A stretch of DNA of 64,000 nucleotides from Candidatus Eiseniibacteriota bacterium. GTDB taxonomy: Bacteria > Eisenbacteria > RBG-16-71-46 > CAIMUX01 > VGJL01. Positions 1 through 64,000 of the stretch are shown here, piece after piece (the first letter of the stretch is position 1; each line of letters begins with the position of its first letter). The stretch is taken from NCBI GenBank assembly GCA_963792585.1, contig CAWBWI010000001.1, forward strand, positions 1,728,001 to 1,792,000. The letters are read 5' to 3'. Under the pieces are notes generated by a model that did not search any database, was not told the DNA's origin, and was given only the letters and a program-made list of their open reading frames with translations. The translations under genes and the position numbers were made by a program.

Positions 1-309
1 CGCGAGCAGGTGCCCGGGGCCACGCACGAGGATATCTTCGAGATCCGCGGCGAAGTCCGGGAAGAGATCGCGTTGCGTCCACGTGACCCCGGCGTCCGTC
101 GTGAAGAGAACCGTGCCCCGCGGGCCGACGGCATATCCGGTCGTGGCATCCTCAAAATCCGTTCCGCCAAGCGCGTTCCCCTGAGGCGTGGGAAGCCTCC
201 ACGAGAACTCGTACTCGTCGGCTCGGGCCGGGTTTGACGGGGCGAGCCCGAAGGTGATTGCCAAGAGAAGGGCCGCGGGGAACATACTCGGGGCAGTGCG
301 ACGCATCAT
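1..309 (-). CDS. Secreted YCF48/BNR-type beta-propeller protein, 5' part only (runs off the window edge)
   Basis: Not in the ORF track; translated by hand as MMRRTAPSMFPAALLLAITFGLAPSNPARADEYEFSWRLPTPQGNALGGTDFEDATTGYAVGPRGTVLFTTDAGVTW. Signal peptide, PQGN-L and G-AVG-GT-L-T-D-G-TW motifs; AGGAG RBS upstream. Confidence 0.8.
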   Translation of the reverse strand, partial: MMRRTAPSMFPAALLLAITFGLAPSNPARADEYEFSWRLPTPQGNALGGTDFEDATTGYAVGPRGTVLFTTDAGVTWTQRDLFPDFAADLEDILVRGPGHLLA

Positions 310-522
310 CGTTCGGAGACTCCTGTACGGCCAGCAAGTCCATGGTTTCAGAGGAATCGGGAGCTTCTAAGGCTCGATTGTCGACCGGTGATCGTACGAA
401 GTGCGGGCATTCCTCGTCAAGGCTGCGCCTATGGATCGGCCGATCTCGGGGTCAGGACCCAATTCGGGGAGACAGCACCCCGTCCCCGGGTTTCGGCCGG
501 CGGATTCAGGCGGCGTGTCGGC

Positions 523-1209
523 TCAAGTTCCACTCGACGGCGCATCCGGGGGCACAGACGGCGGCGTCCCCTCCCCGTTCAGTTCGCGCCAGAGCCATGC
601 GCGCGCAAAGGTCCAGTCTCGCAAGATCGTGCGGGAGGAGACGCAGAGAACCTCCGCCGTCTCCTCGATCGTGAGCCCGGCGAAGTAGAGCATCTCGACG
701 ACGCGAACCTTCCGCGCGCCCTCCGTCGCGAGCCGCTCGAGGGCGCGGTGCAGATCGAGCAGATCGACGGGCGAATCCACGTTCCCGAGGAGGCTCTCAC
801 TCAGGGTGACCCGCTGATCACCGCCTCCGCGCTTTGCCGCCCGTCGCGCCCGCGCCGAATCGATGATCACTCGCCGCATCACCGTGGCTGCGACCGCGAC
901 CAGATGGCCCTGTCCGTGAGGGGTGAAGCGGCTTTCGCGGGAGAGACGCAGATATGTCTCATGAACCAGCGCGGTGGGCCGCAGCGTTTCGGCCGCAGCC
1001 TCGCCGCGTAGGATGCAGGACGCGAGCGCGCGCATCTCCTGGTAGACGGTGGGAAGGAATTCATCCAAAGAGCGGGAATGATCGAGCGTCGCTCGCCCGA
1101 CAATCTCTTCAACGAATCCCTCGACGACCTCGACATCGGGATCCCGTGAAGAACGCGGATCGTCCGCGCGCCGCCGGCTCGGGCGCTCGGACTCTTCACC
1201 TCGGCTCAC
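523..1209 (-). CDS. ECF sigma factor, TIGR02999-like (kinase-associated type)
   Basis: LRPTALVHETYLRL, MRRVIIDSARARRAAKRGG and LYFAGLTIEETAEVLCVSSRTILRDWTFARAWL motifs; GTG start at 1209 after GGAGGGAG. Confidence 0.9.
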   Translation of the reverse strand: MSRGEESERPSRRRADDPRSSRDPDVEVVEGFVEEIVGRATLDHSRSLDEFLPTVYQEMRALASCILRGEAAAETLRPTALVHETYLRLSRESRFTPHGQGHLVAVAATVMRRVIIDSARARRAAKRGGGDQRVTLSESLLGNVDSPVDLLDLHRALERLATEGARKVRVVEMLYFAGLTIEETAEVLCVSSRTILRDWTFARAWLWRELNGEGTPPSVPPDAPSSGT

Positions 1210-1237
1210 GGCCTCTCCCTCCCTCCGCAATCCGGCC

Positions 1238-4200
1238 TTACGATGACCCCGGATCGACGAGCGTGATCAGGTCGTACAGGTCCTCGCCCGGCGTGACGCG
1301 GGCCTCGCGCGACAGCTCTTCTTCGCCAAGCTTCTCACGCAGGTCTTGATTCCACTGCGCGAGCATGGCGAGCGTTTCGGGCCGGAACGTAATCTCGCCC
1401 GCCTCCCGGAGTCGCTCAACCGGGGAGAGGATCCGGGCGGCCTGGACATACCGCCCCTCCTGATGCGCGAGCCGGATGCACGTTGCGAGAGCGGAAGCGA
1501 AGGCGGCCCGGTCTCCGACCCGCTTGAGTAGGCGAAGAGTCTGGATCAGGTGGGCTCGGGCCCGATCGAATCGCCCATCGGAGATATCGACGTCGGCGAG
1601 CATCTGGCGTGTCCGCGCTTCTCCATGGATATCGCCATCCGACTCGTGGATGGCGAGCGCCGTCTGCAGAAACTCGTGCGCCCTCTCTCTTTCGCCGAGG
1701 ACAATGGAGGTGTATCCGAGGTTCGTGAGAGCTTTCGCCTCGGCGAGCCGATCTCCCAACTCCCTGGAAATTGCGAGGTACCGCTCGCAATGGGTGCGGG
1801 CGGTCTGGTAGTCGTTGCGCGCCCCGGCGACGACGCCCAGGTTCCCGACACAGACGGCCGCGCCGCCCCGATCCCCCGCCTCCTCGAAATAGCGTTTGCT
1901 CTCGAGCAGGAGCGCCTCCGAGGAGGCCGGATCACCCCGATGCAATGCTTCGACCGCGGCCGTCTCGTGCGCGAGCGCGAGCGGTCCAGGTTCTCCCAGC
2001 GAGCGGGCGAGCGCGAGCGATTCCTCGATGACCGGCGCCGCGAGATCCATCTGGTTGAGGAGAACGTGGAGGAGCCCGGCCTGCGCCAGAACGCCAACCT
2101 CCGCATGACGATCCTCATCGCCCCAGGATGGATGAGGGACTTCCGCGCGGGCGGCCAGCAGCCGGTCGAGCCACCCGAGCCCCTCGATCCAGAGTCCCTT
2201 CTGCAGCCAGTAGTACGCCAGCCGGTCGGCGAGAGCGAAGGCCGCGTCGAGCCTGTCGCGGGAGAGGGCGAGATCGATCCCGTTGAGGAGATTCGGATAG
2301 TCCGGCTCGATCCTCCGGACCCACGCGGAGCGGAGCACTAACCTCTCCGGATCGCGCAACGCCGCCGTCGCCCGCAGGCGCTCGAGGTAGCGGGACTCGA
2401 CCTCCGCGCGTTCCCCCGGCTCTTCGTCGAGGCGCTCGGAAGAGAAGGCGCGGATCGTCTCGAGCATCCGGTACCGAGCCGCGGGAGCGGCGTCGCGAGA
2501 GCGCCCGGTGAGCTCCGGCTCGACCAGCGATCGTTCGACCAGGCGGGCCAGGAGGTCGCACACCCTCCACCTTTCGATCCCGCCCCACCCACCGCAGACA
2601 TCCTCGGCGTCGGCGAGCGTACTGCCTCCGCGAAAGACCGAGAGGCGGCGCAGCAGCACCCTCTCCTCGCGCTGTAGCAGACGGTCGCTCCACGACAGCA
2701 ACTCGTGCAGGGATCGATGGCGCGGCGGGGCGGTCGAGAGCTCTCCCGGGAGCGACCGTCCCTCCTCGATGCGGGCAAGGATCTCCTCCAGCGGAAGGGA
2801 ACGCACCGGGGCCGCGGCCAGCTCGATCGCGAGTGCAAGCCCATCCAGGCGACGACATATCCGGACGACCGTTTCGAGATCCTCATCGTTCGGGGAGAAG
2901 CGCGGGTCGCGCGAGCGGGCACGACCGAGAAAGAGCTGGACCGCCTCGCACTCGGCGGCGGGCCCGATCTCCTGCGATTCCGCCGGGATTCCGAGCGGAG
3001 GCACCGGGACGATCTGTTCTCCCGCGATCGCGAGGGGCTGTCGGCTCGTTGCGAGGATCGACACGGCAGGGGCGAGCGTCAGAACCTGCTCCGCGAGGCG
3101 TGCGACCGCCTCAACGAGATGCTCGCAGTTGTCGAGCACGAGCAACGCCGGCTCCCGGTGACAGGCCGCTGCGATGCTCCGTACGAGTCGGTCCGCTTCC
3201 CCGTCCAAGCGGATCTCGCGGATCCCTAGCGCCCGCGCCACAGCGGCCGGGGCCTCCGCACCATCTGTGAGGGCGGCGAGATCGACGAACCAGACCCCAC
3301 CGGGATACATCGATTCGCGCATCGACGCCGCCTCGAGAGAAACTCTCGTCTTGCCGACCCCTCCCGGCCCGATCAAGGTCACAAGCCGACACGCGGCCAG
3401 CGCCTCGGCGAGGGTGTCGAGAAGCGCTCCTCTGCCCACGAAGGATGACAGTGGCAAGGGTAGGTAGCCGCGCTTCCCTCCCACTTCAGCAGCCCGCTCC
3501 GCCTCTCGCTCCAACCTTTGGTGGCGACTCCCGGTGCGCGAAGAAAGAAGCCCCATCGCCCGGGCACGCAGCAACTCCTCTTCGAGCACCTGGCGGGCAA
3601 GGACGGCGCTCGGCCTCCGCGAGGGCTCGGGCTGCAGGCAGTCTCTCAGGAGGTCGCGCAGCGGTTTCGAGATCGTCTCGGGGAGTTGATCGGCCGCCGT
3701 CTCTCCCCGGCGATTCGCCTCCAAGATCTCCCCGAGACTCGTGCCCCGAATTGCCGGCGCCCCGAGGAGACACTCGTGGAGCACGCAGCCGAACGCCCAT
3801 AGGTCGGAGGCGGGGGCGAGCTCCTCTCCCCTGCACTGCTCGGGACTCATGTACCCCGGAGTGCCCCCAACGCGCCGGCGTCCGGACGCAGGGTCAGCCG
3901 AATCGCCGGTGAGCGTGGCCAGACCGAAGTCGAGAACCTTGACCCAACCCTGCGGTGTGATCCGGATATTCTGCGGCTTCAGGTCACGGTGGATGACGGA
4001 GCAGGTGTGCGCCGCCTCGATCGCCGCGGCGATTTGGCGCCCCATGTCCAGACCAAGCTCCGGAGCAAGGGGGCCTTCCTTCAGACGGTGAGCGAGCGTC
4101 ATCCCGGGCACATACTCCATGGTGAGGAACGCGACCACCCCCCCATCTTCGGAGGGGTCCTCCTCGATCGAGTGGACCTGGGCTACGTTCGGATGGAGCA

Positions 4201-4567
4201 CGCTCGCAAGAAGACGCGCTTCCTCGCGTAGCCGGGCCCTTTCCTCCTCCGCGCGCGGGAGGGGAACGAGGGTCTTGATCGCAATCAGGCGATCGAGGTC
4301 CGGGTCCCGCGCGAGATAGACGATTCCCGCTCCGCCTCGATCGATCTCCTCCACGATCTCGTACTTGCCGAAGCGCGCGGGGGGGGACGGCCGCGCCCGT
4401 TCCGGCGGTGCGAGGAACCGAGGCGCGGAGAGAAAAGCGCGCAGAAGACTCTCGAGCTCGTCACGAAGCGCTGGATCGCTTGCGCCGAGCGCCTCGAGTC
4501 TCGCTCGCCGTTCATAGGGAGGAAGCTCGGTCAGCTCGTGGAAGATCTCATCCATGTCGTCCGACAT
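1238..4567 (-). CDS. Ser/Thr protein kinase fused to a STAND/NB-ARC-like ATPase, winged helix and TPR repeats
   Basis: Kinase motifs HRDLKPQN, VKVLDFG, GTPGYMSPEQ; Walker A GPGGVGKT, Walker B LLVLDNCEH, LDGLALAIELAA; C-terminal TPR-like helices. Start at MSDDMDE is inferred. Confidence 0.9.
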   Translation of the reverse strand: MSDDMDEIFHELTELPPYERRARLEALGASDPALRDELESLLRAFLSAPRFLAPPERARPSPPARFGKYEIVEEIDRGGAGIVYLARDPDLDRLIAIKTLVPLPRAEEERARLREEARLLASVLHPNVAQVHSIEEDPSEDGGVVAFLTMEYVPGMTLAHRLKEGPLAPELGLDMGRQIAAAIEAAHTCSVIHRDLKPQNIRITPQGWVKVLDFGLATLTGDSADPASGRRRVGGTPGYMSPEQCRGEELAPASDLWAFGCVLHECLLGAPAIRGTSLGEILEANRRGETAADQLPETISKPLRDLLRDCLQPEPSRRPSAVLARQVLEEELLRARAMGLLSSRTGSRHQRLEREAERAAEVGGKRGYLPLPLSSFVGRGALLDTLAEALAACRLVTLIGPGGVGKTRVSLEAASMRESMYPGGVWFVDLAALTDGAEAPAAVARALGIREIRLDGEADRLVRSIAAACHREPALLVLDNCEHLVEAVARLAEQVLTLAPAVSILATSRQPLAIAGEQIVPVPPLGIPAESQEIGPAAECEAVQLFLGRARSRDPRFSPNDEDLETVVRICRRLDGLALAIELAAAPVRSLPLEEILARIEEGRSLPGELSTAPPRHRSLHELLSWSDRLLQREERVLLRRLSVFRGGSTLADAEDVCGGWGGIERWRVCDLLARLVERSLVEPELTGRSRDAAPAARYRMLETIRAFSSERLDEEPGERAEVESRYLERLRATAALRDPERLVLRSAWVRRIEPDYPNLLNGIDLALSRDRLDAAFALADRLAYYWLQKGLWIEGLGWLDRLLAARAEVPHPSWGDEDRHAEVGVLAQAGLLHVLLNQMDLAAPVIEESLALARSLGEPGPLALAHETAAVEALHRGDPASSEALLLESKRYFEEAGDRGGAAVCVGNLGVVAGARNDYQTARTHCERYLAISRELGDRLAEAKALTNLGYTSIVLGERERAHEFLQTALAIHESDGDIHGEARTRQMLADVDISDGRFDRARAHLIQTLRLLKRVGDRAAFASALATCIRLAHQEGRYVQAARILSPVERLREAGEITFRPETLAMLAQWNQDLREKLGEEELSREARVTPGEDLYDLITLVDPGSS

Positions 4568-4819
4568 ACGGCAATGGTAGAGCATCGACTTCGGGCGGCG
4601 CGCAAGAACGAGAGTCTCGCGCTGCATGGAGCAGACTGTCCGCCGGTCGACCTGCGCATTTCCACGCCTGTGGCCGATGCTTGTGACATTGTGAACTTCC
4701 TCTCGATCAGACGGCGCCGGCCTCCGATTCGTCCATGCTTCGGCGGGCCGGCGCATTCTCCGGCGGTGAGGAAGCGCCCGCAACGGCGGGACCGAGGGAC
4801 CATCTCGAAGCCTGGATGC

Positions 4820-7024
4820 TCAGTTCAACCGGACGATCGCGCGCTTCGCGAGCTCCCGCCCGACCCGGATGCGACAGAAATAGGTCCCGGCCGCGACAGA
4901 CCTTCCCGCGTCGTCGTGTCCGTCCCACTCCACGTTGCGCTCCCCCGCACCCTGACGCTCCGCAACCAGCGTCCGTAGGCGCCGGCCGGCCACGTCGAAG
5001 ATCTCCATCCGCACGAGCGCGTCGCGATCGACGGTATAGTGGATGGTGGTCGACTGGCGGAACGGGTTCGGGTGGTTGCCCAAAAGCGTTCCGTTACCGC
5101 GGACCGTCGCGGCGGCCTCATCGAGGCCCGCCGGCGTGACGATCGAGAAAACGATCCGCACCCGATCTGGATCGCGATAGACCGTGATCTCCTCCACGCG
5201 GACCGACCCGTCCGCATCGACGACGGTCACCCCTGTTTGCAGCATATCCCCATCGCTCACGCGCACGACGCTCCAGTCCACCAGGCTTTCGGGGGCGGGA
5301 AGGAAACGCTGCGGTTTGCGGATCACGAAGCCCGCGGTGACGCTCGCCTGCGGGCAGGAGTCGATAGGAGAGCCTCCACCGCCGATCAAGTAGGCGGTGA
5401 CGCCCCAGCGGGTCGCGGTGTCGACGATCGTCGAGCGCTCCCAATCGTGATATCCGCCCCAAGTCCCCCATGGATCACCTGTGGCCGGATCGCCATCGCC
5501 CGGGTCGGCGCTTTCGGACCGGCCCTGAAAGTCCGAGAACGCGGGAAAGGATTGATCCGATCGGTACAGCATCTGCGTGGCGGCGTCGTCGCGTCGCGTC
5601 TGCTGGTTCGCGGCGATCCCGTGCGACCAATGGCCGTTCCATTGCTCGAGGCCATGCCCGCGCTCGTCCCAGTAGAGGTGGATCCCCCAGCCCTGGGCGT
5701 CCGCTTCCCTGTAATTCGCGACGACGAGCGAGTCCCATCGCATCGTTCCGTTCAAGTCATCCTTACCGCTGAAGACGCGGGTGAACGGCAGGTCTCGCTC
5801 CGGAGAGACATTTGTCGTCATGTCCCAGAGGTCCGCCATTCGCACGATCCCGCCATCGCGATTGATGAGGTTCGTCGGCAAGTTCATCGCGGCGTCGCCG
5901 AACATGGGATGGGGGAATTCGGGTCCGCCGAACCCGTTGTTGAAGATGCAGACGCTCGCGAAGGCGTTCGGGTAGGCCTTCGCGATCTGGTTCGTGCCCG
6001 AGGACCCCATGCTGTGTCCCATGACGGACACCCGATGGCGGTCCACATCCAGACGCCGGATCATCCACTCATTGATCCAGAGCAAGCGTCGCTGCGTATA
6101 GTTGATCACCGTGTCCCCCGGCGCGGGATCGGCCGGCGGCGCAAATGGGTCGTAGTTCTTCCGCCATCCAAAGAACCAGGTGTTCTGATTTGTTTGCGGC
6201 TGACCATCGATGTTGCGGACGAGGCGGTCGTCGTGCGCCACGAGGTACCCCTCGGTGATCCTGAGGTCGATCTCGCGGCGATCTCCGGGAAAGGACTGCT
6301 TGGCGCTACCGTCCCCGCCATGGAGGAACCAGACGGCCGGGAGCAGCCCGCCTCCTGCGCCGCCGACCGGCTCGCTGACGATGAAGACGTGAGGGGCGCC
6401 GTTCTTGTGGAGGTTCGCCATCACGGGAAAGTCGGGTCGGCCGGAGCCTTCGTCATCGCGTCCGTCGACCCACACGCAGTAGATCGTGTACGGGTTGCCC
6501 GCCGGAGTGATACCGCTGACCTGCGCATGGCACTCCACATGATCCGCCGGATCGTAGGCGGCGGTAACAGGAGTGGCGGTGACGCTGTTCGTCACGTCCG
6601 TCTCGCCCCATGGGGCGACCGCATAGTACTTCGACCCCGAGGCGTGCAGGGTCTCGACGAAGAGCCCCTCGTCATCGGCAAGGGTGTACGTGCCCAGGCC
6701 GGTACTGTCGGGGATCGTGTAGGTTTGGTCCGGGTCGCTTGCGTTGAGTTTCAGCCGCCCTCCCGTCCATTCCGCTTCGAACAGCCGGCCGATCATCGTC
6801 GCATCGGCCGTGTTGGTGAAGGGCGCCGGACCGGTGTAGATCGCATATGTCTCGGGAGCCGGGGCGGCGCCTTTCCAGATGATCCAAACCTGCCCATCGG
6901 CGTACCAGGCTCGGACATCGGAAGCGCCCGCGGCCCGCGCTTGGGGCGTCAGCGACCAGAGGGGAGCCGATAGCAACGCCGCCAGGACGAAGGGCCCGTG
7001 GATTCTCGACGTTTTCGTGTACAT
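4820..7024 (-). CDS. Secreted alpha/beta-hydrolase-fold protein with a C-terminal FlgD-Ig/T9SS-like domain
   Basis: Signal peptide after a GGGAGG RBS; FLHGG, nucleophile elbow GHSMG, candidate Asp and His (GKDD, GHG); C-terminus NHPNPF...WDGHDDAG...GTYFCR. Confidence 0.8.
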   Translation of the reverse strand: MYTKTSRIHGPFVLAALLSAPLWSLTPQARAAGASDVRAWYADGQVWIIWKGAAPAPETYAIYTGPAPFTNTADATMIGRLFEAEWTGGRLKLNASDPDQTYTIPDSTGLGTYTLADDEGLFVETLHASGSKYYAVAPWGETDVTNSVTATPVTAAYDPADHVECHAQVSGITPAGNPYTIYCVWVDGRDDEGSGRPDFPVMANLHKNGAPHVFIVSEPVGGAGGGLLPAVWFLHGGDGSAKQSFPGDRREIDLRITEGYLVAHDDRLVRNIDGQPQTNQNTWFFGWRKNYDPFAPPADPAPGDTVINYTQRRLLWINEWMIRRLDVDRHRVSVMGHSMGSSGTNQIAKAYPNAFASVCIFNNGFGGPEFPHPMFGDAAMNLPTNLINRDGGIVRMADLWDMTTNVSPERDLPFTRVFSGKDDLNGTMRWDSLVVANYREADAQGWGIHLYWDERGHGLEQWNGHWSHGIAANQQTRRDDAATQMLYRSDQSFPAFSDFQGRSESADPGDGDPATGDPWGTWGGYHDWERSTIVDTATRWGVTAYLIGGGGSPIDSCPQASVTAGFVIRKPQRFLPAPESLVDWSVVRVSDGDMLQTGVTVVDADGSVRVEEITVYRDPDRVRIVFSIVTPAGLDEAAATVRGNGTLLGNHPNPFRQSTTIHYTVDRDALVRMEIFDVAGRRLRTLVAERQGAGERNVEWDGHDDAGRSVAAGTYFCRIRVGRELAKRAIVRLN

Positions 7025-7375
7025 GGAAGTCCTCCCGTGCGGACCTCCGCCTTGATCCCCTGACCGCCAAGGGTCGGGCGGGCAAGTCCCCACTTGGGTA
7101 ACGCGAGGACGGCCGTCGAAAACAGACACACGCAATTGCGACTCGGGACGATTTCCTTCCTGAGATGGGCCACCGCGCTCGGCGGCCGCCCCCCCCGTGG
7201 GTTGTCCCCTCCATGGACCCATCTCGTTGCGGCCCCGATCGCATGCAGCATGACGGTGATACGCAAATCCTCTATGATGCGACGTATCAGGAATCAAGCG
7301 CTGCATCGTCGTCCCGGCCACAGGGATCCGTTCGTCCGTGGCGGGTCCCGCCTGCCGGCGGGAAGGAGGGAACCC

Positions 7376-7753
7376 ATGCGATGGATCGCCACTATGTCGT
7401 TGGCGCTGTTGATTTGTCTCCCTGCGTCGAACGCGTCCGCAGGCCGCATCTTCGGCGACATTAAACTGGACGGGAAGCCCGTGCCGGCCGGCATCACGCT
7501 GAGGATTGCCCTCGTGCCGCCGGTCAGCGCTCCCGGCGCCGAGTCCAAACCTGTGACGGTCGTGGCCGATTCCACGGTCACCGACAAGTTCGGTTCCTAC
7601 AAGCTCACCGTCAAGGAAGAGGGAAAGTGCATTCTTACCCTCGTGTACGAGAAGCAGGCTTACTCGCTCGAGGTCTTCTCATACAAGCAGGCGACCCGCT
7701 ACGACATGATCCTCGAGAAGAAGGACGGCACGCTGGCACTGAGAAGGAGGTGA
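7376..7753 (+). CDS. Small secreted beta-sandwich protein (carboxypeptidase-regulatory-like fold suspected)
   Basis: AAGGAGG RBS, signal peptide MRWIATMSLALLICLPASNASA, and a TDKFGSYKL motif. Confidence 0.7.
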   Translation: MRWIATMSLALLICLPASNASAGRIFGDIKLDGKPVPAGITLRIALVPPVSAPGAESKPVTVVADSTVTDKFGSYKLTVKEEGKCILTLVYEKQAYSLEVFSYKQATRYDMILEKKDGTLALRRR

Positions 7754-7760
7754 GCGGAAC

Positions 7761-8660
7761 ATGAGCGAGGGACCCGTCACGAAGCGGGACACGTGGGACA
7801 AGATCGACATTCTCATGCGCCCGATGGGTGGGTTGCTGACGGCGGTGGCCATCACCGTCCTCGGGTTCATCACGTCGAACGCCCTCAGTCAGCGGCAGGC
7901 GATCGACACGAATACACGCCTCTATACCGAACTGATGAGTCGCCGCGAGGAGGCGGAAAGCGCGCTCCGCAAGGACATGTGTGTCTCCATCATCAACTCC
8001 TTCGTGAACCCGCGCGACACCGGGCTCAGCGCCTCCGTGCTCAATCTCGAGATGCTCGCCTACAACTTCCATGAGTCACTCAATCTGAAGCCGCTGTTCA
8101 CGGAGATGCGGCGGCGTGTCGTCCGCGAACGGGAAGAGGCCAAGACGGATGCGGCCCGCGCGGAGGACGACGCATACCTCGACCGACTGGAGAGCATGGC
8201 GCGAGAGATCGTGCGCCGGCAGATGATCGTGCTGGAAGGCGTCGGCAAGAGGTTCGACCGCACGATCGACCTTTCGGGTGATCCCGGCGGAACCAGTCTG
8301 GAGCCGGAGACGCTGACGCTCGACGGAGTTTCGACGACATTTGCGATCGACGTCCTGGATGTCGATCGGGCGAACCGCGAGATTCGGATCGGCCTCAACA
8401 TCGAGACCCCGGATCCCGAACTGGGTCGCCAGACGAAGGTGGCGACCTTCGGCGTCACCTATTTCGACTTCCCGATGATCGACAACACGCGGCTCGTCGG
8501 CGGCCAGCGCTGCTCGGTGGTGTTGAACGACATCTCCGACCAGTCCGCCGACATCACGCTCGTGCTCTTCCCCGGGACGTATGCAAGCCTGAAGGAGAAA
8601 CCGTACTACAACGAGGTCATCGAGAATGTGTTGACTGCGAACAGGCGGCTAACACGTTGA
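7761..8660 (+). CDS. Hypothetical membrane-anchored protein
   Basis: 299-aa ORF 7 nt after the previous gene, GGAGG RBS, one N-terminal transmembrane segment, GC3-rich codons. Confidence 0.75.
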   Translation: MSEGPVTKRDTWDKIDILMRPMGGLLTAVAITVLGFITSNALSQRQAIDTNTRLYTELMSRREEAESALRKDMCVSIINSFVNPRDTGLSASVLNLEMLAYNFHESLNLKPLFTEMRRRVVREREEAKTDAARAEDDAYLDRLESMAREIVRRQMIVLEGVGKRFDRTIDLSGDPGGTSLEPETLTLDGVSTTFAIDVLDVDRANREIRIGLNIETPDPELGRQTKVATFGVTYFDFPMIDNTRLVGGQRCSVVLNDISDQSADITLVLFPGTYASLKEKPYYNEVIENVLTANRRLTR

Positions 8661-8744
8661 ATTCGGCCGGTTAGGTCCGAGACCGGCGCCTCGAGGAAGG
8701 CACGCGGAGCTTTCGCTCCACTCAGGGAGAGGGGCCTGATCCGA

Positions 8745-10133
8745 ATGGGTCTTTCGCGGACTGGGGTGTCACCGTTCCGGAGGTTCTTCTTCGAGACGAG
8801 TCTGGGTATGACTCGCCCATGGAGGCGCAACCTGGAGGGGCTCCGGCGCGGGCAGGCCCTAGGTGAGGAAGGAACGCGGAAGCTACAAGGACGGCTTCTC
8901 GAACAACTCCTTGAGCACGCTGCTCATCATGTCCCCTACTATCACGATCTCTTTGCAGCGCACGGCCTGCTGAGCGGCGGACGGGTCCGGATCGGCTCTC
9001 TGGCGGAGCTTCCGTGCTTGGATCGTGCGACCCTGCGTCACGAGTTCGATCGACTCCGTTCCGATGACCTCGCCCAGAGATCCTGGACGGTGAACAGCAC
9101 GGGAGGTTCGACGGGAGAACCGGTTCGATTCATTCAAGATCGTGAATCGGGTTTCTGGCGCGCCGCCGTTGAGCACCTCTTCGACGAATGGGCGGGAGTC
9201 CCTTTCGGCACGCGACGAGTCCGGCTGTGGGGGTCGGAGCGTGATCTCTTCGTCGGCCGGGAGCCTCTCAAGGTCCGCCTCTACAGATGGCGGAGGAACG
9301 AGATCTCGCTGAACTCCTTCCGGATGACTCCGGCGCAGATGCGAACATACACGGAACGGATCAACGCGTGGCGTCCGGGCCACATCGTGGGTTACGCGGA
9401 CAGCCTCTATGAATTCTCACGATTCCTAGAACGTTCCGGCCTCACCGTCAATCCGCCGGATTCGATCATGAGTTCATCCGGCACCCTCCTCCCCCACCAG
9501 CGCGAGACGATCGAGCGCATCTTTCGGGCTCCCGTATTCAACCGCTATGCCTCACGGGAGTTTGGCGGCATCGCGAGCGAGGACGGGACGCACGACGGCC
9601 TGGTCGTGGCCGCGCCCCACACATGCGTGGAAGTTCTCCGGCCTGACGGCTCGCCCGCCGGGCCGCTCGAGGAAGGAGAGGTGGTGATCACCTCCCTGAC
9701 GAACTACGCCATGCCGCTCATCCGTTATCGGATCGGCGACCTGGCTTGTCCGGCGGAGCACGGGTCCGCGAGAACCGGCTGGCCGGTCCTCGCGCAGGTC
9801 ACGGGACGTGTCACCGACACGTTCGTGCGCCCCGACGGCGGGGTGGTCTCTTCCCTCTACTTCATCCATCTGGTGGGAGTCATCCTGAGGGCTGGATGGA
9901 TCCGCAGATTCCAGGTGATCCAGGAGGAACCTTCCCGAATCATCGTCAACCTGGTCCTCGAGCCCCCTTTCACGGAGGACAGCCCAGACTTCCTCCTGGG
10001 AACCCGGGAGCTCACGGACAAGATCCGTCTCGCCATGGGCGAGGACTGCAGGGTTGAATTCCAGGTTCGAGAGGGAATCCCCACGGAGTCATCCGGGAAA
10101 TTCCGGTACGCCATCAGCCGCGTCGCGCGGTGA
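8745..10133 (+). CDS. Phenylacetate-CoA ligase family / CapK-like adenylate-forming protein
   Basis: STGGSTGEP P-loop, YASREFG, TSLTNYAMPLIRYRIGD and SGKFR motifs. Confidence 0.85.
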   Translation: MGLSRTGVSPFRRFFFETSLGMTRPWRRNLEGLRRGQALGEEGTRKLQGRLLEQLLEHAAHHVPYYHDLFAAHGLLSGGRVRIGSLAELPCLDRATLRHEFDRLRSDDLAQRSWTVNSTGGSTGEPVRFIQDRESGFWRAAVEHLFDEWAGVPFGTRRVRLWGSERDLFVGREPLKVRLYRWRRNEISLNSFRMTPAQMRTYTERINAWRPGHIVGYADSLYEFSRFLERSGLTVNPPDSIMSSSGTLLPHQRETIERIFRAPVFNRYASREFGGIASEDGTHDGLVVAAPHTCVEVLRPDGSPAGPLEEGEVVITSLTNYAMPLIRYRIGDLACPAEHGSARTGWPVLAQVTGRVTDTFVRPDGGVVSSLYFIHLVGVILRAGWIRRFQVIQEEPSRIIVNLVLEPPFTEDSPDFLLGTRELTDKIRLAMGEDCRVEFQVREGIPTESSGKFRYAISRVAR

Positions 10134-11358
10134 CCTGCCTTCGTCCCCCGGCATAGGCGCGTATGCGCTTCGCGGCCTTGCGAACCTGTCGCCAGGCGAG
10201 TTTCCTGCCGCCGATCCAGAACGGTCGGAGATCGTCGAGCGCGAACACCGCGAACGAGCGGGCCTTTGTGAGAGACCAGAGCCAGGGTCCCCAACCAAGC
10301 TGCCCGGCCCTGTGCTTCTGGCGAAACGAACGAGCGTCTCGGGCGAAGTCGAGCCACTTGAGGCCGTACCTCTGCCGGGGATGAACCTCGCGGGCTAGCG
10401 TCGGGTGTCGCACGGCATCGAGATAGGCGATCCACGAGAGATCGACGCCGCATGCCTGGAACAGCGCATTGTGATAGTACGAACGACCGTTGATCTCGAG
10501 AAAATAGAGTCGACCCGTGCTTCGTTCCCGTACGTATTCGACCGCGACGAGACCCCTGTAACGAATCCGCTTCAGACAGGATACGGTCCTCTCGGCAATC
10601 TCGGGGAGGTTCTCGCTGATGCCAAAGCAGGTGACACCGAAGTCAGGCTGAAGCTGGCGGATCTTCCGTCCCGTGTAGACAGCCAGAGGCTCTGAATCGC
10701 GGTCCAGGTAGGCGGCGCAGACCAGGATATGCCCGTCGCCTCCCACGATGATCTCCTGGAAGACGCCCATGTTGGCCAGCTGCGGATAGGCAGTAAAGAA
10801 TTCCTTGAGCGCATTTTGATCTTGAAAAACGATGTTCTTCGCGTGTCCGGGCAGATAGAAGGAGTAGTGGTTCTTGGGCTTGTACAGGACCGGGTAGGGC
10901 ATTCCGGGCGCGATCTCACACAAGTGCGCGAACGACGAGGCAACGTAGGTCGCCGGAATCGGCATGCCGCAATCCACCGCGAGATTCTTCGTCGTGTCCT
11001 TGTTCAGTATGTCGAGCATCGTGTGCCGCTCGGGGAGCACGAACAAGGCCGTCGAGGCCAGTTCCTGCTCATGATTGGAGAGCAATGACAAGGATTCGTC
11101 GCTGGTCGGAAAGATCACCGGCGGCGCGGGCATGCCCCGACACAAAGCCAGGAGCTGGGGCAGAAACTCGGCCTCATCGTTCGCGGGCAGGTCGATGGCC
11201 TCGCAATAGCGCGAGTAGCCGGCCACCCCATGCTCGATGAACGCTGCCCCGAATACTCGGACCCCCTTGCGGCCCAAGCTGCGGATGACACCGAGCCCAT
11301 TTACACCCAGGTCGAGCACAATGGCCGGATTCCGGAACGACGATCTATCAGCACCCAT
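10114..11358 (-). CDS. ATP-grasp carboxylate-amine ligase (D-aspartate ligase-like)
   Basis: NGLGVIRSLGRKG, PTSD, LYKPK, QEII-G, GRKIRQ, EINGR motifs; start at MGADRSSF is inferred. Confidence 0.8.
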   Translation of the reverse strand: MGADRSSFRNPAIVLDLGVNGLGVIRSLGRKGVRVFGAAFIEHGVAGYSRYCEAIDLPANDEAEFLPQLLALCRGMPAPPVIFPTSDESLSLLSNHEQELASTALFVLPERHTMLDILNKDTTKNLAVDCGMPIPATYVASSFAHLCEIAPGMPYPVLYKPKNHYSFYLPGHAKNIVFQDQNALKEFFTAYPQLANMGVFQEIIVGGDGHILVCAAYLDRDSEPLAVYTGRKIRQLQPDFGVTCFGISENLPEIAERTVSCLKRIRYRGLVAVEYVRERSTGRLYFLEINGRSYYHNALFQACGVDLSWIAYLDAVRHPTLAREVHPRQRYGLKWLDFARDARSFRQKHRAGQLGWGPWLWSLTKARSFAVFALDDLRPFWIGGRKLAWRQVRKAAKRIRAYAGGRRQVTARRG

Positions 11359-11746
11359 GGGAGCGGACCTGCCGCAGGCTGCAGTCGTTGGAGCATACGC
11401 CCGCGCCGTCCCGGCGCCCAAAGCTGGCCTCTGTGGACCTTCGATGGTGCACCATCTGGACCCTCCACAACGTGTTCAAAGTGGCGCACGGATTCTACAC
11501 CCTCGCGAGGAGCTTCCGCAGCAAGAGTCCCACGCCCTTCACGCCCCTCTCCTCGGGCGGGCACGACCCGTCGCCGATCCGCCGCAGGGGGGTCCCTATT
11601 CACGAGTCGAGCCCCCTTTGGGATTTCAGTCGTCACCACGCCCCTCTATCGTTGGGCCGGCCCCACTGAGCGGGAGTGCATTGGGTCGGCCCGCCCGTAT
11701 CCGAGGCGGCACCGACGTGCGCGACTCTACGAAGGAGGAGCCCACC

Positions 11747-13645
11747 ATGTGCGGAATCGCGGGGTTCTGGAACTTCGGCGGTGAGCCGGCCGCCCGGGAA
11801 ATCATCGAGGCGATGCTGGCCCGGCTGCGCCACCGCGGCCCGGACGACGAAGGCGTCTGGTCGGAAGGTCCTCTGGCCCTCGGGCACCGGCGTCTCAGCA
11901 TCCTCGACCCATCCCCCGCCGGCCATCAACCCTTCGTCACCGATGACGGAGAAGGAATCCTCTGTCAGAGTGGGGAAATCTACAATTACAGCGAACTCCG
12001 CTCACTTCTGGAGGAGGAAGGGGTCCGCTTCCGCAGCCGCTCCGACACCGAGGTCGCGCTGCACGCGCTCCACCGCTGGGGGCCGGGGGCAGCGGTGCCC
12101 CGATTCAACGGCATGTTCGCCCTCGCCTACTACGACCGCCGCGCCCGCGCTCTCTACCTGGCCCGCGACCGGGCCGGTATCGTTCCCCTGTACCTGTCCC
12201 GCTCGACAACGGCGATCGTCTTCGCCTCCGAGATCAAGGCCCTGTTGGTTCATCCCCGCGTTCCGGCCCGCCCCGACATGCTGGCCCTGGCCACCCAGGC
12301 CTACCATGAGCGGCTCGACGGCCCCTGGACGCTGTTCGAGGGGGTGGAGGGCGTTCCTCCGGGGACCATCCTCCGGATCACCGAGCACGCAACGGAGACG
12401 ATCACCTACTTCGATCTCCTGCGTGATCTGGAGGTGGGCCGCCTGCAGCGCGACACGTTGGGCTCCCTCACCGCGGCCGCCGCGCGGCTGGAGGAGCTTC
12501 TGTCCCGGAGCGTGGATCTCCACCTCCGCAGCGACGCCCCCCTGGCCACCACGTGCAGCGGCGGGATCGACTCCGGCTTGGTCGCCGCGCTGGCCCGGGA
12601 GCGAAAGCCGGACCTGGTCGGCTACGTGGCCGACGTGGAGGGTGTGGGCGGGCGCGAGCGCGAGCGCGCGGCTCAGGTCTGTCGCCACCTGGGGGTCGAG
12701 TTGCGTCCGGTCCCAGTGCGATTCGAGGACTGCCTCCGTCTCTGGCCGCTGGCCGTATTCCACAACGATCAGCCCCTCTACTTCGCGAACGATATCCCCT
12801 ATCTAATGGTGGCGCGGGCGGCGCGGCAGGACGGGTTCAAGGTGCTTCTGGCCGGCGAAGGGGCGGACGAGCTCCTCGGAGGCTATGTCTGGCAAGCCAG
12901 CACCTACCGGATGTGGCGGAGACGCCGGTGGCACGCCAGGCTATGGCCCGACATCTCCCCCTTGAGGGCGCTCGGGAGGATCGCTCGCCGCGTCATGCCC
13001 CTCGACATGGCGGAACTGTCCCGCCAGCCCTTCCGTCGCGTGACCGATGAGTCCGCCAGGCGACATGAGGTCCGCGCCGCCTTCTTGCTTGACGGCGGCC
13101 GCCGTCACGTCCGTCATGCAGCGCTCTTCCACCGTCTGGGCGAGGTCATGCCGCTGGAAGCGCAGGCCTTTCTTGCGCGCTCGTTTGACGACTTCCACAT
13201 TCACCTGGGGACCTTGCTTCAGAGCCGCAACAAGATGGGGCTGGCGGCGTCGATGGAGATGCGGGTCCCTTACCTCGAGAACGAGTTGATCGACTTCGCC
13301 CTCCACCTTCCGTTTCGCTACAAGTTCGACGGCCGTAGCGGCAAGAGGGTCTCGAAGCTGCTTGCGGAGAAATGGCTGCCCCGCGGGATCGTACATGCCC
13401 CCAAGATCGGGTTCGAGCTCCCGCCCGCGATGTGGAACAGAGCCGGCTCCTTTCTCGAAGGAGGGATGGTGCAGGAGTACTTCCGCTGGGGGCCGAACGA
13501 GGCGGCCGCCGTCCGGGACCACCTGACCCGCGATTCCCTCTTCCTCTTCGCTCTTCTGGGGTTGGAGATCTGGGCCCGCCTCTACTTCGGAGGCGCATCG
13601 CCTGAGGAGCTGGGCGAGCAGATGGTGCGGGCGTCGATGGCGTGA
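11747..13645 (+). CDS. asnB: Asparagine synthase (glutamine-hydrolysing) family amidotransferase
   Basis: MCGIAG start after AAGGAGGAG; HRGPD, GHRRLSILD, GEIYN, SGGIDS, GEGADE, EMRVPYL and KIGF motifs. Confidence 0.92.
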   Translation: MCGIAGFWNFGGEPAAREIIEAMLARLRHRGPDDEGVWSEGPLALGHRRLSILDPSPAGHQPFVTDDGEGILCQSGEIYNYSELRSLLEEEGVRFRSRSDTEVALHALHRWGPGAAVPRFNGMFALAYYDRRARALYLARDRAGIVPLYLSRSTTAIVFASEIKALLVHPRVPARPDMLALATQAYHERLDGPWTLFEGVEGVPPGTILRITEHATETITYFDLLRDLEVGRLQRDTLGSLTAAAARLEELLSRSVDLHLRSDAPLATTCSGGIDSGLVAALARERKPDLVGYVADVEGVGGRERERAAQVCRHLGVELRPVPVRFEDCLRLWPLAVFHNDQPLYFANDIPYLMVARAARQDGFKVLLAGEGADELLGGYVWQASTYRMWRRRRWHARLWPDISPLRALGRIARRVMPLDMAELSRQPFRRVTDESARRHEVRAAFLLDGGRRHVRHAALFHRLGEVMPLEAQAFLARSFDDFHIHLGTLLQSRNKMGLAASMEMRVPYLENELIDFALHLPFRYKFDGRSGKRVSKLLAEKWLPRGIVHAPKIGFELPPAMWNRAGSFLEGGMVQEYFRWGPNEAAAVRDHLTRDSLFLFALLGLEIWARLYFGGASPEELGEQMVRASMA

Positions 13646-13663
13646 AGGACGAAGAGCCTTTCC

Positions 13664-15139
13664 TCATGCCTTCCGCACGGAATCCATGAGTCGCCGGATC
13701 CGCCCTATGGAAACCAGGCGGAGCAGGACAACGACCGAAACGACGATACAGAAGAGCAGCGCCTTCGCGCCGATCGCGGGGAGGGGGGCGAGGTGGTGAT
13801 CCACCTCGACCCCGACGATCCCCGTCGCAAGGGCGACCGTGGCGGCGACAAGCATGCGTCCATACGGAAACGGTATTGCGAAGCAACGCTGCCCGAGCCA
13901 GAGGATCCCGACGAATTGAACCCCATAGGCGATCGCGGTCGCCCACGCCGCCCCGAGGATGTGCATGCGCGGGATCAGGATGAAGTTCAGCGCGACGTTC
14001 AGCGCGGCGGCCGCCCCGTTGACGATCGGGATGCGACCCGTCCTGCCGCTGATCTGGAGCGAAACCTCCGCCACCGGATAGAACGAGAAGAAAGCGAGCC
14101 CAATCGCGACGACGGGGACGACACGAGCCGCCGCATGGTACGAAGGAGGCGTCAGGATCCGCAGCGCCTCGGAGCTGAAGAGCGACAGCAGGATCGCCAT
14201 CAGGATGGTCAGGCCAAACCATGTCGTCCCCACCTCCGCGAGCCGCCGCCGCCCTCCGTCCTCCCGCGCGGCCCGGTGCGCGAATGGGACCCATGCCATC
14301 CAGAACGCGTCCGCCGCGGTGCTGAGCCCTTCGCCGAGCCGGTAGCCGACCGAGTAGAGTCCCACGACCGCCATCGGCTCGAAGAGCTTGAGAATGTACC
14401 GGTCGGCCAGTCTCAATACGAACTGACTCAATCCCGAAGGGACGAACGGGAGCCCGTAACGAAGGATCGACTTCATCGTCGCCCTCGTCGGCCTCGGCAG
14501 CGGATGCGGGATGTACCGGCTCAGGAGCCACGCGGCCGCCAGCCCATTCGTGAGGGCCTGCGCGAGAACGACTCCGAGCACACCCATCTTGAGGAAGGCG
14601 ACCAAGAAGATCGATAGGGCCAAGGTCATGCCGGTCAGGATCAGCTTGATCCGAACGTAAAGCCCTGAGTCCTGCCGCGAGCTGATCGGTGCCATTGGAA
14701 CCTTCATCAGCAGGTCCAGGTAGCTGGTCGCCATGCTGATGGCGACGAGGAACCAGAGCTTAGGATCGTCCAGCAGCGCGCGAGAGATCGCAGGGGAAGC
14801 GGCGCCCGCAAGTAGGGTCGGGATTGCCGCCAGGGCCAGGATATTCAGGCAAGCGCTGAGCACCTGCCGCCGGTCGTCTTCATCCTTCTCACGGATGTAG
14901 AAACGGAGGATGCTGACCGAGATTCCAAGGTCGGCCAGATTCAGGTAGATGGCCATGAACACACCGAGAAGCGACAGAACCCCGTAGTCCGACGGCGAGA
15001 GCAGGCGCGTGTAGATCGGGATCAGCAAGAGGCCGACCAGCCGCCTGCTGACCGAGCCAAGTCCGTACACGAGGAACGTCCTGGAGAAGGTCGGGGCGGC
15101 CTTGTCGCTCTCCGCAGTCTTCGAGGGTGATCCAATCAT
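13664..15139 (-). CDS. Wzx-like oligosaccharide flippase (MOP superfamily)
   Basis: LLIPIYTRLLSPSDYG, DRYIL, VGLYSVGYRL, LNFILIP-GAAWAT motifs and many transmembrane helices; start approximate. Confidence 0.88.
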   Translation of the reverse strand: MIGSPSKTAESDKAAPTFSRTFLVYGLGSVSRRLVGLLLIPIYTRLLSPSDYGVLSLLGVFMAIYLNLADLGISVSILRFYIREKDEDDRRQVLSACLNILALAAIPTLLAGAASPAISRALLDDPKLWFLVAISMATSYLDLLMKVPMAPISSRQDSGLYVRIKLILTGMTLALSIFLVAFLKMGVLGVVLAQALTNGLAAAWLLSRYIPHPLPRPTRATMKSILRYGLPFVPSGLSQFVLRLADRYILKLFEPMAVVGLYSVGYRLGEGLSTAADAFWMAWVPFAHRAAREDGGRRRLAEVGTTWFGLTILMAILLSLFSSEALRILTPPSYHAAARVVPVVAIGLAFFSFYPVAEVSLQISGRTGRIPIVNGAAAALNVALNFILIPRMHILGAAWATAIAYGVQFVGILWLGQRCFAIPFPYGRMLVAATVALATGIVGVEVDHHLAPLPAIGAKALLFCIVVSVVVLLRLVSIGRIRRLMDSVRKA

Positions 15140-15318
15140 TGGCCCCGATGGTAGAGACCTGCCGGCCCCGACTCCATCGAAGAGGCTCGCCCGGGTGCCA
15201 TAGGGGCATGAGAACGCCCCGGCCATTTGCCGCAGGCCCGGCCGTCCGCGGCGCACCCAAGCAGCGAACCCGCCCCGAATGGGGCGGGTCCGATGTTCAC
15301 CTGAGTGACACGAAGTGA

Positions 15319-16056
15319 CTAGCGGTAGTTGTCCCTGATCCGGCCCCAGGTCGTGTTCCGCGTCGGAACGGGCGGGCACGGATTCGGGTCACACGGGATG
15401 CCGTCGCCTTGATAAACGCCACCGGCCCTTACGCAGGCCTCTTCGTAGAGGATCTCGCAGTGGCCATCCTCCTCGAAGCAGCACGCGCCCGTCGGCAGAG
15501 GTCGAATGATCCCGCACCGCCGCCCCTCCGTCGGAACGAAACCCTCTTCCTCGGGATCGAATGTGCTCAGCGGGCCATTGTAGAGAATCGAATTCAAAAG
15601 CCCGTCCAAGACGATCAGGTGGTCTTCCACGACATCGGCCTGTGCGATAAGGGCGGGGTACTCAATCGAGTAGAAGATCTGCGCGCAGACCTCCACCTCG
15701 AGCGGAATGTTGTCGACCCCCCAATCAAGTGTCGCACCGCTCGGCAGGGTGACCGACCAATGCCAATCCGTTGGTGTCGGATCGCAGACGAGCGAATCCA
15801 CGTCGTAGGTGTTGCCTGGACCGGTCGAGGTCCCACCGATGAAAGTGACGCATCCGATGTCACCACCGTTGAGCGTCCAGAGACCTTCGCTCCACTGGAG
15901 GATCTCGATGTCTCCGAAAACCTCATCGCGCACCCGCGCCGGATCAGCGCTCGCGGTCGACACGAAGGTGAGAATCGCCACGCACGCGGCGACCGTCAGA
16001 AGTACTCGCGCGAGTCGAGAATGGGCGTGACTGCTCCAACGATAACAATCCTTCAT
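15319..16056 (-). CDS. Secreted protein with a GACC Cys-rich module and a C-terminal TWGRIRDNYR tail
   Basis: GAGGAGGAG RBS, signal peptide, GACCFEEDGHC...GGVYQGDGIPCDPNPC. Confidence 0.85.
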   Translation of the reverse strand: MKDCYRWSSHAHSRLARVLLTVAACVAILTFVSTASADPARVRDEVFGDIEILQWSEGLWTLNGGDIGCVTFIGGTSTGPGNTYDVDSLVCDPTPTDWHWSVTLPSGATLDWGVDNIPLEVEVCAQIFYSIEYPALIAQADVVEDHLIVLDGLLNSILYNGPLSTFDPEEEGFVPTEGRRCGIIRPLPTGACCFEEDGHCEILYEEACVRAGGVYQGDGIPCDPNPCPPVPTRNTTWGRIRDNYR

Positions 16057-16127
16057 CTAGCTCCTCCTCAGTCGCATACATCGACACTGGAATATACGGA
16101 GGCCAGGCTGCGGGGCAGCCGGTGTTC

Positions 16128-16156
16128 ATTATAGGCACATGTGAGAATGGAATCAA
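16128..16156 (-). promoter_or_regulatory. Sigma70-type promoter for the 15319-16056 gene
   Basis: TTGATT - 17 nt - TATAAT on the minus strand, about 70 nt upstream of the ATG. Confidence 0.7.
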
Positions 16157-16483
16157 CACGCAAGTCGCACGGCAGGGCGGAGAGTGAGTTCCGTCCCGGG
16201 GACCCCACGGCAAAGCTCTGGAGGCGGTGTCTATTGATAGGATTGCGGTTACGCTGACCTGAGCCTGGCCTGGGCGCCAGGGTCCCATCGGCGACGGGCA
16301 ACCGCCAAGAGGCAGGCCAAAACTGCAGAGCTCATCGCGATTCCCCCGCTCCATCCACGGTCGGAGTTGGTCGAAAGCGAGTAAGAGGAATCCACGGGTA
16401 ACGTTTGAGAGATCTCATCCCGGTTGCTTGGTGCCTTCACAGCCCATGGCCCGGAAGTCACCCCAGTCGCCTGATCAAGACAG

Positions 16484-16531
16484 GAAGGCGCCCCCCCGGG
16501 ATCGGGAATCCCATCGCGGAGGGGCGCCTTC
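16484..16531 (-). terminator. Terminator-like hairpin downstream of the FG-GAP gene
   Basis: 11-bp inverted repeat GAAGGCGCCCC/GGGGCGCCTTC about 30 nt after the stop; weak U tract. Confidence 0.45.
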
Positions 16532-16563
16532 TCTCCTCGGGCAAAGATCGGCAGCAGGCCGGC

Positions 16564-18349
16564 TCAAGGCAAGAGCACGAAGCGGCTCCCTACCAAGGTC
16601 TCCCCGAGACGGGTTCGCACGACGTACACGCCGGGCGCCAGCGTCGACGAAGCCCGCCACATGCCGCGACCGCCCCGAAGCATCACGGAATCGACCCGGC
16701 GGCCCGTCACGTCAAGCACGTCCAGCGTTGTCCGATCCTGCGCACCGGTCAGACGGAACTCAGCCCCGGCGTGAGCGGGGTTCGGCAGAATCGCCAGATG
16801 AGGCGTGATGCTTGGAAGTGTGGTCGAGACCGCCGCCGGATTGACGCGCCGGTAGATCCCCGTGTTGCGGGCGTCGACGCCGCGCATCGGCCAGTCGGCC
16901 CGACCGGGCAATACGGGTCCGGTCGTATCCCACGCATGGATCCAGCCATTCCAGGTCGACGCCACCAGCTCGAACAGCCCATCGCCGTCGATGTCGCCAG
17001 CAGCCACGCCGGAGATCGAAGGGCCGACCATCGTCTTCGGGAACCCGGGGAGCAGGACGCCGTCCGCGCCGATCGCGAGGACCTGTCCTCCTTCGGTACT
17101 GAGACAGAAATCCTGCCGGCCGTTGCCATCCACGTCGGCCACGCAGGGGAATCCGTGAGGCCAGTCGGCCACGAAGTACGGCCAGCCGGGAAGAGGGACG
17201 CCGTTGGCCAGCGTGAAAGCGAGCGCGCGGTTGGTGCCGGAGAGGACATTGTCAAGGGCGAGCAACTCGGGCTCACCGTCCCCTGTCAGATCGCCGACTG
17301 CGAGGTAGAAGAGCTGGCTGCCCGTCGCGATGGTGATTGGATATCCGGCCACCGGGGAGCCGTCGTGATGACGGGCGTACGCCAGAGATGTGGTGCCGGA
17401 GGTGTAACCGATCAGGAACTCCAAGTCTCCGTCGCGGTCCATGTCTACCGGGACGGGCGGCCCGAAGGAAAGATAGCCGCCCGTAAACACCCCAAGCGTG
17501 ACAGGATACCCTGGAGCATTGCCGCCCGTCGGAATTGAACACGTAGAGGCGCATCGTCGGTTCCTGCCACGAGAGAGCGAAGAACTCGTCCGTGCCGTTG
17601 CCGTCCAGATCCCCGAAGTACAGGTTCAGGATGTTCTCGCTGGGACTCAAATCCCGGGTGAAGAGCCGCGTCCCTTGGCCATCGAACGCTGAAATCCGGT
17701 AGTGGACGAAGTTGTTGCCAAGAGTGTGAGGACCCCATGCCTCCAGTTCGCCGTCGCCGTCGCCGTCGCCGAGGACGAATGGGACATCGAGTGCGTTTGA
17801 ATAGTCATTCGGTGCGAACTGAGGGAATCCCGACATGTTGCTGCCGTTGGATTCCCGTCCGTTGAAGCACCACATGTGCGCACTACCAGCCCACCAGTCG
17901 CGCTCCGACCACATGATCTCGACATCACCATCATGCTCCAGGTCGGCCGCTGAAGGCCCCGGCTTCTGCTCGTTGGTGCCGTAGCCCATGTAGGCATGCT
18001 CGGTCGTGGGCCAGCCGGGCAGGAAGCTCCCGTCCCCGCGCAAGCCGAAGGTGTCCCCTCCCGTCAGAAAGATCTCATCGGCGCCGTCACCATCGACATC
18101 GAATAGGGTCGGCGTGTACGGAAAGCCCGCACCCGGCGCGTGTAGATTCACCGGCCACCCCGCACGGGAATCGCCGTCGGCTTCCATGGCGGCGGTCGAC
18201 GGGAGAATCGTCAGGGACGCTCCGGGTACTGGAGTGGTCAGCTCGATCATCGCGGGAATTGCATCACCAGCGATGGCTGGGATGGGGATGACGAGAACAC
18301 CTGTCAGCACAGCGCAAGCAACCACGAGGGAAACTTCGAGGCAACGCAT
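16564..18349 (-). CDS. Secreted FG-GAP repeat protein with a T9SS-like C-terminus; one +1 frameshift near 17527
   Basis: ORFs 17273-18355 and 16564-17490 join as NSDG-GNAPGYPVTLG if one G is removed from the run at 17526-17528; DxDGDG repeats with PGWP/PGFP spacers; GGGAGG RBS. Confidence 0.8.
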
Positions 18350-18394
18350 CGGCAACCTCCCTGGTTGAATCCTGGGTCAGCTCAACCGCGATGC

Positions 18395-18403
18395 ATTATA
18401 TCA
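18395..18403 (-). promoter_or_regulatory. Extended -10 promoter element for the FG-GAP gene
   Basis: TGATATAAT (TGn-TATAAT) about 45 nt upstream of the start. Confidence 0.5.
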
Positions 18404-18421
18404 CAGGAGATTCCGATATCC

Positions 18422-18589
18422 TCAATGACTTCCACGGACAGCGGGGGCTGATTGGCTTGGCAGATCGCCGGCTAGAGCATAGATGCAGCCGACTTCGCAT
18501 CCAGTGTACGGGTTGACGCAACAGCCGTAGATCTAGGATCGATTGAGGATCGACTTCGCCTCGATCTCACGGACCAAAGGCTGACACAT
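18422..18589 (-). pseudogene. Remnant of a radical SAM gene (spore photoproduct lyase-like / Rv2578c-type N-terminus)
   Basis: Manual translation MCQPLVREIEAKSILNRS*IYGCCVNPYTGCEVGCIYA: internal TAG, third Cys of CxxxCxxC missing, rest of the gene absent. Confidence 0.75.
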
Positions 18590-19021
18590 GCTCTCGTCAT
18601 AGACCACCAGCGTGGCGCCTGGATCATCCCGTCCAGGCTGCTGCGCTTCGCGTTACACCATGCGGGGACGGGACGCCAACGCGGGAAAAGACGGTAGGAG
18701 GGACGGGAACACCCCTCCTATCGGTCCCAGGCTGCGCTGCTCGAATCTACATCGTTTTGACGGATCGTCAGTTCATCTTGATAGTTCAGCGCGACGCCAC
18801 ATCGGTTACTCGCTGCAGTCACCGTAGTTAGGCAAGTCGTGACTCCGGCACGCAAATTGCTCCAGAGACTGTTGCTGGACCCACCAGCCCAGGGAGCGAT
18901 CGGTGCAACTCAAGCGGGTTGCTGCCGCAGCGACCGGCCACTGTCGGTCGTAACGAACAGTGCTTGGCGGACCGAGTCCCTCTCGCCGATACCGCTCACA
19001 TCCGGGAGTGGAGACGATGAC

Positions 19022-19111
19022 GTGAGTATCTCGACCATCCTGATCGTTGTCGCGGTCCTGATGCTGCTCTTCGGCAGCCGAGGACGAACCAGGCGGAGGA
19101 GACGCGGCTAA
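19022..19111 (+). CDS. Putative 29-aa single-transmembrane micropeptide with a polybasic tail
   Basis: GTG start after GGAG; MSISTILIVVAVLMLLFGSRGRTRRRRRG. Confidence 0.45.
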   Translation: MSISTILIVVAVLMLLFGSRGRTRRRRRG

Positions 19112-19189
19112 CCATCCGTGTCGCGGATCTGCGGCGCGTCCAATCGGCCGCGCCATCCGCGAGGGCACAATGTCGAGAAGGAAGGGATC

Positions 19190-19969
19190 ATGACACACGT
19201 GAGAGTTTTCAGCACAGGCTTGTGGCTCATGGTGGTCTTGTTGATCGCGGTTGGGTGCGCCAAGGTTCCCATCACCGGGCGGAACCAGTTCAACCTCGTC
19301 TCTGACAATGAGGCCAACGCGCTGGGCGTGGAAGCTTACAAGAAGGTGGAGTCGGAATCGCGCCTGATCAAGAACGGACCAAAGTACGATCAGGTGCTCC
19401 GCGTTGGCAAGCGGATTGCCGCGGCCGCGGACAAGCCCGACTTCAATTGGGAGTTCTGCCTCATCGCCGAACCCAAGACAATCAACGCGTTCTGTCTCCC
19501 GGGCGGGAAGATCGCCGTCTACAGCGGTATCCTCCCGATCACCAGGGACGACGTCGGCTTGGCGGTGGTCCTGGCGCACGAGGTAGCCCACGCAATCGCG
19601 CGACACGGCGCGGAACGCATGACCGACCAGTTGGCCCTTCAACTAGGTGGCGCGGGGCTCCAGCAATTGATTCAGCAGAAGAGCCCGGCGACGCAGCAGG
19701 TCGTGATGGCGGCCTTCGGCGTTGGCGCTACGATCGGCGTGGTGCTCCCCTTCAGCCGCTCCCAGGAGAATGAGGCCGATCACATTGGCCTGGTGGTCAT
19801 GGCAAAGGCTGGATACGATCCGCGCCAGGCACCTGAGTTCTGGAAGCGCATGATCGCCGCCTCCGACGGCGCGGCCCCTCCGGCTTTCTTGAGCGACCAC
19901 CCCACGGACAAGAGCCGTGTACGGAATCTCCAGAAGTGGATGCCGGAAGCGCTCAAGTACTATCACTAA
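19190..19969 (+). CDS. M48 family zinc metallopeptidase lipoprotein
   Basis: Lipobox AVGC, PITGRNQ, INAFCLPGGK, HEVAH, FSRSQENEAD and LSDHP motifs. Confidence 0.92.
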   Translation: MTHVRVFSTGLWLMVVLLIAVGCAKVPITGRNQFNLVSDNEANALGVEAYKKVESESRLIKNGPKYDQVLRVGKRIAAAADKPDFNWEFCLIAEPKTINAFCLPGGKIAVYSGILPITRDDVGLAVVLAHEVAHAIARHGAERMTDQLALQLGGAGLQQLIQQKSPATQQVVMAAFGVGATIGVVLPFSRSQENEADHIGLVVMAKAGYDPRQAPEFWKRMIAASDGAAPPAFLSDHPTDKSRVRNLQKWMPEALKYYH

Positions 19970-20031
19970 CCGCGCTGATGCAGAAGCCAAGGCTTCCGAG
20001 AGTGCGGGACGATCGGAAAGGAGTGTGACTC

Positions 20032-20700
20032 ATGAAAACTCTAGTTGTCGTGTTGTCGAGTTCGATGTTGCTCTTCGCCACCGTCACGGGTTGCGGCTGG
20101 AGCAACAAAGCGAAGGGCGGAGCCATCGGCGCCGGAGCCGGAGGGGTTGCCGGCGGCGTCATCGGCCGTGCTCAAGGGCACACAGCCCTCGGCGCGATCA
20201 TCGGCGCGGCGGTCGGTGGAACGGCGGGCGCCCTGATCGGCAATCACATGGACAAGCAAGCGGAAGAGATGAGACGGGACATGCAGAACGCGAAGATAGA
20301 GCGTGTCGGTGAGGGAATCAAGATCACGTTCGATTCCGGAATTCTATTTGCAATCGACTCGTATCAGTTGCAGTCCACGGCGACGGCGAACATCGAGAGT
20401 CTGGTGCGGGTGCTCAACAAGTACCCGGACACCAACATTCTCGTTGAAGGCGATACCGACAACACCGGATCCGACGACTACAACCAGAGACTGTCAGAGC
20501 GCCGTGCGCAAGCTGTTGCCGACTATCAGAAGTCCCTCGGCGTCGCGGGCTCTCGGATCAGCACTGTAGGATTGGGCGAGTCGAACCCTGTCGCGTCGAA
20601 CGACACGGAGGATGGGCGTCGGCAGAACCGACGTGTTGAGGTCGCGATCTTCGCGAACGAGGATCTGAAGAAAGCCGCCAAGGATGGTCGGCTCAACTAA
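20032..20700 (+). CDS. OmpA family lipoprotein with a glycine zipper
   Basis: AAGGAG RBS, TGC lipobox, glycine zipper, TDNTG-YNQRLSERRA and GRRQNRRVE. Confidence 0.93.
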   Translation: MKTLVVVLSSSMLLFATVTGCGWSNKAKGGAIGAGAGGVAGGVIGRAQGHTALGAIIGAAVGGTAGALIGNHMDKQAEEMRRDMQNAKIERVGEGIKITFDSGILFAIDSYQLQSTATANIESLVRVLNKYPDTNILVEGDTDNTGSDDYNQRLSERRAQAVADYQKSLGVAGSRISTVGLGESNPVASNDTEDGRRQNRRVEVAIFANEDLKKAAKDGRLN

Positions 20701-20719
20701 CGTGGGAGGACAAATGGCC

Positions 20720-23050
20720 CTAACGTAGGAGGACCAACTTCCGGGACACCTTGCGACCGCCGGCGTCGCAGACGACCAGGTACAGACCGGGCGCGACGCG
20801 GATCCCGCCGGAGCCTCGACCGTCCCAGGCAACGGTCATTCCCCCTGCGTCCGCCACTACCTCCATCAAGCTCGCGATCCGTCGGCCGCCGGCATCGTGA
20901 ACGCTCAAACGGACCGGCCCGGCTGCGCGGAGATCAAGGCGCAAGGTCGTCGCGGTCACGAACGGGTTCGGTCCCTCGGCGTGGAGCGAAATCGATCCTG
21001 GCCCGCAGACGTCGGAGTCTGAAGCATAAGCGACCACCGGCGCGACGTGGAGCGACGGATCCCCGAACAGATTGAAGTTGTAGAGGTTCATGTATTCGTA
21101 CAGAAGATCCCAGCCGTACCGGCTCGTTGCGGAGAACTTACCGTCATAGAGCGCATCCCCGACCGTCTCGGCCTCGACGGTCAGGTATCGATTGAAGTCG
21201 AAGCAGATTTGCTCCGTCCCTCCGGGGCTGCTCTTCCAATCGCTCGAAATCGCTGAAGGTCGGGCCGAACTCACAATCCCAGCGGACGCACCCCAAGCGG
21301 GCAAGGTCAGCAGATTGATTCCGAGATTCCCGTATCCGGTCGTCTCCGGATAACCGACATTGCACGAGACTGCGAAGACGACGGATGGATGATCATCGTC
21401 CAGGTAGTTTGCGTCGACTCCCACGAATCGGTTGCTCTGCAGCTCGCCGTTTCCGGATTCGGGGATGCCATCCCCATCATCCCATGTCCAGACCGTGCGG
21501 TAGGCTCCGTCGTTCCATCCGTGACCCGACCAATTCACGATCCCAAACTGTCCATTGCCCCACCTGCTCGTGAAGGCCGCCTCGGTCAACGGCGACCAGG
21601 CAAATGCAGACCTGACGAGCCCCGACCGTTCGCTGAAGTGGGTGATCGCGTATCCGGCCATCAGACCCGTCTCGATCGAGTCGAGGCATGTTGCGCCATC
21701 GATGAACGGGTAATCGCCGTGATCCTGGTCTTCGAAGAAGAGGATCGCGCCGCCGTGCAGCACGTTCCTCTTCCAAGCGCCGGAGTCCTCTTCGAAGGCG
21801 ACGAGTTTGTCGAGCGTGTACGTGATGCGCGCAGGGTCGTCGACCGGGATTCGTCCGACTGCGATGTCGGCGAGGAAGTCAGGAAGGTCCTCACCGTACT
21901 CGCCCGGGTACCCATCACCATCCAAGTCCCACGATGAGGCGTCCGGATCCGAGAGATCGGCGTAGTAGTAATCCGTCGGAGTGCCGGGAGCGATCAGGCC
22001 TGGATCCCACGGATCGTAGACGTGAAACTCAGGATCGGGGTAGCAGATCCTCATCGGGACGCTCACGTGATCCCCGACCAACAGGAGGTACTTGATTCCC
22101 CAGGCCAGATAACTGGCGCGCAGGAAGTTGCGGATGCGCTCCGCAAGATCGTCCCCAGTCTGACCCGCGATCTCGCTGTCGGTCGTCAGGACGGTGCGCA
22201 GTGCGAGCCCCTGTGCCGCCTTCCAGCTCTGGAATCCAGATGCTCCGATCGCGTTGACGAGGTTGGCGGTCGTGATGATCAGGTAGTCGCACTGTTCCTG
22301 CCGACCCGCCCCACCGTCTACATCCGAAGCATACAGGCCTGCGATTTGTTCGTAGTTCACGAACCAGTGCTCGGCGCGCTTCGCCACGAACGGGTCGTTG
22401 CCGGCCGCGCGCGGTATGCCGGAAGCGCCTCCCACCGAGTCGGGGAAGCGAAGATCGAGCGCCACCTCAACGATTCGGTGCTGTTCGAGTCGACCCGAAT
22501 GGGGATGATATGTGAACGGACAGAAGGCGACTGCCGCGTAGCCGTACTGCCGGTAACTTCCCCGTCCGACAATCCGGACGAATTCGGCAGGGAAGGACAT
22601 GTCCGACTCATAGGCGATGTCCCGGGCTGCGCTCCACTCACGCTGGATCCGACCCATCGCCTCGCGCCATCTCGGCATGCCGGGTGACATGGCAACCGGC
22701 GGGTAAGGAGCGACCCGGTGCACGCCGGGCACCGCCACACTTGTCTTGCTCAGAATCTCGACGGACTCGACTCTGGCACCCGGGGGCAGCGCGACCAGAT
22801 ACTCCTTCATCGGAAGCGCCGGCTCCCCCGACCTCGCAAGGGAGCGGAACGACTCGATCTCCAGCCGTTCTCCTTGTTCACCCGGGATCGTTCTGAACTC
22901 TCCCGACTCGAATGTGAGGAATATGCGATTCCCCTCGAGTCGACAGGCGGTCACGCCGGAGGCGCGATCGGCCGCTCCCACGCCGGTCGCCGTCGAGAGA
23001 AAGACGATGAAGGTTGCAAGAACGGACCGGACGCGGCATGCGGGTCGCAT
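20720..23050 (-). CDS. C25 (gingipain-like) cysteine peptidase with propeptide and FlgD-Ig C-terminus
   Basis: GEPALP propeptide, YLLLVGD, TDYYYADL, AVGRIP, catalytic SGHG and SCNVG, NLFGDP; PNPF C-terminal domain. Confidence 0.9.
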   Translation of the reverse strand: MRPACRVRSVLATFIVFLSTATGVGAADRASGVTACRLEGNRIFLTFESGEFRTIPGEQGERLEIESFRSLARSGEPALPMKEYLVALPPGARVESVEILSKTSVAVPGVHRVAPYPPVAMSPGMPRWREAMGRIQREWSAARDIAYESDMSFPAEFVRIVGRGSYRQYGYAAVAFCPFTYHPHSGRLEQHRIVEVALDLRFPDSVGGASGIPRAAGNDPFVAKRAEHWFVNYEQIAGLYASDVDGGAGRQEQCDYLIITTANLVNAIGASGFQSWKAAQGLALRTVLTTDSEIAGQTGDDLAERIRNFLRASYLAWGIKYLLLVGDHVSVPMRICYPDPEFHVYDPWDPGLIAPGTPTDYYYADLSDPDASSWDLDGDGYPGEYGEDLPDFLADIAVGRIPVDDPARITYTLDKLVAFEEDSGAWKRNVLHGGAILFFEDQDHGDYPFIDGATCLDSIETGLMAGYAITHFSERSGLVRSAFAWSPLTEAAFTSRWGNGQFGIVNWSGHGWNDGAYRTVWTWDDGDGIPESGNGELQSNRFVGVDANYLDDDHPSVVFAVSCNVGYPETTGYGNLGINLLTLPAWGASAGIVSSARPSAISSDWKSSPGGTEQICFDFNRYLTVEAETVGDALYDGKFSATSRYGWDLLYEYMNLYNFNLFGDPSLHVAPVVAYASDSDVCGPGSISLHAEGPNPFVTATTLRLDLRAAGPVRLSVHDAGGRRIASLMEVVADAGGMTVAWDGRGSGGIRVAPGLYLVVCDAGGRKVSRKLVLLR

Positions 23051-23281
23051 AGCACCCTCCACGTGGTCGGGACGCGGCCATAGGCGTCAACGCGAATACC
23101 CGATGAGACGAACCGCAAGTATCCTATCACGTACGAATGTGCGCCCGAGCGGTCCTCGCGGGTCGACACAGGCGTGACGTCACCCGCCCAGGTCTTCTCG
23201 GAAGCGAACGTCAAGCGCATCTTCGCCGTCAAACGCGACGCGTGACGAACGCGCGCTCGAGCGAACCGATCCGCAGCCGGA

Positions 23282-25090
23282 TCAGTCGATTCGCAGAATG
23301 CTCCTCGTTGCGGTGACGGATCCCGCGTCCAGGCGGCAGAGGTACAATCCCGACCCCATCGGCAGCCCCTGATCGCTCGTCCCGTCCCACTCGACACGGC
23401 GCGCGCCCGGGCTCATAGACCCGTCCAGCAGGACGCGCACGCGCCGGCCCGCGACATCGTAGACAACCAGGCGCACCTGCGCGGCGACGTCTAGCGCGAT
23501 GGTGATCCCGGTCGTGCGGTCGGACGGATTGGGGACGACGGACGTGATCCTCGCCGCGGTACCCGCGTCGGAACCCTCGACCGCCGCCAGCGGGATGGTC
23601 CGCTCCGTAGCGAAGGCCGACCCGGCGAAGGCCCCGTCGATCGCCTGCACGGTCCAGTAGTACTGCACCGCCCGGACGTCGATGGCCCAGCGCGTTTGTT
23701 CCTGGACATTCCCGAGATCCACGATGTAGCGACGGCCGGTCTCGCGCGCCATCGGCGCCATGATCTGGGAACCGCCGGTGGACGTCCCGATTCGGAGGTT
23801 GTAGGTCAGGCAGGCGGCGGGAGTCTGGGCATCGGTCGCCGGCGACCAGTTCAGAACGACCTGATCGCCCTCGATGACTGAACTGAGGAACGTGGGGGTG
23901 CTCGGCGCGGTGTTCGGCGTGGCCCCATCACTGCGCCAAACCGCGGTCTGTATTTGGGCATAGTCGCTCCGGCCGGACTGGACGATGTCGAGATCCCCGT
24001 CAGCCTCAAAGTCTCCCCACTCCAAAGTACCCTCGGCGAGTTCGTAGAGCGGCGTGGCAACTTCATCGAGACCGCCGACGCCGTCATTCGCAAAGAGGAA
24101 GATCATACGGTCCAGCGCAGAGTCCGTGCCGCACAACAGGAGGTCCGGATCCCCGTCGTTGTCGTAGTCACCCCAGGACACTGAGGCGTGGCCCAGCGGC
24201 ACGAAGCCGACGGCCGCGTCGGTGAATGCATCCTCGCCATCGTTGCGGTAGAGGTGGGTCGCCCGCTCGCCCGGTCCGCTGAATCCGGCCACGATAAGAT
24301 CCAGGTCTTCATCACAATCATAGTCAGCCCAGGCGATGGCCCCGGAGTATGCGCCGACGAGCTCAGCCACGACGGGCCAGGCGGGACCCGCGCCATCATT
24401 CCTGTAGATGAGCGTCCTGTACACCCACCCCGGGTCGAGCTTGATACCGCTCAGAGCAAGATCGAGATCGCCGTCATTGTCGTAGTCTCCCCACGCCGCC
24501 GAACTCCCGAACATCGGGACGATCCCCTTCTCGACAAGCGCGAAGACCCCGGCGCCGTCATTACGGTAGAGGTAAGTGTTTGGCAGAGGATCGTCCTGAC
24601 TGCCGGTGATCAGGATGTCCAGGTCTCCGTCATTGTCGTAGTCCGCCCATGTCGCCGCGCCGCCCGCGACCCCGAGGATTCCCGCATTGATATCCGTGAA
24701 CCCGAGTGCTCCGTCGTTGCGAAAGACGAATCCCACGTAATTCTCGGCGCCGTCCCACCCCTGCAGGAGGATGTCCAGATCCCCGTCGTTGTCATAATCT
24801 CCCCACGCCGCACAGGCAAAATCGAGGTCCGGGAGGACGATGCCGCTATTCGTGAAGTAATCCCCCATGCATCTGTAGATGCGCGTCGTCAAGTCCCCGG
24901 AGAGGAGGAGATCGAGGTCGCCGTCGCGGTCGTAGTCGCCCCACTCCGTCGCTCCGTAGAAGATGCCCGGAATATCGTCCGTGATGTTCGTGAACGTGAT
25001 AACCGCCGCACTGGGCGTTGCGATTGCGATGATCAGGCCCGCAAGCATCAGGATGAAGGAGAACCGGTGGGCGTGTCCGCTCGATGACAT
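23282..25090 (-). CDS. Secreted FG-GAP/VCBS repeat protein with Fn3-like and FlgD-Ig domains
   Basis: AGGAGG RBS, signal peptide, seven W[GA]D[YF]xxD[GE]DxD-type repeats, YYWTVQAID, PNP C-terminal domain. Confidence 0.9.
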   Translation of the reverse strand: MSSSGHAHRFSFILMLAGLIIAIATPSAAVITFTNITDDIPGIFYGATEWGDYDRDGDLDLLLSGDLTTRIYRCMGDYFTNSGIVLPDLDFACAAWGDYDNDGDLDILLQGWDGAENYVGFVFRNDGALGFTDINAGILGVAGGAATWADYDNDGDLDILITGSQDDPLPNTYLYRNDGAGVFALVEKGIVPMFGSSAAWGDYDNDGDLDLALSGIKLDPGWVYRTLIYRNDGAGPAWPVVAELVGAYSGAIAWADYDCDEDLDLIVAGFSGPGERATHLYRNDGEDAFTDAAVGFVPLGHASVSWGDYDNDGDPDLLLCGTDSALDRMIFLFANDGVGGLDEVATPLYELAEGTLEWGDFEADGDLDIVQSGRSDYAQIQTAVWRSDGATPNTAPSTPTFLSSVIEGDQVVLNWSPATDAQTPAACLTYNLRIGTSTGGSQIMAPMARETGRRYIVDLGNVQEQTRWAIDVRAVQYYWTVQAIDGAFAGSAFATERTIPLAAVEGSDAGTAARITSVVPNPSDRTTGITIALDVAAQVRLVVYDVAGRRVRVLLDGSMSPGARRVEWDGTSDQGLPMGSGLYLCRLDAGSVTATRSILRID

Positions 25091-25544
25091 GGGTTACCTC
25101 CTGTTGAATTAAGTCCGGGATCGCGTCCGGGAGACCTTGGGCACGACGATCGCCAGGGTACGTTTCGCCGATTCCAGCGGGGCAATGGGTAGGACTGAGC
25201 GGGGCCGCCGGGCGTCCTGGCGGTACCAGCTGAGCGATGCTCTTGAAGGTCCGATTCTCATTCGGCCACCGGAGTTCGGTCATTCTCGGAATCCAAGCAC
25301 GCTCGCGCCTCGCGCAAAGGCGAGAGAGGTTTTCAACCGCACATTACTATACTCTAACTTGTCGAAGATGCGTAGGTTTAGTCTCTCGTCGAGCTGCAGA
25401 CGCCCCACGAGTCTCCCGTTCGGTCCTCTGAGAATCTCCTTTGCCGACCGGACAGAAGGCGCCTGCTATGCTCTCTTGAGTTCCCCTGGGGAACCCTCTG
25501 ATGTGGTCTGGGCTCTACAGCGCGAGCAGGATGAGAATGGAGCG

Positions 25545-25949
25545 ATGATCCCGAACGAGAAAGAGGTCCGGCTGACGCCGGGATGCCTTCGTGCGATTCT
25601 TGCGGAACGGAAATTCCAGATGCGATCGGTTCTCAAGCACGATCGCCAGGAAACCCCGGACGCCGCAGAGGCTCGCCCGCCATTCTCGCCCGGCGATTTT
25701 CTCCGCGCCGATGCCGGCGTCGCGTTAAGGGTCACCAGCGTTCGCATGGAACGGCTCCAGGAAATCAGCGATCAAGACATTCTCCGCGAGGGCGGGATGT
25801 GGCACGAGACGGCTTCACCGGGGTCGACCGAGACCGAACGCCACGGCTTCGCCCGCTGGTGGGACGAAGTTCACACGCGCCCTGAAACCAAGTGGGGCGA
25901 GAATCCATGGGTCTGGGTCATCGAGTTCGAGAGAACGCACGTGATGTAG
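25545..25949 (+). CDS. ASCH/PUA-like protein (phage-associated type)
   Basis: RAILAERKFQMR, PFSPGDFL, RVTSVRMERLQEIS-D-REG and WGENPWVWVIEF motifs; GGAG before the ATG. Confidence 0.7.
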   Translation: MIPNEKEVRLTPGCLRAILAERKFQMRSVLKHDRQETPDAAEARPPFSPGDFLRADAGVALRVTSVRMERLQEISDQDILREGGMWHETASPGSTETERHGFARWWDEVHTRPETKWGENPWVWVIEFERTHVM

Positions 25950-26036
25950 AGCTGTCCCCAAGATCACACGTGCGGTCCGCGGCGACGCGCCGGAGAATGC
26001 GGTTGCACTCGGGATGGAAGGGATGTCGCGAGTTTG

Positions 26037-27203
26037 ATGACCGATCAAAGCCGGAGACTTCTCGTTAACTACTGGTATGCGCCCCCCGTCGGTCATGCGA
26101 TCGAAGGGCTCCGTTACGCACTCGGCTACCACGCCGCCGATCCGAAACTCCGGGTCAGCCTACTCTTGAGCGCCGCTACTCCGGCCGAGCTTGCGGGCTG
26201 CTGTTCATTCCTGGACGAGGTGTACGCGGTGCCGTTCACGACCTTCGTCCGCGCCGAGGGTGATCCGGAGGCTGCGCTGTCGAGGGTACCGCGCGCCTGG
26301 GATTACCTGGTCGAGAACCACCGCGCGCGCGACCCCGCGCATAATGCATTCGCAGGTTTCCGAGCGTTTTTCGACGCCGCGAAACGCCACTTCGAGCCTC
26401 GATTCGGGGTTGGCGTCGTAGGCCACGCGCCGCCCGACTATCGGCGGCACCAGCAACTCCGTCTGGATCTCCCGGAGGGGGCGCGCGAAGCAGCGCGGCG
26501 CACGATCGGCAAGGATCGCCCGGCGATCTCCGTCTTGCTGGCAGGATCATCCGCGAATCGTCACCTCTATCCCTCGGTCAGTTCCTGGGAACGGATCCTC
26601 ACCGAGCTCTCTGCGCAGCATCCGGACGCGGTAATCTGCCTGATCGGCAAGCGGGTTGACGACGGCCGCACGACGAGTCGAATCGGTCGTGGCGAGATCG
26701 AGCGGTTGCTTGCGGCCGTCCAACGAAGTGTCGACTGCTTCGATCGACCGATCCTGGATCAAATCGCGGTTGTCGAGGCCTCTTCCCTGCTCGTTTCGCC
26801 GCACACCGGATTCGCCTTCACCGCCTCGACGGTGGGCACGCCCTGGCTCGCGATTTCGGGCGGAGATTGGCACGAATACTTCTTCAACGGCGTCCCCGTC
26901 TACTCACTCTTGCCCGATCCCGTTCGCTATCCGTGTTTCGGTTGGGGGGCTCTCGGCTCCGTCGCCCTTCCGGTCATCGACCCGGATAGCGACGGCGAAG
27001 GACCACGGACGCCGAGCATGTCGGCAGCGCGCATCCGCGAGGATCTGCCAGAACTCTTGCACGCGGCCCGGATGCTGATCGAGAAACGCCTGCCCTATGA
27101 ACGGGCGCTCGCCGACTACTTCCCACGTCTTCTCGCTGCGTATCGCGGCGATCGCTCGCGGATCTTCACTTTCGACAACCTTCACGACGAGTACCTCTCA
27201 TGA
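26037..27203 (+). CDS. GT9 (heptosyltransferase)-like glycosyltransferase-fold protein
   Basis: GT-B C-terminal pattern LYPSVSSW...QIAVVEASSLLVSPHTGFAFTASTVGTPWLAISG. Confidence 0.6.
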   Translation: MTDQSRRLLVNYWYAPPVGHAIEGLRYALGYHAADPKLRVSLLLSAATPAELAGCCSFLDEVYAVPFTTFVRAEGDPEAALSRVPRAWDYLVENHRARDPAHNAFAGFRAFFDAAKRHFEPRFGVGVVGHAPPDYRRHQQLRLDLPEGAREAARRTIGKDRPAISVLLAGSSANRHLYPSVSSWERILTELSAQHPDAVICLIGKRVDDGRTTSRIGRGEIERLLAAVQRSVDCFDRPILDQIAVVEASSLLVSPHTGFAFTASTVGTPWLAISGGDWHEYFFNGVPVYSLLPDPVRYPCFGWGALGSVALPVIDPDSDGEGPRTPSMSAARIREDLPELLHAARMLIEKRLPYERALADYFPRLLAAYRGDRSRIFTFDNLHDEYLS

Positions 27204-27494
27204 TCTGGCGGTGATGTCCTGTGGCTCGATTCTCCGCCAAACCGGAAGACCCCTGGGGGCACAAGACCGACCATCGTGCGTACGAGGACCTCAACGAGGA
27301 GCGCCAAGCTGTTCTTGCCTGAAGGATCGTTGCCTGGAGCGCTCAACTCGCAGCCGACTGCGAACACATGGCATCCCTTATGTCGATCTCGCGCGGCCAC
27401 CCTTCGCCGGCTCGAGGCGGACTGCCGATCGGTGGACCGTCCATGAGCCATGGCCCAACCCTGGACCGCGGCTCTGCATGTCGAGGATGTGCAG

Positions 27495-28028
27495 TTAACG
27501 ATAGATCGTGCGGATCCGCCCCCAGGTGGTCGCCCGATTCCCACCGCCATTGCCGTGGTCGTCCGGCACGTCCGCCACGACGCAAGGGTTCGGGTGGCAG
27601 TAGGTCTCACCGGGGATCCATGTGCCCCCAATCAAGGCACAGTCCTCGCCGCAACCGACGAGCCGGCAGCTGCCGTCGGGAAGGCAGCAGGCGATGGGAC
27701 AGCACGCCGGACATGGGTTGGGATCGCAGGACGTCATGCCCTGCATCCACGTGCAGACACCCGGATTCTGGACACATTCCGCAAATGTCGTGATCGAGCA
27801 CTCGCCGTAGTGCGAACAACAGACCCCCAATCCGGTCTGGCATGGATCAGGGAGACAAGGAGTCCCGTCTCCCCAGTAGTTTCCTCCCGCCGCGGCACAC
27901 TCCTCCCACGTGTACAACACACAGGAGTTGTCCTGTAGGCAACACGCTCCAGGGATCGCCGAGGCTAGGGGACATACGAACATCGCGAGGATCACGGCCA
28001 CGCCGGATGCGACGATGCAGCGGCTCAT
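27495..28028 (-). CDS. Small secreted Cys-rich protein: three GACC-type repeats plus a TWGRIRTIYR tail
   Basis: AAGGAGGA RBS, signal peptide, three CC-x5-C...C-x-P-[ND]-PC repeats. Confidence 0.85.
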   Translation of the reverse strand: MSRCIVASGVAVILAMFVCPLASAIPGACCLQDNSCVLYTWEECAAAGGNYWGDGTPCLPDPCQTGLGVCCSHYGECSITTFAECVQNPGVCTWMQGMTSCDPNPCPACCPIACCLPDGSCRLVGCGEDCALIGGTWIPGETYCHPNPCVVADVPDDHGNGGGNRATTWGRIRTIYR

Positions 28029-28341
28029 AACATCCTCCTTTCCGACGGCGTCGAGTTTACGCCCTGAGGGCGTGCTTGGACAGCCGAATCACGCCCGTGT
28101 GCGCAGCACCCCCATGCGGGTCGACAGACCCCGTCGGCACTGCCGTATCCCCAACTCATCCACCCCTAGCTCCCGCAAACTCGTTCCGCCGACGGGCGAT
28201 CACCGATCCACTCATCCCCGTGCTTGACACCCCCGGATGGGAGGATAGGCTTGATGTCGGGGATTCCAGAACGTCTTGCTGGCCGCACTCTCGGAAGCGG
28301 CGTGCGATCGATCGGTGCTACCGGGGTTGGTCGGAGGCCGC

Positions 28342-30336
28342 GTGAACGCCCATCCATCGAGGCCGACTCTCGGCCGCGCGCTCAAGACCATTGGTATGCT
28401 CCCGTTCCTCCTGCTCTTGTGCCTCATCCTTCCTCCACTCGTGGGATGCGGGGGCGATAAACCGACGCAGGTCACGGACGGGATTCCACCTGTGACGATT
28501 CAAGATCTCACCTATGCGAGGCTTTCGGAAAGTGTCGTTCGATTGACCTGGACGGCGCCCGGGGATGATGGGTCCCTGGGGCTCGCGTCCACCTACTCGG
28601 TTCGGTGCGCCGCATCCACCCTGACCGAGCAAGGCTGGGATTCCGCCACGGTCATCCCGACTCCGCCGGCACCCGCGCCGGCCGGGCACCGGGACGGCTT
28701 CATCGTGACGATGCCGAACGGCCGGTGGCACATCGGCATTCGGGCAGCGGACGAGATCCCCAACTGGTCGATGATCTCGAACCAGATCACCGTGCTCGTC
28801 GGCGACAGCATCCCCCCTGCCAAGGTGACGGACCTCTCGGTCACCCAGACGACCGGGCACTCCGCATCGTTGGCTTGGACCGCGCCGGGAGACGACGACT
28901 TGAAAGGTCATGCCGCCGAGTACGACTTGCGCTACTCGCGTGATGTCATCACGTCCGAATCATGGGAATCCGCTGCGCGCGCGCTCGGGCTCTCGCCCCC
29001 GGCCGACCACGGCACCTACGAGCGACATGTGGTCGACGGCCTGGAGACGGGCGCCACCTACTACTTCGCCATGAAGTGCGCCGACGAGGCACCGAACTGG
29101 TCCGACATGTCCAACGTGGCAAGCGCGGAGGTCATCGACATCGTCGCGCCGAGCGCGATCACGGATCTGCTGGCCGGGTCGGCGGGAGAGACCAGCGTCA
29201 ACCTGACCTGGACCGCCCCGGGCAATGACGTCTCGGACGGGACTGCCGCCGCTTACGACATGCGTTACTCGCTGGATGCCCTGAATGCCGAGAACTGGGA
29301 GAACGCCACCGCCGCGGATGGTCTTCCCGCGCCCGGTCCGTCAGGCACCCCCGAAACGTTCGTCCTCGATGAATTGGAGGGATCCCGGACCTACTACATC
29401 GGGATCAGGAGCCGGGACGAGGGCTCGAACTGGTCGGCGATCTCGAACATCGTGACGGCAGCGCCGGGAACCAATCCCCTCGTTCGCCTCACCTACTCGA
29501 CGGTTCGCCCCTATGGCGCGGACTATCCCGCCTGGTCTCCCGATGGGCGCACTATCGCATTCAGCGCCTACTGGGAGCCGAGGCAGGACTACCTTCGCGC
29601 CCAGATCTACACGATGCCTGCCGCAGGTGGCGAGCCCGTGCAGATCACCCAAATCGATGACGGCGCGTACGCTCCTGCGTGGTCGCCGGACGGCACGAAG
29701 TTCGCCTTCATCGCGCGGAGAGAGGTCTATCCGCACACGCTCCAGGAACTATCGGTGATGACGGCTTCCTCGGGTTCCCAGCATACGGTTCTGCTGACCG
29801 CACCCGTCGGCTACACGCTCAGCAGACCTTGCTGGTCGCCGGACGGGAGTCAGATCGCAGTTGTCGTGTCCGCCGGCTACTCATCTGGCGATCCGATGTC
29901 GAGCAACCTCGGACTGGTTCCATCGGGTGGGGGCACCGGAAGCGAACTACTCGTGGGGTGGTTCTTGATTGCCGCGCCGTCCTGGTCTCACGACGGAACG
30001 AAGATCCTGTTCAACGGCAGGCGGGAAGACGGCGACAGATCGGTGATATGGGTCATGCCGGCCGGGGGAGGGGAGCCCACCCCGCTCAGCGCAGGCCAGG
30101 CCGATGACGCTTCACCCGCCTGGTCGCCGGATGGCAGCCAGATCGCTTTCGCATCGAGTCGGACCAGTACATGGGATCTCTGGCTCATGTCATCCGAAGG
30201 CGCGAACCTCACGCGTCTAACGTTCGATTCCTTCGGACATGAATACTACCCTTCGTGGTCCCCCGACGGCAGGGCAATTGTCTTCACCATGTGGCGACTC
30301 GACATCCCTGACATCTGGGTGATGACCCTGCGATAG
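28342..30336 (+). CDS. Lipoprotein with three Fn3-like repeats and a TolB-like (PD40) beta-propeller
   Basis: GGAGG-GTG start, LVGC lipobox, three L[TA]WTAPG...NWS-[IM]SN repeats, and repeated P-WSPDG. Confidence 0.88.
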   Translation: MNAHPSRPTLGRALKTIGMLPFLLLLCLILPPLVGCGGDKPTQVTDGIPPVTIQDLTYARLSESVVRLTWTAPGDDGSLGLASTYSVRCAASTLTEQGWDSATVIPTPPAPAPAGHRDGFIVTMPNGRWHIGIRAADEIPNWSMISNQITVLVGDSIPPAKVTDLSVTQTTGHSASLAWTAPGDDDLKGHAAEYDLRYSRDVITSESWESAARALGLSPPADHGTYERHVVDGLETGATYYFAMKCADEAPNWSDMSNVASAEVIDIVAPSAITDLLAGSAGETSVNLTWTAPGNDVSDGTAAAYDMRYSLDALNAENWENATAADGLPAPGPSGTPETFVLDELEGSRTYYIGIRSRDEGSNWSAISNIVTAAPGTNPLVRLTYSTVRPYGADYPAWSPDGRTIAFSAYWEPRQDYLRAQIYTMPAAGGEPVQITQIDDGAYAPAWSPDGTKFAFIARREVYPHTLQELSVMTASSGSQHTVLLTAPVGYTLSRPCWSPDGSQIAVVVSAGYSSGDPMSSNLGLVPSGGGTGSELLVGWFLIAAPSWSHDGTKILFNGRREDGDRSVIWVMPAGGGEPTPLSAGQADDASPAWSPDGSQIAFASSRTSTWDLWLMSSEGANLTRLTFDSFGHEYYPSWSPDGRAIVFTMWRLDIPDIWVMTLR

Positions 30337-30439
30337 AAGAGAGAGGAGAACCTGCGGCGCCACGTTGTCGCCGCGACCCCGCGCGGTCCTTTCGAAGAGC
30401 GACGAACCCCGATAGCATCCACCACGCCGGCCTACGAGA

Positions 30440-31414
30440 TCAACGCTTTGACTCCGCCAGCCATCTCATGACGTTCAGCGCGTACTGCTGGTTGTCCAGC
30501 CCTGGTTGGTTCATACCGAACTTATACGGTTCCTGTCCGGGGATGATGACGATCTGCGCCGAGAGCATCCCGGCTTCCCCTTGAACGACGACGCGGCCCT
30601 GCCCCACCAGCAGCGCCACGGCCATCGAGCGCCCCCTTGCGGAGATCGCCTTCGACATCACTTCCTTCGGACCACCGGGAAGCTTGAGCGCCTCGGGTGG
30701 AATGTCGATTGCCGCGTCGGAGAGGTTCATCAAGGGGGCCGACCCCGCGGGTCCTCGCAGCGACTGCCCGGTGAACGCCACGATTCTGTTGACCCGCTCC
30801 TTCTCGCCCCATCCATTCATGATCGGGTGTTCGCCCAGGGTTCCTCTCACTCGCGTGAACTCGATGTTGGTGATGCCGCCGGGCCCTGCCGCCTGCAGAC
30901 TGTCCCCCGTGTAGCCCAGGCTCATGTTCACACCGAACCGGGCGCCCAGCGCGGCGGCGGCGGATCCAAAGGGAGCGTGGTCGGCAATCAGGAGAAGCGC
31001 TCCTCCTTCGCTGACCCACCGATGCACGGCCTCGATCTCCTCCACCCCGAAGGCCGACTGATTCGCGGTGGAGTCGGACTCCGATTCCGGGGCCTCTACC
31101 GACGCGTTTGCGATCACCAGCACGTCGAATCCCTCGAGACTCCTCGCAGAGAGCAGCTCCCGGTTGGACGTCAGCTCACAGCCATCGGCCTTCATTAGTG
31201 TGCCGAATGCCTGGTAGCGCCCTTCCAGAGTATGGAAGTTGTGATGGGCCTCGTCGAAGAGGATCTTGGGATGGTACTTCGTGAACGCCGGCGTCGTCAC
31301 GGCAGGCACGTAGTTGGAATCGGCCAGCTGCTGCACCTGAGCCGATGCGGCCGGCAAGAGGGCGCAACAAACCAGAACAGTCATCACCGCGACTTGTCGC
31401 ATCCGGGATATCAT
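30440..31414 (-). CDS. Secreted DUF4350-like (class I glutamine amidotransferase-like fold) protein
   Basis: Signal peptide, ILFDEAHHNFHT, GGALLLIADHAPFG and DNQQYALNVMRWL. Confidence 0.7.
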   Translation of the reverse strand: MISRMRQVAVMTVLVCCALLPAASAQVQQLADSNYVPAVTTPAFTKYHPKILFDEAHHNFHTLEGRYQAFGTLMKADGCELTSNRELLSARSLEGFDVLVIANASVEAPESESDSTANQSAFGVEEIEAVHRWVSEGGALLLIADHAPFGSAAAALGARFGVNMSLGYTGDSLQAAGPGGITNIEFTRVRGTLGEHPIMNGWGEKERVNRIVAFTGQSLRGPAGSAPLMNLSDAAIDIPPEALKLPGGPKEVMSKAISARGRSMAVALLVGQGRVVVQGEAGMLSAQIVIIPGQEPYKFGMNQPGLDNQQYALNVMRWLAESKR

Positions 31415-31475
31415 TGGCTCACACCCCCCCACGGCTACGTCGACTCCCGCAACATGATGACCCAACCCATCACCC

Positions 31476-32372
31476 CTAGAGCACCAGGGCCTTGAGCTTT
31501 GCCAGATCGATCTGCTGGAGCAACTCACGAACGGCCTCCGGCTTGTCCTTGGGTCCGCCGATCATGACGGCGATGCCCCGCGCCTTTGTGGGCACACCGG
31601 GCGCGACGTCTGGGAGCTTGTAGCGATCGCGCCCGCTGACCTTGTCCGTCTTCGCGAATGGGCCGATCAAGAGTGTGAGGCAATACGTATCGTAGCCCGC
31701 GCATCCTTCGGCCTTATCGAAGGCAAGCGGAACCCCCTCTACTTCGTAGTGCGAGGCCGTGTCGAGCACGCTGATGGTCTGGTTGATGACGATCCGTACG
31801 CTGAGCTCCTTTGCCGGGAGCGTCTTCTGCATGTCCTGTGCGGCAGTGGCTGCGCCGCCGGAGGCGACCCACGCCTGGTAGTCCGCCATGATAGCGGTCT
31901 GCAGCGAGTCGGCCCTATCGCGAACAACTTTGAGCGCTGCCCGGATCTTCTCTTTCTCACCACGGTCCCTGGTGCTGTCGCGGGCCTTCTTCAGCTCGGC
32001 TCCCTTGGCGTCCAACTCGGCCAGCATCGCTTGCTGCTCGGGGGTGCCCTTGGCTCTGTCCATGTACATGGACATCTGTTGAGCGGCTGCGTTTGAGTTA
32101 TCGAAGGTATACGTCGCCTCGTACGACATCCGAAACATCTCTCCGGCGCCGATGGACTCCGGGACCATCCCTTCGCTGAATTCGCTCACGTACGCGAACT
32201 TGAACTCATAGCCATTGCGGGCGGCGGGCAGCGCGCTCTGAATGGTGTTGCGCACGGCTGCGAAGGTCGACGCCTCAGCCTCTGTCATCTTTCTCTCGGG
32301 ACCGACTCCATCGGCAAGCGCGGGGGATCCTAGAACGAGGAAGCAGAAGAGGAAGACGAGCGAGCGCCTCAT
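31476..32372 (-). CDS. Secreted hypothetical protein with a central coiled coil
   Basis: Signal peptide MRRSLVFLFCFLVLGSPALA after GGAAAGGGA; helical K/E/A-rich middle segment. Confidence 0.75.
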   Translation of the reverse strand: MRRSLVFLFCFLVLGSPALADGVGPERKMTEAEASTFAAVRNTIQSALPAARNGYEFKFAYVSEFSEGMVPESIGAGEMFRMSYEATYTFDNSNAAAQQMSMYMDRAKGTPEQQAMLAELDAKGAELKKARDSTRDRGEKEKIRAALKVVRDRADSLQTAIMADYQAWVASGGAATAAQDMQKTLPAKELSVRIVINQTISVLDTASHYEVEGVPLAFDKAEGCAGYDTYCLTLLIGPFAKTDKVSGRDRYKLPDVAPGVPTKARGIAVMIGGPKDKPEAVRELLQQIDLAKLKALVL

Positions 32373-32841
32373 CGCGATATCCCTTTCCCCCGCGACCGCA
32401 TTGCGGGTGAGCAGTCTTGAAGTCTCCGGATCAGGCTCGATGCACATCGCACGGCGGGATCCTGATCTCCGCCTCGTAGTTAGTTGCCGAACGGGATTCT
32501 CCGGGCACGCATCACGCGCTGTCAAGTCGAGAAGCAGCACCATCCCCACCGAGCAATCCCGCACCTCTGGCCCTTCATCAGTCCCACGCGCCTGTCGCTT
32601 CGGGAACTCCACCCGACTTGATACGAGTGGGGTCATACCGCTCATGATGAAGATCGGGCAACGCGAACGATGTTGGCGGGAGGAGCAGGTTGCAAGCGCA
32701 TCCGTGGCGCACGATAGCGCAAGATCCTCCCCATCGCCTAGGGGTCAGTCGGAGACGTGAGCACGGACATCGGCCCGGCCGGGTATCCCGCTTGCTCCTC
32801 TTTCCGTGGTCCTGGGGCTGGACCAAGCGTAGCATGCGGCT

Positions 32842-33237
32842 ATGAACAGACTGATCCACTCCAAGGCCGCCTTGTGGACCCTCACGGTCTTGCCCGCAGT
32901 CGGGCTGTTCCAGGCGGGTGCGGGTAAGCTCATCCACCGCTCGGTCTGGGTGGAGAACTTCGAACGATGGGGCTATCCGGGCTGGTTCTGGCTGGCCATC
33001 GGTGCACTGGAGGTGGTTTCCGGGACGGCCTTGCTTGTTCCGCGGGCCGCCTCGGCCGCCGCGATCGTTCTCGCGGTAACCATGGTTTGCGCCTTGGCTA
33101 CCTTCTTCCACGCCGGTGAGGCGCCGCGGATGCTGGGTCCCCTTCTGGTTCTGCCGTTTCTGTGCGCCGTCGCCTACATCCGGCGGTCGGGCATGGTCCC
33201 GATCCTCTCCGCGCTGGGGCTGAAGAACTCGGGCTGA
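32842..33237 (+). CDS. DoxX family membrane protein
   Basis: GAGKL...FERWGYP...IGALEV-G-LLVPR; four transmembrane segments. Confidence 0.85.
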   Translation: MNRLIHSKAALWTLTVLPAVGLFQAGAGKLIHRSVWVENFERWGYPGWFWLAIGALEVVSGTALLVPRAASAAAIVLAVTMVCALATFFHAGEAPRMLGPLLVLPFLCAVAYIRRSGMVPILSALGLKNSG

Positions 33238-33496
33238 TCTGCGGCCTGGTTGCCTAAGAGATCATCCAAATCCAGCTGAACTGAAGCGCCTGCCCCTTTG
33301 AGGCGCCGCGAACAGGGCGCGTACGATGGCGGGAACCACGACGGTGAATCCATCGCGCGTCCAGCGCCGACTGAGGTCATGGCAACGTGGCCGAGAATCT
33401 CAAGAGGGACGGCGATCGGACGGCCCGAGGCTGCTATACTCTTTCCAGCAAGATTCTGCCTGCACGGGTTCTCGGTTCCTGAAAGGAGCGCCCGCC

Positions 33497-35551
33497 ATGC
33501 GCCGCCACACTGCCCGCCTTGCCTCCGGCCTCGCCATCCGCATCAGCAGTGCGACCCTGATCGCATCCCTGGCGATCGCGGCCCTTGCCGTCCCCCTGAC
33601 GGGACGAGCCGCTCGCGCTCCCGGTGATCCGCCGCCGATCCCGACGGCGGAAGCGCGGGAGGCGTTCATTCGGGCGCACGAGGCAGGTCTTCAGCCGTGG
33701 TCGGAAGAGTCCCTCAGAGCGGTGCACGACGAGTACGACGTGATTCACTACGATGTCGACCTGCGCCTCGACATCCCGGCACGAACGATTTACGGGGTGG
33801 TTACAGTCGACGCCACGGCCGAGGTCGCGAACCTCCTCGTGTTCCCCATCGACCTCTTCTCGCCCATGGTCGTCGACTCGGTCAGGGTGGATGGCGCCCC
33901 CGCGACCTTCACCCACGCGAGCAGCGTCATCAGGGTGAACTTGCCGCACGCGCTGCAACCCGAGGACCCCGTGACCCTGCGGGTCACCTACCACGGCCGC
34001 CCCTCGTACACGGGGGCGCCCTTTCGATGGACCACCCACGGGGCCAGCATACCCATGGTGCTGTCCTATTCCGAGCCCTACGGCGCGCCGGCCTGGTGGG
34101 TCTGCAAGGACGATCCCAAGGACAAGGCGACCTTCTCGATCCACGTGACCGCCCCCGACAGCCTTTTCACGGTCTCGAACGGCATCCTCGCCTCCGTCGT
34201 CAACAACGGCAATGGGACGGCCACCTGTAATTGGACCCACGATTACCCGATGTCGACCTACCTCTTCTCCATCGCGACCACGGACTTCGAGCACTGGACC
34301 GAGGTCTACACGGCCCTCGATAACACCACCACCATGGATGTCGACTACTACGTTTTTCCCGAGGACCGCGCCGACGCCGAGATCGACTGGAGCGGCAACA
34401 TCCAGATGATGGAGTACTACGCGAGCATCTTCGGCGAGTATCCATTCCTTCGGGAGAAGTACGCGATCGCCGAGTTCCAGCACCCGGGGGCGATGGAGCA
34501 TCAGACGGCAACGAGCATGGGCTATGCGTGGATCACCGGGAACAACGTGAACGACTCCGTCGTCGCGCACGAGCTCTCCCACATGTGGGTGGGGGACATG
34601 ATCACGATGCGCCTGTGGAGCCACGCATGGACGAAGGAGGGGTTCGCGACCCTTTGCGAGGCGCTGTATTTCGAGAATCTCTACGGCGAGGACTACTACC
34701 ACGAGTATATGGAGAGCATGAACATCCTCTACTACGCCGCGCGCCAGATCTACAACATCAACCCGCCGCTCGACGGGACGATCTACTACAAGGGGGCATG
34801 GGTCCTCCACATGCTGCGGCATGTAATCGGCGACGCCGCGTTCTTCGCCGGCTGCTATGGCTACACGAACGATTCCGACCTGATGTACGGCAACAATCTC
34901 ACCGAGGACTTGCGCGACGCCTTCGAGGTCGCCTCAGGTATGGATCTCGACTGGTTCTTCCAGGAGTGGATCTACTCTCCTGGGTATCCCCAGTTCAGGA
35001 TGTTCTGGAACTCGGCCCCCGGAGGTGGCGGCTACAACGTCAACCTCGTCCTCAAGCAAGATCAGACGGTCGGCCCGATCTTCAAAATGCCCATCGACGT
35101 GCGAATTGAAACCCAGGCGGGCGACCAGACCTTCGTCGTTTGGGACTCGCTCCAGACGCAGTCCTTCGTCCTGAACGTGGCGGCGCCACCGAACCGGGTG
35201 GTCCTCGATCCGGATGACTGGTCGATCAAGGAAGTCCTGAACGAGTCCGCCGTCCAGGATGCCGCGACGAACCCGACGGGCCCAGCCCTCTGGTGCATGC
35301 CAAACCCCTTCGATCGGTTCACGACCATCGGCTTCTCGATGGTCGAGGCAGGTCCGGTGCGTCTCCGAGTCTTCGATCTTTCGGGAAGGCTCGTGCGCTC
35401 GCTGCTCGACCAGCGCCTCGGACCGGGTGAGCATCGGGTGGCTTGGGACGGGCGCGGTGAGGATGGATCGCTCTTGCCCTCCGGGATGTACCTGCAGCGC
35501 CTGGACCGCGACGGTCGATCCAGTTACTCGCGCGTCCTGCGTATTCGGTGA
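33497..35551 (+). CDS. Secreted M1 family aminopeptidase with a FlgD-Ig C-terminus
   Basis: AAAGGAG RBS; GAMEH, HELSH-x18-E and YYKGAWVLHMLR; PNPF C-terminal domain. Confidence 0.93.
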   Translation: MRRHTARLASGLAIRISSATLIASLAIAALAVPLTGRAARAPGDPPPIPTAEAREAFIRAHEAGLQPWSEESLRAVHDEYDVIHYDVDLRLDIPARTIYGVVTVDATAEVANLLVFPIDLFSPMVVDSVRVDGAPATFTHASSVIRVNLPHALQPEDPVTLRVTYHGRPSYTGAPFRWTTHGASIPMVLSYSEPYGAPAWWVCKDDPKDKATFSIHVTAPDSLFTVSNGILASVVNNGNGTATCNWTHDYPMSTYLFSIATTDFEHWTEVYTALDNTTTMDVDYYVFPEDRADAEIDWSGNIQMMEYYASIFGEYPFLREKYAIAEFQHPGAMEHQTATSMGYAWITGNNVNDSVVAHELSHMWVGDMITMRLWSHAWTKEGFATLCEALYFENLYGEDYYHEYMESMNILYYAARQIYNINPPLDGTIYYKGAWVLHMLRHVIGDAAFFAGCYGYTNDSDLMYGNNLTEDLRDAFEVASGMDLDWFFQEWIYSPGYPQFRMFWNSAPGGGGYNVNLVLKQDQTVGPIFKMPIDVRIETQAGDQTFVVWDSLQTQSFVLNVAAPPNRVVLDPDDWSIKEVLNESAVQDAATNPTGPALWCMPNPFDRFTTIGFSMVEAGPVRLRVFDLSGRLVRSLLDQRLGPGEHRVAWDGRGEDGSLLPSGMYLQRLDRDGRSSYSRVLRIR

Positions 35552-35564
35552 TTCGATCCAAGGG

Positions 35565-35590
35565 CGGGGGGAAGGACGACCTTCCCCCCG
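35565..35590. terminator. Hairpin between convergent genes (probable terminator)
   Basis: Perfect 11-bp stem CGGGGGGAAGG-ACGA-CCTTCCCCCCG. Confidence 0.6.
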
Positions 35591-35617
35591 TATTCCGCGA
35601 GGACCCCGACTCCGATC

Positions 35618-38154
35618 TCAGTCGGGCAGTATGATGAGCGGACGCCGAACGCCAACGCGAAGCTGGGTTGTCCCATCGATGAGGGCGATCCTTCCCTCAT
35701 GCGCCCGTAGGATCCGCTGAACCTCATCGCCGACCTGGCACTCGCCGAAGCCTTCCAGAACCACAACCGTGAAACCAAGGTTGGGCAGGAGCACGTCGTT
35801 CAAGTTCACGCCGCCGGCTATGACGCCCGAAGCCCGTCGGTTTCTTGCTTCCGCCAAGAGCCCAGGGCGGGCATGGGCCGTGAATGTCACGCTCCCAGGC
35901 TCGATCCGATCGAAGACAAGCGGGCCCCATGCCTCCCCGCCTGCCCCCCACACACCGTGGATGATCACGCCTTCGGCGGTCACGACACACCCTCGGTCAT
36001 TCACCTCTCCCACGGTCCCCGGCAACCAGGCATGAATCTCCTTCTCTTCCAATAGGGGTTCGATATCGATGGTCCCCGCGGCGACGTCGATGCGAGCGAC
36101 CTTGCCGCGCACGGGAGACTTCAAGAGCCGCAACACGCCTGGCCTTACGATGGCGGCGAGCCACTGGTCTCTCTCCACCTCGTCCCCCACATCGACCCTG
36201 AGGTAGAGCGGGAGCTGACGAGGCGCAATATCGAGATCCTCCGCTGCTTTGACCCTCGTGATCTCTCGACCGCGTCCTGGCTTCTCGCGCAGCACGACGA
36301 CGCCGGACGACAGAATTTCTCAACACGGCCCTCGACCTGCGAGTGAAAGGTCTGGTCCATCCCGAGTCTCCGCGGTCGACTCGCAATCACGTCCTGGTAA
36401 TCGACCTCGTCGCCCACCTTGACCGTCAGGTATGCAGGCAGATCCGCAGGCGGCACGCGCATGATCTGAGCAACGTGGAGGAAGAATGGCCGGAGGAATT
36501 CGCGCGTGCTGCGGCCGACCACCGTGTCAGGGGTCACCGTGTCCCCCGGCTTGACGAATACCTCGCCGGGGATGGCAAGTTCGCGGCGCAGGCTGATCGG
36601 CCCGTGAGTCATGCGAGGCTCCGACGTCGCGACGACACGGCGTGGTGTGGGAACGTACTCCGCGGCATCCCCCATCCCCCGGGCGGCCGCCTCCTTGACG
36701 TTCCCGAGCCGGACAATGCCGACCGTGTCGAACAACTCCTGGGCCAGTTCGGGGTTGACGGTGCTCAGCACGCCGAGATGCGGGAGCATGAACGAGCTGT
36801 CCACCGCGAGTTCCACACCGGGATCGGGGTGCAGGGCATCGACAAGGATCGTGACTGCGGCGGACCGGGGCGAATGCGATAGGATTCCGCCACTGCCGAC
36901 GATCAGCCCGTAGTCCTTGAGTTTGTATGCTTTCCGGGTGAGGAGCCCGCCGGGCGGTTCGTGCACGCTCGTGTTGACGTCCAAACCGTCTCTCGCATGA
37001 GAATGAGAGCTGGCCGCCATGACCTGCAAGTGTGCGCGCACGGCCTCTCGGATGGCGACGGTAGCCAAAGCCCATTCGACCCGCATGTCCCGATTGGTCT
37101 CGGCCAGGCGGGTCGGGTTGATGTACTTGTTCCCGACGCGATTCCAGACGTCGGTCTCATCGTCGTCGGATTCTAGGAACTCGCGCACCGGGCTGAGCCC
37201 GCCCGATTCCGCGACATTCAGGATGCTGTAACTCAAACCCAGATTGGCGCTCACCGTTCGAAAGACCCTCCCCTCCTCAGCGGTGAAGACGTCCGTCGTG
37301 GCGCCGCCAACATCGACTGCGAGGATTCGAGTCTTCAGCTTCTGGGATGCCAGCTCGAGGATCCTCCCGAAGGCAGCCGGAGTGGGCAGGATCGGCGCGC
37401 TCGTCCAGTCCCGCAGACTGTCATACCCCGGGGCCTGTGACATGACGTGTTCCATGAAGAGCTTCTGAATGGCCTCCCTGGCGGGCTCGTAGTATTCCAG
37501 ATCGCCCGTGGGGCGGATATTCGCCACCGGGTAGTAGATGAAGCGATCAAGGAGAACGTCGCGAATATGCTGCTCGGCGCGGGCATTGCCGGCATAGATG
37601 AGCGGCACCTTTGCCTGAGAGCTTCGTTTGGGTCGCAGGCCGCTCTCAACCAGAAGTTCGGCAAGGAAAACCGGACCGGCCAGGGCATCGCCGTCGAAGC
37701 CGCCGGCGAGGAGGATCATGTCGGGCCGCAGGCGTTTCAGGTCCTCGATCTTCCTGTATGGGCTGCGACCATCATTCATGGCGAGCGTTTCCAGAACGAT
37801 CGCGCCCGCGCCCAAGGCCACACGATCCGCGCTCTCGGCCGTGATCTCCCGGACCAGGCCGGCCACAACCATGGCCAGGCCTCCGCCCGCGCTCGACGTC
37901 GAGAGTAAGGGGACCGTCGGCCTGCCATCCACGAGCAGCGTCTCACCGGAGACTCGCTCGAGCGACGTCAGGGCCGCGGTCACCCCGACCATGACGTCCT
38001 CGTCCGGCTGCTCGACCGTGGTCGGGACCTCTTCGTAGAAGTAGTGCCAGTTCGGGTCGCGCCGGAAGAGAATCGCCTTGGTGGTGGTGCTGCCCACGTC
38101 TGTGATGCAGAACTTCCCGGCGTCGAAAACGGCCTTATCAATGGTCTCCGACAT
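35618..38154 (-). CDS. glmL: Glutamate mutase L (GlmL/MutL-type ASKHA ATPase) fused to biotinyl/lipoyl-like domains; one-base deletion near 36317
   Basis: DVGSTTTK, TSSAGGGL, LLAGGFDG, PTPAAFG, VDVGGATTDVF, RTVSANLGLSYS; adding one A at 36316-36318 joins the two ORFs as EKILSSGVVVLREKP; GGGAGG RBS. Confidence 0.8.
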
Positions 38155-38458
38155 GTCAGCCTCCCTCCCAAGCAAGCTACGCAACTCACGGTCTCTATCC
38201 GGCCGCCGAATGGCGGACCGGGTACCGATTGTCCACGTGGATCCGGCGCACTTGAGGATAGTCCGGTGGAACCCCTGGGGCCACAGGCGATTCGTGCGAC
38301 ACGATCCGCTCGCAGTTCCCAAGTAATAGGAGCCCCGATGGCTTCCACCACCGAGGCTCCGTTCGACCCCTTCGCAAAGCTGGTCGCGTGTACCGCTTTG
38401 CAGCCAAGCGCTTGCGGACAGCCGCAGTCCACGTGGCCTGCGCATGCAGGCACAGAGA

Positions 38459-39688
38459 CTACCGACTCAGGACCACCGAGCGCGTCACCAGGTGTCCATC
38501 CACCCGCAGTGCCGTGAAGTAAATCCCCGAAGGCAGATTCTGACTGTGGAAGGCCACCGTGTGATCCCCCGCGTTCATCGGGCCGTCAACGAGCGTGCTC
38601 ACGAGTTGGCCGCTGGCGTTGTAGATGTGGAGCTTCACATCCTCGTTCGCAGGGACCGCGAACCGGATCTCGGTCGTGCCGCGGAACGGGTTTGGGGTAG
38701 CACCTATGAACGCGACACCCCCCACCGGTGCGAAGTCGCCTTGATTCCCATTGGAAGTGAGCCCGACCATCGGCCCGTCAGGACTGAATGCCGCATCGAG
38801 CAGATGAGGCCGGTACATCGGCACAAGGGTGTCCATGCGGTCGTCCTGGCCAGGAGTGAACTCCGTCCTGCAGATATCGGCGGTGTAGTCCATGTAGTTA
38901 TGGATTGGGTCTAGGCCTTCCGACGGGCATGAGTCCCTTCCATCCGGGCAGTACGTATTCGCTGAGGTGCCCTCATCCGGAGTATCGCTCACGTTGTCAC
39001 CGGGCGGGGTGCAGCCGCCTTGGAACGTGTGGTAAAGACCCAGATAGTGGCCGACCTCGTGGACGCCGATGTCACCGCTGTTGTTGTAGATGTAGGAGCC
39101 GCCGGGCAGGTAACCATACTGAATGACGACCCCGGTCCAGTAGTCGCCCTCTGGAAAGGTCCACGGAAATGTCCCCCAACTGGCGAGCGAGGCGGGCTCG
39201 CAGGTGTAGATGTTCAGGCGATGAATGACATCGATGGCGAGGGCGCGCTTGGCCTGGCGCTCCTCTGTCGAGCCCATGTTCATCTTGAACCAACGACGAT
39301 TGTTGGTGCGATCGACGCTTGCGAGCGAGAACGTGTACCCGGTATTCGCGCCGCCGGGAACCCCTGCAAAAGCGGAATTCAGGACATTGATTTGTTCGTC
39401 GATCTGCGACTGCGGAATATTCCCTTTGGCACCGTCGTAGATGACGTGCCAGGCGATCTTGATGTTGCCTCCTAGCGCCGCCGCTGCGCCGTTCCGGGAG
39501 ATCCAGTTCGCAACCTGCTCTTGAACGCCTTGTTGCTCTTCGCGGCTGACTTCCGGAGCGCCGCAGAAGCTCTCGATGGCTCGCGAGCCGCCATGGGTGT
39601 CAGCCGGCGGCGCGGCCTGCGCGTGAAGCTGTGAAGAGAAGGCGAACCCAACGATCACGATGAACAAACACGAGAATTTGTATCGCAT
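38459..39688 (-). CDS. Secreted M43 (pappalysin/ulilysin-like) zinc metalloprotease with a T9SS-like C-terminus
   Basis: HEVGHYLGLYH, Met-turn NYMDY, pro-segment FCGAP, PNPF C-terminal domain; GGAGGGG RBS. Confidence 0.92.
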   Translation of the reverse strand: MRYKFSCLFIVIVGFAFSSQLHAQAAPPADTHGGSRAIESFCGAPEVSREEQQGVQEQVANWISRNGAAAALGGNIKIAWHVIYDGAKGNIPQSQIDEQINVLNSAFAGVPGGANTGYTFSLASVDRTNNRRWFKMNMGSTEERQAKRALAIDVIHRLNIYTCEPASLASWGTFPWTFPEGDYWTGVVIQYGYLPGGSYIYNNSGDIGVHEVGHYLGLYHTFQGGCTPPGDNVSDTPDEGTSANTYCPDGRDSCPSEGLDPIHNYMDYTADICRTEFTPGQDDRMDTLVPMYRPHLLDAAFSPDGPMVGLTSNGNQGDFAPVGGVAFIGATPNPFRGTTEIRFAVPANEDVKLHIYNASGQLVSTLVDGPMNAGDHTVAFHSQNLPSGIYFTALRVDGHLVTRSVVLSR

Positions 39689-40627
39689 GGCCCCTCCAGA
39701 GATTTCGATGCTGGTTGTGAAACTCCCCCTCCTCGTCGACGCTCGACGAGTTCCCCCACCCGAACGGGAACAGGACACGCAGTAGAATGTGTGGGCCGAG
39801 AGCGCCAGGCGCACTCCCACCAGACTGGAACGATCGGATCGCCCGATCCGGGCCTCGTGAGCGCAAGTCAACGGTCAGCCGGGCACTGGATGCGCCCCCA
39901 TTGGGCGCTCAGTATCGATACGAGCCAGCCGAGGAATCGCGGGGTCGCCACATTCGGTGCGGACCGGGGAAAGAACTGTCACTCGGGATCTCGGGAAAGC
40001 AAATGGGTACGGTCTCGCTTCGCCTGGCTACTACATGCTGGGCCATTTGCTGCCAGGTACATTAAGTTTGACTGATACACTAATCAAGTTGAATTCAATG
40101 ACAATGCTCAGAAACGGAAAGTTGTCGAAGTCAGCGACTTTGGACCGGAGCACGCATCAAGGGCTCATTGACGCATCGGCAAGCGACTTCAGATCGCGTT
40201 CCGGGGGCACAGCGAGACTCCCGTTCTCGCTGCCACCAACCGCGATTCCGCGAAGGCGCCAACGACTCCGTCCACCCTCCAGTGCGAATCAGAGCGATGC
40301 CGCCCTGCGCGCACTCGATGCAGCTCTCGCCGGGGAAGCCACTCACCGCGCACCCGCGCCGCCTACATCCACGGTTGAGGCAACCCACAGGATGGGTTAG
40401 CTTTGCGTAGTTTGGACCGCGGGACGGTCGGCGCAGGGAGGGCCACGCTGTCACTCGGTATGCACCTCGGCCCGGGCAGATCGACAACGGGATCCCGTCC
40501 GGCTCAGCCCGTGGGGCGGACCCCGAGAGCCGCTTCAATTACTGTGTGCACGATCGCCCCCCGTTGCTCCGCCCCTGTTGGGTCCCCTCGGCTTCCCATC
40601 TGACCGAAAGGATGGTCTGAGACAGGA

Positions 40628-43600
40628 ATGATGCTCCCAGCAGGCTTCCGCATAGTGTCGCCTCGTGTCGAAAACCCATGCGGCGCGAGTTGGCCCACCC
40701 GTCTCCCAAGCACCTTTCGGGTCAGCCTGTTCCTCCTCCTCGCGATCACCCTCCTCGTCTCTTGTGGCGAGGATGGGCCGTCCAAGCCCGAGCCTGAGGT
40801 CAAGTGCGCGACACCAATCTTCGCTCCCCTACCCGGGACGTTCGCGGCGGCGACGAATGTGACGATTACCTGCGCCACGGTCGGTGCCACAATTCGCTAC
40901 ACGACCGACGGAACGACGCCGGTGGAGGCCTCGCCGCTCTACACCCATCCCGTGGCCATCGCGGCGACCTCCACGCTCGAGGCCCGCGCATGGCGGGACG
41001 GCTTCGACCCGAGCGATGTGGCGACGGGGATCTACACGATCACCGGTGGCTCGTGCAGCATCGGCGTGACGGCTCCAAACGGTGGGGAGCAGTGGATCCT
41101 CGGCACCGCGCAGACGATCGCCTGGGGCAGCAACCAGTGCGGCCCGAACGTGAAGATCGAATTGCTGCGCGAGGGCGCCTCCTGCCTGACGATCGCCGAG
41201 AGTACACCCAACGATGGGGATTACGAATGGACCGCGGCTCGCTGCGGAGGCGTCTCCTTCGACTACGAGGTCCGCGTCACGGATCTGACGAGCGGCTTCC
41301 AGGACACGAGCAATGACCCGTTCGAGATCGTGGAGAGCTGCGCGGTCCAGGTTCTCTCCCCCAACGGCGGCGAGACGTGGACGGTCGGGACCTCGCACGA
41401 CATCGCCTGGGCGTCGCGCGAAGCATGTGGAACCGACGTTCGCATCGAGCTTCTCCTCGCCGGTATCCCGTGCGACACCCTGGCCGAGGCGACGGAGAAC
41501 GACGGCAGCTTCGCCTGGGTCGCGGCGCGATGCGGCACGCCGACGAGCGGGTATTCCGTTCGCGTGACCGACCTGGATAGCGGCGTCACCGACCCGGGGG
41601 ACGCATCCTTCTCGCTCCCCGATCCCGCCTGCGACATCTCGGTCCTCGCACCCAACGGCGGAGAGTCGTGGGACGAGGGATCCGCGCAGGAAATCCGCTG
41701 GCGGGCGCTGGACTGCGGCCCGTCCGTGCGGATCGAAATGCTGCGCGCCGGAGATCTGTGCAAGACCATCGCGGACAGCACGGAGAATGACGGGAGCTTC
41801 GCGTGGACCGCGGATCGCTGCGGTTCGGTGAACGACGGCTACACGGTTCGCGTGACGGATCGCGCATCCTCTACAAACGACCTCAGCGACGACGCCTTCT
41901 CGATCCCGGGCCCTCCCTGCACGCTGACGATCCTCTCCCCCAACGGCGGCGAGAGCTGGGAAGAAGGGACGGATCACGAGATTACTTGGACATCCAACGC
42001 GTGCTCCCCCCCGCTCATCATCGATCTGTTTCACGGCGGGGAGCTCTGCCGAAGGCTCTCGGTCGGTGAGCCAACCGAGGGCACCTTCACCTGGAGAGTC
42101 GAGCGGTGCGGGGGCGCGACGGAAGGCTACACGATCCGCCTGGCAGGCTCGGGCGCAGTCGACACATGCGACGCGCCGTTCGCGATCACCCCGGCCGCGG
42201 TGCCGTGCGTGCTGACGGTCACCGCGCCGGAAGCGGGCGAGATCCTCTGGAAGGGCTCACGGGAGACGATCCGGTGGACGGCCTCGAACTGCGGCTCGCT
42301 CGCCCGTCTCGATTTGCTCTGCAATGGAGTCGTCTGTGGCCAGATCACTGACGGCACCGGCAACGCGGGTTTCTATGAGTGGCCGGTGTTCGATTGCTGC
42401 GCGGACACATGCGCCCACTCGATCCGCGTGACCGACCTCGCAAGCAACAATCCGGCGGAGAGCGCAACGTTCTGCATCCGCACCTGCACGGTGGCCGTTA
42501 CGTCGCCGGCCGGTCAAGACCAATGGACCGCGGGTGAAGAGCATACGATCGCCTGGAGCACGGAGGGGTGCGGGTCCGAGGTCCGGATCGAGCTGTGGAC
42601 GGAAGAGGAATCGCTCTGCCGCACGATCGCCGAGCGGACGGACAACGATGGCTCCTTCCCGTGGACCGTCGCATCGTGCCTCTACGACAACACGGGATAC
42701 CAGGTCGTCGTCGCCGATTTGACCAGCGGCTCTGCGGCGGCCTCGGAAGGATTCACCATCCTCGAACCGAATCCCTGCATCCTGAACGTCCTCTCCCCCA
42801 ACGGCGGCGAGCGGTGGCCGGCCGGATCGGTCCACCCGATCACCTGGAGCCGATCTGCCTGCGGCGCGAACGTCCGCATCGATCTCGTCCGGCAGGGGGC
42901 GGAATGCCTGACCCTGGCCGCGAGCTCGCCGAACTCGGGCTCGTTCGAGTGGACGGTCGCCGCCTGCGGGCCCGATTCGACCGACTACCGGATCGCGATC
43001 ACCGACATCGAATACGGCGTCTCGGATCAGAGCGATGCGGTCTTCGCGATTCCATCCTGTGAGATCGCTCTCGATGCGCCCGTGGGCGGCGAGCGCTGGC
43101 CCGACGGCTCCGAGCAGATGATCGCCTGGCATTCCTCCGGCGCGTGCGACGGCCCGGTGCGGATCGATCTGCGCTGCAACGATCAGGACTGCCGGACCAT
43201 CGCCGCGAGCACGGAAGACGACGGCGCCTTCGCATGGACGGTCGACGCCTGCTGCACGGCCCCTTGCGACCACCGGATCCGCGTCACGAACCTCGCTACG
43301 GGATCGTCCGTGGAAAGCCCGGCGGTCTTCTGCATCTGCCCGCCGTGCGCTCCAGCCGTCGTCGCACCGAACGGCGGCGAGAAATGGAAGGCAGGGACGG
43401 TGCGCGCGATCACTTGGAGCGCGGCGGACTGCGGCGCGTCGGTGACGATCGATTTGCTGCGGAACGGCCTGCCATGTCACACGATCGCCTCGGCAGCGCC
43501 AAACAACGGGTCCTACTCATGGACGGTCGAGGGCTGCGCGGGAGAACCCAATGGATACGCGATCCGCGTCACCGGCGTCTGCGACGCTGCCGACGAGAGC

Positions 43601-45508
43601 GACGCGACCTTCACGATTCCGGAGTGCCTGGTGAGCGTGACCTCGCCCGCTCCCGGCGTCACGTGGGATCCGGGAGGCGCGCACGACATCACGTGGACAT
43701 CGAGCGCGTGTGGCGGAACGGTACGGATCGAACTCCTGAAGGGCGGCAGCCTCTGTTCCACGCTCGCGGAGGAGACACCCGACGACGGGATCTTCAACTG
43801 GACCGCGCAAACATGCGCGGGCGGCAACGGTTGCGACTACCTGATCCGCATCGTCGATATCGAGACCGGCCGCGCCGGCGAGATGGACGGCTTCTTCTGC
43901 ATCTGCCCTCCCTGTCCGCCGATCGTGGTCTCCCCGAACGGCGGCGAAAGCTGGCAAGAGGGGTCGGGGTTCGACATCGTCTGGACGCCGTCCTCCTGCG
44001 ACACGGCGGTCAAGGTCGAACTGACCCGGGACGGGTCGGTCTGCGACACGATCAGCGCGGGCACGCCCAACGACGGGCTGTTCCACTGGACGGCCGCACG
44101 CTGCGGCACCGCGACGGCCGGCTACCGCGTCCTCGTTACCGGGCTCGACTGCGGGCAGAGCGATTCCGGCAACGCGGACTTCGCGATCCCGCCGATGCCG
44201 TGCGCGCTCGAACTCACCTCGCCGGACGGAGGCGAAAGCTGGAGCCGCAACACCACCCACCTGATCCGCTGGGATACGGCAGGAGACTGTGGCGACCACG
44301 TGAAGATCGAACTCCTCCACAGCGGTGTTCCGTGCCTGACCATCGCGGAGTCGACGTCCAACGACGAGACCTATAGCTGGGCCGCGGCGACCTGCGGTGA
44401 CGACGAAACGGACTATGCGATCCGCTTGACGGAACTGACCGGGAACAAGACGAGCCAGAGCGCAGCACCATTCTCGATTCCGATATGCAGGCTGACGGTC
44501 ACGGCCCCCAATGGCGGCGAGACCTGGGTGGCGGAAACGCAGCAGACGATCACATGGGATCCGAACGCTGCATGTGGATCGACGGTTCGGATCGAGCTCC
44601 TGCGCGGCGGGATCTCATGCGAAACCATCGATGGAGCGGCGCCAAACACGGGCACCTACTCCTGGATTGCGCAGAACTGTAACGGCCATGCCGACGGCTA
44701 CCGCATTCGCGTGACCGACACGGCCACCGGCGCGACCGACGCGAGCGACGCCGATCTGCAGATTCCAACTCCCCCGTGCTCCATCCTCGTGACCGCCCCC
44801 AACGGCGGCGAAAACTGGACTGAGGGCTCCGTGCACTCGATCACCTGGACCCCGGCACACTGCGGCGAGACCGTGCAACTCGAGCTGGTGAAGGATGGCT
44901 CCCCATGCGGTGTGATCGCGGCTTCCGCACCAAATACGGGCAGCTTCTCATGGAACGTGGAGTCGTGCGTCGGCACGCCCGGCGCATGGAAGATTCGGGT
45001 GACCGATCTCGCCTCGCAGGCATTCGACGAGAGCAACCTGGCATTCCAGATCGCGACATCGCCCGACGCGTACATCCTCCCGCAGAACCTCTCCGTCTGC
45101 AGGGGCACGCAAAACGTCGAGATCCTCGTCCGGGGAAGGAATAGTCAAGCCCTCCAGGGCTACGGGGTGAGTCTCTGCTACGATACGGCCGTGTTCATCT
45201 GCGCAGGGATCTCCCTTGCCGATACGCGCGGCAGCGGCGCCTCCTACTTCGAGAACGATTGCGGATCCGGCTGCGCACGCGCGGGCGCGATCATCTCCAA
45301 CGCCTGTCCGCCCCAGGTCGACGCGGGGGACGGTCCGCTCCTGAAACTCACGCTGCACGTGAAGGCAGATGCCCCGCTCGGGACCACGACCCTCGATCTG
45401 AGAAACGTCGATCCCTCGACCAATACCATGGCGAGATGCGGCGGCGCGGGGATCGATCCTACCCTGCTCGACGGCCGGGTCACGATCTGCGGAGGGACAT
45501 CCCGATGA
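40628..45508 (+). CDS. Very large lipoprotein: CHB_HEX_C/Fn3-associated domain, 14 Cys-rich PNGGExW Ig-like repeats and a C-terminal cohesin-like domain
   Basis: LVSC lipobox, IRYTTDGTTP, 14 counted repeats of about 95 aa, C-terminal YGVSLCYD...GPLLKLTLHVKADAPLGTT...DGRVTI. Exact start uncertain. Confidence 0.85.
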   Translation: MMLPAGFRIVSPRVENPCGASWPTRLPSTFRVSLFLLLAITLLVSCGEDGPSKPEPEVKCATPIFAPLPGTFAAATNVTITCATVGATIRYTTDGTTPVEASPLYTHPVAIAATSTLEARAWRDGFDPSDVATGIYTITGGSCSIGVTAPNGGEQWILGTAQTIAWGSNQCGPNVKIELLREGASCLTIAESTPNDGDYEWTAARCGGVSFDYEVRVTDLTSGFQDTSNDPFEIVESCAVQVLSPNGGETWTVGTSHDIAWASREACGTDVRIELLLAGIPCDTLAEATENDGSFAWVAARCGTPTSGYSVRVTDLDSGVTDPGDASFSLPDPACDISVLAPNGGESWDEGSAQEIRWRALDCGPSVRIEMLRAGDLCKTIADSTENDGSFAWTADRCGSVNDGYTVRVTDRASSTNDLSDDAFSIPGPPCTLTILSPNGGESWEEGTDHEITWTSNACSPPLIIDLFHGGELCRRLSVGEPTEGTFTWRVERCGGATEGYTIRLAGSGAVDTCDAPFAITPAAVPCVLTVTAPEAGEILWKGSRETIRWTASNCGSLARLDLLCNGVVCGQITDGTGNAGFYEWPVFDCCADTCAHSIRVTDLASNNPAESATFCIRTCTVAVTSPAGQDQWTAGEEHTIAWSTEGCGSEVRIELWTEEESLCRTIAERTDNDGSFPWTVASCLYDNTGYQVVVADLTSGSAAASEGFTILEPNPCILNVLSPNGGERWPAGSVHPITWSRSACGANVRIDLVRQGAECLTLAASSPNSGSFEWTVAACGPDSTDYRIAITDIEYGVSDQSDAVFAIPSCEIALDAPVGGERWPDGSEQMIAWHSSGACDGPVRIDLRCNDQDCRTIAASTEDDGAFAWTVDACCTAPCDHRIRVTNLATGSSVESPAVFCICPPCAPAVVAPNGGEKWKAGTVRAITWSAADCGASVTIDLLRNGLPCHTIASAAPNNGSYSWTVEGCAGEPNGYAIRVTGVCDAADESDATFTIPECLVSVTSPAPGVTWDPGGAHDITWTSSACGGTVRIELLKGGSLCSTLAEETPDDGIFNWTAQTCAGGNGCDYLIRIVDIETGRAGEMDGFFCICPPCPPIVVSPNGGESWQEGSGFDIVWTPSSCDTAVKVELTRDGSVCDTISAGTPNDGLFHWTAARCGTATAGYRVLVTGLDCGQSDSGNADFAIPPMPCALELTSPDGGESWSRNTTHLIRWDTAGDCGDHVKIELLHSGVPCLTIAESTSNDETYSWAAATCGDDETDYAIRLTELTGNKTSQSAAPFSIPICRLTVTAPNGGETWVAETQQTITWDPNAACGSTVRIELLRGGISCETIDGAAPNTGTYSWIAQNCNGHADGYRIRVTDTATGATDASDADLQIPTPPCSILVTAPNGGENWTEGSVHSITWTPAHCGETVQLELVKDGSPCGVIAASAPNTGSFSWNVESCVGTPGAWKIRVTDLASQAFDESNLAFQIATSPDAYILPQNLSVCRGTQNVEILVRGRNSQALQGYGVSLCYDTAVFICAGISLADTRGSGASYFENDCGSGCARAGAIISNACPPQVDAGDGPLLKLTLHVKADAPLGTTTLDLRNVDPSTNTMARCGGAGIDPTLLDGRVTICGGTSR

Positions 45509-48500
45509 GAACGATCCTCGCGTTCATGACCCTGCTCCTCCTCGGCGGAACCCAGGTCCACGCCGGCCGCAACGCCAACGGCGCGATGATCGTCCACACG
45601 AGCGATGCGGTCGTTTTCACGTCGACCGGCGACTACTGCGGCGCCCTGTACAACAACCCCGGCACCTGCGGGGCGGCCGGAACACGGACCGACAAGTCGG
45701 AGGACGATCCAGCGGTCATCTGGTTCGTCGCGGCCTTCCTGAACACAGCGAGCCCCGCGGTGACGGGGGTCCAGTTCGGGATCGAGCACAATCTGCCGCC
45801 CGGCGCGGGGGCCTTTGCGAAGTTCGGCGCCTGCGGGACCGGCGTCCTCGAGTTGCCGGAAGACGGATGGCCGGAGACGGCGTTCGGAAACACCATCACC
45901 TTCAGTAGCGCATCGACCTCGAAGCTCTTCCCTTTCTACTACTTTGCGGCCTATGGATTCGCGGGCGCGTACGTCGGGACCGGCGTGAGCCCGAACCTGG
46001 GGCACGCTTTGTTCACCGACGATGCCAACCCGCCCGGGGAAGACAACTGCTACAATTTCGGCCGGGTCCTCTGGCACCAGACCGGATTCAACGAGTGCCC
46101 CACCACACCGACATGCCAGGTCACGGTCACCTCGCCCAACGGCGGGGAGATCTGGACTGAAGGATCGGTGCACACGATCACCTGGAGTTCATCGGGTTGC
46201 GAGGGTCCCGTCCAGATCGACCTGATCCGGACCGACGGCCTGGCCTGCGAGACGATTGCCGTCGATGCGCCGAACTCCGGCGCGTACGGCTGGGTCGCCC
46301 AGAATTGCCTGGGAGGAAGCGGAAGTTACAAGATCCGTATCACGGATCTGCGCAGCGGCCGGATGGACGAGAGCAACCAGAGCTTCTTCGTTCCCGACGC
46401 CCCCGCCTGCCTGATCACCGTCATCGCCCCCGACGGCGGCGAGACGATCGACCAGGGAGGCTCATACGAGATCACATGGGGATCGACGCTGTGCGGTGCG
46501 AATGTGAAGATCGAACTGATCCAATACGGCAGTGTTTGCGCAACGCTCTCTGCATCGACCCCGAACGACGGCAGCTTCCTCTGGACGGCGCAGCCGTGCG
46601 CGGGGATGTGCGGGTACAAGATCCGCGTCACCGACTTCAGCTCGGGTGCGGCCGACGAGTCGGCCGAGGAGTTCTGCTTCCGCCCCTGCGCGCCGCACGT
46701 GGACGCGCCCAACGGGGGCGAGGAGTGGATCGCAGCGACCGAGAACGAGATCCGGTGGTCACCCGGCGCTTGCGGCGCGACCGCGAAGATCGAACTTCTC
46801 CGCAATGGGATCGTCTGCTCGACAATCGCGGCCGGCACTCCCAACGACGGAAGCTTTCTCTGGAGCGCCCAGCCGTGCGCGGGCGCGTCCGACGGCTACC
46901 GGATCCGGATCACGGACCTCTCCGGCGACGGGAAGGACGAGAGCGACGCCACCTTCCGGATCCTCTCATGCGAACTCGCCGTAACGGCCCCCAACGGGGG
47001 CGAGAGCTGGCAAGCCGAGAGCGTGCAGACGGTCACCTGGACGGCGAATCATTGCGGGGGCGACGTCCGGATCGAGCTCCTGCGCAGCGGCGTGGTCTGT
47101 GCCACGCTTGCCGCGAGCACTCCGAACGACGGGAGCTTCCTCTGGACGGTGGCCCAATGCGCGGGAAACCGGACCGACTACCGGATCCGGATTACCGACT
47201 TGCGCGGGGGCCTGCTGGACGAGAGCGACGCGGTGTTCAGCATCCCCGATCCCGCATGCACCATCCATGTGACGGCCCCGAACGAGGGCGAGAGCTGGAC
47301 CGAAGGTCTCCCGCACGACATCACATGGACTTCCGCCCACTGCGGCGGGACGGTGAAGATCGAACTCCTCTTGAACAACACGGTCTGCGCAACCATCAGC
47401 GCGAGCACCCCTGACGATGGGCTCGTGACGTGGACGGCGCAACGATGCGGCTCGGCGACGACGGGTTACAAGATCCGCATCACCGATCTGACCTTCGCCT
47501 CCGTGGATGAGAGCGACGTCGCCTTCTCGATTCCCGCCTGCCAGCTCACAATCACATCCCCGAGCGGCGGGAGTTGGGCCCCCGGATCGAGCCACTCGAT
47601 CGTTTGGACTTCCCAGGCATGCGGGAGCGCCGTCAGGATCGACCTGCTCCGCAACGGCTCCGTGTGCACGACGATCTCCGCATCCACCGCGAACGACGGC
47701 GAGTTCCTATGGACCGCCCAGCAGTGCACGTACGGCGTGAGTGGGTACAGGATCCGACTGACTGACCTCGCGACCGGGGAAACCGGCCAGAGCGAGTTGT
47801 TCTGCATCAGTTGCGACGACTTCTTCGCCATACCGGCGTCGACCGAGCTGACCGTCGGTCACACAAGTCTCACGATCCCGATCGAGGGCGGCAACGACAC
47901 GTCCATCCGCGCCTACTCGATCCGCGTCTGCTTCGATCCCGCCGTCCTCGAATGCACCGACCTCTCCCTTGCGGGCACGCGCGGAGCGGGGGCGTCGAAC
48001 TTCACGAAGTCGATCAGCGCCTCGTGCGCGACCGGCACCGTCACATTCTCACCGACATGCCCCCCACAGATCGCTCCCGGCACCGGTACCTACCTGAATT
48101 TGACCGTCAACGTGAAGCCGACCGCACCCCTCGGTCCGACGACGCTGACGTTCACCGGCGGGATCCCACCGTCGACGTCGATGACGACGTGCGCCGGAAC
48201 GCTGATCGGTCTCTCCCTGCAGAGCGGATCGATCACGATCGTCCCCGAGAAGTTCCGCCGAGGCGACGACAACGCGGACGGCCTCTGGGACATTGCCGAC
48301 CCGGTCTATTGCCTGGACTCTCAGTACGGCGGAGGCCCGCTTCCTCCGTGCCGAGACGCAGGCGATTTCGACGACTCGGGGCGATATGACATCGCCGACT
48401 GCGTGGCGAATCTTTGCTGGCAGTTCGGCAATTGCAGCGCTCCGCCGCCCCCCTTCGCGTCATGCGGGGCCGACCCCACGACCGGAGACGCGCTCGGCTG

Positions 48501-49257
48501 CGCTCACTACGCCGCCTGCGGTAACGAGATCCCGACCGCCCTGAGCGCGCCCGAGACGAATCCCGGCTGCCGGATCTCCCTCGGCGCGATCTCCTATGCA
48601 GGATGGGACTCGCTCATCGTGCCGATTCGCTTGACGAGTCCCATGGACATCGTAGCGCTGCAGTACACGATCGCCTACGACCCGGCCACGCTGACCTTCA
48701 CGGGTCTCGACCGGTCAGAGGTCCCGTTCGACTTCTATGCGGCGCGACCCGATCCACAGGGGGGTCGAGCGCTCGCGGGCGCCGTCCCCGACCTGGGCCT
48801 CACCGTTCCGCTCGCGCCGGGAGAGCACGGGATCGGGCGGCTGGTCTTCGTGGTTTCCGATCCGGCCCGGCTCGAGGCCGGACGGATCGACATCGGCGAT
48901 GTGCGCGTGATCGGCGTCGATCGGGTCGCACGGGCTGGTGAAGGAGCGAGCGTGACGGCGGCCGGAGCGCCCGCGGCGGCAAGCGCACCCCGACTTCGGG
49001 TGGCCAATCCGTATCGGCCGGGCGATGCGATTCTTCTCGATCTCCCCGAAGCTGCGCTCGCGAACGTCGCCGTATTCAACGTCTCGGGTCAGAAGGTGCG
49101 CACGATCTTCGGCGATGAGGATCTCCGCCGCGGCCGCCACTCCCTCCGGTGGGACGGGAAGACGGAATCGGGCGGGGACGCCGGCACGGGAATCTACTAC
49201 ATCCGCGCGATGGTCGGGCCGCGCATGGTGGGTCGCAAGATCACGTTGATTCGCTGA
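45505..49257 (+). CDS. Large secreted protein: conserved N-terminal domain, 6 PNGGExW repeats, cohesin-like, dockerin-like, second cohesin-like and FlgD-Ig domains
   Basis: ATGA overlap with the upstream gene, GGAGGG RBS, signal peptide; dockerin-like FRRGDDNADGLWDIAD...AGDFDDSGRYDIAD; WDGKTESG...GIYYIR. Confidence 0.85.
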   Translation: MRTILAFMTLLLLGGTQVHAGRNANGAMIVHTSDAVVFTSTGDYCGALYNNPGTCGAAGTRTDKSEDDPAVIWFVAAFLNTASPAVTGVQFGIEHNLPPGAGAFAKFGACGTGVLELPEDGWPETAFGNTITFSSASTSKLFPFYYFAAYGFAGAYVGTGVSPNLGHALFTDDANPPGEDNCYNFGRVLWHQTGFNECPTTPTCQVTVTSPNGGEIWTEGSVHTITWSSSGCEGPVQIDLIRTDGLACETIAVDAPNSGAYGWVAQNCLGGSGSYKIRITDLRSGRMDESNQSFFVPDAPACLITVIAPDGGETIDQGGSYEITWGSTLCGANVKIELIQYGSVCATLSASTPNDGSFLWTAQPCAGMCGYKIRVTDFSSGAADESAEEFCFRPCAPHVDAPNGGEEWIAATENEIRWSPGACGATAKIELLRNGIVCSTIAAGTPNDGSFLWSAQPCAGASDGYRIRITDLSGDGKDESDATFRILSCELAVTAPNGGESWQAESVQTVTWTANHCGGDVRIELLRSGVVCATLAASTPNDGSFLWTVAQCAGNRTDYRIRITDLRGGLLDESDAVFSIPDPACTIHVTAPNEGESWTEGLPHDITWTSAHCGGTVKIELLLNNTVCATISASTPDDGLVTWTAQRCGSATTGYKIRITDLTFASVDESDVAFSIPACQLTITSPSGGSWAPGSSHSIVWTSQACGSAVRIDLLRNGSVCTTISASTANDGEFLWTAQQCTYGVSGYRIRLTDLATGETGQSELFCISCDDFFAIPASTELTVGHTSLTIPIEGGNDTSIRAYSIRVCFDPAVLECTDLSLAGTRGAGASNFTKSISASCATGTVTFSPTCPPQIAPGTGTYLNLTVNVKPTAPLGPTTLTFTGGIPPSTSMTTCAGTLIGLSLQSGSITIVPEKFRRGDDNADGLWDIADPVYCLDSQYGGGPLPPCRDAGDFDDSGRYDIADCVANLCWQFGNCSAPPPPFASCGADPTTGDALGCAHYAACGNEIPTALSAPETNPGCRISLGAISYAGWDSLIVPIRLTSPMDIVALQYTIAYDPATLTFTGLDRSEVPFDFYAARPDPQGGRALAGAVPDLGLTVPLAPGEHGIGRLVFVVSDPARLEAGRIDIGDVRVIGVDRVARAGEGASVTAAGAPAAASAPRLRVANPYRPGDAILLDLPEAALANVAVFNVSGQKVRTIFGDEDLRRGRHSLRWDGKTESGGDAGTGIYYIRAMVGPRMVGRKITLIR

Positions 49258-49268
49258 AACATGCGTCG

Positions 49269-49298
49269 CGACCGGCGTTCCGTCCGGGGCGCCGGTCG
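49269..49298. terminator. Hairpin between convergent genes
   Basis: 9-bp inverted repeat CGACCGGCG/CGCCGGTCG. Confidence 0.4.
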
Positions 49299-49333
49299 AA
49301 CAAGAACAGCCCTTCAGCGACTTCTCGTCGCAT

Positions 49334-49912
49334 TCAGCGGTAGAGAGTCCGGACCCTCCCCCAGCTGACCACCACTGTCGGATCCACGTCGCTCGTCGGG
49401 AGCAGGATCAAGTCGAGGCAATCCAGGCGTGTGCGCATCGAACCATCGCCTCCATCGATGCTCCACTTCACGACGTAGGCGCCGGGGTCGAGAGCGATCG
49501 GTTCCGTCGACTGGACCCAGTCGTAGGCGGCGCTCTCTCAGCTCACACCGGATCCGGGGACCGTGACGAGCGTTACGCTCGCGACGGGTGTCTCCAAGGG
49601 TTCACTCAGGTAGTCCATCCGGAAGGTGCGGACGTAGCCGATCGCCCCCGCGCTTCGGAGTGCGGTCAAGAACACCGCCCTCGAACTGAGCGAGAGGTGG
49701 AGCTTGATCCACTCCCCATCGCAGTCGACACCATCCACGCCGTATCCCCCGGATGCCTCCGAGCAGGCCACGACTCCAATGGCCATACCGCAATCGGCGA
49801 TCTGACCATTGCTGTAGAAGCTCTCGGCCTCGATTCGCTGCGTTGTCCCCGAGGAGGTGACAGGAGAGAGAAGGAGAAGGATGACCCATGCGGGCCGAAG
49901 GTGGCGTGCCAT
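49334..49912 (-). CDS. Secreted CBM6/CBM35-like beta-sandwich protein with an in-frame UGA (candidate selenocysteine at codon 125) and a SWGRVRTLYR tail
   Basis: GGAGG RBS, signal peptide, IEAE...GEW motifs; frame stays open for 67 codons after the TGA at 49538-49540 and ends in the tail shared with four other proteins in the window. Confidence 0.75.
49490..49537 (-). promoter_or_regulatory. Putative bacterial SECIS element
   Basis: Directly 3' of the UGA: lower stem GAGAGCG/CGCUCUC, upper stem CGACUG/CAGUCG, apical loop GGUC at +21 to +24. Confidence 0.7.
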
Positions 49913-50015
49913 ACATACCTCCGCGAAAGAGGATAGCACGTCCGTCAAGCCGTCGCCATGGTGTCAGGATGCGAAGCTCGGTGAGAGGCGGGCGGCAACC
50001 GGCGAATCGAGCAGA

Positions 50016-51264
50016 TTACTCGTACCGTAGCGCATCGATCGGATGCAGCCGCGAAGCCCGAACCGCCGGGAGCAAACCGAACACGACCCCTACCACCGTG
50101 CAGAACAAGAGCCCGATCACGGCCCATTCCATTGGGACCTTCGCCGCAAACTGCGTAAACACCGTGACGAGGTTGCCCAGTCCGAATCCGACAAGGACCC
50201 CGATGACCCCACCGATGTTGCACAGAATGACCGCCTCGAGCAGGAACTGAGCCAGAATGCTCTGCGGCTTGGCCCCCAGGGCCTTGCGGATCCCGATCTC
50301 TCTGGTCCGTTCCGTAACCGCGACGAGCATGATGTTCATGATGCCGATCCCCGCGACCATCAGCGCAATGGTGCCGATGATGAAGGCGGCGATCTTGACC
50401 CCCTGACTCATCCTGTTGAATTGCGTGATCAGGCTCTGACTGCTGAAGAACTCGAAGTTGTCCGGCTCGTTCGGTCTCAAGCGACGTTCGTGCCGCATCA
50501 CGCGTCGCGTCTGCTCCATAGCGTCTTCGGTCAACTCCGGCGTCTTCGCTCGCACCGTGATGTTGACGGAGCGTGGGAAACCGTCCTTGTTCACCATGCC
50601 GTAGGTCTTGACGAAGGTCGTCACCGGGATCAGGACGTAGTTGTCGAAGTTCCCTCCGAAGGCCGACTTCTTCTCATCGAAGACCCCGATGACCTCGTAC
50701 TTGCGTCCGTCCACGCGGACGGCCTTTCCGATCGGATCGATGAACGGGAACAGCTTCTTGCCGATCGCATACCCGATGACGGCCACGTTGCGGGCGCTCC
50801 GAACATCCATCTCGGAGATGTTCCGTCCGATCCCGACCGCGTGGGTGTTGTTCGGCGCGTATTCGGGAGTCCCCCCGACGATCGCGAGGTTCGGATTGGT
50901 GGTCTCCCCCTTGTATTCCGCGCTGAATCCGAATTCCCAGATTTCGGAACCGACGAGGTCGACGGTCGAGACCTGTTCTCGGATCGCCGCGGCGTGCTCC
51001 AAAGTGATCGGTGGCCGGTTCCGTGCCCTCCGGCGTTGCTCATCGGAGTTGAACCCGCCCGCGGGCCATTTCTGCACCTGGAAGACTTGGGCGCCCAGGA
51101 CGCTCATCTCCTTCTCCATGGTGCCTTGCACCACCGAGATTGCGGTCATGACGGCGATGATCGAGGCGACGCCCGCGATGATCCCCACCAAGGTCAGGAT
51201 CGACCTCAACCTGTTGGTCAACAATGCGCCCCCAGGACATCGAGAGGATGTCAAAGGGGAGCAC
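50016..51264 (-). CDS. MacB/FtsX-type ABC transporter permease; +1 frameshift at 51229-51233
   Basis: NRLRSILTLVGIIAGV, GIGIMNIMLVAVTERTREIGIRKALGA and PIDALRYE; AGGAGG-GTG start is in frame after removing one G. Confidence 0.88.
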
Positions 51265-51287
51265 GACGCACCCTCCTGATCGCGGAG

Positions 51288-52527
51288 CTACTCATAGCGC
51301 AAGGCCTCGATCGGATCCATTCTGGCTCCCCGGTAAGCCGGGCGCCACTCCCGCCACCACGCCGACCGTGACCGACACAAGAACCGCGACGACCAAGATC
51401 GGGATCGAGATGCTCGCCGGCATCAACACCGCATTGACTACCAGGGTGAGAATCCAGGCCAGGCAGATTCCGACCACTCCCCCGAGCAGGCAGATGGATG
51501 CCGACTCGATGAGAAACTGGAGCAGGATGCTCCTTCGGGTGGCGCCGATCGCCTTGCGGACTCCGATCTCTCGCGTGCGCTCGGTGACGGAGACGAACAT
51601 GATGTTCATGACGCCGATCGCGCCCACGAACAATGAGATGCTCGTCACCAACAGCCCCACCAGGAGAACGACGCCCATGACGTTGTTGAAGGTGCCCACC
51701 AGGGTGTCGAGCTTGTTGATGGAGAAGTTGTCGGGTTCCGCGGGACGGAGGTTGCGAATCTTCCGCATCTCCCCGATCACCTCGTACTCGAGATCCCCCA
51801 TCGCCTCCTGAATCGGGGCCTTGACCGCGACGTTGACGTCCTCGCCCCCATGGCCGCCGGAGAACGCACTCACGTAGGAGGTGATGGGAATGAAGATCTG
51901 CCGGTCGAAATTCGGTCCACCCAGGAAACTTCCTCCCTGCTTCTCCATCACGCCGACGATACGAAAGTCGGCGCGGCCGATCTTGATCGACTTGTTCATC
52001 GGATCGGCAGTTCCGAAGAGTCCGTCCCGCACATCGGTTCCGATCACGCACACCCTTCTCTTGAAGGCAACGTCGAACGGCATGAGGAACCGGCCGGCCT
52101 GGGGTTGGGCGCTGGACATGCGCACCTGTTTGTCGGTAGTCCCAATGACGCTCACGTTCTCCATGATCTCCGAGCGGTGTTTGACGTCGCGTCGCCCTTC
52201 GATGGACGGATTGACCAGGGCCCTTCCGCGCATCCTCTTCTCCAGGACTCGGGCCTCGCGGAGATCGATGTTGGGGCGATTGCGGTAGAGAAAGAAGTCG
52301 TTCATGGTCACCCACGGCACGCGGGAGACATAGAGCACGTCCGTGCCCACGGCCGAGAAGCTCTCGCGGAATCTGTCACGCAGTCCGTTGACAGCGGTCA
52401 TGGTGAGCACGACCGCCACGATCCCGATGATGATTCCCAGGGTGGTCAGAGCGCCGCGGACCTTGTTGGCGCGGATTGCGTCGAACGCGATCCGGAGGGA
52501 CGTCCCGATATCGACGGCGGCCCTCAT
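51288..52527 (-). CDS. MacB/FtsX-type ABC transporter permease; +1 frameshift at 51340-51342
   Basis: NKVRGALTTLGIIIG and GVMNIMFVSVTERTREIGVRKAIGA; removing one C restores the family ending PAYRGARMDPIEALRYE*. Alternative start at 52557. Confidence 0.88.
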
Positions 52528-52529
52528 CC

Positions 52530-53330
52530 TCAAGCGACCCTGGGCGCGCTCATGCATTCGTCTCCTCCGTCGCCAGGACGCGGGAACGAGTGGAGGCGTC
52601 TCCACGCGCACGGTGATCCCGTTGCGACGTCGGATTCGATCCTCCCGTCCCGCAAGCGGACGATCCGCTTTGCGTGCGTGGCGATATACTGCTCGTGCGT
52701 GACGAGGATGATGGTCTGGCCCGACTCGTGGAGGCGGTCGAACATCTCCATGATCGCATCCCCGGTCTTGGTGTCGAGATTCCCCGTCGGCTCATCGGCC
52801 ACGATGATGGCGGGATTGGTCACGAGCGCCCGTGCGATGGCCACCCTTTGCCTCTGACCTCCCGAAAGCTCGTTCGGCCGGTGCCGCATCCGATCCGCCA
52901 GTCCGACCCTCTCCAGGGCCTCCTCAGCCCGCCGTCGTCTCTCCGCCTTCGCCACCCCTGCGTAGATCATTGGCAACTCGACGTTGGTCAGGATGTTTGC
53001 GCGCGGAAGCAGATTGAACGTCTGGAAGACGAAGCCGATTCGGCGATTGCGAATCTCCGCAAGCTCCGCCTGCGACATCTCGGCCACCATCTGCCCTTCG
53101 AGATGGTAGGTTCCCGACGTCGGCACATCCAGGCAGCCGATGATGTTCATGAGGGTCGATTTCCCGGAGCCCGACGGACCCATGATGGCGACGTACTCGT
53201 TGCGGGCGACGTCGAGGGAGATGCCGTCCAAGGCGAAGACGCGCTCGGCGCCCACGAGGTAGCACTTGACCACGTCCCGGAGCGCGAGGAGGACCGCGCC
53301 CCCTGTGCGATCAGAAGGCCCGCTCGCCAT
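52530..53330 (-). CDS. ABC transporter ATP-binding protein (LolD/MacB-like)
   Basis: [33 protein letters not shown] and VTHE motifs. Confidence 0.95.
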
Positions 53331-54584
53331 TGGCCTCTTCCCGTCCCGGCGCCTTTCGCTCGTTGTTGATGGTCACCATTCCCCCGTTCTCCAGGTCGCG
53401 GGAAATGGCCCGATAGCTGCCGGAGACGACCTCTCCACCCTCCGCGAGGCCGTCGAGAATCTCGATGAACTCGTCGCTCTGGATGCCGGTCTTGACCTGG
53501 GTGGCGATCGCCTTGCCCTTCTCGACGCGAAAGACGATCTCGACGAACCCGTCCTCGTCCGCCTTGAAGTGCTTCTCTGCGTCCTCGCGCTTCTCCCCCT
53601 TCATCATGAGCTGGTCGAGGGTGCGGACCGCAACGCTCTGCAGCGGTACGCAAAGGGCGCTCTCGTTGGTCTTGGTGATGATCTCCGCACTCGCCGTCAT
53701 GCCGGGACGAAGGGCCGGGGGGGACTGGAAATCGCTATCTTGATCTCGAATTCCGTCTTCTGCTCCAGCGTGCCGGCGGCCCCGATGTTCGCGCTGTTGG
53801 AGATCTCGCTGACCAGACCGCGCAACTCGGTGCCGGGCATCGCATCGACCGCGATCTCGGCTTCCTGTCCGAGGGCGATGGTGACGATGTCATTCTCGTC
53901 GACATTGACCTGGGCTTCCATGGCCGAGAGATTGGCGATGACCATGATCACGTCCTTCTGGAACTGAGATCCGAGGGCAATCTCTCCTTGTTCTTTGTTC
54001 AGGGCGCTCACGGTACCCGACATCGGAGCATAGATGCTGGTCTTCGACAGGTCGGCCTGCGCCTGCTTCAGCGTGGCCTTGGCCTGCGCCACTTGGTCCT
54101 GGGCGGCCTTGTAGCGAGCGGCCTCGACCAGATAGGTGGACTCCTTCGCTTCGAAGTCTGACGGGGACTCCAGCCCGCTGGACTTGAGCTGCTGGGAGCG
54201 CTTGAATTCCTTCTCGGTTCGGTCCAAGTTCCAGCGGACCAACTCGGCGGACGCTTCTGCGGAGTGGACATTCGCTTCCGCGCTCTCGACCGCAGCGCTG
54301 TAGCGCTCACGGTCAAGCCCGACGAGGAAGGTCCCCTTCTCGACCCACTGCCCCTCGATCACGGGAAGCTGTGTGATCTTCGCGCTGACATCTGCGCTGA
54401 TCTCCACCTTGGTCTTTGGCTGGATCTTCCCGGTGGCGCTGACTTTCTGCACGATCTTGTTTCGATCGACTTTCGCCGACTGGACCTCAAGTGGCTTCGC
54501 GCCGCGTGTGCGGTAGACCACACCCGCCGCAACCCCGGCTACGACCACGATCGCAACGCCGATCAACATGTGCTTCCGCTTCAT
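53311..54584 (-). CDS. Efflux periplasmic adaptor subunit (MacA/HlyD-like); one-base deletion in the run at 53717-53723
   Basis: N-terminal transmembrane helix, [23 protein letters not shown]; adding one C gives [16 protein letters not shown] and joins ORF 53311-53700. Confidence 0.88.
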
Positions 54585-55439
54585 CTTCGAAGGTCTCCAA
54601 GTTTCCGGTCAGCCGCGCACTATCCAGGGACAGGGATCAGCTGGAATACGGAGCCGCGGTCGATTCGGTTGCGTGGGTCCATAGGCGGCTCCGCTTCCGG
54701 GCGACGCCGCCGCCCAGGAATCCGCGGCCGCCCAATCGAAACGAGCCCGGGGCGCTCGGGCCCCCGCTCGAGCCGGTTTGGCCGATCCCTTGTCGCTTCC
54801 ATGGACCCCATCCGGCAACATGATGGGAAAAGGCGCGCTTCCATCCTAATCACTGGAAGCCGAACGCTCGACTGTAATCCTCCATGACCGGGAGGACCAA
54901 ACGGAATCCCCCCTGTGGCTTCCACGGGCCAATCCCCATTGGTAGGGAGGCAGATACGTCTGCCCCAGGTGCCAGGTCGACCGGAATGGCGTGTCAGCGC
55001 CCGGTGGACCCGGTCCCTGGTGGCGGCGCGTAAGTGCCGTCCTTCCACCCCGGCGGAGGGCTGCTCGTCGATGCCCCGCCACATGCCAGGCTGCACACGG
55101 GAGCTCATCCACCGGCGGGGCCGTTGCCGTGTCAGGCGTCCCTTCCCTCGCTCACCTTGGAGCAATCCAAGGCCCGTCACCCGGACCGGACTCCAGCGGT
55201 TGGGTCCTCAGATCGCCTGTTGGACGGCGGCGGGGATCCGGTTGCCTCCACTCGGGATTATGGCAACGCTCTTCCACCATGTAGAATCGTTTCCCGGTTG
55301 GACGGCCCGAGGTCGCAATGGCGGTGGTTGCCGCCATTGCAGTTCCCACCGTAGTGGCGCCGAGATCCAACCAGTGCCGTGAACGCGGTGACGCGCGCTC
55401 ACGACCCGTCCAGCGTCCATGATTGGAGGTGGTTTATCG

Positions 55440-56264
55440 ATGAAGATCGGCGCGATCGCTCTCCTGTTCCTATCGATCGCGGTCAGCGCCTTTGCTGGGT
55501 CCGACCGGGTCCAGGCTCCTGGCCCCGTGGACCTACCCGGGGCGCGCGACGCATTCTACTGCCAGACGACATCCATTGACTGGAACGCCTTGAACGCGTC
55601 CAGCGGTTTCAGCAGCGAGTTGGTGGACGACATCCCCGATGCCTACGCAGGTTACTCAGTGAGTGACGTCACGTTCTACGTTGCGGAATGGAGCGGCGGC
55701 TGGACGCCATTTACCAGCATGACGGTCAACTTCTACACCGCGTCGTGCCCGCCGCACCAGACCGCGGACTTTTCATTCGAGGTGCCCTATTGGATGTGCA
55801 CGGTTGAGCAGGTCTACGCGGGCAACTGGTTCGTCTACAGCGTCCTCGTTCCTCTGCCTACAGTGATCACGATTGAAACGATGACGTCGATCGGTGGAGT
55901 CGTGAACCAAGACTGGGGCCAGAATCCCCCGTACTGCGGTCTCGTGATCTGCGACGCAGTTGCCGACTGCGGTGGCTACGTTGCTGGCGACTACTGGGGT
56001 TATCCTCGTTGGACCCCCCTCTCGTCCATTATGGGATACGACGTGGACGTCGCGTACTGCCTCAGCTATACAGGTATAGGCGGCGGCGGTACGTACGGTG
56101 CGTGCTGCTTCGCAGATGACCACTGCGAAATGCGGAGCGGGGAAGGCTGCGGGAGCGACGGTGGCCAGTTCCAGGGGGACGGCACATCCTGCGACCCGAA
56201 CCCCTGCCTCCCGAGCCCGGCGAAGAGCACGACCTGGGGTCAGATCAGGGGCACCTATCGGTAG
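55440..56264 (+). CDS. Secreted protein with a GACC module and a TWGQIRGTYR tail
   Basis: GGAGG RBS, signal peptide, ELVDDIP domain, GACCFADDHC...QGDGTSCDPNPC. Confidence 0.85.
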   Translation: MKIGAIALLFLSIAVSAFAGSDRVQAPGPVDLPGARDAFYCQTTSIDWNALNASSGFSSELVDDIPDAYAGYSVSDVTFYVAEWSGGWTPFTSMTVNFYTASCPPHQTADFSFEVPYWMCTVEQVYAGNWFVYSVLVPLPTVITIETMTSIGGVVNQDWGQNPPYCGLVICDAVADCGGYVAGDYWGYPRWTPLSSIMGYDVDVAYCLSYTGIGGGGTYGACCFADDHCEMRSGEGCGSDGGQFQGDGTSCDPNPCLPSPAKSTTWGQIRGTYR

Positions 56265-56411
56265 AGGTAGGTCGCCGTGGAAGCCTGCAGTGGCGCTGCG
56301 GGCTTCGGGTGGCGCGAAGCGGATTCAGGTGGCGATGAAGCGCTCCCGTCTGTAGGACAGGGGCGCTTCTGTGTCTGCAAGTCGCGGTGCGGGGGACCGC
56401 AAAATCGTGGC

Positions 56412-56813
56412 TCAATACGGCAGCGTATTGCTGCCTCTTTCATCCTCAATCCGTACGATCTGGATCACAACATACTTGCTCATGCCCCGCCATGGCACGG
56501 CATTGAGGTACTCCTTGTAGCGCAACTCGACAAACTTGCCGCTGGCGGTTTCGAGCCTCTTGGCGACACTGTCAGAGGCAACGCTGAACTCGAACTCATT
56601 GCTCTGCATCGAGCCGGGCGCCGGGGTTCGGAAACCGGTTTGAATCAAGCGGCCTTCCCAAGTCTTGAATACATAGCCTTTCTTGACCAGGTAGTTCAGA
56701 TCACCCGCCTTCACGCCCTCTCCGAAGACGAAGTAATACCGCCACCAAAGGAGCGCGCCGAGCGCCACAACGACAAGCAGCGTCCCACATCCGATGAGTC
56801 TCCCGACCTTCAT
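56412..56813 (-). CDS. Conserved small membrane-anchored protein (KGxxFKTWEG family)
   Basis: N-terminal transmembrane helix, KKGYVFKTWEG, FEFSV and PWRG motifs. Confidence 0.8.
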   Translation of the reverse strand: MKVGRLIGCGTLLVVVALGALLWWRYYFVFGEGVKAGDLNYLVKKGYVFKTWEGRLIQTGFRTPAPGSMQSNEFEFSVASDSVAKRLETASGKFVELRYKEYLNAVPWRGMSKYVVIQIVRIEDERGSNTLPY

Positions 56814-57241
56814 TTGCTATCTTCCCCCCAATACGATCGTGAGCCGGCAAGACGTATGGTATCCACGACCTACATTCGAACGCACGTCATCGATAGCCGG
56901 CGTCGCCGCCTTGCCCTGGATCGTCCGCCGCAAACGATACTCTGTTGAACGCACGGAGACCAGAAGCCATGCGGCCGGGAAGCGGCCTGCGATTCGTTCC
57001 CGTTCCGGACCGATGACTCCGCGACTCAACAATGGAATAGCACAGATCCATTGGCTCTTGCTTGAACCGATCACAGCCCGCGCTTGGCATCGCGCCGCGA
57101 AGGCCAATCTTGGCCGGCACAGCCCCGCCGGCAGTTAGCTTGAAAAGGTTCGCTCCGGGCTCCGGAACGACTACCGGCCGCAGGCACGATTCGGCGATTG
57201 CTGCGATCGATTCAGCGTGGAAGAGGGACGCGGAAGGGCGC

Positions 57242-58717
57242 CTACGAGACAACCTCCAGGTTCGGCTCCTGGTGCGCGCGCGCGGCCGGCATGCTCGCGG
57301 CCGACTCCTGCTCGTACAGGGACTCCCCGTTCCAGCAGTAGGTACAGAGCTTCTCGCGAGGCAGACCGATCGCGGCCACCATGTCCTCCAGAGTCTGGTA
57401 TCGCAAGGTCGTGAGCCCGAGGCGCTCGCGGATTCTCTCGACCATCACCCGACACTTCGAAGTGGAGGGGTCAGCGTACTCGGCCAAGGCACTCGTCGAC
57501 TCACCCTCGATTTCGCTGATCGCTCTGCGGCCGGCCAGATCAAGTTCAGACCGGGATCGCGAGAAGTTCAGGAACTTGCAGGAGTGGACCAGTGGCGGGC
57601 ATGCGGGTCGCATGTGGATCTCTCGGGCACCCGTGTCATAGAGCCGCTGGATGACGTCCTTGAGTTGGGTCCCCCGCACGATGGAGTCTTCGCAGAATAG
57701 GAGCCGCTTGCCGGCGATCTGCTCCCGGATCGGGATGAGCTTCATCTGCGCCACGAGGTCGCGCACGCGCTGTTCCTGCGGCATGAAGCTGCGCGACCAT
57801 GTCGGTGTGTACTTGACGAAGGGACGCCGGTACGCAACGCCTGCCTCCGCCGCGTATCCGATGGCGTGCCCCACACCGGAGTCGGGAACCCCCGCCACGA
57901 TGTCGACCTCCACGTCGTCGGCACGAGCGAGTGCCGCGCCGCAGCGGTAGCGGGCCTCCTCCACGTTGACTCCCTCGTAGCTCGAGGCCGGGAATCCGTA
58001 GTAGATCCACAGGAAGGAACAGATCTGCATCCGCTCTCCCGGTGGCGAGAGTTGCTCCACGCCCTCGGCGGTGAACCGGACGATCTCACCCGGCCCGAGG
58101 TCACGGTCGACCGCATAGCCAAGGTTCGGGAAGGCGCAGGTCTCGAAAGTGGCCGCGATGGCCCCGTCCTTGCGCCCGAGCACCAACGGCGTGCGGCCGA
58201 GTCGGTCCCGCGAAGCATAGATCCCATGGTCGGTGAGCAACATGACCGAGCAGGAGCCCTGGACTCTCTCGTGAACGTAGCGCAATCCATCCACCAGGTT
58301 GCCCTGCTGATTGATCAGGCCGGCGATCACCTCGGTCTGATTGAACTCGTTGCCCTTCATTTCGCTGAAGTGGACGGCCTGACCGCGCAGGAGTTCCTCT
58401 GCGAGCTTGCGCAGGTTGTCGACCCTCCCCACGGTGACGACGGCGTACTGGCCATGACGGGAGCCGATGAGCATCGGCTGGTCCTCGTAATCGCTGATCA
58501 CCCCGAGTCCCATGTTGCCGACGTGTTTGTAGAGATCGGGTTCGAACTTCGTGCGGAACGGAGCGTCGGTGATGTCGTGGATGTTCCGCTTGAAGCCTTG
58601 CTTGCCGTACACGACCATCCCGCCGCGGGATGTGCCCAGGTGAGAGTGGTAGTCGGTACCGTAGAAGAGATCCGCGATACAGTCCTGCCTGCTGGCCACG
58701 CCGAAGTAACCGCCCAA
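57242..58717 (-). CDS. purF: Amidophosphoribosyltransferase-like protein, variant lacking the N-terminal Cys
   Basis: TTG start giving MGGYFG after GAAGGGGG; DYHSHLGT-RGG, RDRLGRTPL, CSFLWIYYG, GVPDSG, EDSIVRGTQ, ACPP and LCTYCW. Confidence 0.88.
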   Translation of the reverse strand: MGGYFGVASRQDCIADLFYGTDYHSHLGTSRGGMVVYGKQGFKRNIHDITDAPFRTKFEPDLYKHVGNMGLGVISDYEDQPMLIGSRHGQYAVVTVGRVDNLRKLAEELLRGQAVHFSEMKGNEFNQTEVIAGLINQQGNLVDGLRYVHERVQGSCSVMLLTDHGIYASRDRLGRTPLVLGRKDGAIAATFETCAFPNLGYAVDRDLGPGEIVRFTAEGVEQLSPPGERMQICSFLWIYYGFPASSYEGVNVEEARYRCGAALARADDVEVDIVAGVPDSGVGHAIGYAAEAGVAYRRPFVKYTPTWSRSFMPQEQRVRDLVAQMKLIPIREQIAGKRLLFCEDSIVRGTQLKDVIQRLYDTGAREIHMRPACPPLVHSCKFLNFSRSRSELDLAGRRAISEIEGESTSALAEYADPSTSKCRVMVERIRERLGLTTLRYQTLEDMVAAIGLPREKLCTYCWNGESLYEQESAASMPAARAHQEPNLEVVS

Positions 58718-58793
58718 GCTGCTGCCCCCTTCACTCCGATGCAAGCCGGAGATCGTCCGCCATGAGAGCCGTCTGGTGGAGATCGAGGAGGCC

Positions 58794-58822
58794 AGACTAT
58801 GGCCGCCGACCGGCGGCGTCAA
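58794..58822 (-). promoter_or_regulatory. Sigma70-type promoter for purF
   Basis: TTGACG - 17 nt - TAGTCT. Confidence 0.6.
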
Positions 58823-58865
58823 TCTCGATCCTCGAGTGTCTGTCGATCCCGTGTCCAGCATGCGA

Positions 58866-58899
58866 CAACGGGACGGCGAGCCGCCCGGCCGTCCCGTTG
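58866..58899 (-). terminator. Terminator-like hairpin after the 58950-60713 gene
   Basis: Perfect 12-bp inverted repeat CAACGGGACGGC/GCCGTCCCGTTG. Confidence 0.55.
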
Positions 58900-58949
58900 C
58901 ACACGACCTTCAGCACAGGGGTGTGTTCGTCAGTGTCGAGTCGGGCGCC

Positions 58950-60713
58950 TCACCGGATGAGGACCGCCTTGCCCGACGACGTCACCCTCCCGCTCGACAC
59001 GAAGCGATACACATAGACTCCCGCGGGCGCCCCCCGTCCTTCCGCGTCGCGTCCATCCCAGCGCCAGACCACACGCTGGGCTGGTTGTGCCTCGATCTCG
59101 ACCTCCCGCACAACCCTGCCGTCGGGCGCAGCGATGATGATCGCGCCCGCAGACCACGCCGCCGAAACAAACTCGATCTCGGTCGAGCCGCGGAAGGGAT
59201 TCGGGAAGACACGCGACGTCGCGAGTGGCAGGTCAATGTCCGACACTGCGGCCGGATCGACGCCTAGGGTTCCATCGGGATTGAGGTTCTGCGCATAGAC
59301 GTCCGGACTTCCGTTGCGGGTGTCCTCCCAGATGATCCGGATCTCGCCGGTTTCATCCTGGAAGAACGGCAGGCGTGACTTCCCGCTCTGGCTCGTCGCG
59401 ACGAGGACGGGTGTCGTCGACCAGACGTTCGCCCCGGACGCGTCCAGGCGATAGGCGACCATGCGATCGCCGACGAATCCCGCCGGCGTGTCGGTGAAGA
59501 TACAGACCGCTCCAGTCCCCAGCGACGCCGCTCGAGGATACGACTTGTAGATCGTGTTCACCGGCTGGAGGACGATCCCGGAGTTTCCCCACAGCCGCGC
59601 CCCTGCTGCGGAGAACCGCTGGCCGTAGATTCCCCACTGAGTCTGAAAGGAGTTGCGTTCGTTCCAGAAGACGAAGATCTCGCCGGTGGCCGGATTGAAG
59701 GCGGTCGCGGGATCGATGTGATGCCGGGTCGCGTCCGTCGACACGAGCACGCCGTTGTGGGGGAACATCTCCACGCCGTTCGCACCAACCCTCTGAACGT
59801 AGGAGCTGAACAGGTCCATGGGAGCGCTGTGCCATCCGCAAACGGCGCCGCCGGCGCCGTCCGTCTGGATCTCGGGCGCGTAGCCCAGGGGAACGGCCGC
59901 CCCGTCGTAGATCGCAGTGAAGTTCAGCCATACGGGGATTCCGGCCGGGGTGAATCGTTGCAAGCGAATGTGCCGCGGCGACATGTACGAGCTGATGTCG
60001 CGCACCCACATCAACAAGACATCCCCGTTGAGCGATGGAACCAGATCGGGAAACGCGGGATCTTCGTTGACCACGGACACGACGGGCTTGCCGCCCACCT
60101 GGTACCGGAGCGCCCCGTCCGGAGCCACCCGTTGCATCATCATCGCGGCCGCGCCAGCGTCCGGGTAGCGGGCCCACGCGAAGACATAGTCACCGTCGGA
60201 GACCTGGCAGACCGCGGGCGTGGGCTCCCAGGCGGCGTTCTGGGAGATGTTGAGGCCGTCCGGTCCCCACGCAGACAGACCCGCGGGGGTGATCTTGTAG
60301 GCCTGAACATCGAGGTTCCCGGTGCGGATGTCGGCGAAGGTGAGAACGCAGTTACCCGCGACGTCGCAGATCAGATCCCAGTCCGTAAGCCACGTCTCCT
60401 GCGCGTGATTGCTCACAAGGATCCCGTTGTGAGCCCACTGCTCCGTTCCATCCGCAGCGAGTCGCTGCAGGCGCACGTTGTAACTCCCTGTGCTGTTGTC
60501 AAACCATCCGACATAGCAGCCACCGTCCGGCAACCCGGCGATCTTGGGGACGACATCCTCTCCGGCGCCATCGACCACCGCCAGGTTGGCCGCGGGATCC
60601 TCGGACCAGATCGCTGCTGCGGGCGCGGGCAGCAAGGCGAGTGCGACGACGATCGATGCCAGCACGGTCGCACGAAGGGTACGGATGTCGCGTGGACATG
60701 ATGGGGCTTTCAT
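58950..60713 (-). CDS. Secreted beta-propeller-like repeat protein with a FlgD-Ig C-terminus
   Basis: Signal peptide; repeated DG-GG...W-D-R...QR...G...W...G units; FPNPF...WDGRDAEG...GVYVYR. Confidence 0.85.
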   Translation of the reverse strand: MKAPSCPRDIRTLRATVLASIVVALALLPAPAAAIWSEDPAANLAVVDGAGEDVVPKIAGLPDGGCYVGWFDNSTGSYNVRLQRLAADGTEQWAHNGILVSNHAQETWLTDWDLICDVAGNCVLTFADIRTGNLDVQAYKITPAGLSAWGPDGLNISQNAAWEPTPAVCQVSDGDYVFAWARYPDAGAAAMMMQRVAPDGALRYQVGGKPVVSVVNEDPAFPDLVPSLNGDVLLMWVRDISSYMSPRHIRLQRFTPAGIPVWLNFTAIYDGAAVPLGYAPEIQTDGAGGAVCGWHSAPMDLFSSYVQRVGANGVEMFPHNGVLVSTDATRHHIDPATAFNPATGEIFVFWNERNSFQTQWGIYGQRFSAAGARLWGNSGIVLQPVNTIYKSYPRAASLGTGAVCIFTDTPAGFVGDRMVAYRLDASGANVWSTTPVLVATSQSGKSRLPFFQDETGEIRIIWEDTRNGSPDVYAQNLNPDGTLGVDPAAVSDIDLPLATSRVFPNPFRGSTEIEFVSAAWSAGAIIIAAPDGRVVREVEIEAQPAQRVVWRWDGRDAEGRGAPAGVYVYRFVSSGRVTSSGKAVLIR

Positions 60714-60900
60714 TGCGGCTCTCCCTCTGAAGGAACTCCTGAGTGACCCCCTCTCCGATGATCTGAAGGGGTCCAAAGACGCAGCGATTGTAGCAGTTCT
60801 GAGGGTCTTCCCTCTCGTGAATTCCACCCGCTGAATTCCGCCCCGCCGGCGGACGACCGCCGGGCCATCCATCGCTGGCCCCCGCCCGGAACGCGTACGC

Positions 60901-61704
60901 TCAGAACCCAGCCGCTAGCTGCACCTGGAAGCTCGTCAGCGCACCCACGTACGCCTCGGCGCCGAGTGCAACGTGCCAGTACCGGACCTCGACGCCACCC
61001 AGCGCGTGGGGGACGACACGCGCCTCACTCTGCAAATCGACGACCTCTGAGGTCTCGCGCACCAGCACCAGATCGCCACCGAGGCCCAGGTAGGGCGTGA
61101 ACACGCCCCGGAACGTGCGACCCGCCGCGACGTCGGCGCTCACGGCGTGCATATCCATGTCCTCCACGTAGAGCGTCTTGGTGTATGCGCCGCGAAGCGC
61201 GAGGGCGATCGGCATCGCCTCGCTCTGATGGAGCAGTCCGAACCTCGCCTCCAACCCGAGCCAACCGTAGTTCGCCTTTGGGTTCTTCGTGTAGAAGGCG
61301 CCCACGTCGATGGCATCGGTGACTCCCGCGCGTAGCCTTAGCTTTGGAAAGGCCTGCCTCGATCCGAGTTCGTGGTAGGCATCGGGATGCGCGAAGGTGT
61401 CGTTCCAGGCGTCGGACTTGTCCTCCACTGTGAAGGACATGTACTCGACTCCGAACACGACGCCCCGCTGTCCCAGGGTTGTCGGCGGAGCCATCATCCT
61501 GAACGCCGAGACAGAGCCGAACTCGCGCGCGAAGCGGCGGAACGCGGCCTGGGTGAGTCCGGGTGCGAACTGCACCGAGCAGTCATCGAGCGAGGCATCG
61601 ACGTGGAGATTGGGATCGGGCGGATGCCCATTCGGACCGTGGGCAAGAGCCGCCGTCGGCGCCAGCCACATCAAGGCAACCAGGATCATACGCGCACGCG
61701 CCAT
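60901..61704 (-). CDS. Probable outer-membrane beta-barrel protein
   Basis: Signal peptide, alternating amphipathic strands, terminal Phe; GGAGGG RBS. Confidence 0.65.
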   Translation of the reverse strand: MARARMILVALMWLAPTAALAHGPNGHPPDPNLHVDASLDDCSVQFAPGLTQAAFRRFAREFGSVSAFRMMAPPTTLGQRGVVFGVEYMSFTVEDKSDAWNDTFAHPDAYHELGSRQAFPKLRLRAGVTDAIDVGAFYTKNPKANYGWLGLEARFGLLHQSEAMPIALALRGAYTKTLYVEDMDMHAVSADVAAGRTFRGVFTPYLGLGGDLVLVRETSEVVDLQSEARVVPHALGGVEVRYWHVALGAEAYVGALTSFQVQLAAGF

Positions 61705-62093
61705 CACTTCTTCCCTCCCTTCCGCCTGCGGCGGTCACTCAGGAAGCCCAGACCCATGGAACCAGCGGGTCGAGGCCACCGAGGCCCGGCTCTGTGGTCC
61801 GCGCGCCACAGCCGGCGCATTGGGCGTAGCTTCGGCCGCATGTGGACGCCGCCGGAAGTTGCGGTCGACTCCAAGGGCCCCCCGTTCGGATTCGAACGAG
61901 CGAGGTTATCACCCTACGCATAGGCAGTCAATCACGGATCGCGGTCGCGTGACGCACCCGTTCCAGTGTCAGGGAAGCGGCGGGACTATCTCCTGCCCCA
62001 CCTACAAATCCCATCCGGGTTGACGCGATTGCGGCCGCGCCGCCTCGGCAGAATGGCCGTTCAGTCGGCACGGGGAACTATCGAGCGACCCGT

Positions 62094-63089
62094 CTACCGG
62101 AACATGAACTTGATCGCGCCCCAGGAGTTGCTCCGAGTAGGAACAGAACCGCAGTACCAGCGGACGCCGACCGAGTCGGGGCTAGGCGTGCAACGATTGC
62201 CCGGCCCTGACCACGAGGCGTTCGTGTATTGCCCGTCGGAACCATCGATGCTGAAGCGGGTGTTGCAGGCGCTCTCTGTGGCGTGGGCACAGCGTCGCTC
62301 ATTCTCGTCAATGGCGAGCGAATAGCAGCACGCGGCGCAAACGATCGCCCCGCACACCGTGTTGTCCCCCGCATAGATGCCCTCATAGACACCGTAGGCA
62401 TCTTCGCAAGTCTCCTGGTTGACTTCCTGAACGCAGCCGCCCCAACTCGTGCAGCAGGCTCCGGTGGGGAGCGGGATGAAGACGGGGCAGATGTTGCTGC
62501 CCTCGACACCCCACCGGACAACTCCGAAGTCGGTGATCAAGTCCTCACGAGGAGGGCTTCCATTGTCGACGAAGACCGCGCGGCCGTCCCCGGGGTAGAC
62601 CGTGGTACCGAACTCGTTCGACTGCCCGTCCTTCCCGAGTACGGCGAACCAGTAGAAGGGCCAGATGTGGTCGGTCCGCGCCTCCAGGTATCCCACGAGG
62701 TTCCCTCGCCCGACATCCGGAAAGCCATCCTCCGGAAGCTCCAAGGAGACACCCGGGCCACACGCCGCACTCGCAACTACAAGACCCTGTCCGGCCGGGA
62801 GATTGGTCTCGATTCCGAACTGGACCGCCATCACCTCGGGTGAGGTCGTTGGGTCGAACGCGGCAAGAAACCAGATGATGGCTTCATCGGTCTCAGGGGC
62901 TTTGTGAGTGGTCGTCACGAGTTCTTCGCACGTCATCGGAAGCGCGTTCGCGCAATAGTCGGTCGAGGTGTAGTAGACCGCGCTGTCGTCCGTGTGGACC
63001 AGCATCGCTCCATCTCTGTTCCTGCCGGCGAGTGCGGGGGCGCTACAGACGGCACACATTGCCAGGGCCACAGGCAATAGCGGTTTCAT
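62094..63089 (-). CDS. Secreted protein: GRNxxGAMxVHT domain, GACC modules and a SWGAIKFMFR tail
   Basis: Signal peptide; N-terminal domain aligns by eye with that of the 45505 gene. Confidence 0.85.
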   Translation of the reverse strand: MKPLLPVALAMCAVCSAPALAGRNRDGAMLVHTDDSAVYYTSTDYCANALPMTCEELVTTTHKAPETDEAIIWFLAAFDPTTSPEVMAVQFGIETNLPAGQGLVVASAACGPGVSLELPEDGFPDVGRGNLVGYLEARTDHIWPFYWFAVLGKDGQSNEFGTTVYPGDGRAVFVDNGSPPREDLITDFGVVRWGVEGSNICPVFIPLPTGACCTSWGGCVQEVNQETCEDAYGVYEGIYAGDNTVCGAIVCAACCYSLAIDENERRCAHATESACNTRFSIDGSDGQYTNASWSGPGNRCTPSPDSVGVRWYCGSVPTRSNSWGAIKFMFR

Positions 63090-63220
63090 CGGGGAGGTCC
63101 CCCTTCTTCGCCGTCAATGATAGACCGTCCGGTCCGGCTTTCGATGGGTGACTTGCGTGGCGTTGGTCCTCAAGGGACGTTGTCCTGCGCCAAGCACCGG
63201 TCTCGACGGCGTCGTCGCCG

Positions 63221-63850
63221 TCACAAGCTCTTGAAACCAGTCTCGCCTTTCGCCTCGCTGGGATACCGCGTATCGAACTCCTCCCGCGTCATCCCAAACC
63301 GCAGTTCGTCATAGTAATGGCCGCCGGTGTAAATGGCCCGACGAATGCGCCCCTCTTTTCGGCAACCGAGTTTGAGCAGCGAGCGGATCTCCGCGGCGTT
63401 CGTCTCGATGCAAGCAACGTTGTACTTCTGCATGCGCATTTCATGAAAGGCATAGAGCAAGAGAATCCCCTTGGCCTCGCCTGCGTAGCCCCGTCCTCGG
63501 TATCGACGGTGGATTAGGGTCCCCGTGCCGAAGGTGCCGTTCTTGCGATCGATGGAGTGGATGTTCGTGCCGCCCACGATCTGACCCCGGTGGGTCTCGA
63601 TGGTGAACATGATTCGCCTGTCCGCGTTGCTAAACTCGCCGAACTCCTCGGCCAACTTCCTGGCGGCCGCCGGTGACTTGGGCAAATCGATGCCATATGA
63701 CAGGGTGCGGACTGCCTCGCTGTCCTGCATCTCCAGTAGCCAGGACCCGAGATCCTCCAAGCGGAGGGCGCGAAGCCGTATGCGGGGTCCTCTCCAGAAG
63801 TAGGCGCCGGGTTTCTTCGTAGGCCTTGTTTCTTCTCGCTTCCGACTCAT
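63221..63850 (-). CDS. GNAT N-acetyltransferase (RimJ/RimL-like)
   Basis: IRLRAL, YRGRGYAGEA, YAFHEM and KLGCRKEGRIR motifs; GGAGGAGG RBS. Confidence 0.9.
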   Translation of the reverse strand: MSRKREETRPTKKPGAYFWRGPRIRLRALRLEDLGSWLLEMQDSEAVRTLSYGIDLPKSPAAARKLAEEFGEFSNADRRIMFTIETHRGQIVGGTNIHSIDRKNGTFGTGTLIHRRYRGRGYAGEAKGILLLYAFHEMRMQKYNVACIETNAAEIRSLLKLGCRKEGRIRRAIYTGGHYYDELRFGMTREEFDTRYPSEAKGETGFKSL

Positions 63851-63943
63851 GCGGGCCTCCTCCACAGTGCAAAGGCGACCAATGATGGGCATCTCCCGAA
63901 CGAGGTCGCCACAAGGTCGCTGGCAGCTCGCACGGGATCGGGA

Positions 63944-64000
63944 TCAGACGGCGGCATTGTCCGGCACCGCCGGAAGCTCGAGCGTGAAGCGCGCGCCTCC
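63944..64000 (-). CDS. 3' end of a probable sensor histidine kinase (HATPase_c)
   Basis: GGARFTLELPAVPDNAAV* matches the typical end of a HATPase_c domain; only 19 codons are visible. Confidence 0.6.
   Translation of the reverse strand, partial: GGARFTLELPAVPDNAAV

Follow-up and report, generated by a model that had tools for sequence, protein, structure and literature searches.

A candidate exported selenoprotein family with a predicted CBM6-like fold in Candidatus Eisenbacteria

Results

The gene described here lies on the minus strand at positions 49334 to 49912 of the window (the whole 64,000-nt stretch of DNA analyzed), a strand that the preliminary description of the locus had left out. 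Its ATG starts at 49912, 4 nt downstream of a Shine-Dalgarno-like GGAGGT (49917..49922, minus strand), and codon 125 is an in-frame TGA (49540-49538), after which the frame runs on for 67 codons, as first described, to a second TGA that is the true stop (49336-49334). The resulting read-through protein of 192 aa, with a predicted selenocysteine (Sec) at codon 125, contains a likely signal peptide at residues about 1-22 (49847..49912), judged by eye from its basic start and hydrophobic core and from similar starts in relatives, followed by a predicted CBM6/35/36-like beta-sandwich at residues about 24-172 (49397..49843), whose last strands are encoded behind the UGA, and a C-terminal WG tail (49337..49381). 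Alongside Sec125, it has the four cysteines originally counted (Cys41, Cys50, Cys64, and Cys165). Database entries list the protein in its 124-aa form only, and a search for a promoter-like site upstream of the gene found none. The gene sits downstream of a MacB-type ABC transporter operon and converges with two large, Cys-rich secreted proteins (40628-45508 and 45259-49257, plus strand) that carry Kre9/KNH-like Ig repeats and cohesin-like and FlgD-Ig ends; the neighbor comparison revealed no conserved gene link around this copy.

The genome that contains the window (5.4 Mb, 84% complete) encodes the full machinery that the preliminary description had proposed to look for, namely, tRNA-Sec, SelA, SelB, and SelD, all over their cut-offs, and the SelD gene contains a single in-frame TGA of its own. 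Almost the whole phylum uses Sec, with SelA found in 184 of 206 genomes (116/121 of the high-quality ones). Among the 21 genomes that have the family, 18 encode SelA, while the remaining three (G001, G142, and G146) are drafts that lack SelA but have tRNA-Sec and, in two cases, also SelB. A recoding of UGA to Trp or Gly was rejected because RF2 is present and TGA is the stop in commonest use (55% of 1342 long-ORF stops), including that of the gene itself, in agreement with the earlier view that the UGA does not reflect global recoding.

The same genome (G000) has a rich candidate selenoproteome (C6:900851, C6:968110, C1:242644, C3:1081711, C2:244034, C1:1644338, C1:1373758, C1:1449638, C4:299833, and C3:350819). 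It includes two Omp28-like secreted proteins, one of them with a type IX secretion system (T9SS) tail, a TUGYCR thioredoxin (NF053656), and TlpA-like proteins, together with BCP, UshA-like, AhpD, rhodanese, and HesB-like genes that were recognized by motif only. Separately, a MetE-like gene (cobalamin-independent methionine synthase; G000:C5:179139-180287, minus strand; loci L150 and L154-L161) has an in-frame TGA (RRTFM-U-ATL) that is conserved in 9 of the 41 genomes searched, with a conserved ACCCGC-loop-GCGGG hairpin downstream in the eight loci read. The MetE family is absent from the 119-family table in the part of PMC13188914 available to us, and this gene is a candidate for a second new selenoprotein family. 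Elsewhere in the genome, one EF-Tu-like match is split into three frames (G000:C3:1187450-1188582), possibly through assembly frameshifts, and another is whole (C3:1203655).

The in-frame UGA recurs well beyond the window. A paralog in the same genome (G000:C5) is 38% identical and has TGA at the same column, and one contig from run X1, which is possibly the source sample and consists of contigs rather than raw reads, spans 49367-49657 and repeats the TGA, with a single differing letter at 49374. On these two grounds an assembly slip was rejected, the contig serving as an approximation to the raw-read check proposed earlier. Among 61 relatives, 17 of 18 matches contain one TGA. Across the 206 genomes of the phylum (Candidatus Eisenbacteria), we found 26 full-domain matches (E below 1e-15) in 21 genomes: 23 with TGA, two with Cys (G019 and G146), and one without the region (G062). 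One count in these tallies comes from G079, which is unpublished and on which no claim depends. In all, 34 genomes matched; 13 of them were left out, as their matches were weak and C-terminal, with E above 1e-6. The 23 TGA genes come from 19 genomes, and the matches with TGA at the column share about 25-45% identity with the window's protein.

A profile search of 1.84 billion representatives returned 299 clusters at E up to 0.001. Of the 148 that were classed among the best 150, 114 stop just before the column, mostly in G-x-G-x-x; these were classed from their protein ends, with stop codons seen for a minority. The others comprise 16 full-length clusters, all with Cys at the column, 2 ordinary CBM6 proteins, 6 C-terminal pieces, and 10 of other kinds. 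None of the homologs has Trp at the column, a residue that the preliminary description, in the event that no hairpin were conserved with it, would have taken as the mark of a simple nonsense mutation; they have UGA or Cys instead. Further, coding is conserved past the UGA, with G144, D164, and the WG tail nearly invariant in the family alignment, so that both the UGA/Cys alignment at codon 125 and the downstream conservation put forward as checks were found. A quick tree on 101 columns, which fixes neither the root nor the order of Sec and Cys, indicates at least two label changes, with one Cys pair nested among Sec forms and carrying a relic motif.

Several loci add detail to the family's history. 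The G062 copy (L080, G062:C2:284303) has an internal deletion of the Sec loop and last strands, with signal peptide and tail kept; two metagenome contigs contain three consecutive Sec copies (L092/L093/L104); and in G019 (L065), a Cys copy lies directly upstream of a Sec copy. L062 of G011 is likewise one of the tandem paralogs. Because scans with a DNA pattern select for the hairpin, their loci were left out of the hairpin counts below. In the second such scan, 3 of 25 loci lacked the family domain. Pattern matches labeled Alphaproteobacteria, Acidobacteriota (L046), Flavobacteriales, Paeniglutamicibacter, and cyanobacterium were rejected, as they contained no new family domain, and a locus labeled Terriglobales (L051) was rejected as a case of spread beyond the phylum, as its genome gives the same matches as G142, of the window's own class.

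The 48 nt that follow the UGA (49490..49537, minus strand) fold as first described, into a 7-bp lower stem, two 2-bp steps, and a 6-bp upper stem with a GGUC loop at +21 to +24. By itself, the folding energy gives this hairpin little support. Relative to shuffles, the z-score was -2.28 for the hand-picked 48-mer, -0.89 to -1.16 for three longer windows, and +0.39 for a fifth; hence, the case depends on comparison. Only the upper stem is conserved across relatives, while the 7-bp lower stem is not. The protein search yielded 23 TGA genes, and 22 of them have this core (49508..49523 in the window's gene, with the loop at 49517-49514) behind the TGA in the form [C/G]GACUG-N4-CAGUC[G/C], always with a G-first loop of 4 nt that starts at +21 in 16 genes and at +18 in 6, and at +24 in some of the pattern-found genes. 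By comparison, of the 2274 TGA ends of long GC3-rich frames in the genome, only 4 are followed by a 6-bp stem whose 4-nt loop begins with G and lies at +18 to +24.

The core encodes Y-D-W-V-Q-S in the window's protein, and its codons appear frozen. In 19 non-redundant genes, D131 is GAC in 19/19, Q134 is CAG in 19/19, Y130 is TAC in 18/18, and S135 is TCG in 18/19, while the top-codon share at invariant sites outside the hairpin is 0.32 at G61, 0.32 at G144, and 0.58 at D164. F81 (16/17) and C50 (16/18), two-codon sites away from the hairpin, come close to fixation as well, and such sites alone therefore prove little. There is, in addition, one compensatory pair, in which Tyr TAC goes with Ser TCG (19/19) and Trp TGG with Ser TCC (3/3), the three Trp genes being kin from one family. 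Finally, D-W-x-Q-S is kept in none of the 17 Cys forms examined (the partial P0017, left out of this count, has Y-D-W-V-S-S), and both Cys genes for which DNA was at hand have a damaged stem or loop. Taken together, the comparison argues that the hairpin is selected as RNA, showing both the conservation and the covariation that the preliminary description proposed to look for, and that the Y-D-W-V-Q-S-type residue motif is likely imposed by the RNA.

The window's hairpin (4-nt GGUC loop, 6-bp stem, 20-nt spacing, -20.7 kcal/mol) falls within the bacterial SECIS (bSECIS) model as set out in the accessible part of PMC13188914 (a 3-9 nt loop with G in its first two positions and a 4-16 bp stem, 16-37 nt from the UGA, with a minimum free energy of at most -7.5). 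Its GGUC loop is common to another candidate selenoprotein of the same genome. No Rfam SECIS family matched the hairpin at E up to 10. A divergent Ig-domain lipoprotein (L081, G035:C7:29336-29758) has the column TGA without the family hairpin and groups with a deep Cys clade; it may represent a separate gain of Sec with another SECIS.

The model of the read-through domain, built from 141 sequences (mean pLDDT 94), is a galactose-binding-like beta-sandwich, as in CBM6 and CBM35, whose last strands come from behind the UGA. It thereby supports the earlier suggestion that a CBM6/35 sandwich is complete only with read-through, as both halves are needed. In the structure comparison, the model came closest to modules of CBM6, CBM36, and CBM35 and to domain III of Cry toxins, at Z 15-16 and rmsd 2.0-2.4 A. 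Neither the protein nor 15 members matched Pfam PF03422 or PF16990, and sequence searches of Pfam, NCBIfam, and PDB placed the protein in no family. The family domains retain E28 (48/51), E30 (48/51, with D in 3), and D164 (51/51), which we take to be likely structural calcium ligands, and Trp68 is kept in 38/51.

The domains have lost the sugar contacts of cleft A. Mapping through two chained alignments (the family to the CBM6 repeat of P0155, and that repeat to 1uxz), which is a sequence mapping rather than one of coordinates, places Gly61 at Tyr33, Ala129 at Trp92, Arg162 at Asn121, and Cys50 at Thr22, two residues from Glu20. A five-residue insertion that bears the Sec lies just before Ala129, the Trp92 position. 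In the part of PMC10284105 that we could access, the cleft-A ligand contacts are given as Tyr34, Trp92, and Asn120 (Clostridium module) and Glu20 (Cellvibrio module). The family has instead Gly61 (51/51), Ala129 behind the Sec insertion, and Arg162, the last in an Arg162-Leu-Asp164 stretch (49421..49429, minus strand) with Arg or Lys in 45/51 domains at the CBM6 Asn120/121 position. By this mapping, the sugar cleft would be without its aromatics, and Sec125, Cys50, and Arg162 would lie there in their place.

The distribution of cysteines suggests which residue partners Sec125. Of 51 domains, 32 have Cys80 together with Cys140 and 19, among them the window's protein, have neither, and this all-or-none pattern marks the two as an ordinary disulfide. 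With that disulfide accounted for, Cys50 (49763..49765, minus strand) and Sec/Cys125 remain to pair. Cys50 occurs in 49/51 full domains, and the two domains without it are the only two with U-x-C. Since these belong to one clade of 11 rows in the tree, the swap counts as one event; we read it as a resolving Cys that moved, which would make Sec125 and Cys50 a Sec-Cys pair. Some ordinary CBM6s (5fui and 8zvk) also carry a Cys where the family has Cys50. The window's protein further has Cys41 and Cys64, likely an extra disulfide, as all three domains with Cys41 have Cys64.

Family members start with signal-peptide-like or lipoprotein-like segments, judged by eye. The domain is also carried by Fn3, Ig, and Cys-rich repeat scaffolds, and up to three Sec genes can stand together in a tandem array. 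The tail, [ST]WG..[KR]..[YF], ends 110 frames genome-wide and four other ORFs of the window, as the preliminary description had recognized for four secreted proteins; in the narrower form [ST]WG.[IVL][KR]..[YF], these ORFs are 15319-16056, 27495-28088, 55392-56264, and 62094-63113. In two WG-tail proteins tested, no NCBIfam model covered the tail, and our literature search found no description of it. A T9SS type A domain (TIGR04183), absent from the window's protein, takes the place of the WG tail in several relatives and scored over the cut-off in both of those tested. This exchange within one family makes the WG tail a likely, so far undescribed, sorting signal.

A Pfam scan of 43 neighbor ORFs, from 140 listed, revealed one recurring neighbor, a head-to-head gene with an AhpC/TSA domain (TlpA/ResA-like, CPxC). 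In the window's genome, this gene is single-copy and adjoins the C5 paralog (G000:C5:104991-106853, minus strand; also L021:7992-9854), not the window's own copy. Its model (pLDDT 90) combines a thioredoxin domain with a large barrel that matches the outer-membrane porins OpdL, OpdQ, chitoporin, and AlgE (E about 1e-8, with low TM-scores) and has one disordered loop (residues 284-296) at a conserved Cys motif, which is of the CGC/CGVC type in 45 of 55 members. An atlas look-alike of the barrel, DUF6029 (score 0.95), is a lead only. The fusion, of which our literature search found no description, occurs in at least 58 clusters, with more distant CxEC forms in family f3 and others.

Close orthologs of this thioredoxin-porin gene (E below 1e-79) were found in 16 of the 206 genomes, 15 of which have the selenoprotein family, with the two genes adjacent in 9. 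These genomes include kin and are not independent, so the p-value for the co-occurrence overstates the association. No close ortholog was identified in six of the 21 genomes that have the family: G035, G059, G062, and G063 (93-96% complete) gave none, G032 has a distant form only, and G142 is 54% complete. Conversely, G015 has the thioredoxin-porin gene without the selenoprotein family. The exceptions (G035, G059, G062, G063, G032, and G015) count against an obligate pair.

Discussion

Our results indicate that codon 125, an in-frame UGA, is very likely read as Sec. Of the conditions that the preliminary description named as refuting, each was checked directly or by approximation, and none came out against this view. 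The best reading of the family, from comparison of its sequences, is a new group of exported selenoproteins in which a Sec-Cys pair is redox-active. As the best explanation of the whole, we propose, with a little more confidence than doubt, an exported protein with a predicted CBM6-like fold, in which the former sugar cleft contains a redox-active Sec125-Cys50 pair. The account begins with the UGA, the hairpin, the Sec machinery, and the UGA/Cys interchange, which can be read directly from the genomes. SelB would almost certainly bind the G-first loop, leading to Sec insertion; without read-through, the chain would lose its last strands and sorting tail. The signal peptide is predicted to direct export, and the tail to direct sorting to the surface or outside. 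There, Sec125 and Cys50 would probably form a reversible selenenylsulfide, with Arg162 near the selenolate, as the alignments suggest. Whether this pair would then serve as an extracytoplasmic thiol-type redox site, in peroxide scavenging or in disulfide exchange on a Cys-rich surface proteome, is to us an evenly balanced proposition. That the linked thioredoxin-porin protein re-reduces the pair is a more speculative step, and one we would sooner doubt than assume. The family protein contains no thioredoxin or peroxidase motif. The preliminary description had raised the possibility of a non-oxidoreductase selenoprotein, a view that finds no support here, as both the pairing logic of Cys50 and Sec125 and the linked gene point to redox chemistry.

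The strongest competitor accepts Sec insertion and differs in chemistry. Specifically, Sec125 and Cys50 could bind a soft metal or metalloid (Cu(I), Hg, Ag, or As), so that the protein would be a secreted scavenger and the Cys-loop porin an uptake or export channel. An open cleft with a Sec/Cys pair, as mapped by alignment, would suit such a role, as would the CGC/CGVC-type motifs of the porin loop, and the clade that lacks Cys50 often has D-x-H there, its two readable members having U-x-C, which looks like a metal site. There is also precedent: about 20% of the known families have a predicted role in binding atoms or moieties, for the most part metals, according to the available portion of PMC13188914, and SaoB and SaoX are proposed metal-binding exported selenoproteins in the section of the Haft and Gwadz preprint that we could consult. 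However, the 43 neighbor ORFs include no metal transporter, efflux, or metal-regulator gene, apart from one HlyD/CusB-type gene beside the truncated G062 copy, most members offer two ligands only, and the periplasmic domain of the partner is a disulfide reductase. We regard metal binding as unlikely.

Somewhat less probable again is a purely structural Sec. Here, a low-potential Se-S bridge would hold the cleft loop fixed in reducing sediments, and the domain would continue to bind a glycan or some other ligand. The CBM6/35 fold with its likely calcium residues (E28, E30, and D164), the display on Fn3, Ig, and Cys-rich repeat scaffolds, and the retention of Trp68 are all in keeping with a binding module, and an atypical CBM6 without cleft-A aromatics is known (PMC10284105, in the part available). 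Yet the other disulfide, Cys80-Cys140, uses plain Cys, so a mere bridge needs no Sec; the cleft-A Tyr is Gly in every one of the 51 domains; and no carbohydrate enzyme or glycoside hydrolase domain was found in the 7 fusion proteins scanned.

Readings without Sec fare much worse. A near-cognate tRNA could read the UGA as Cys or Trp, or the UGA could be a leaky regulatory stop, and it is true that the column is Cys in relatives and that a tail placed behind the UGA would let read-through gate export. Such decoding is very improbable given the full Sec machinery, a bSECIS-conforming hairpin whose GGUC loop recurs in E. coli fdhF and in another candidate of the genome, and the decay of that hairpin in Cys genes. 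A true stop, whether from nonsense mutation or assembly error, would fit the 124-aa database form but can be virtually dismissed, as the same TGA in 23 genes of 19 genomes refutes an assembly error or a one-off mutation, residues are conserved and codons frozen behind it, and the fold needs both halves.

The preferred reading, that of an exported protein with a redox-active Sec125-Cys50 pair, describes a large hidden family, since for 114 of the best 150 clusters the stored sequence breaks off immediately ahead of the Sec. None of 141 members matched a selenoprotein model of NCBIfam 20.0 at E 0.1, while other candidate selenoproteins of the genome, used as a control, do match such models. Table 1 of PMC13188914 lists 119 selenoprotein families, none with a CBM fold in the part available to us; for those that lack an NCBIfam or Pfam model, the comparison was limited to name and motif. 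The words "carbohydrate," "CBM," and "secreted" do not occur in the available text of that article, nor "carbohydrate" or "Eisenbacteria" in the available text of PMC13326102 and PMC12013277. Our literature search found no Eisenbacteria selenoprotein and no Sec-bearing carbohydrate-binding module, with an unnamed mention possible in supplements, in Haft and Tolstoy 2025, or in Deng et al. 2026. The fold is thus new among listed selenoproteins and would represent a sugar-binding scaffold that has likely been turned into a Sec/Cys site. The family also points to the undescribed WG tail as an element that swaps with the T9SS sorting domain.

Compared with known systems, the hairpin most resembles the E. 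coli fdhF SECIS, which likewise lies in the coding region, with a short upper stem and a G-first GGUC loop at a similar distance from the UGA. The preliminary description had correctly noted GGUC in the fdhF loop, which is at +19 to +22, whereas the family loop starts at +18, +21, or +24. Unlike fdhF and the consensus SECIS, the family has no conserved lower stem, and its stem fixes six residues (Y/W-D-W-V/A/S-Q-S). It thereby offers a clean case in which an RNA signal appears to dictate six protein residues and relaxes once Sec reverts to Cys.

Among carbohydrate-binding modules (PF03422 and the CBM6/CBM35/CBM36 structures 2cdo, 1uxz, 7ay3, and 3zm8), the beta-sandwich superposes on 2cdo (Z 16.1, rmsd 2.3 A over 134 residues). 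The family also resembles these modules by profile (hhalign 93.8%) and shares their IEAE start, GEW motif, and final Asp. Because Cry toxin domain III reaches a comparable score (Z 16.0), no function follows from the fold alone. The family differs from CBM6, CBM35, and CBM36 in the change of the cleft-A Tyr to Gly, the non-aromatic Trp92 position, the change of Asn to Arg, the lack of a Pfam match, and the lack of carbohydrate enzymes in the fusions scanned. The initial label of a CBM-like protein holds for the fold, but with the cleft-A sugar-binding residues lost, CBM is not a suitable name for the protein.

Export of selenoproteins is itself already known, as Omp28-related proteins (NF045500, "GOS_C"), SaoB (NF040727), SaoX (NF040735), and a TonB-dependent receptor (NF049945) are listed, and the family resembles them in being bacterial and, by prediction, exported. 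Of the original proposal of a new secreted selenoprotein, what is new is therefore the family and the fold, not secretion. Those proteins have thioredoxin, substrate-binding, or barrel folds with U-x-x-C, CU, or CxxU motifs, whereas the window's family has a predicted jelly-roll fold, a G-x-G-x-x-U motif, and a likely partner Cys 75 residues away, and none of its 141 members matched them.

The DsbD/ScsB-TlpA pathways are envelope reduction pathways. In the accounts of them available to us, they share with the linked gene a CxxC domain of the TlpA/ResA type that is attached to a membrane domain in which a Cys pair is mobile; the membrane part of the linked protein differs in being a predicted outer-membrane porin-like barrel rather than an inner-membrane helical domain. 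We tentatively suggest, as a possibility that we consider less than probable, that Eisenbacteria operate a thiol-redox relay across the outer membrane, from the periplasmic TlpA-like CxxC to the mobile CxC/CxxC loop in its own barrel and on to the secreted selenoprotein, itself built on a repurposed carbohydrate-binding module. With the linked gene, it becomes possible to test by what route diderm bacteria might supply reducing power outside the outer membrane. If true, such a relay would be of a new kind, mirroring DsbD at the outer membrane and ending with a selenoenzyme outside the cell.
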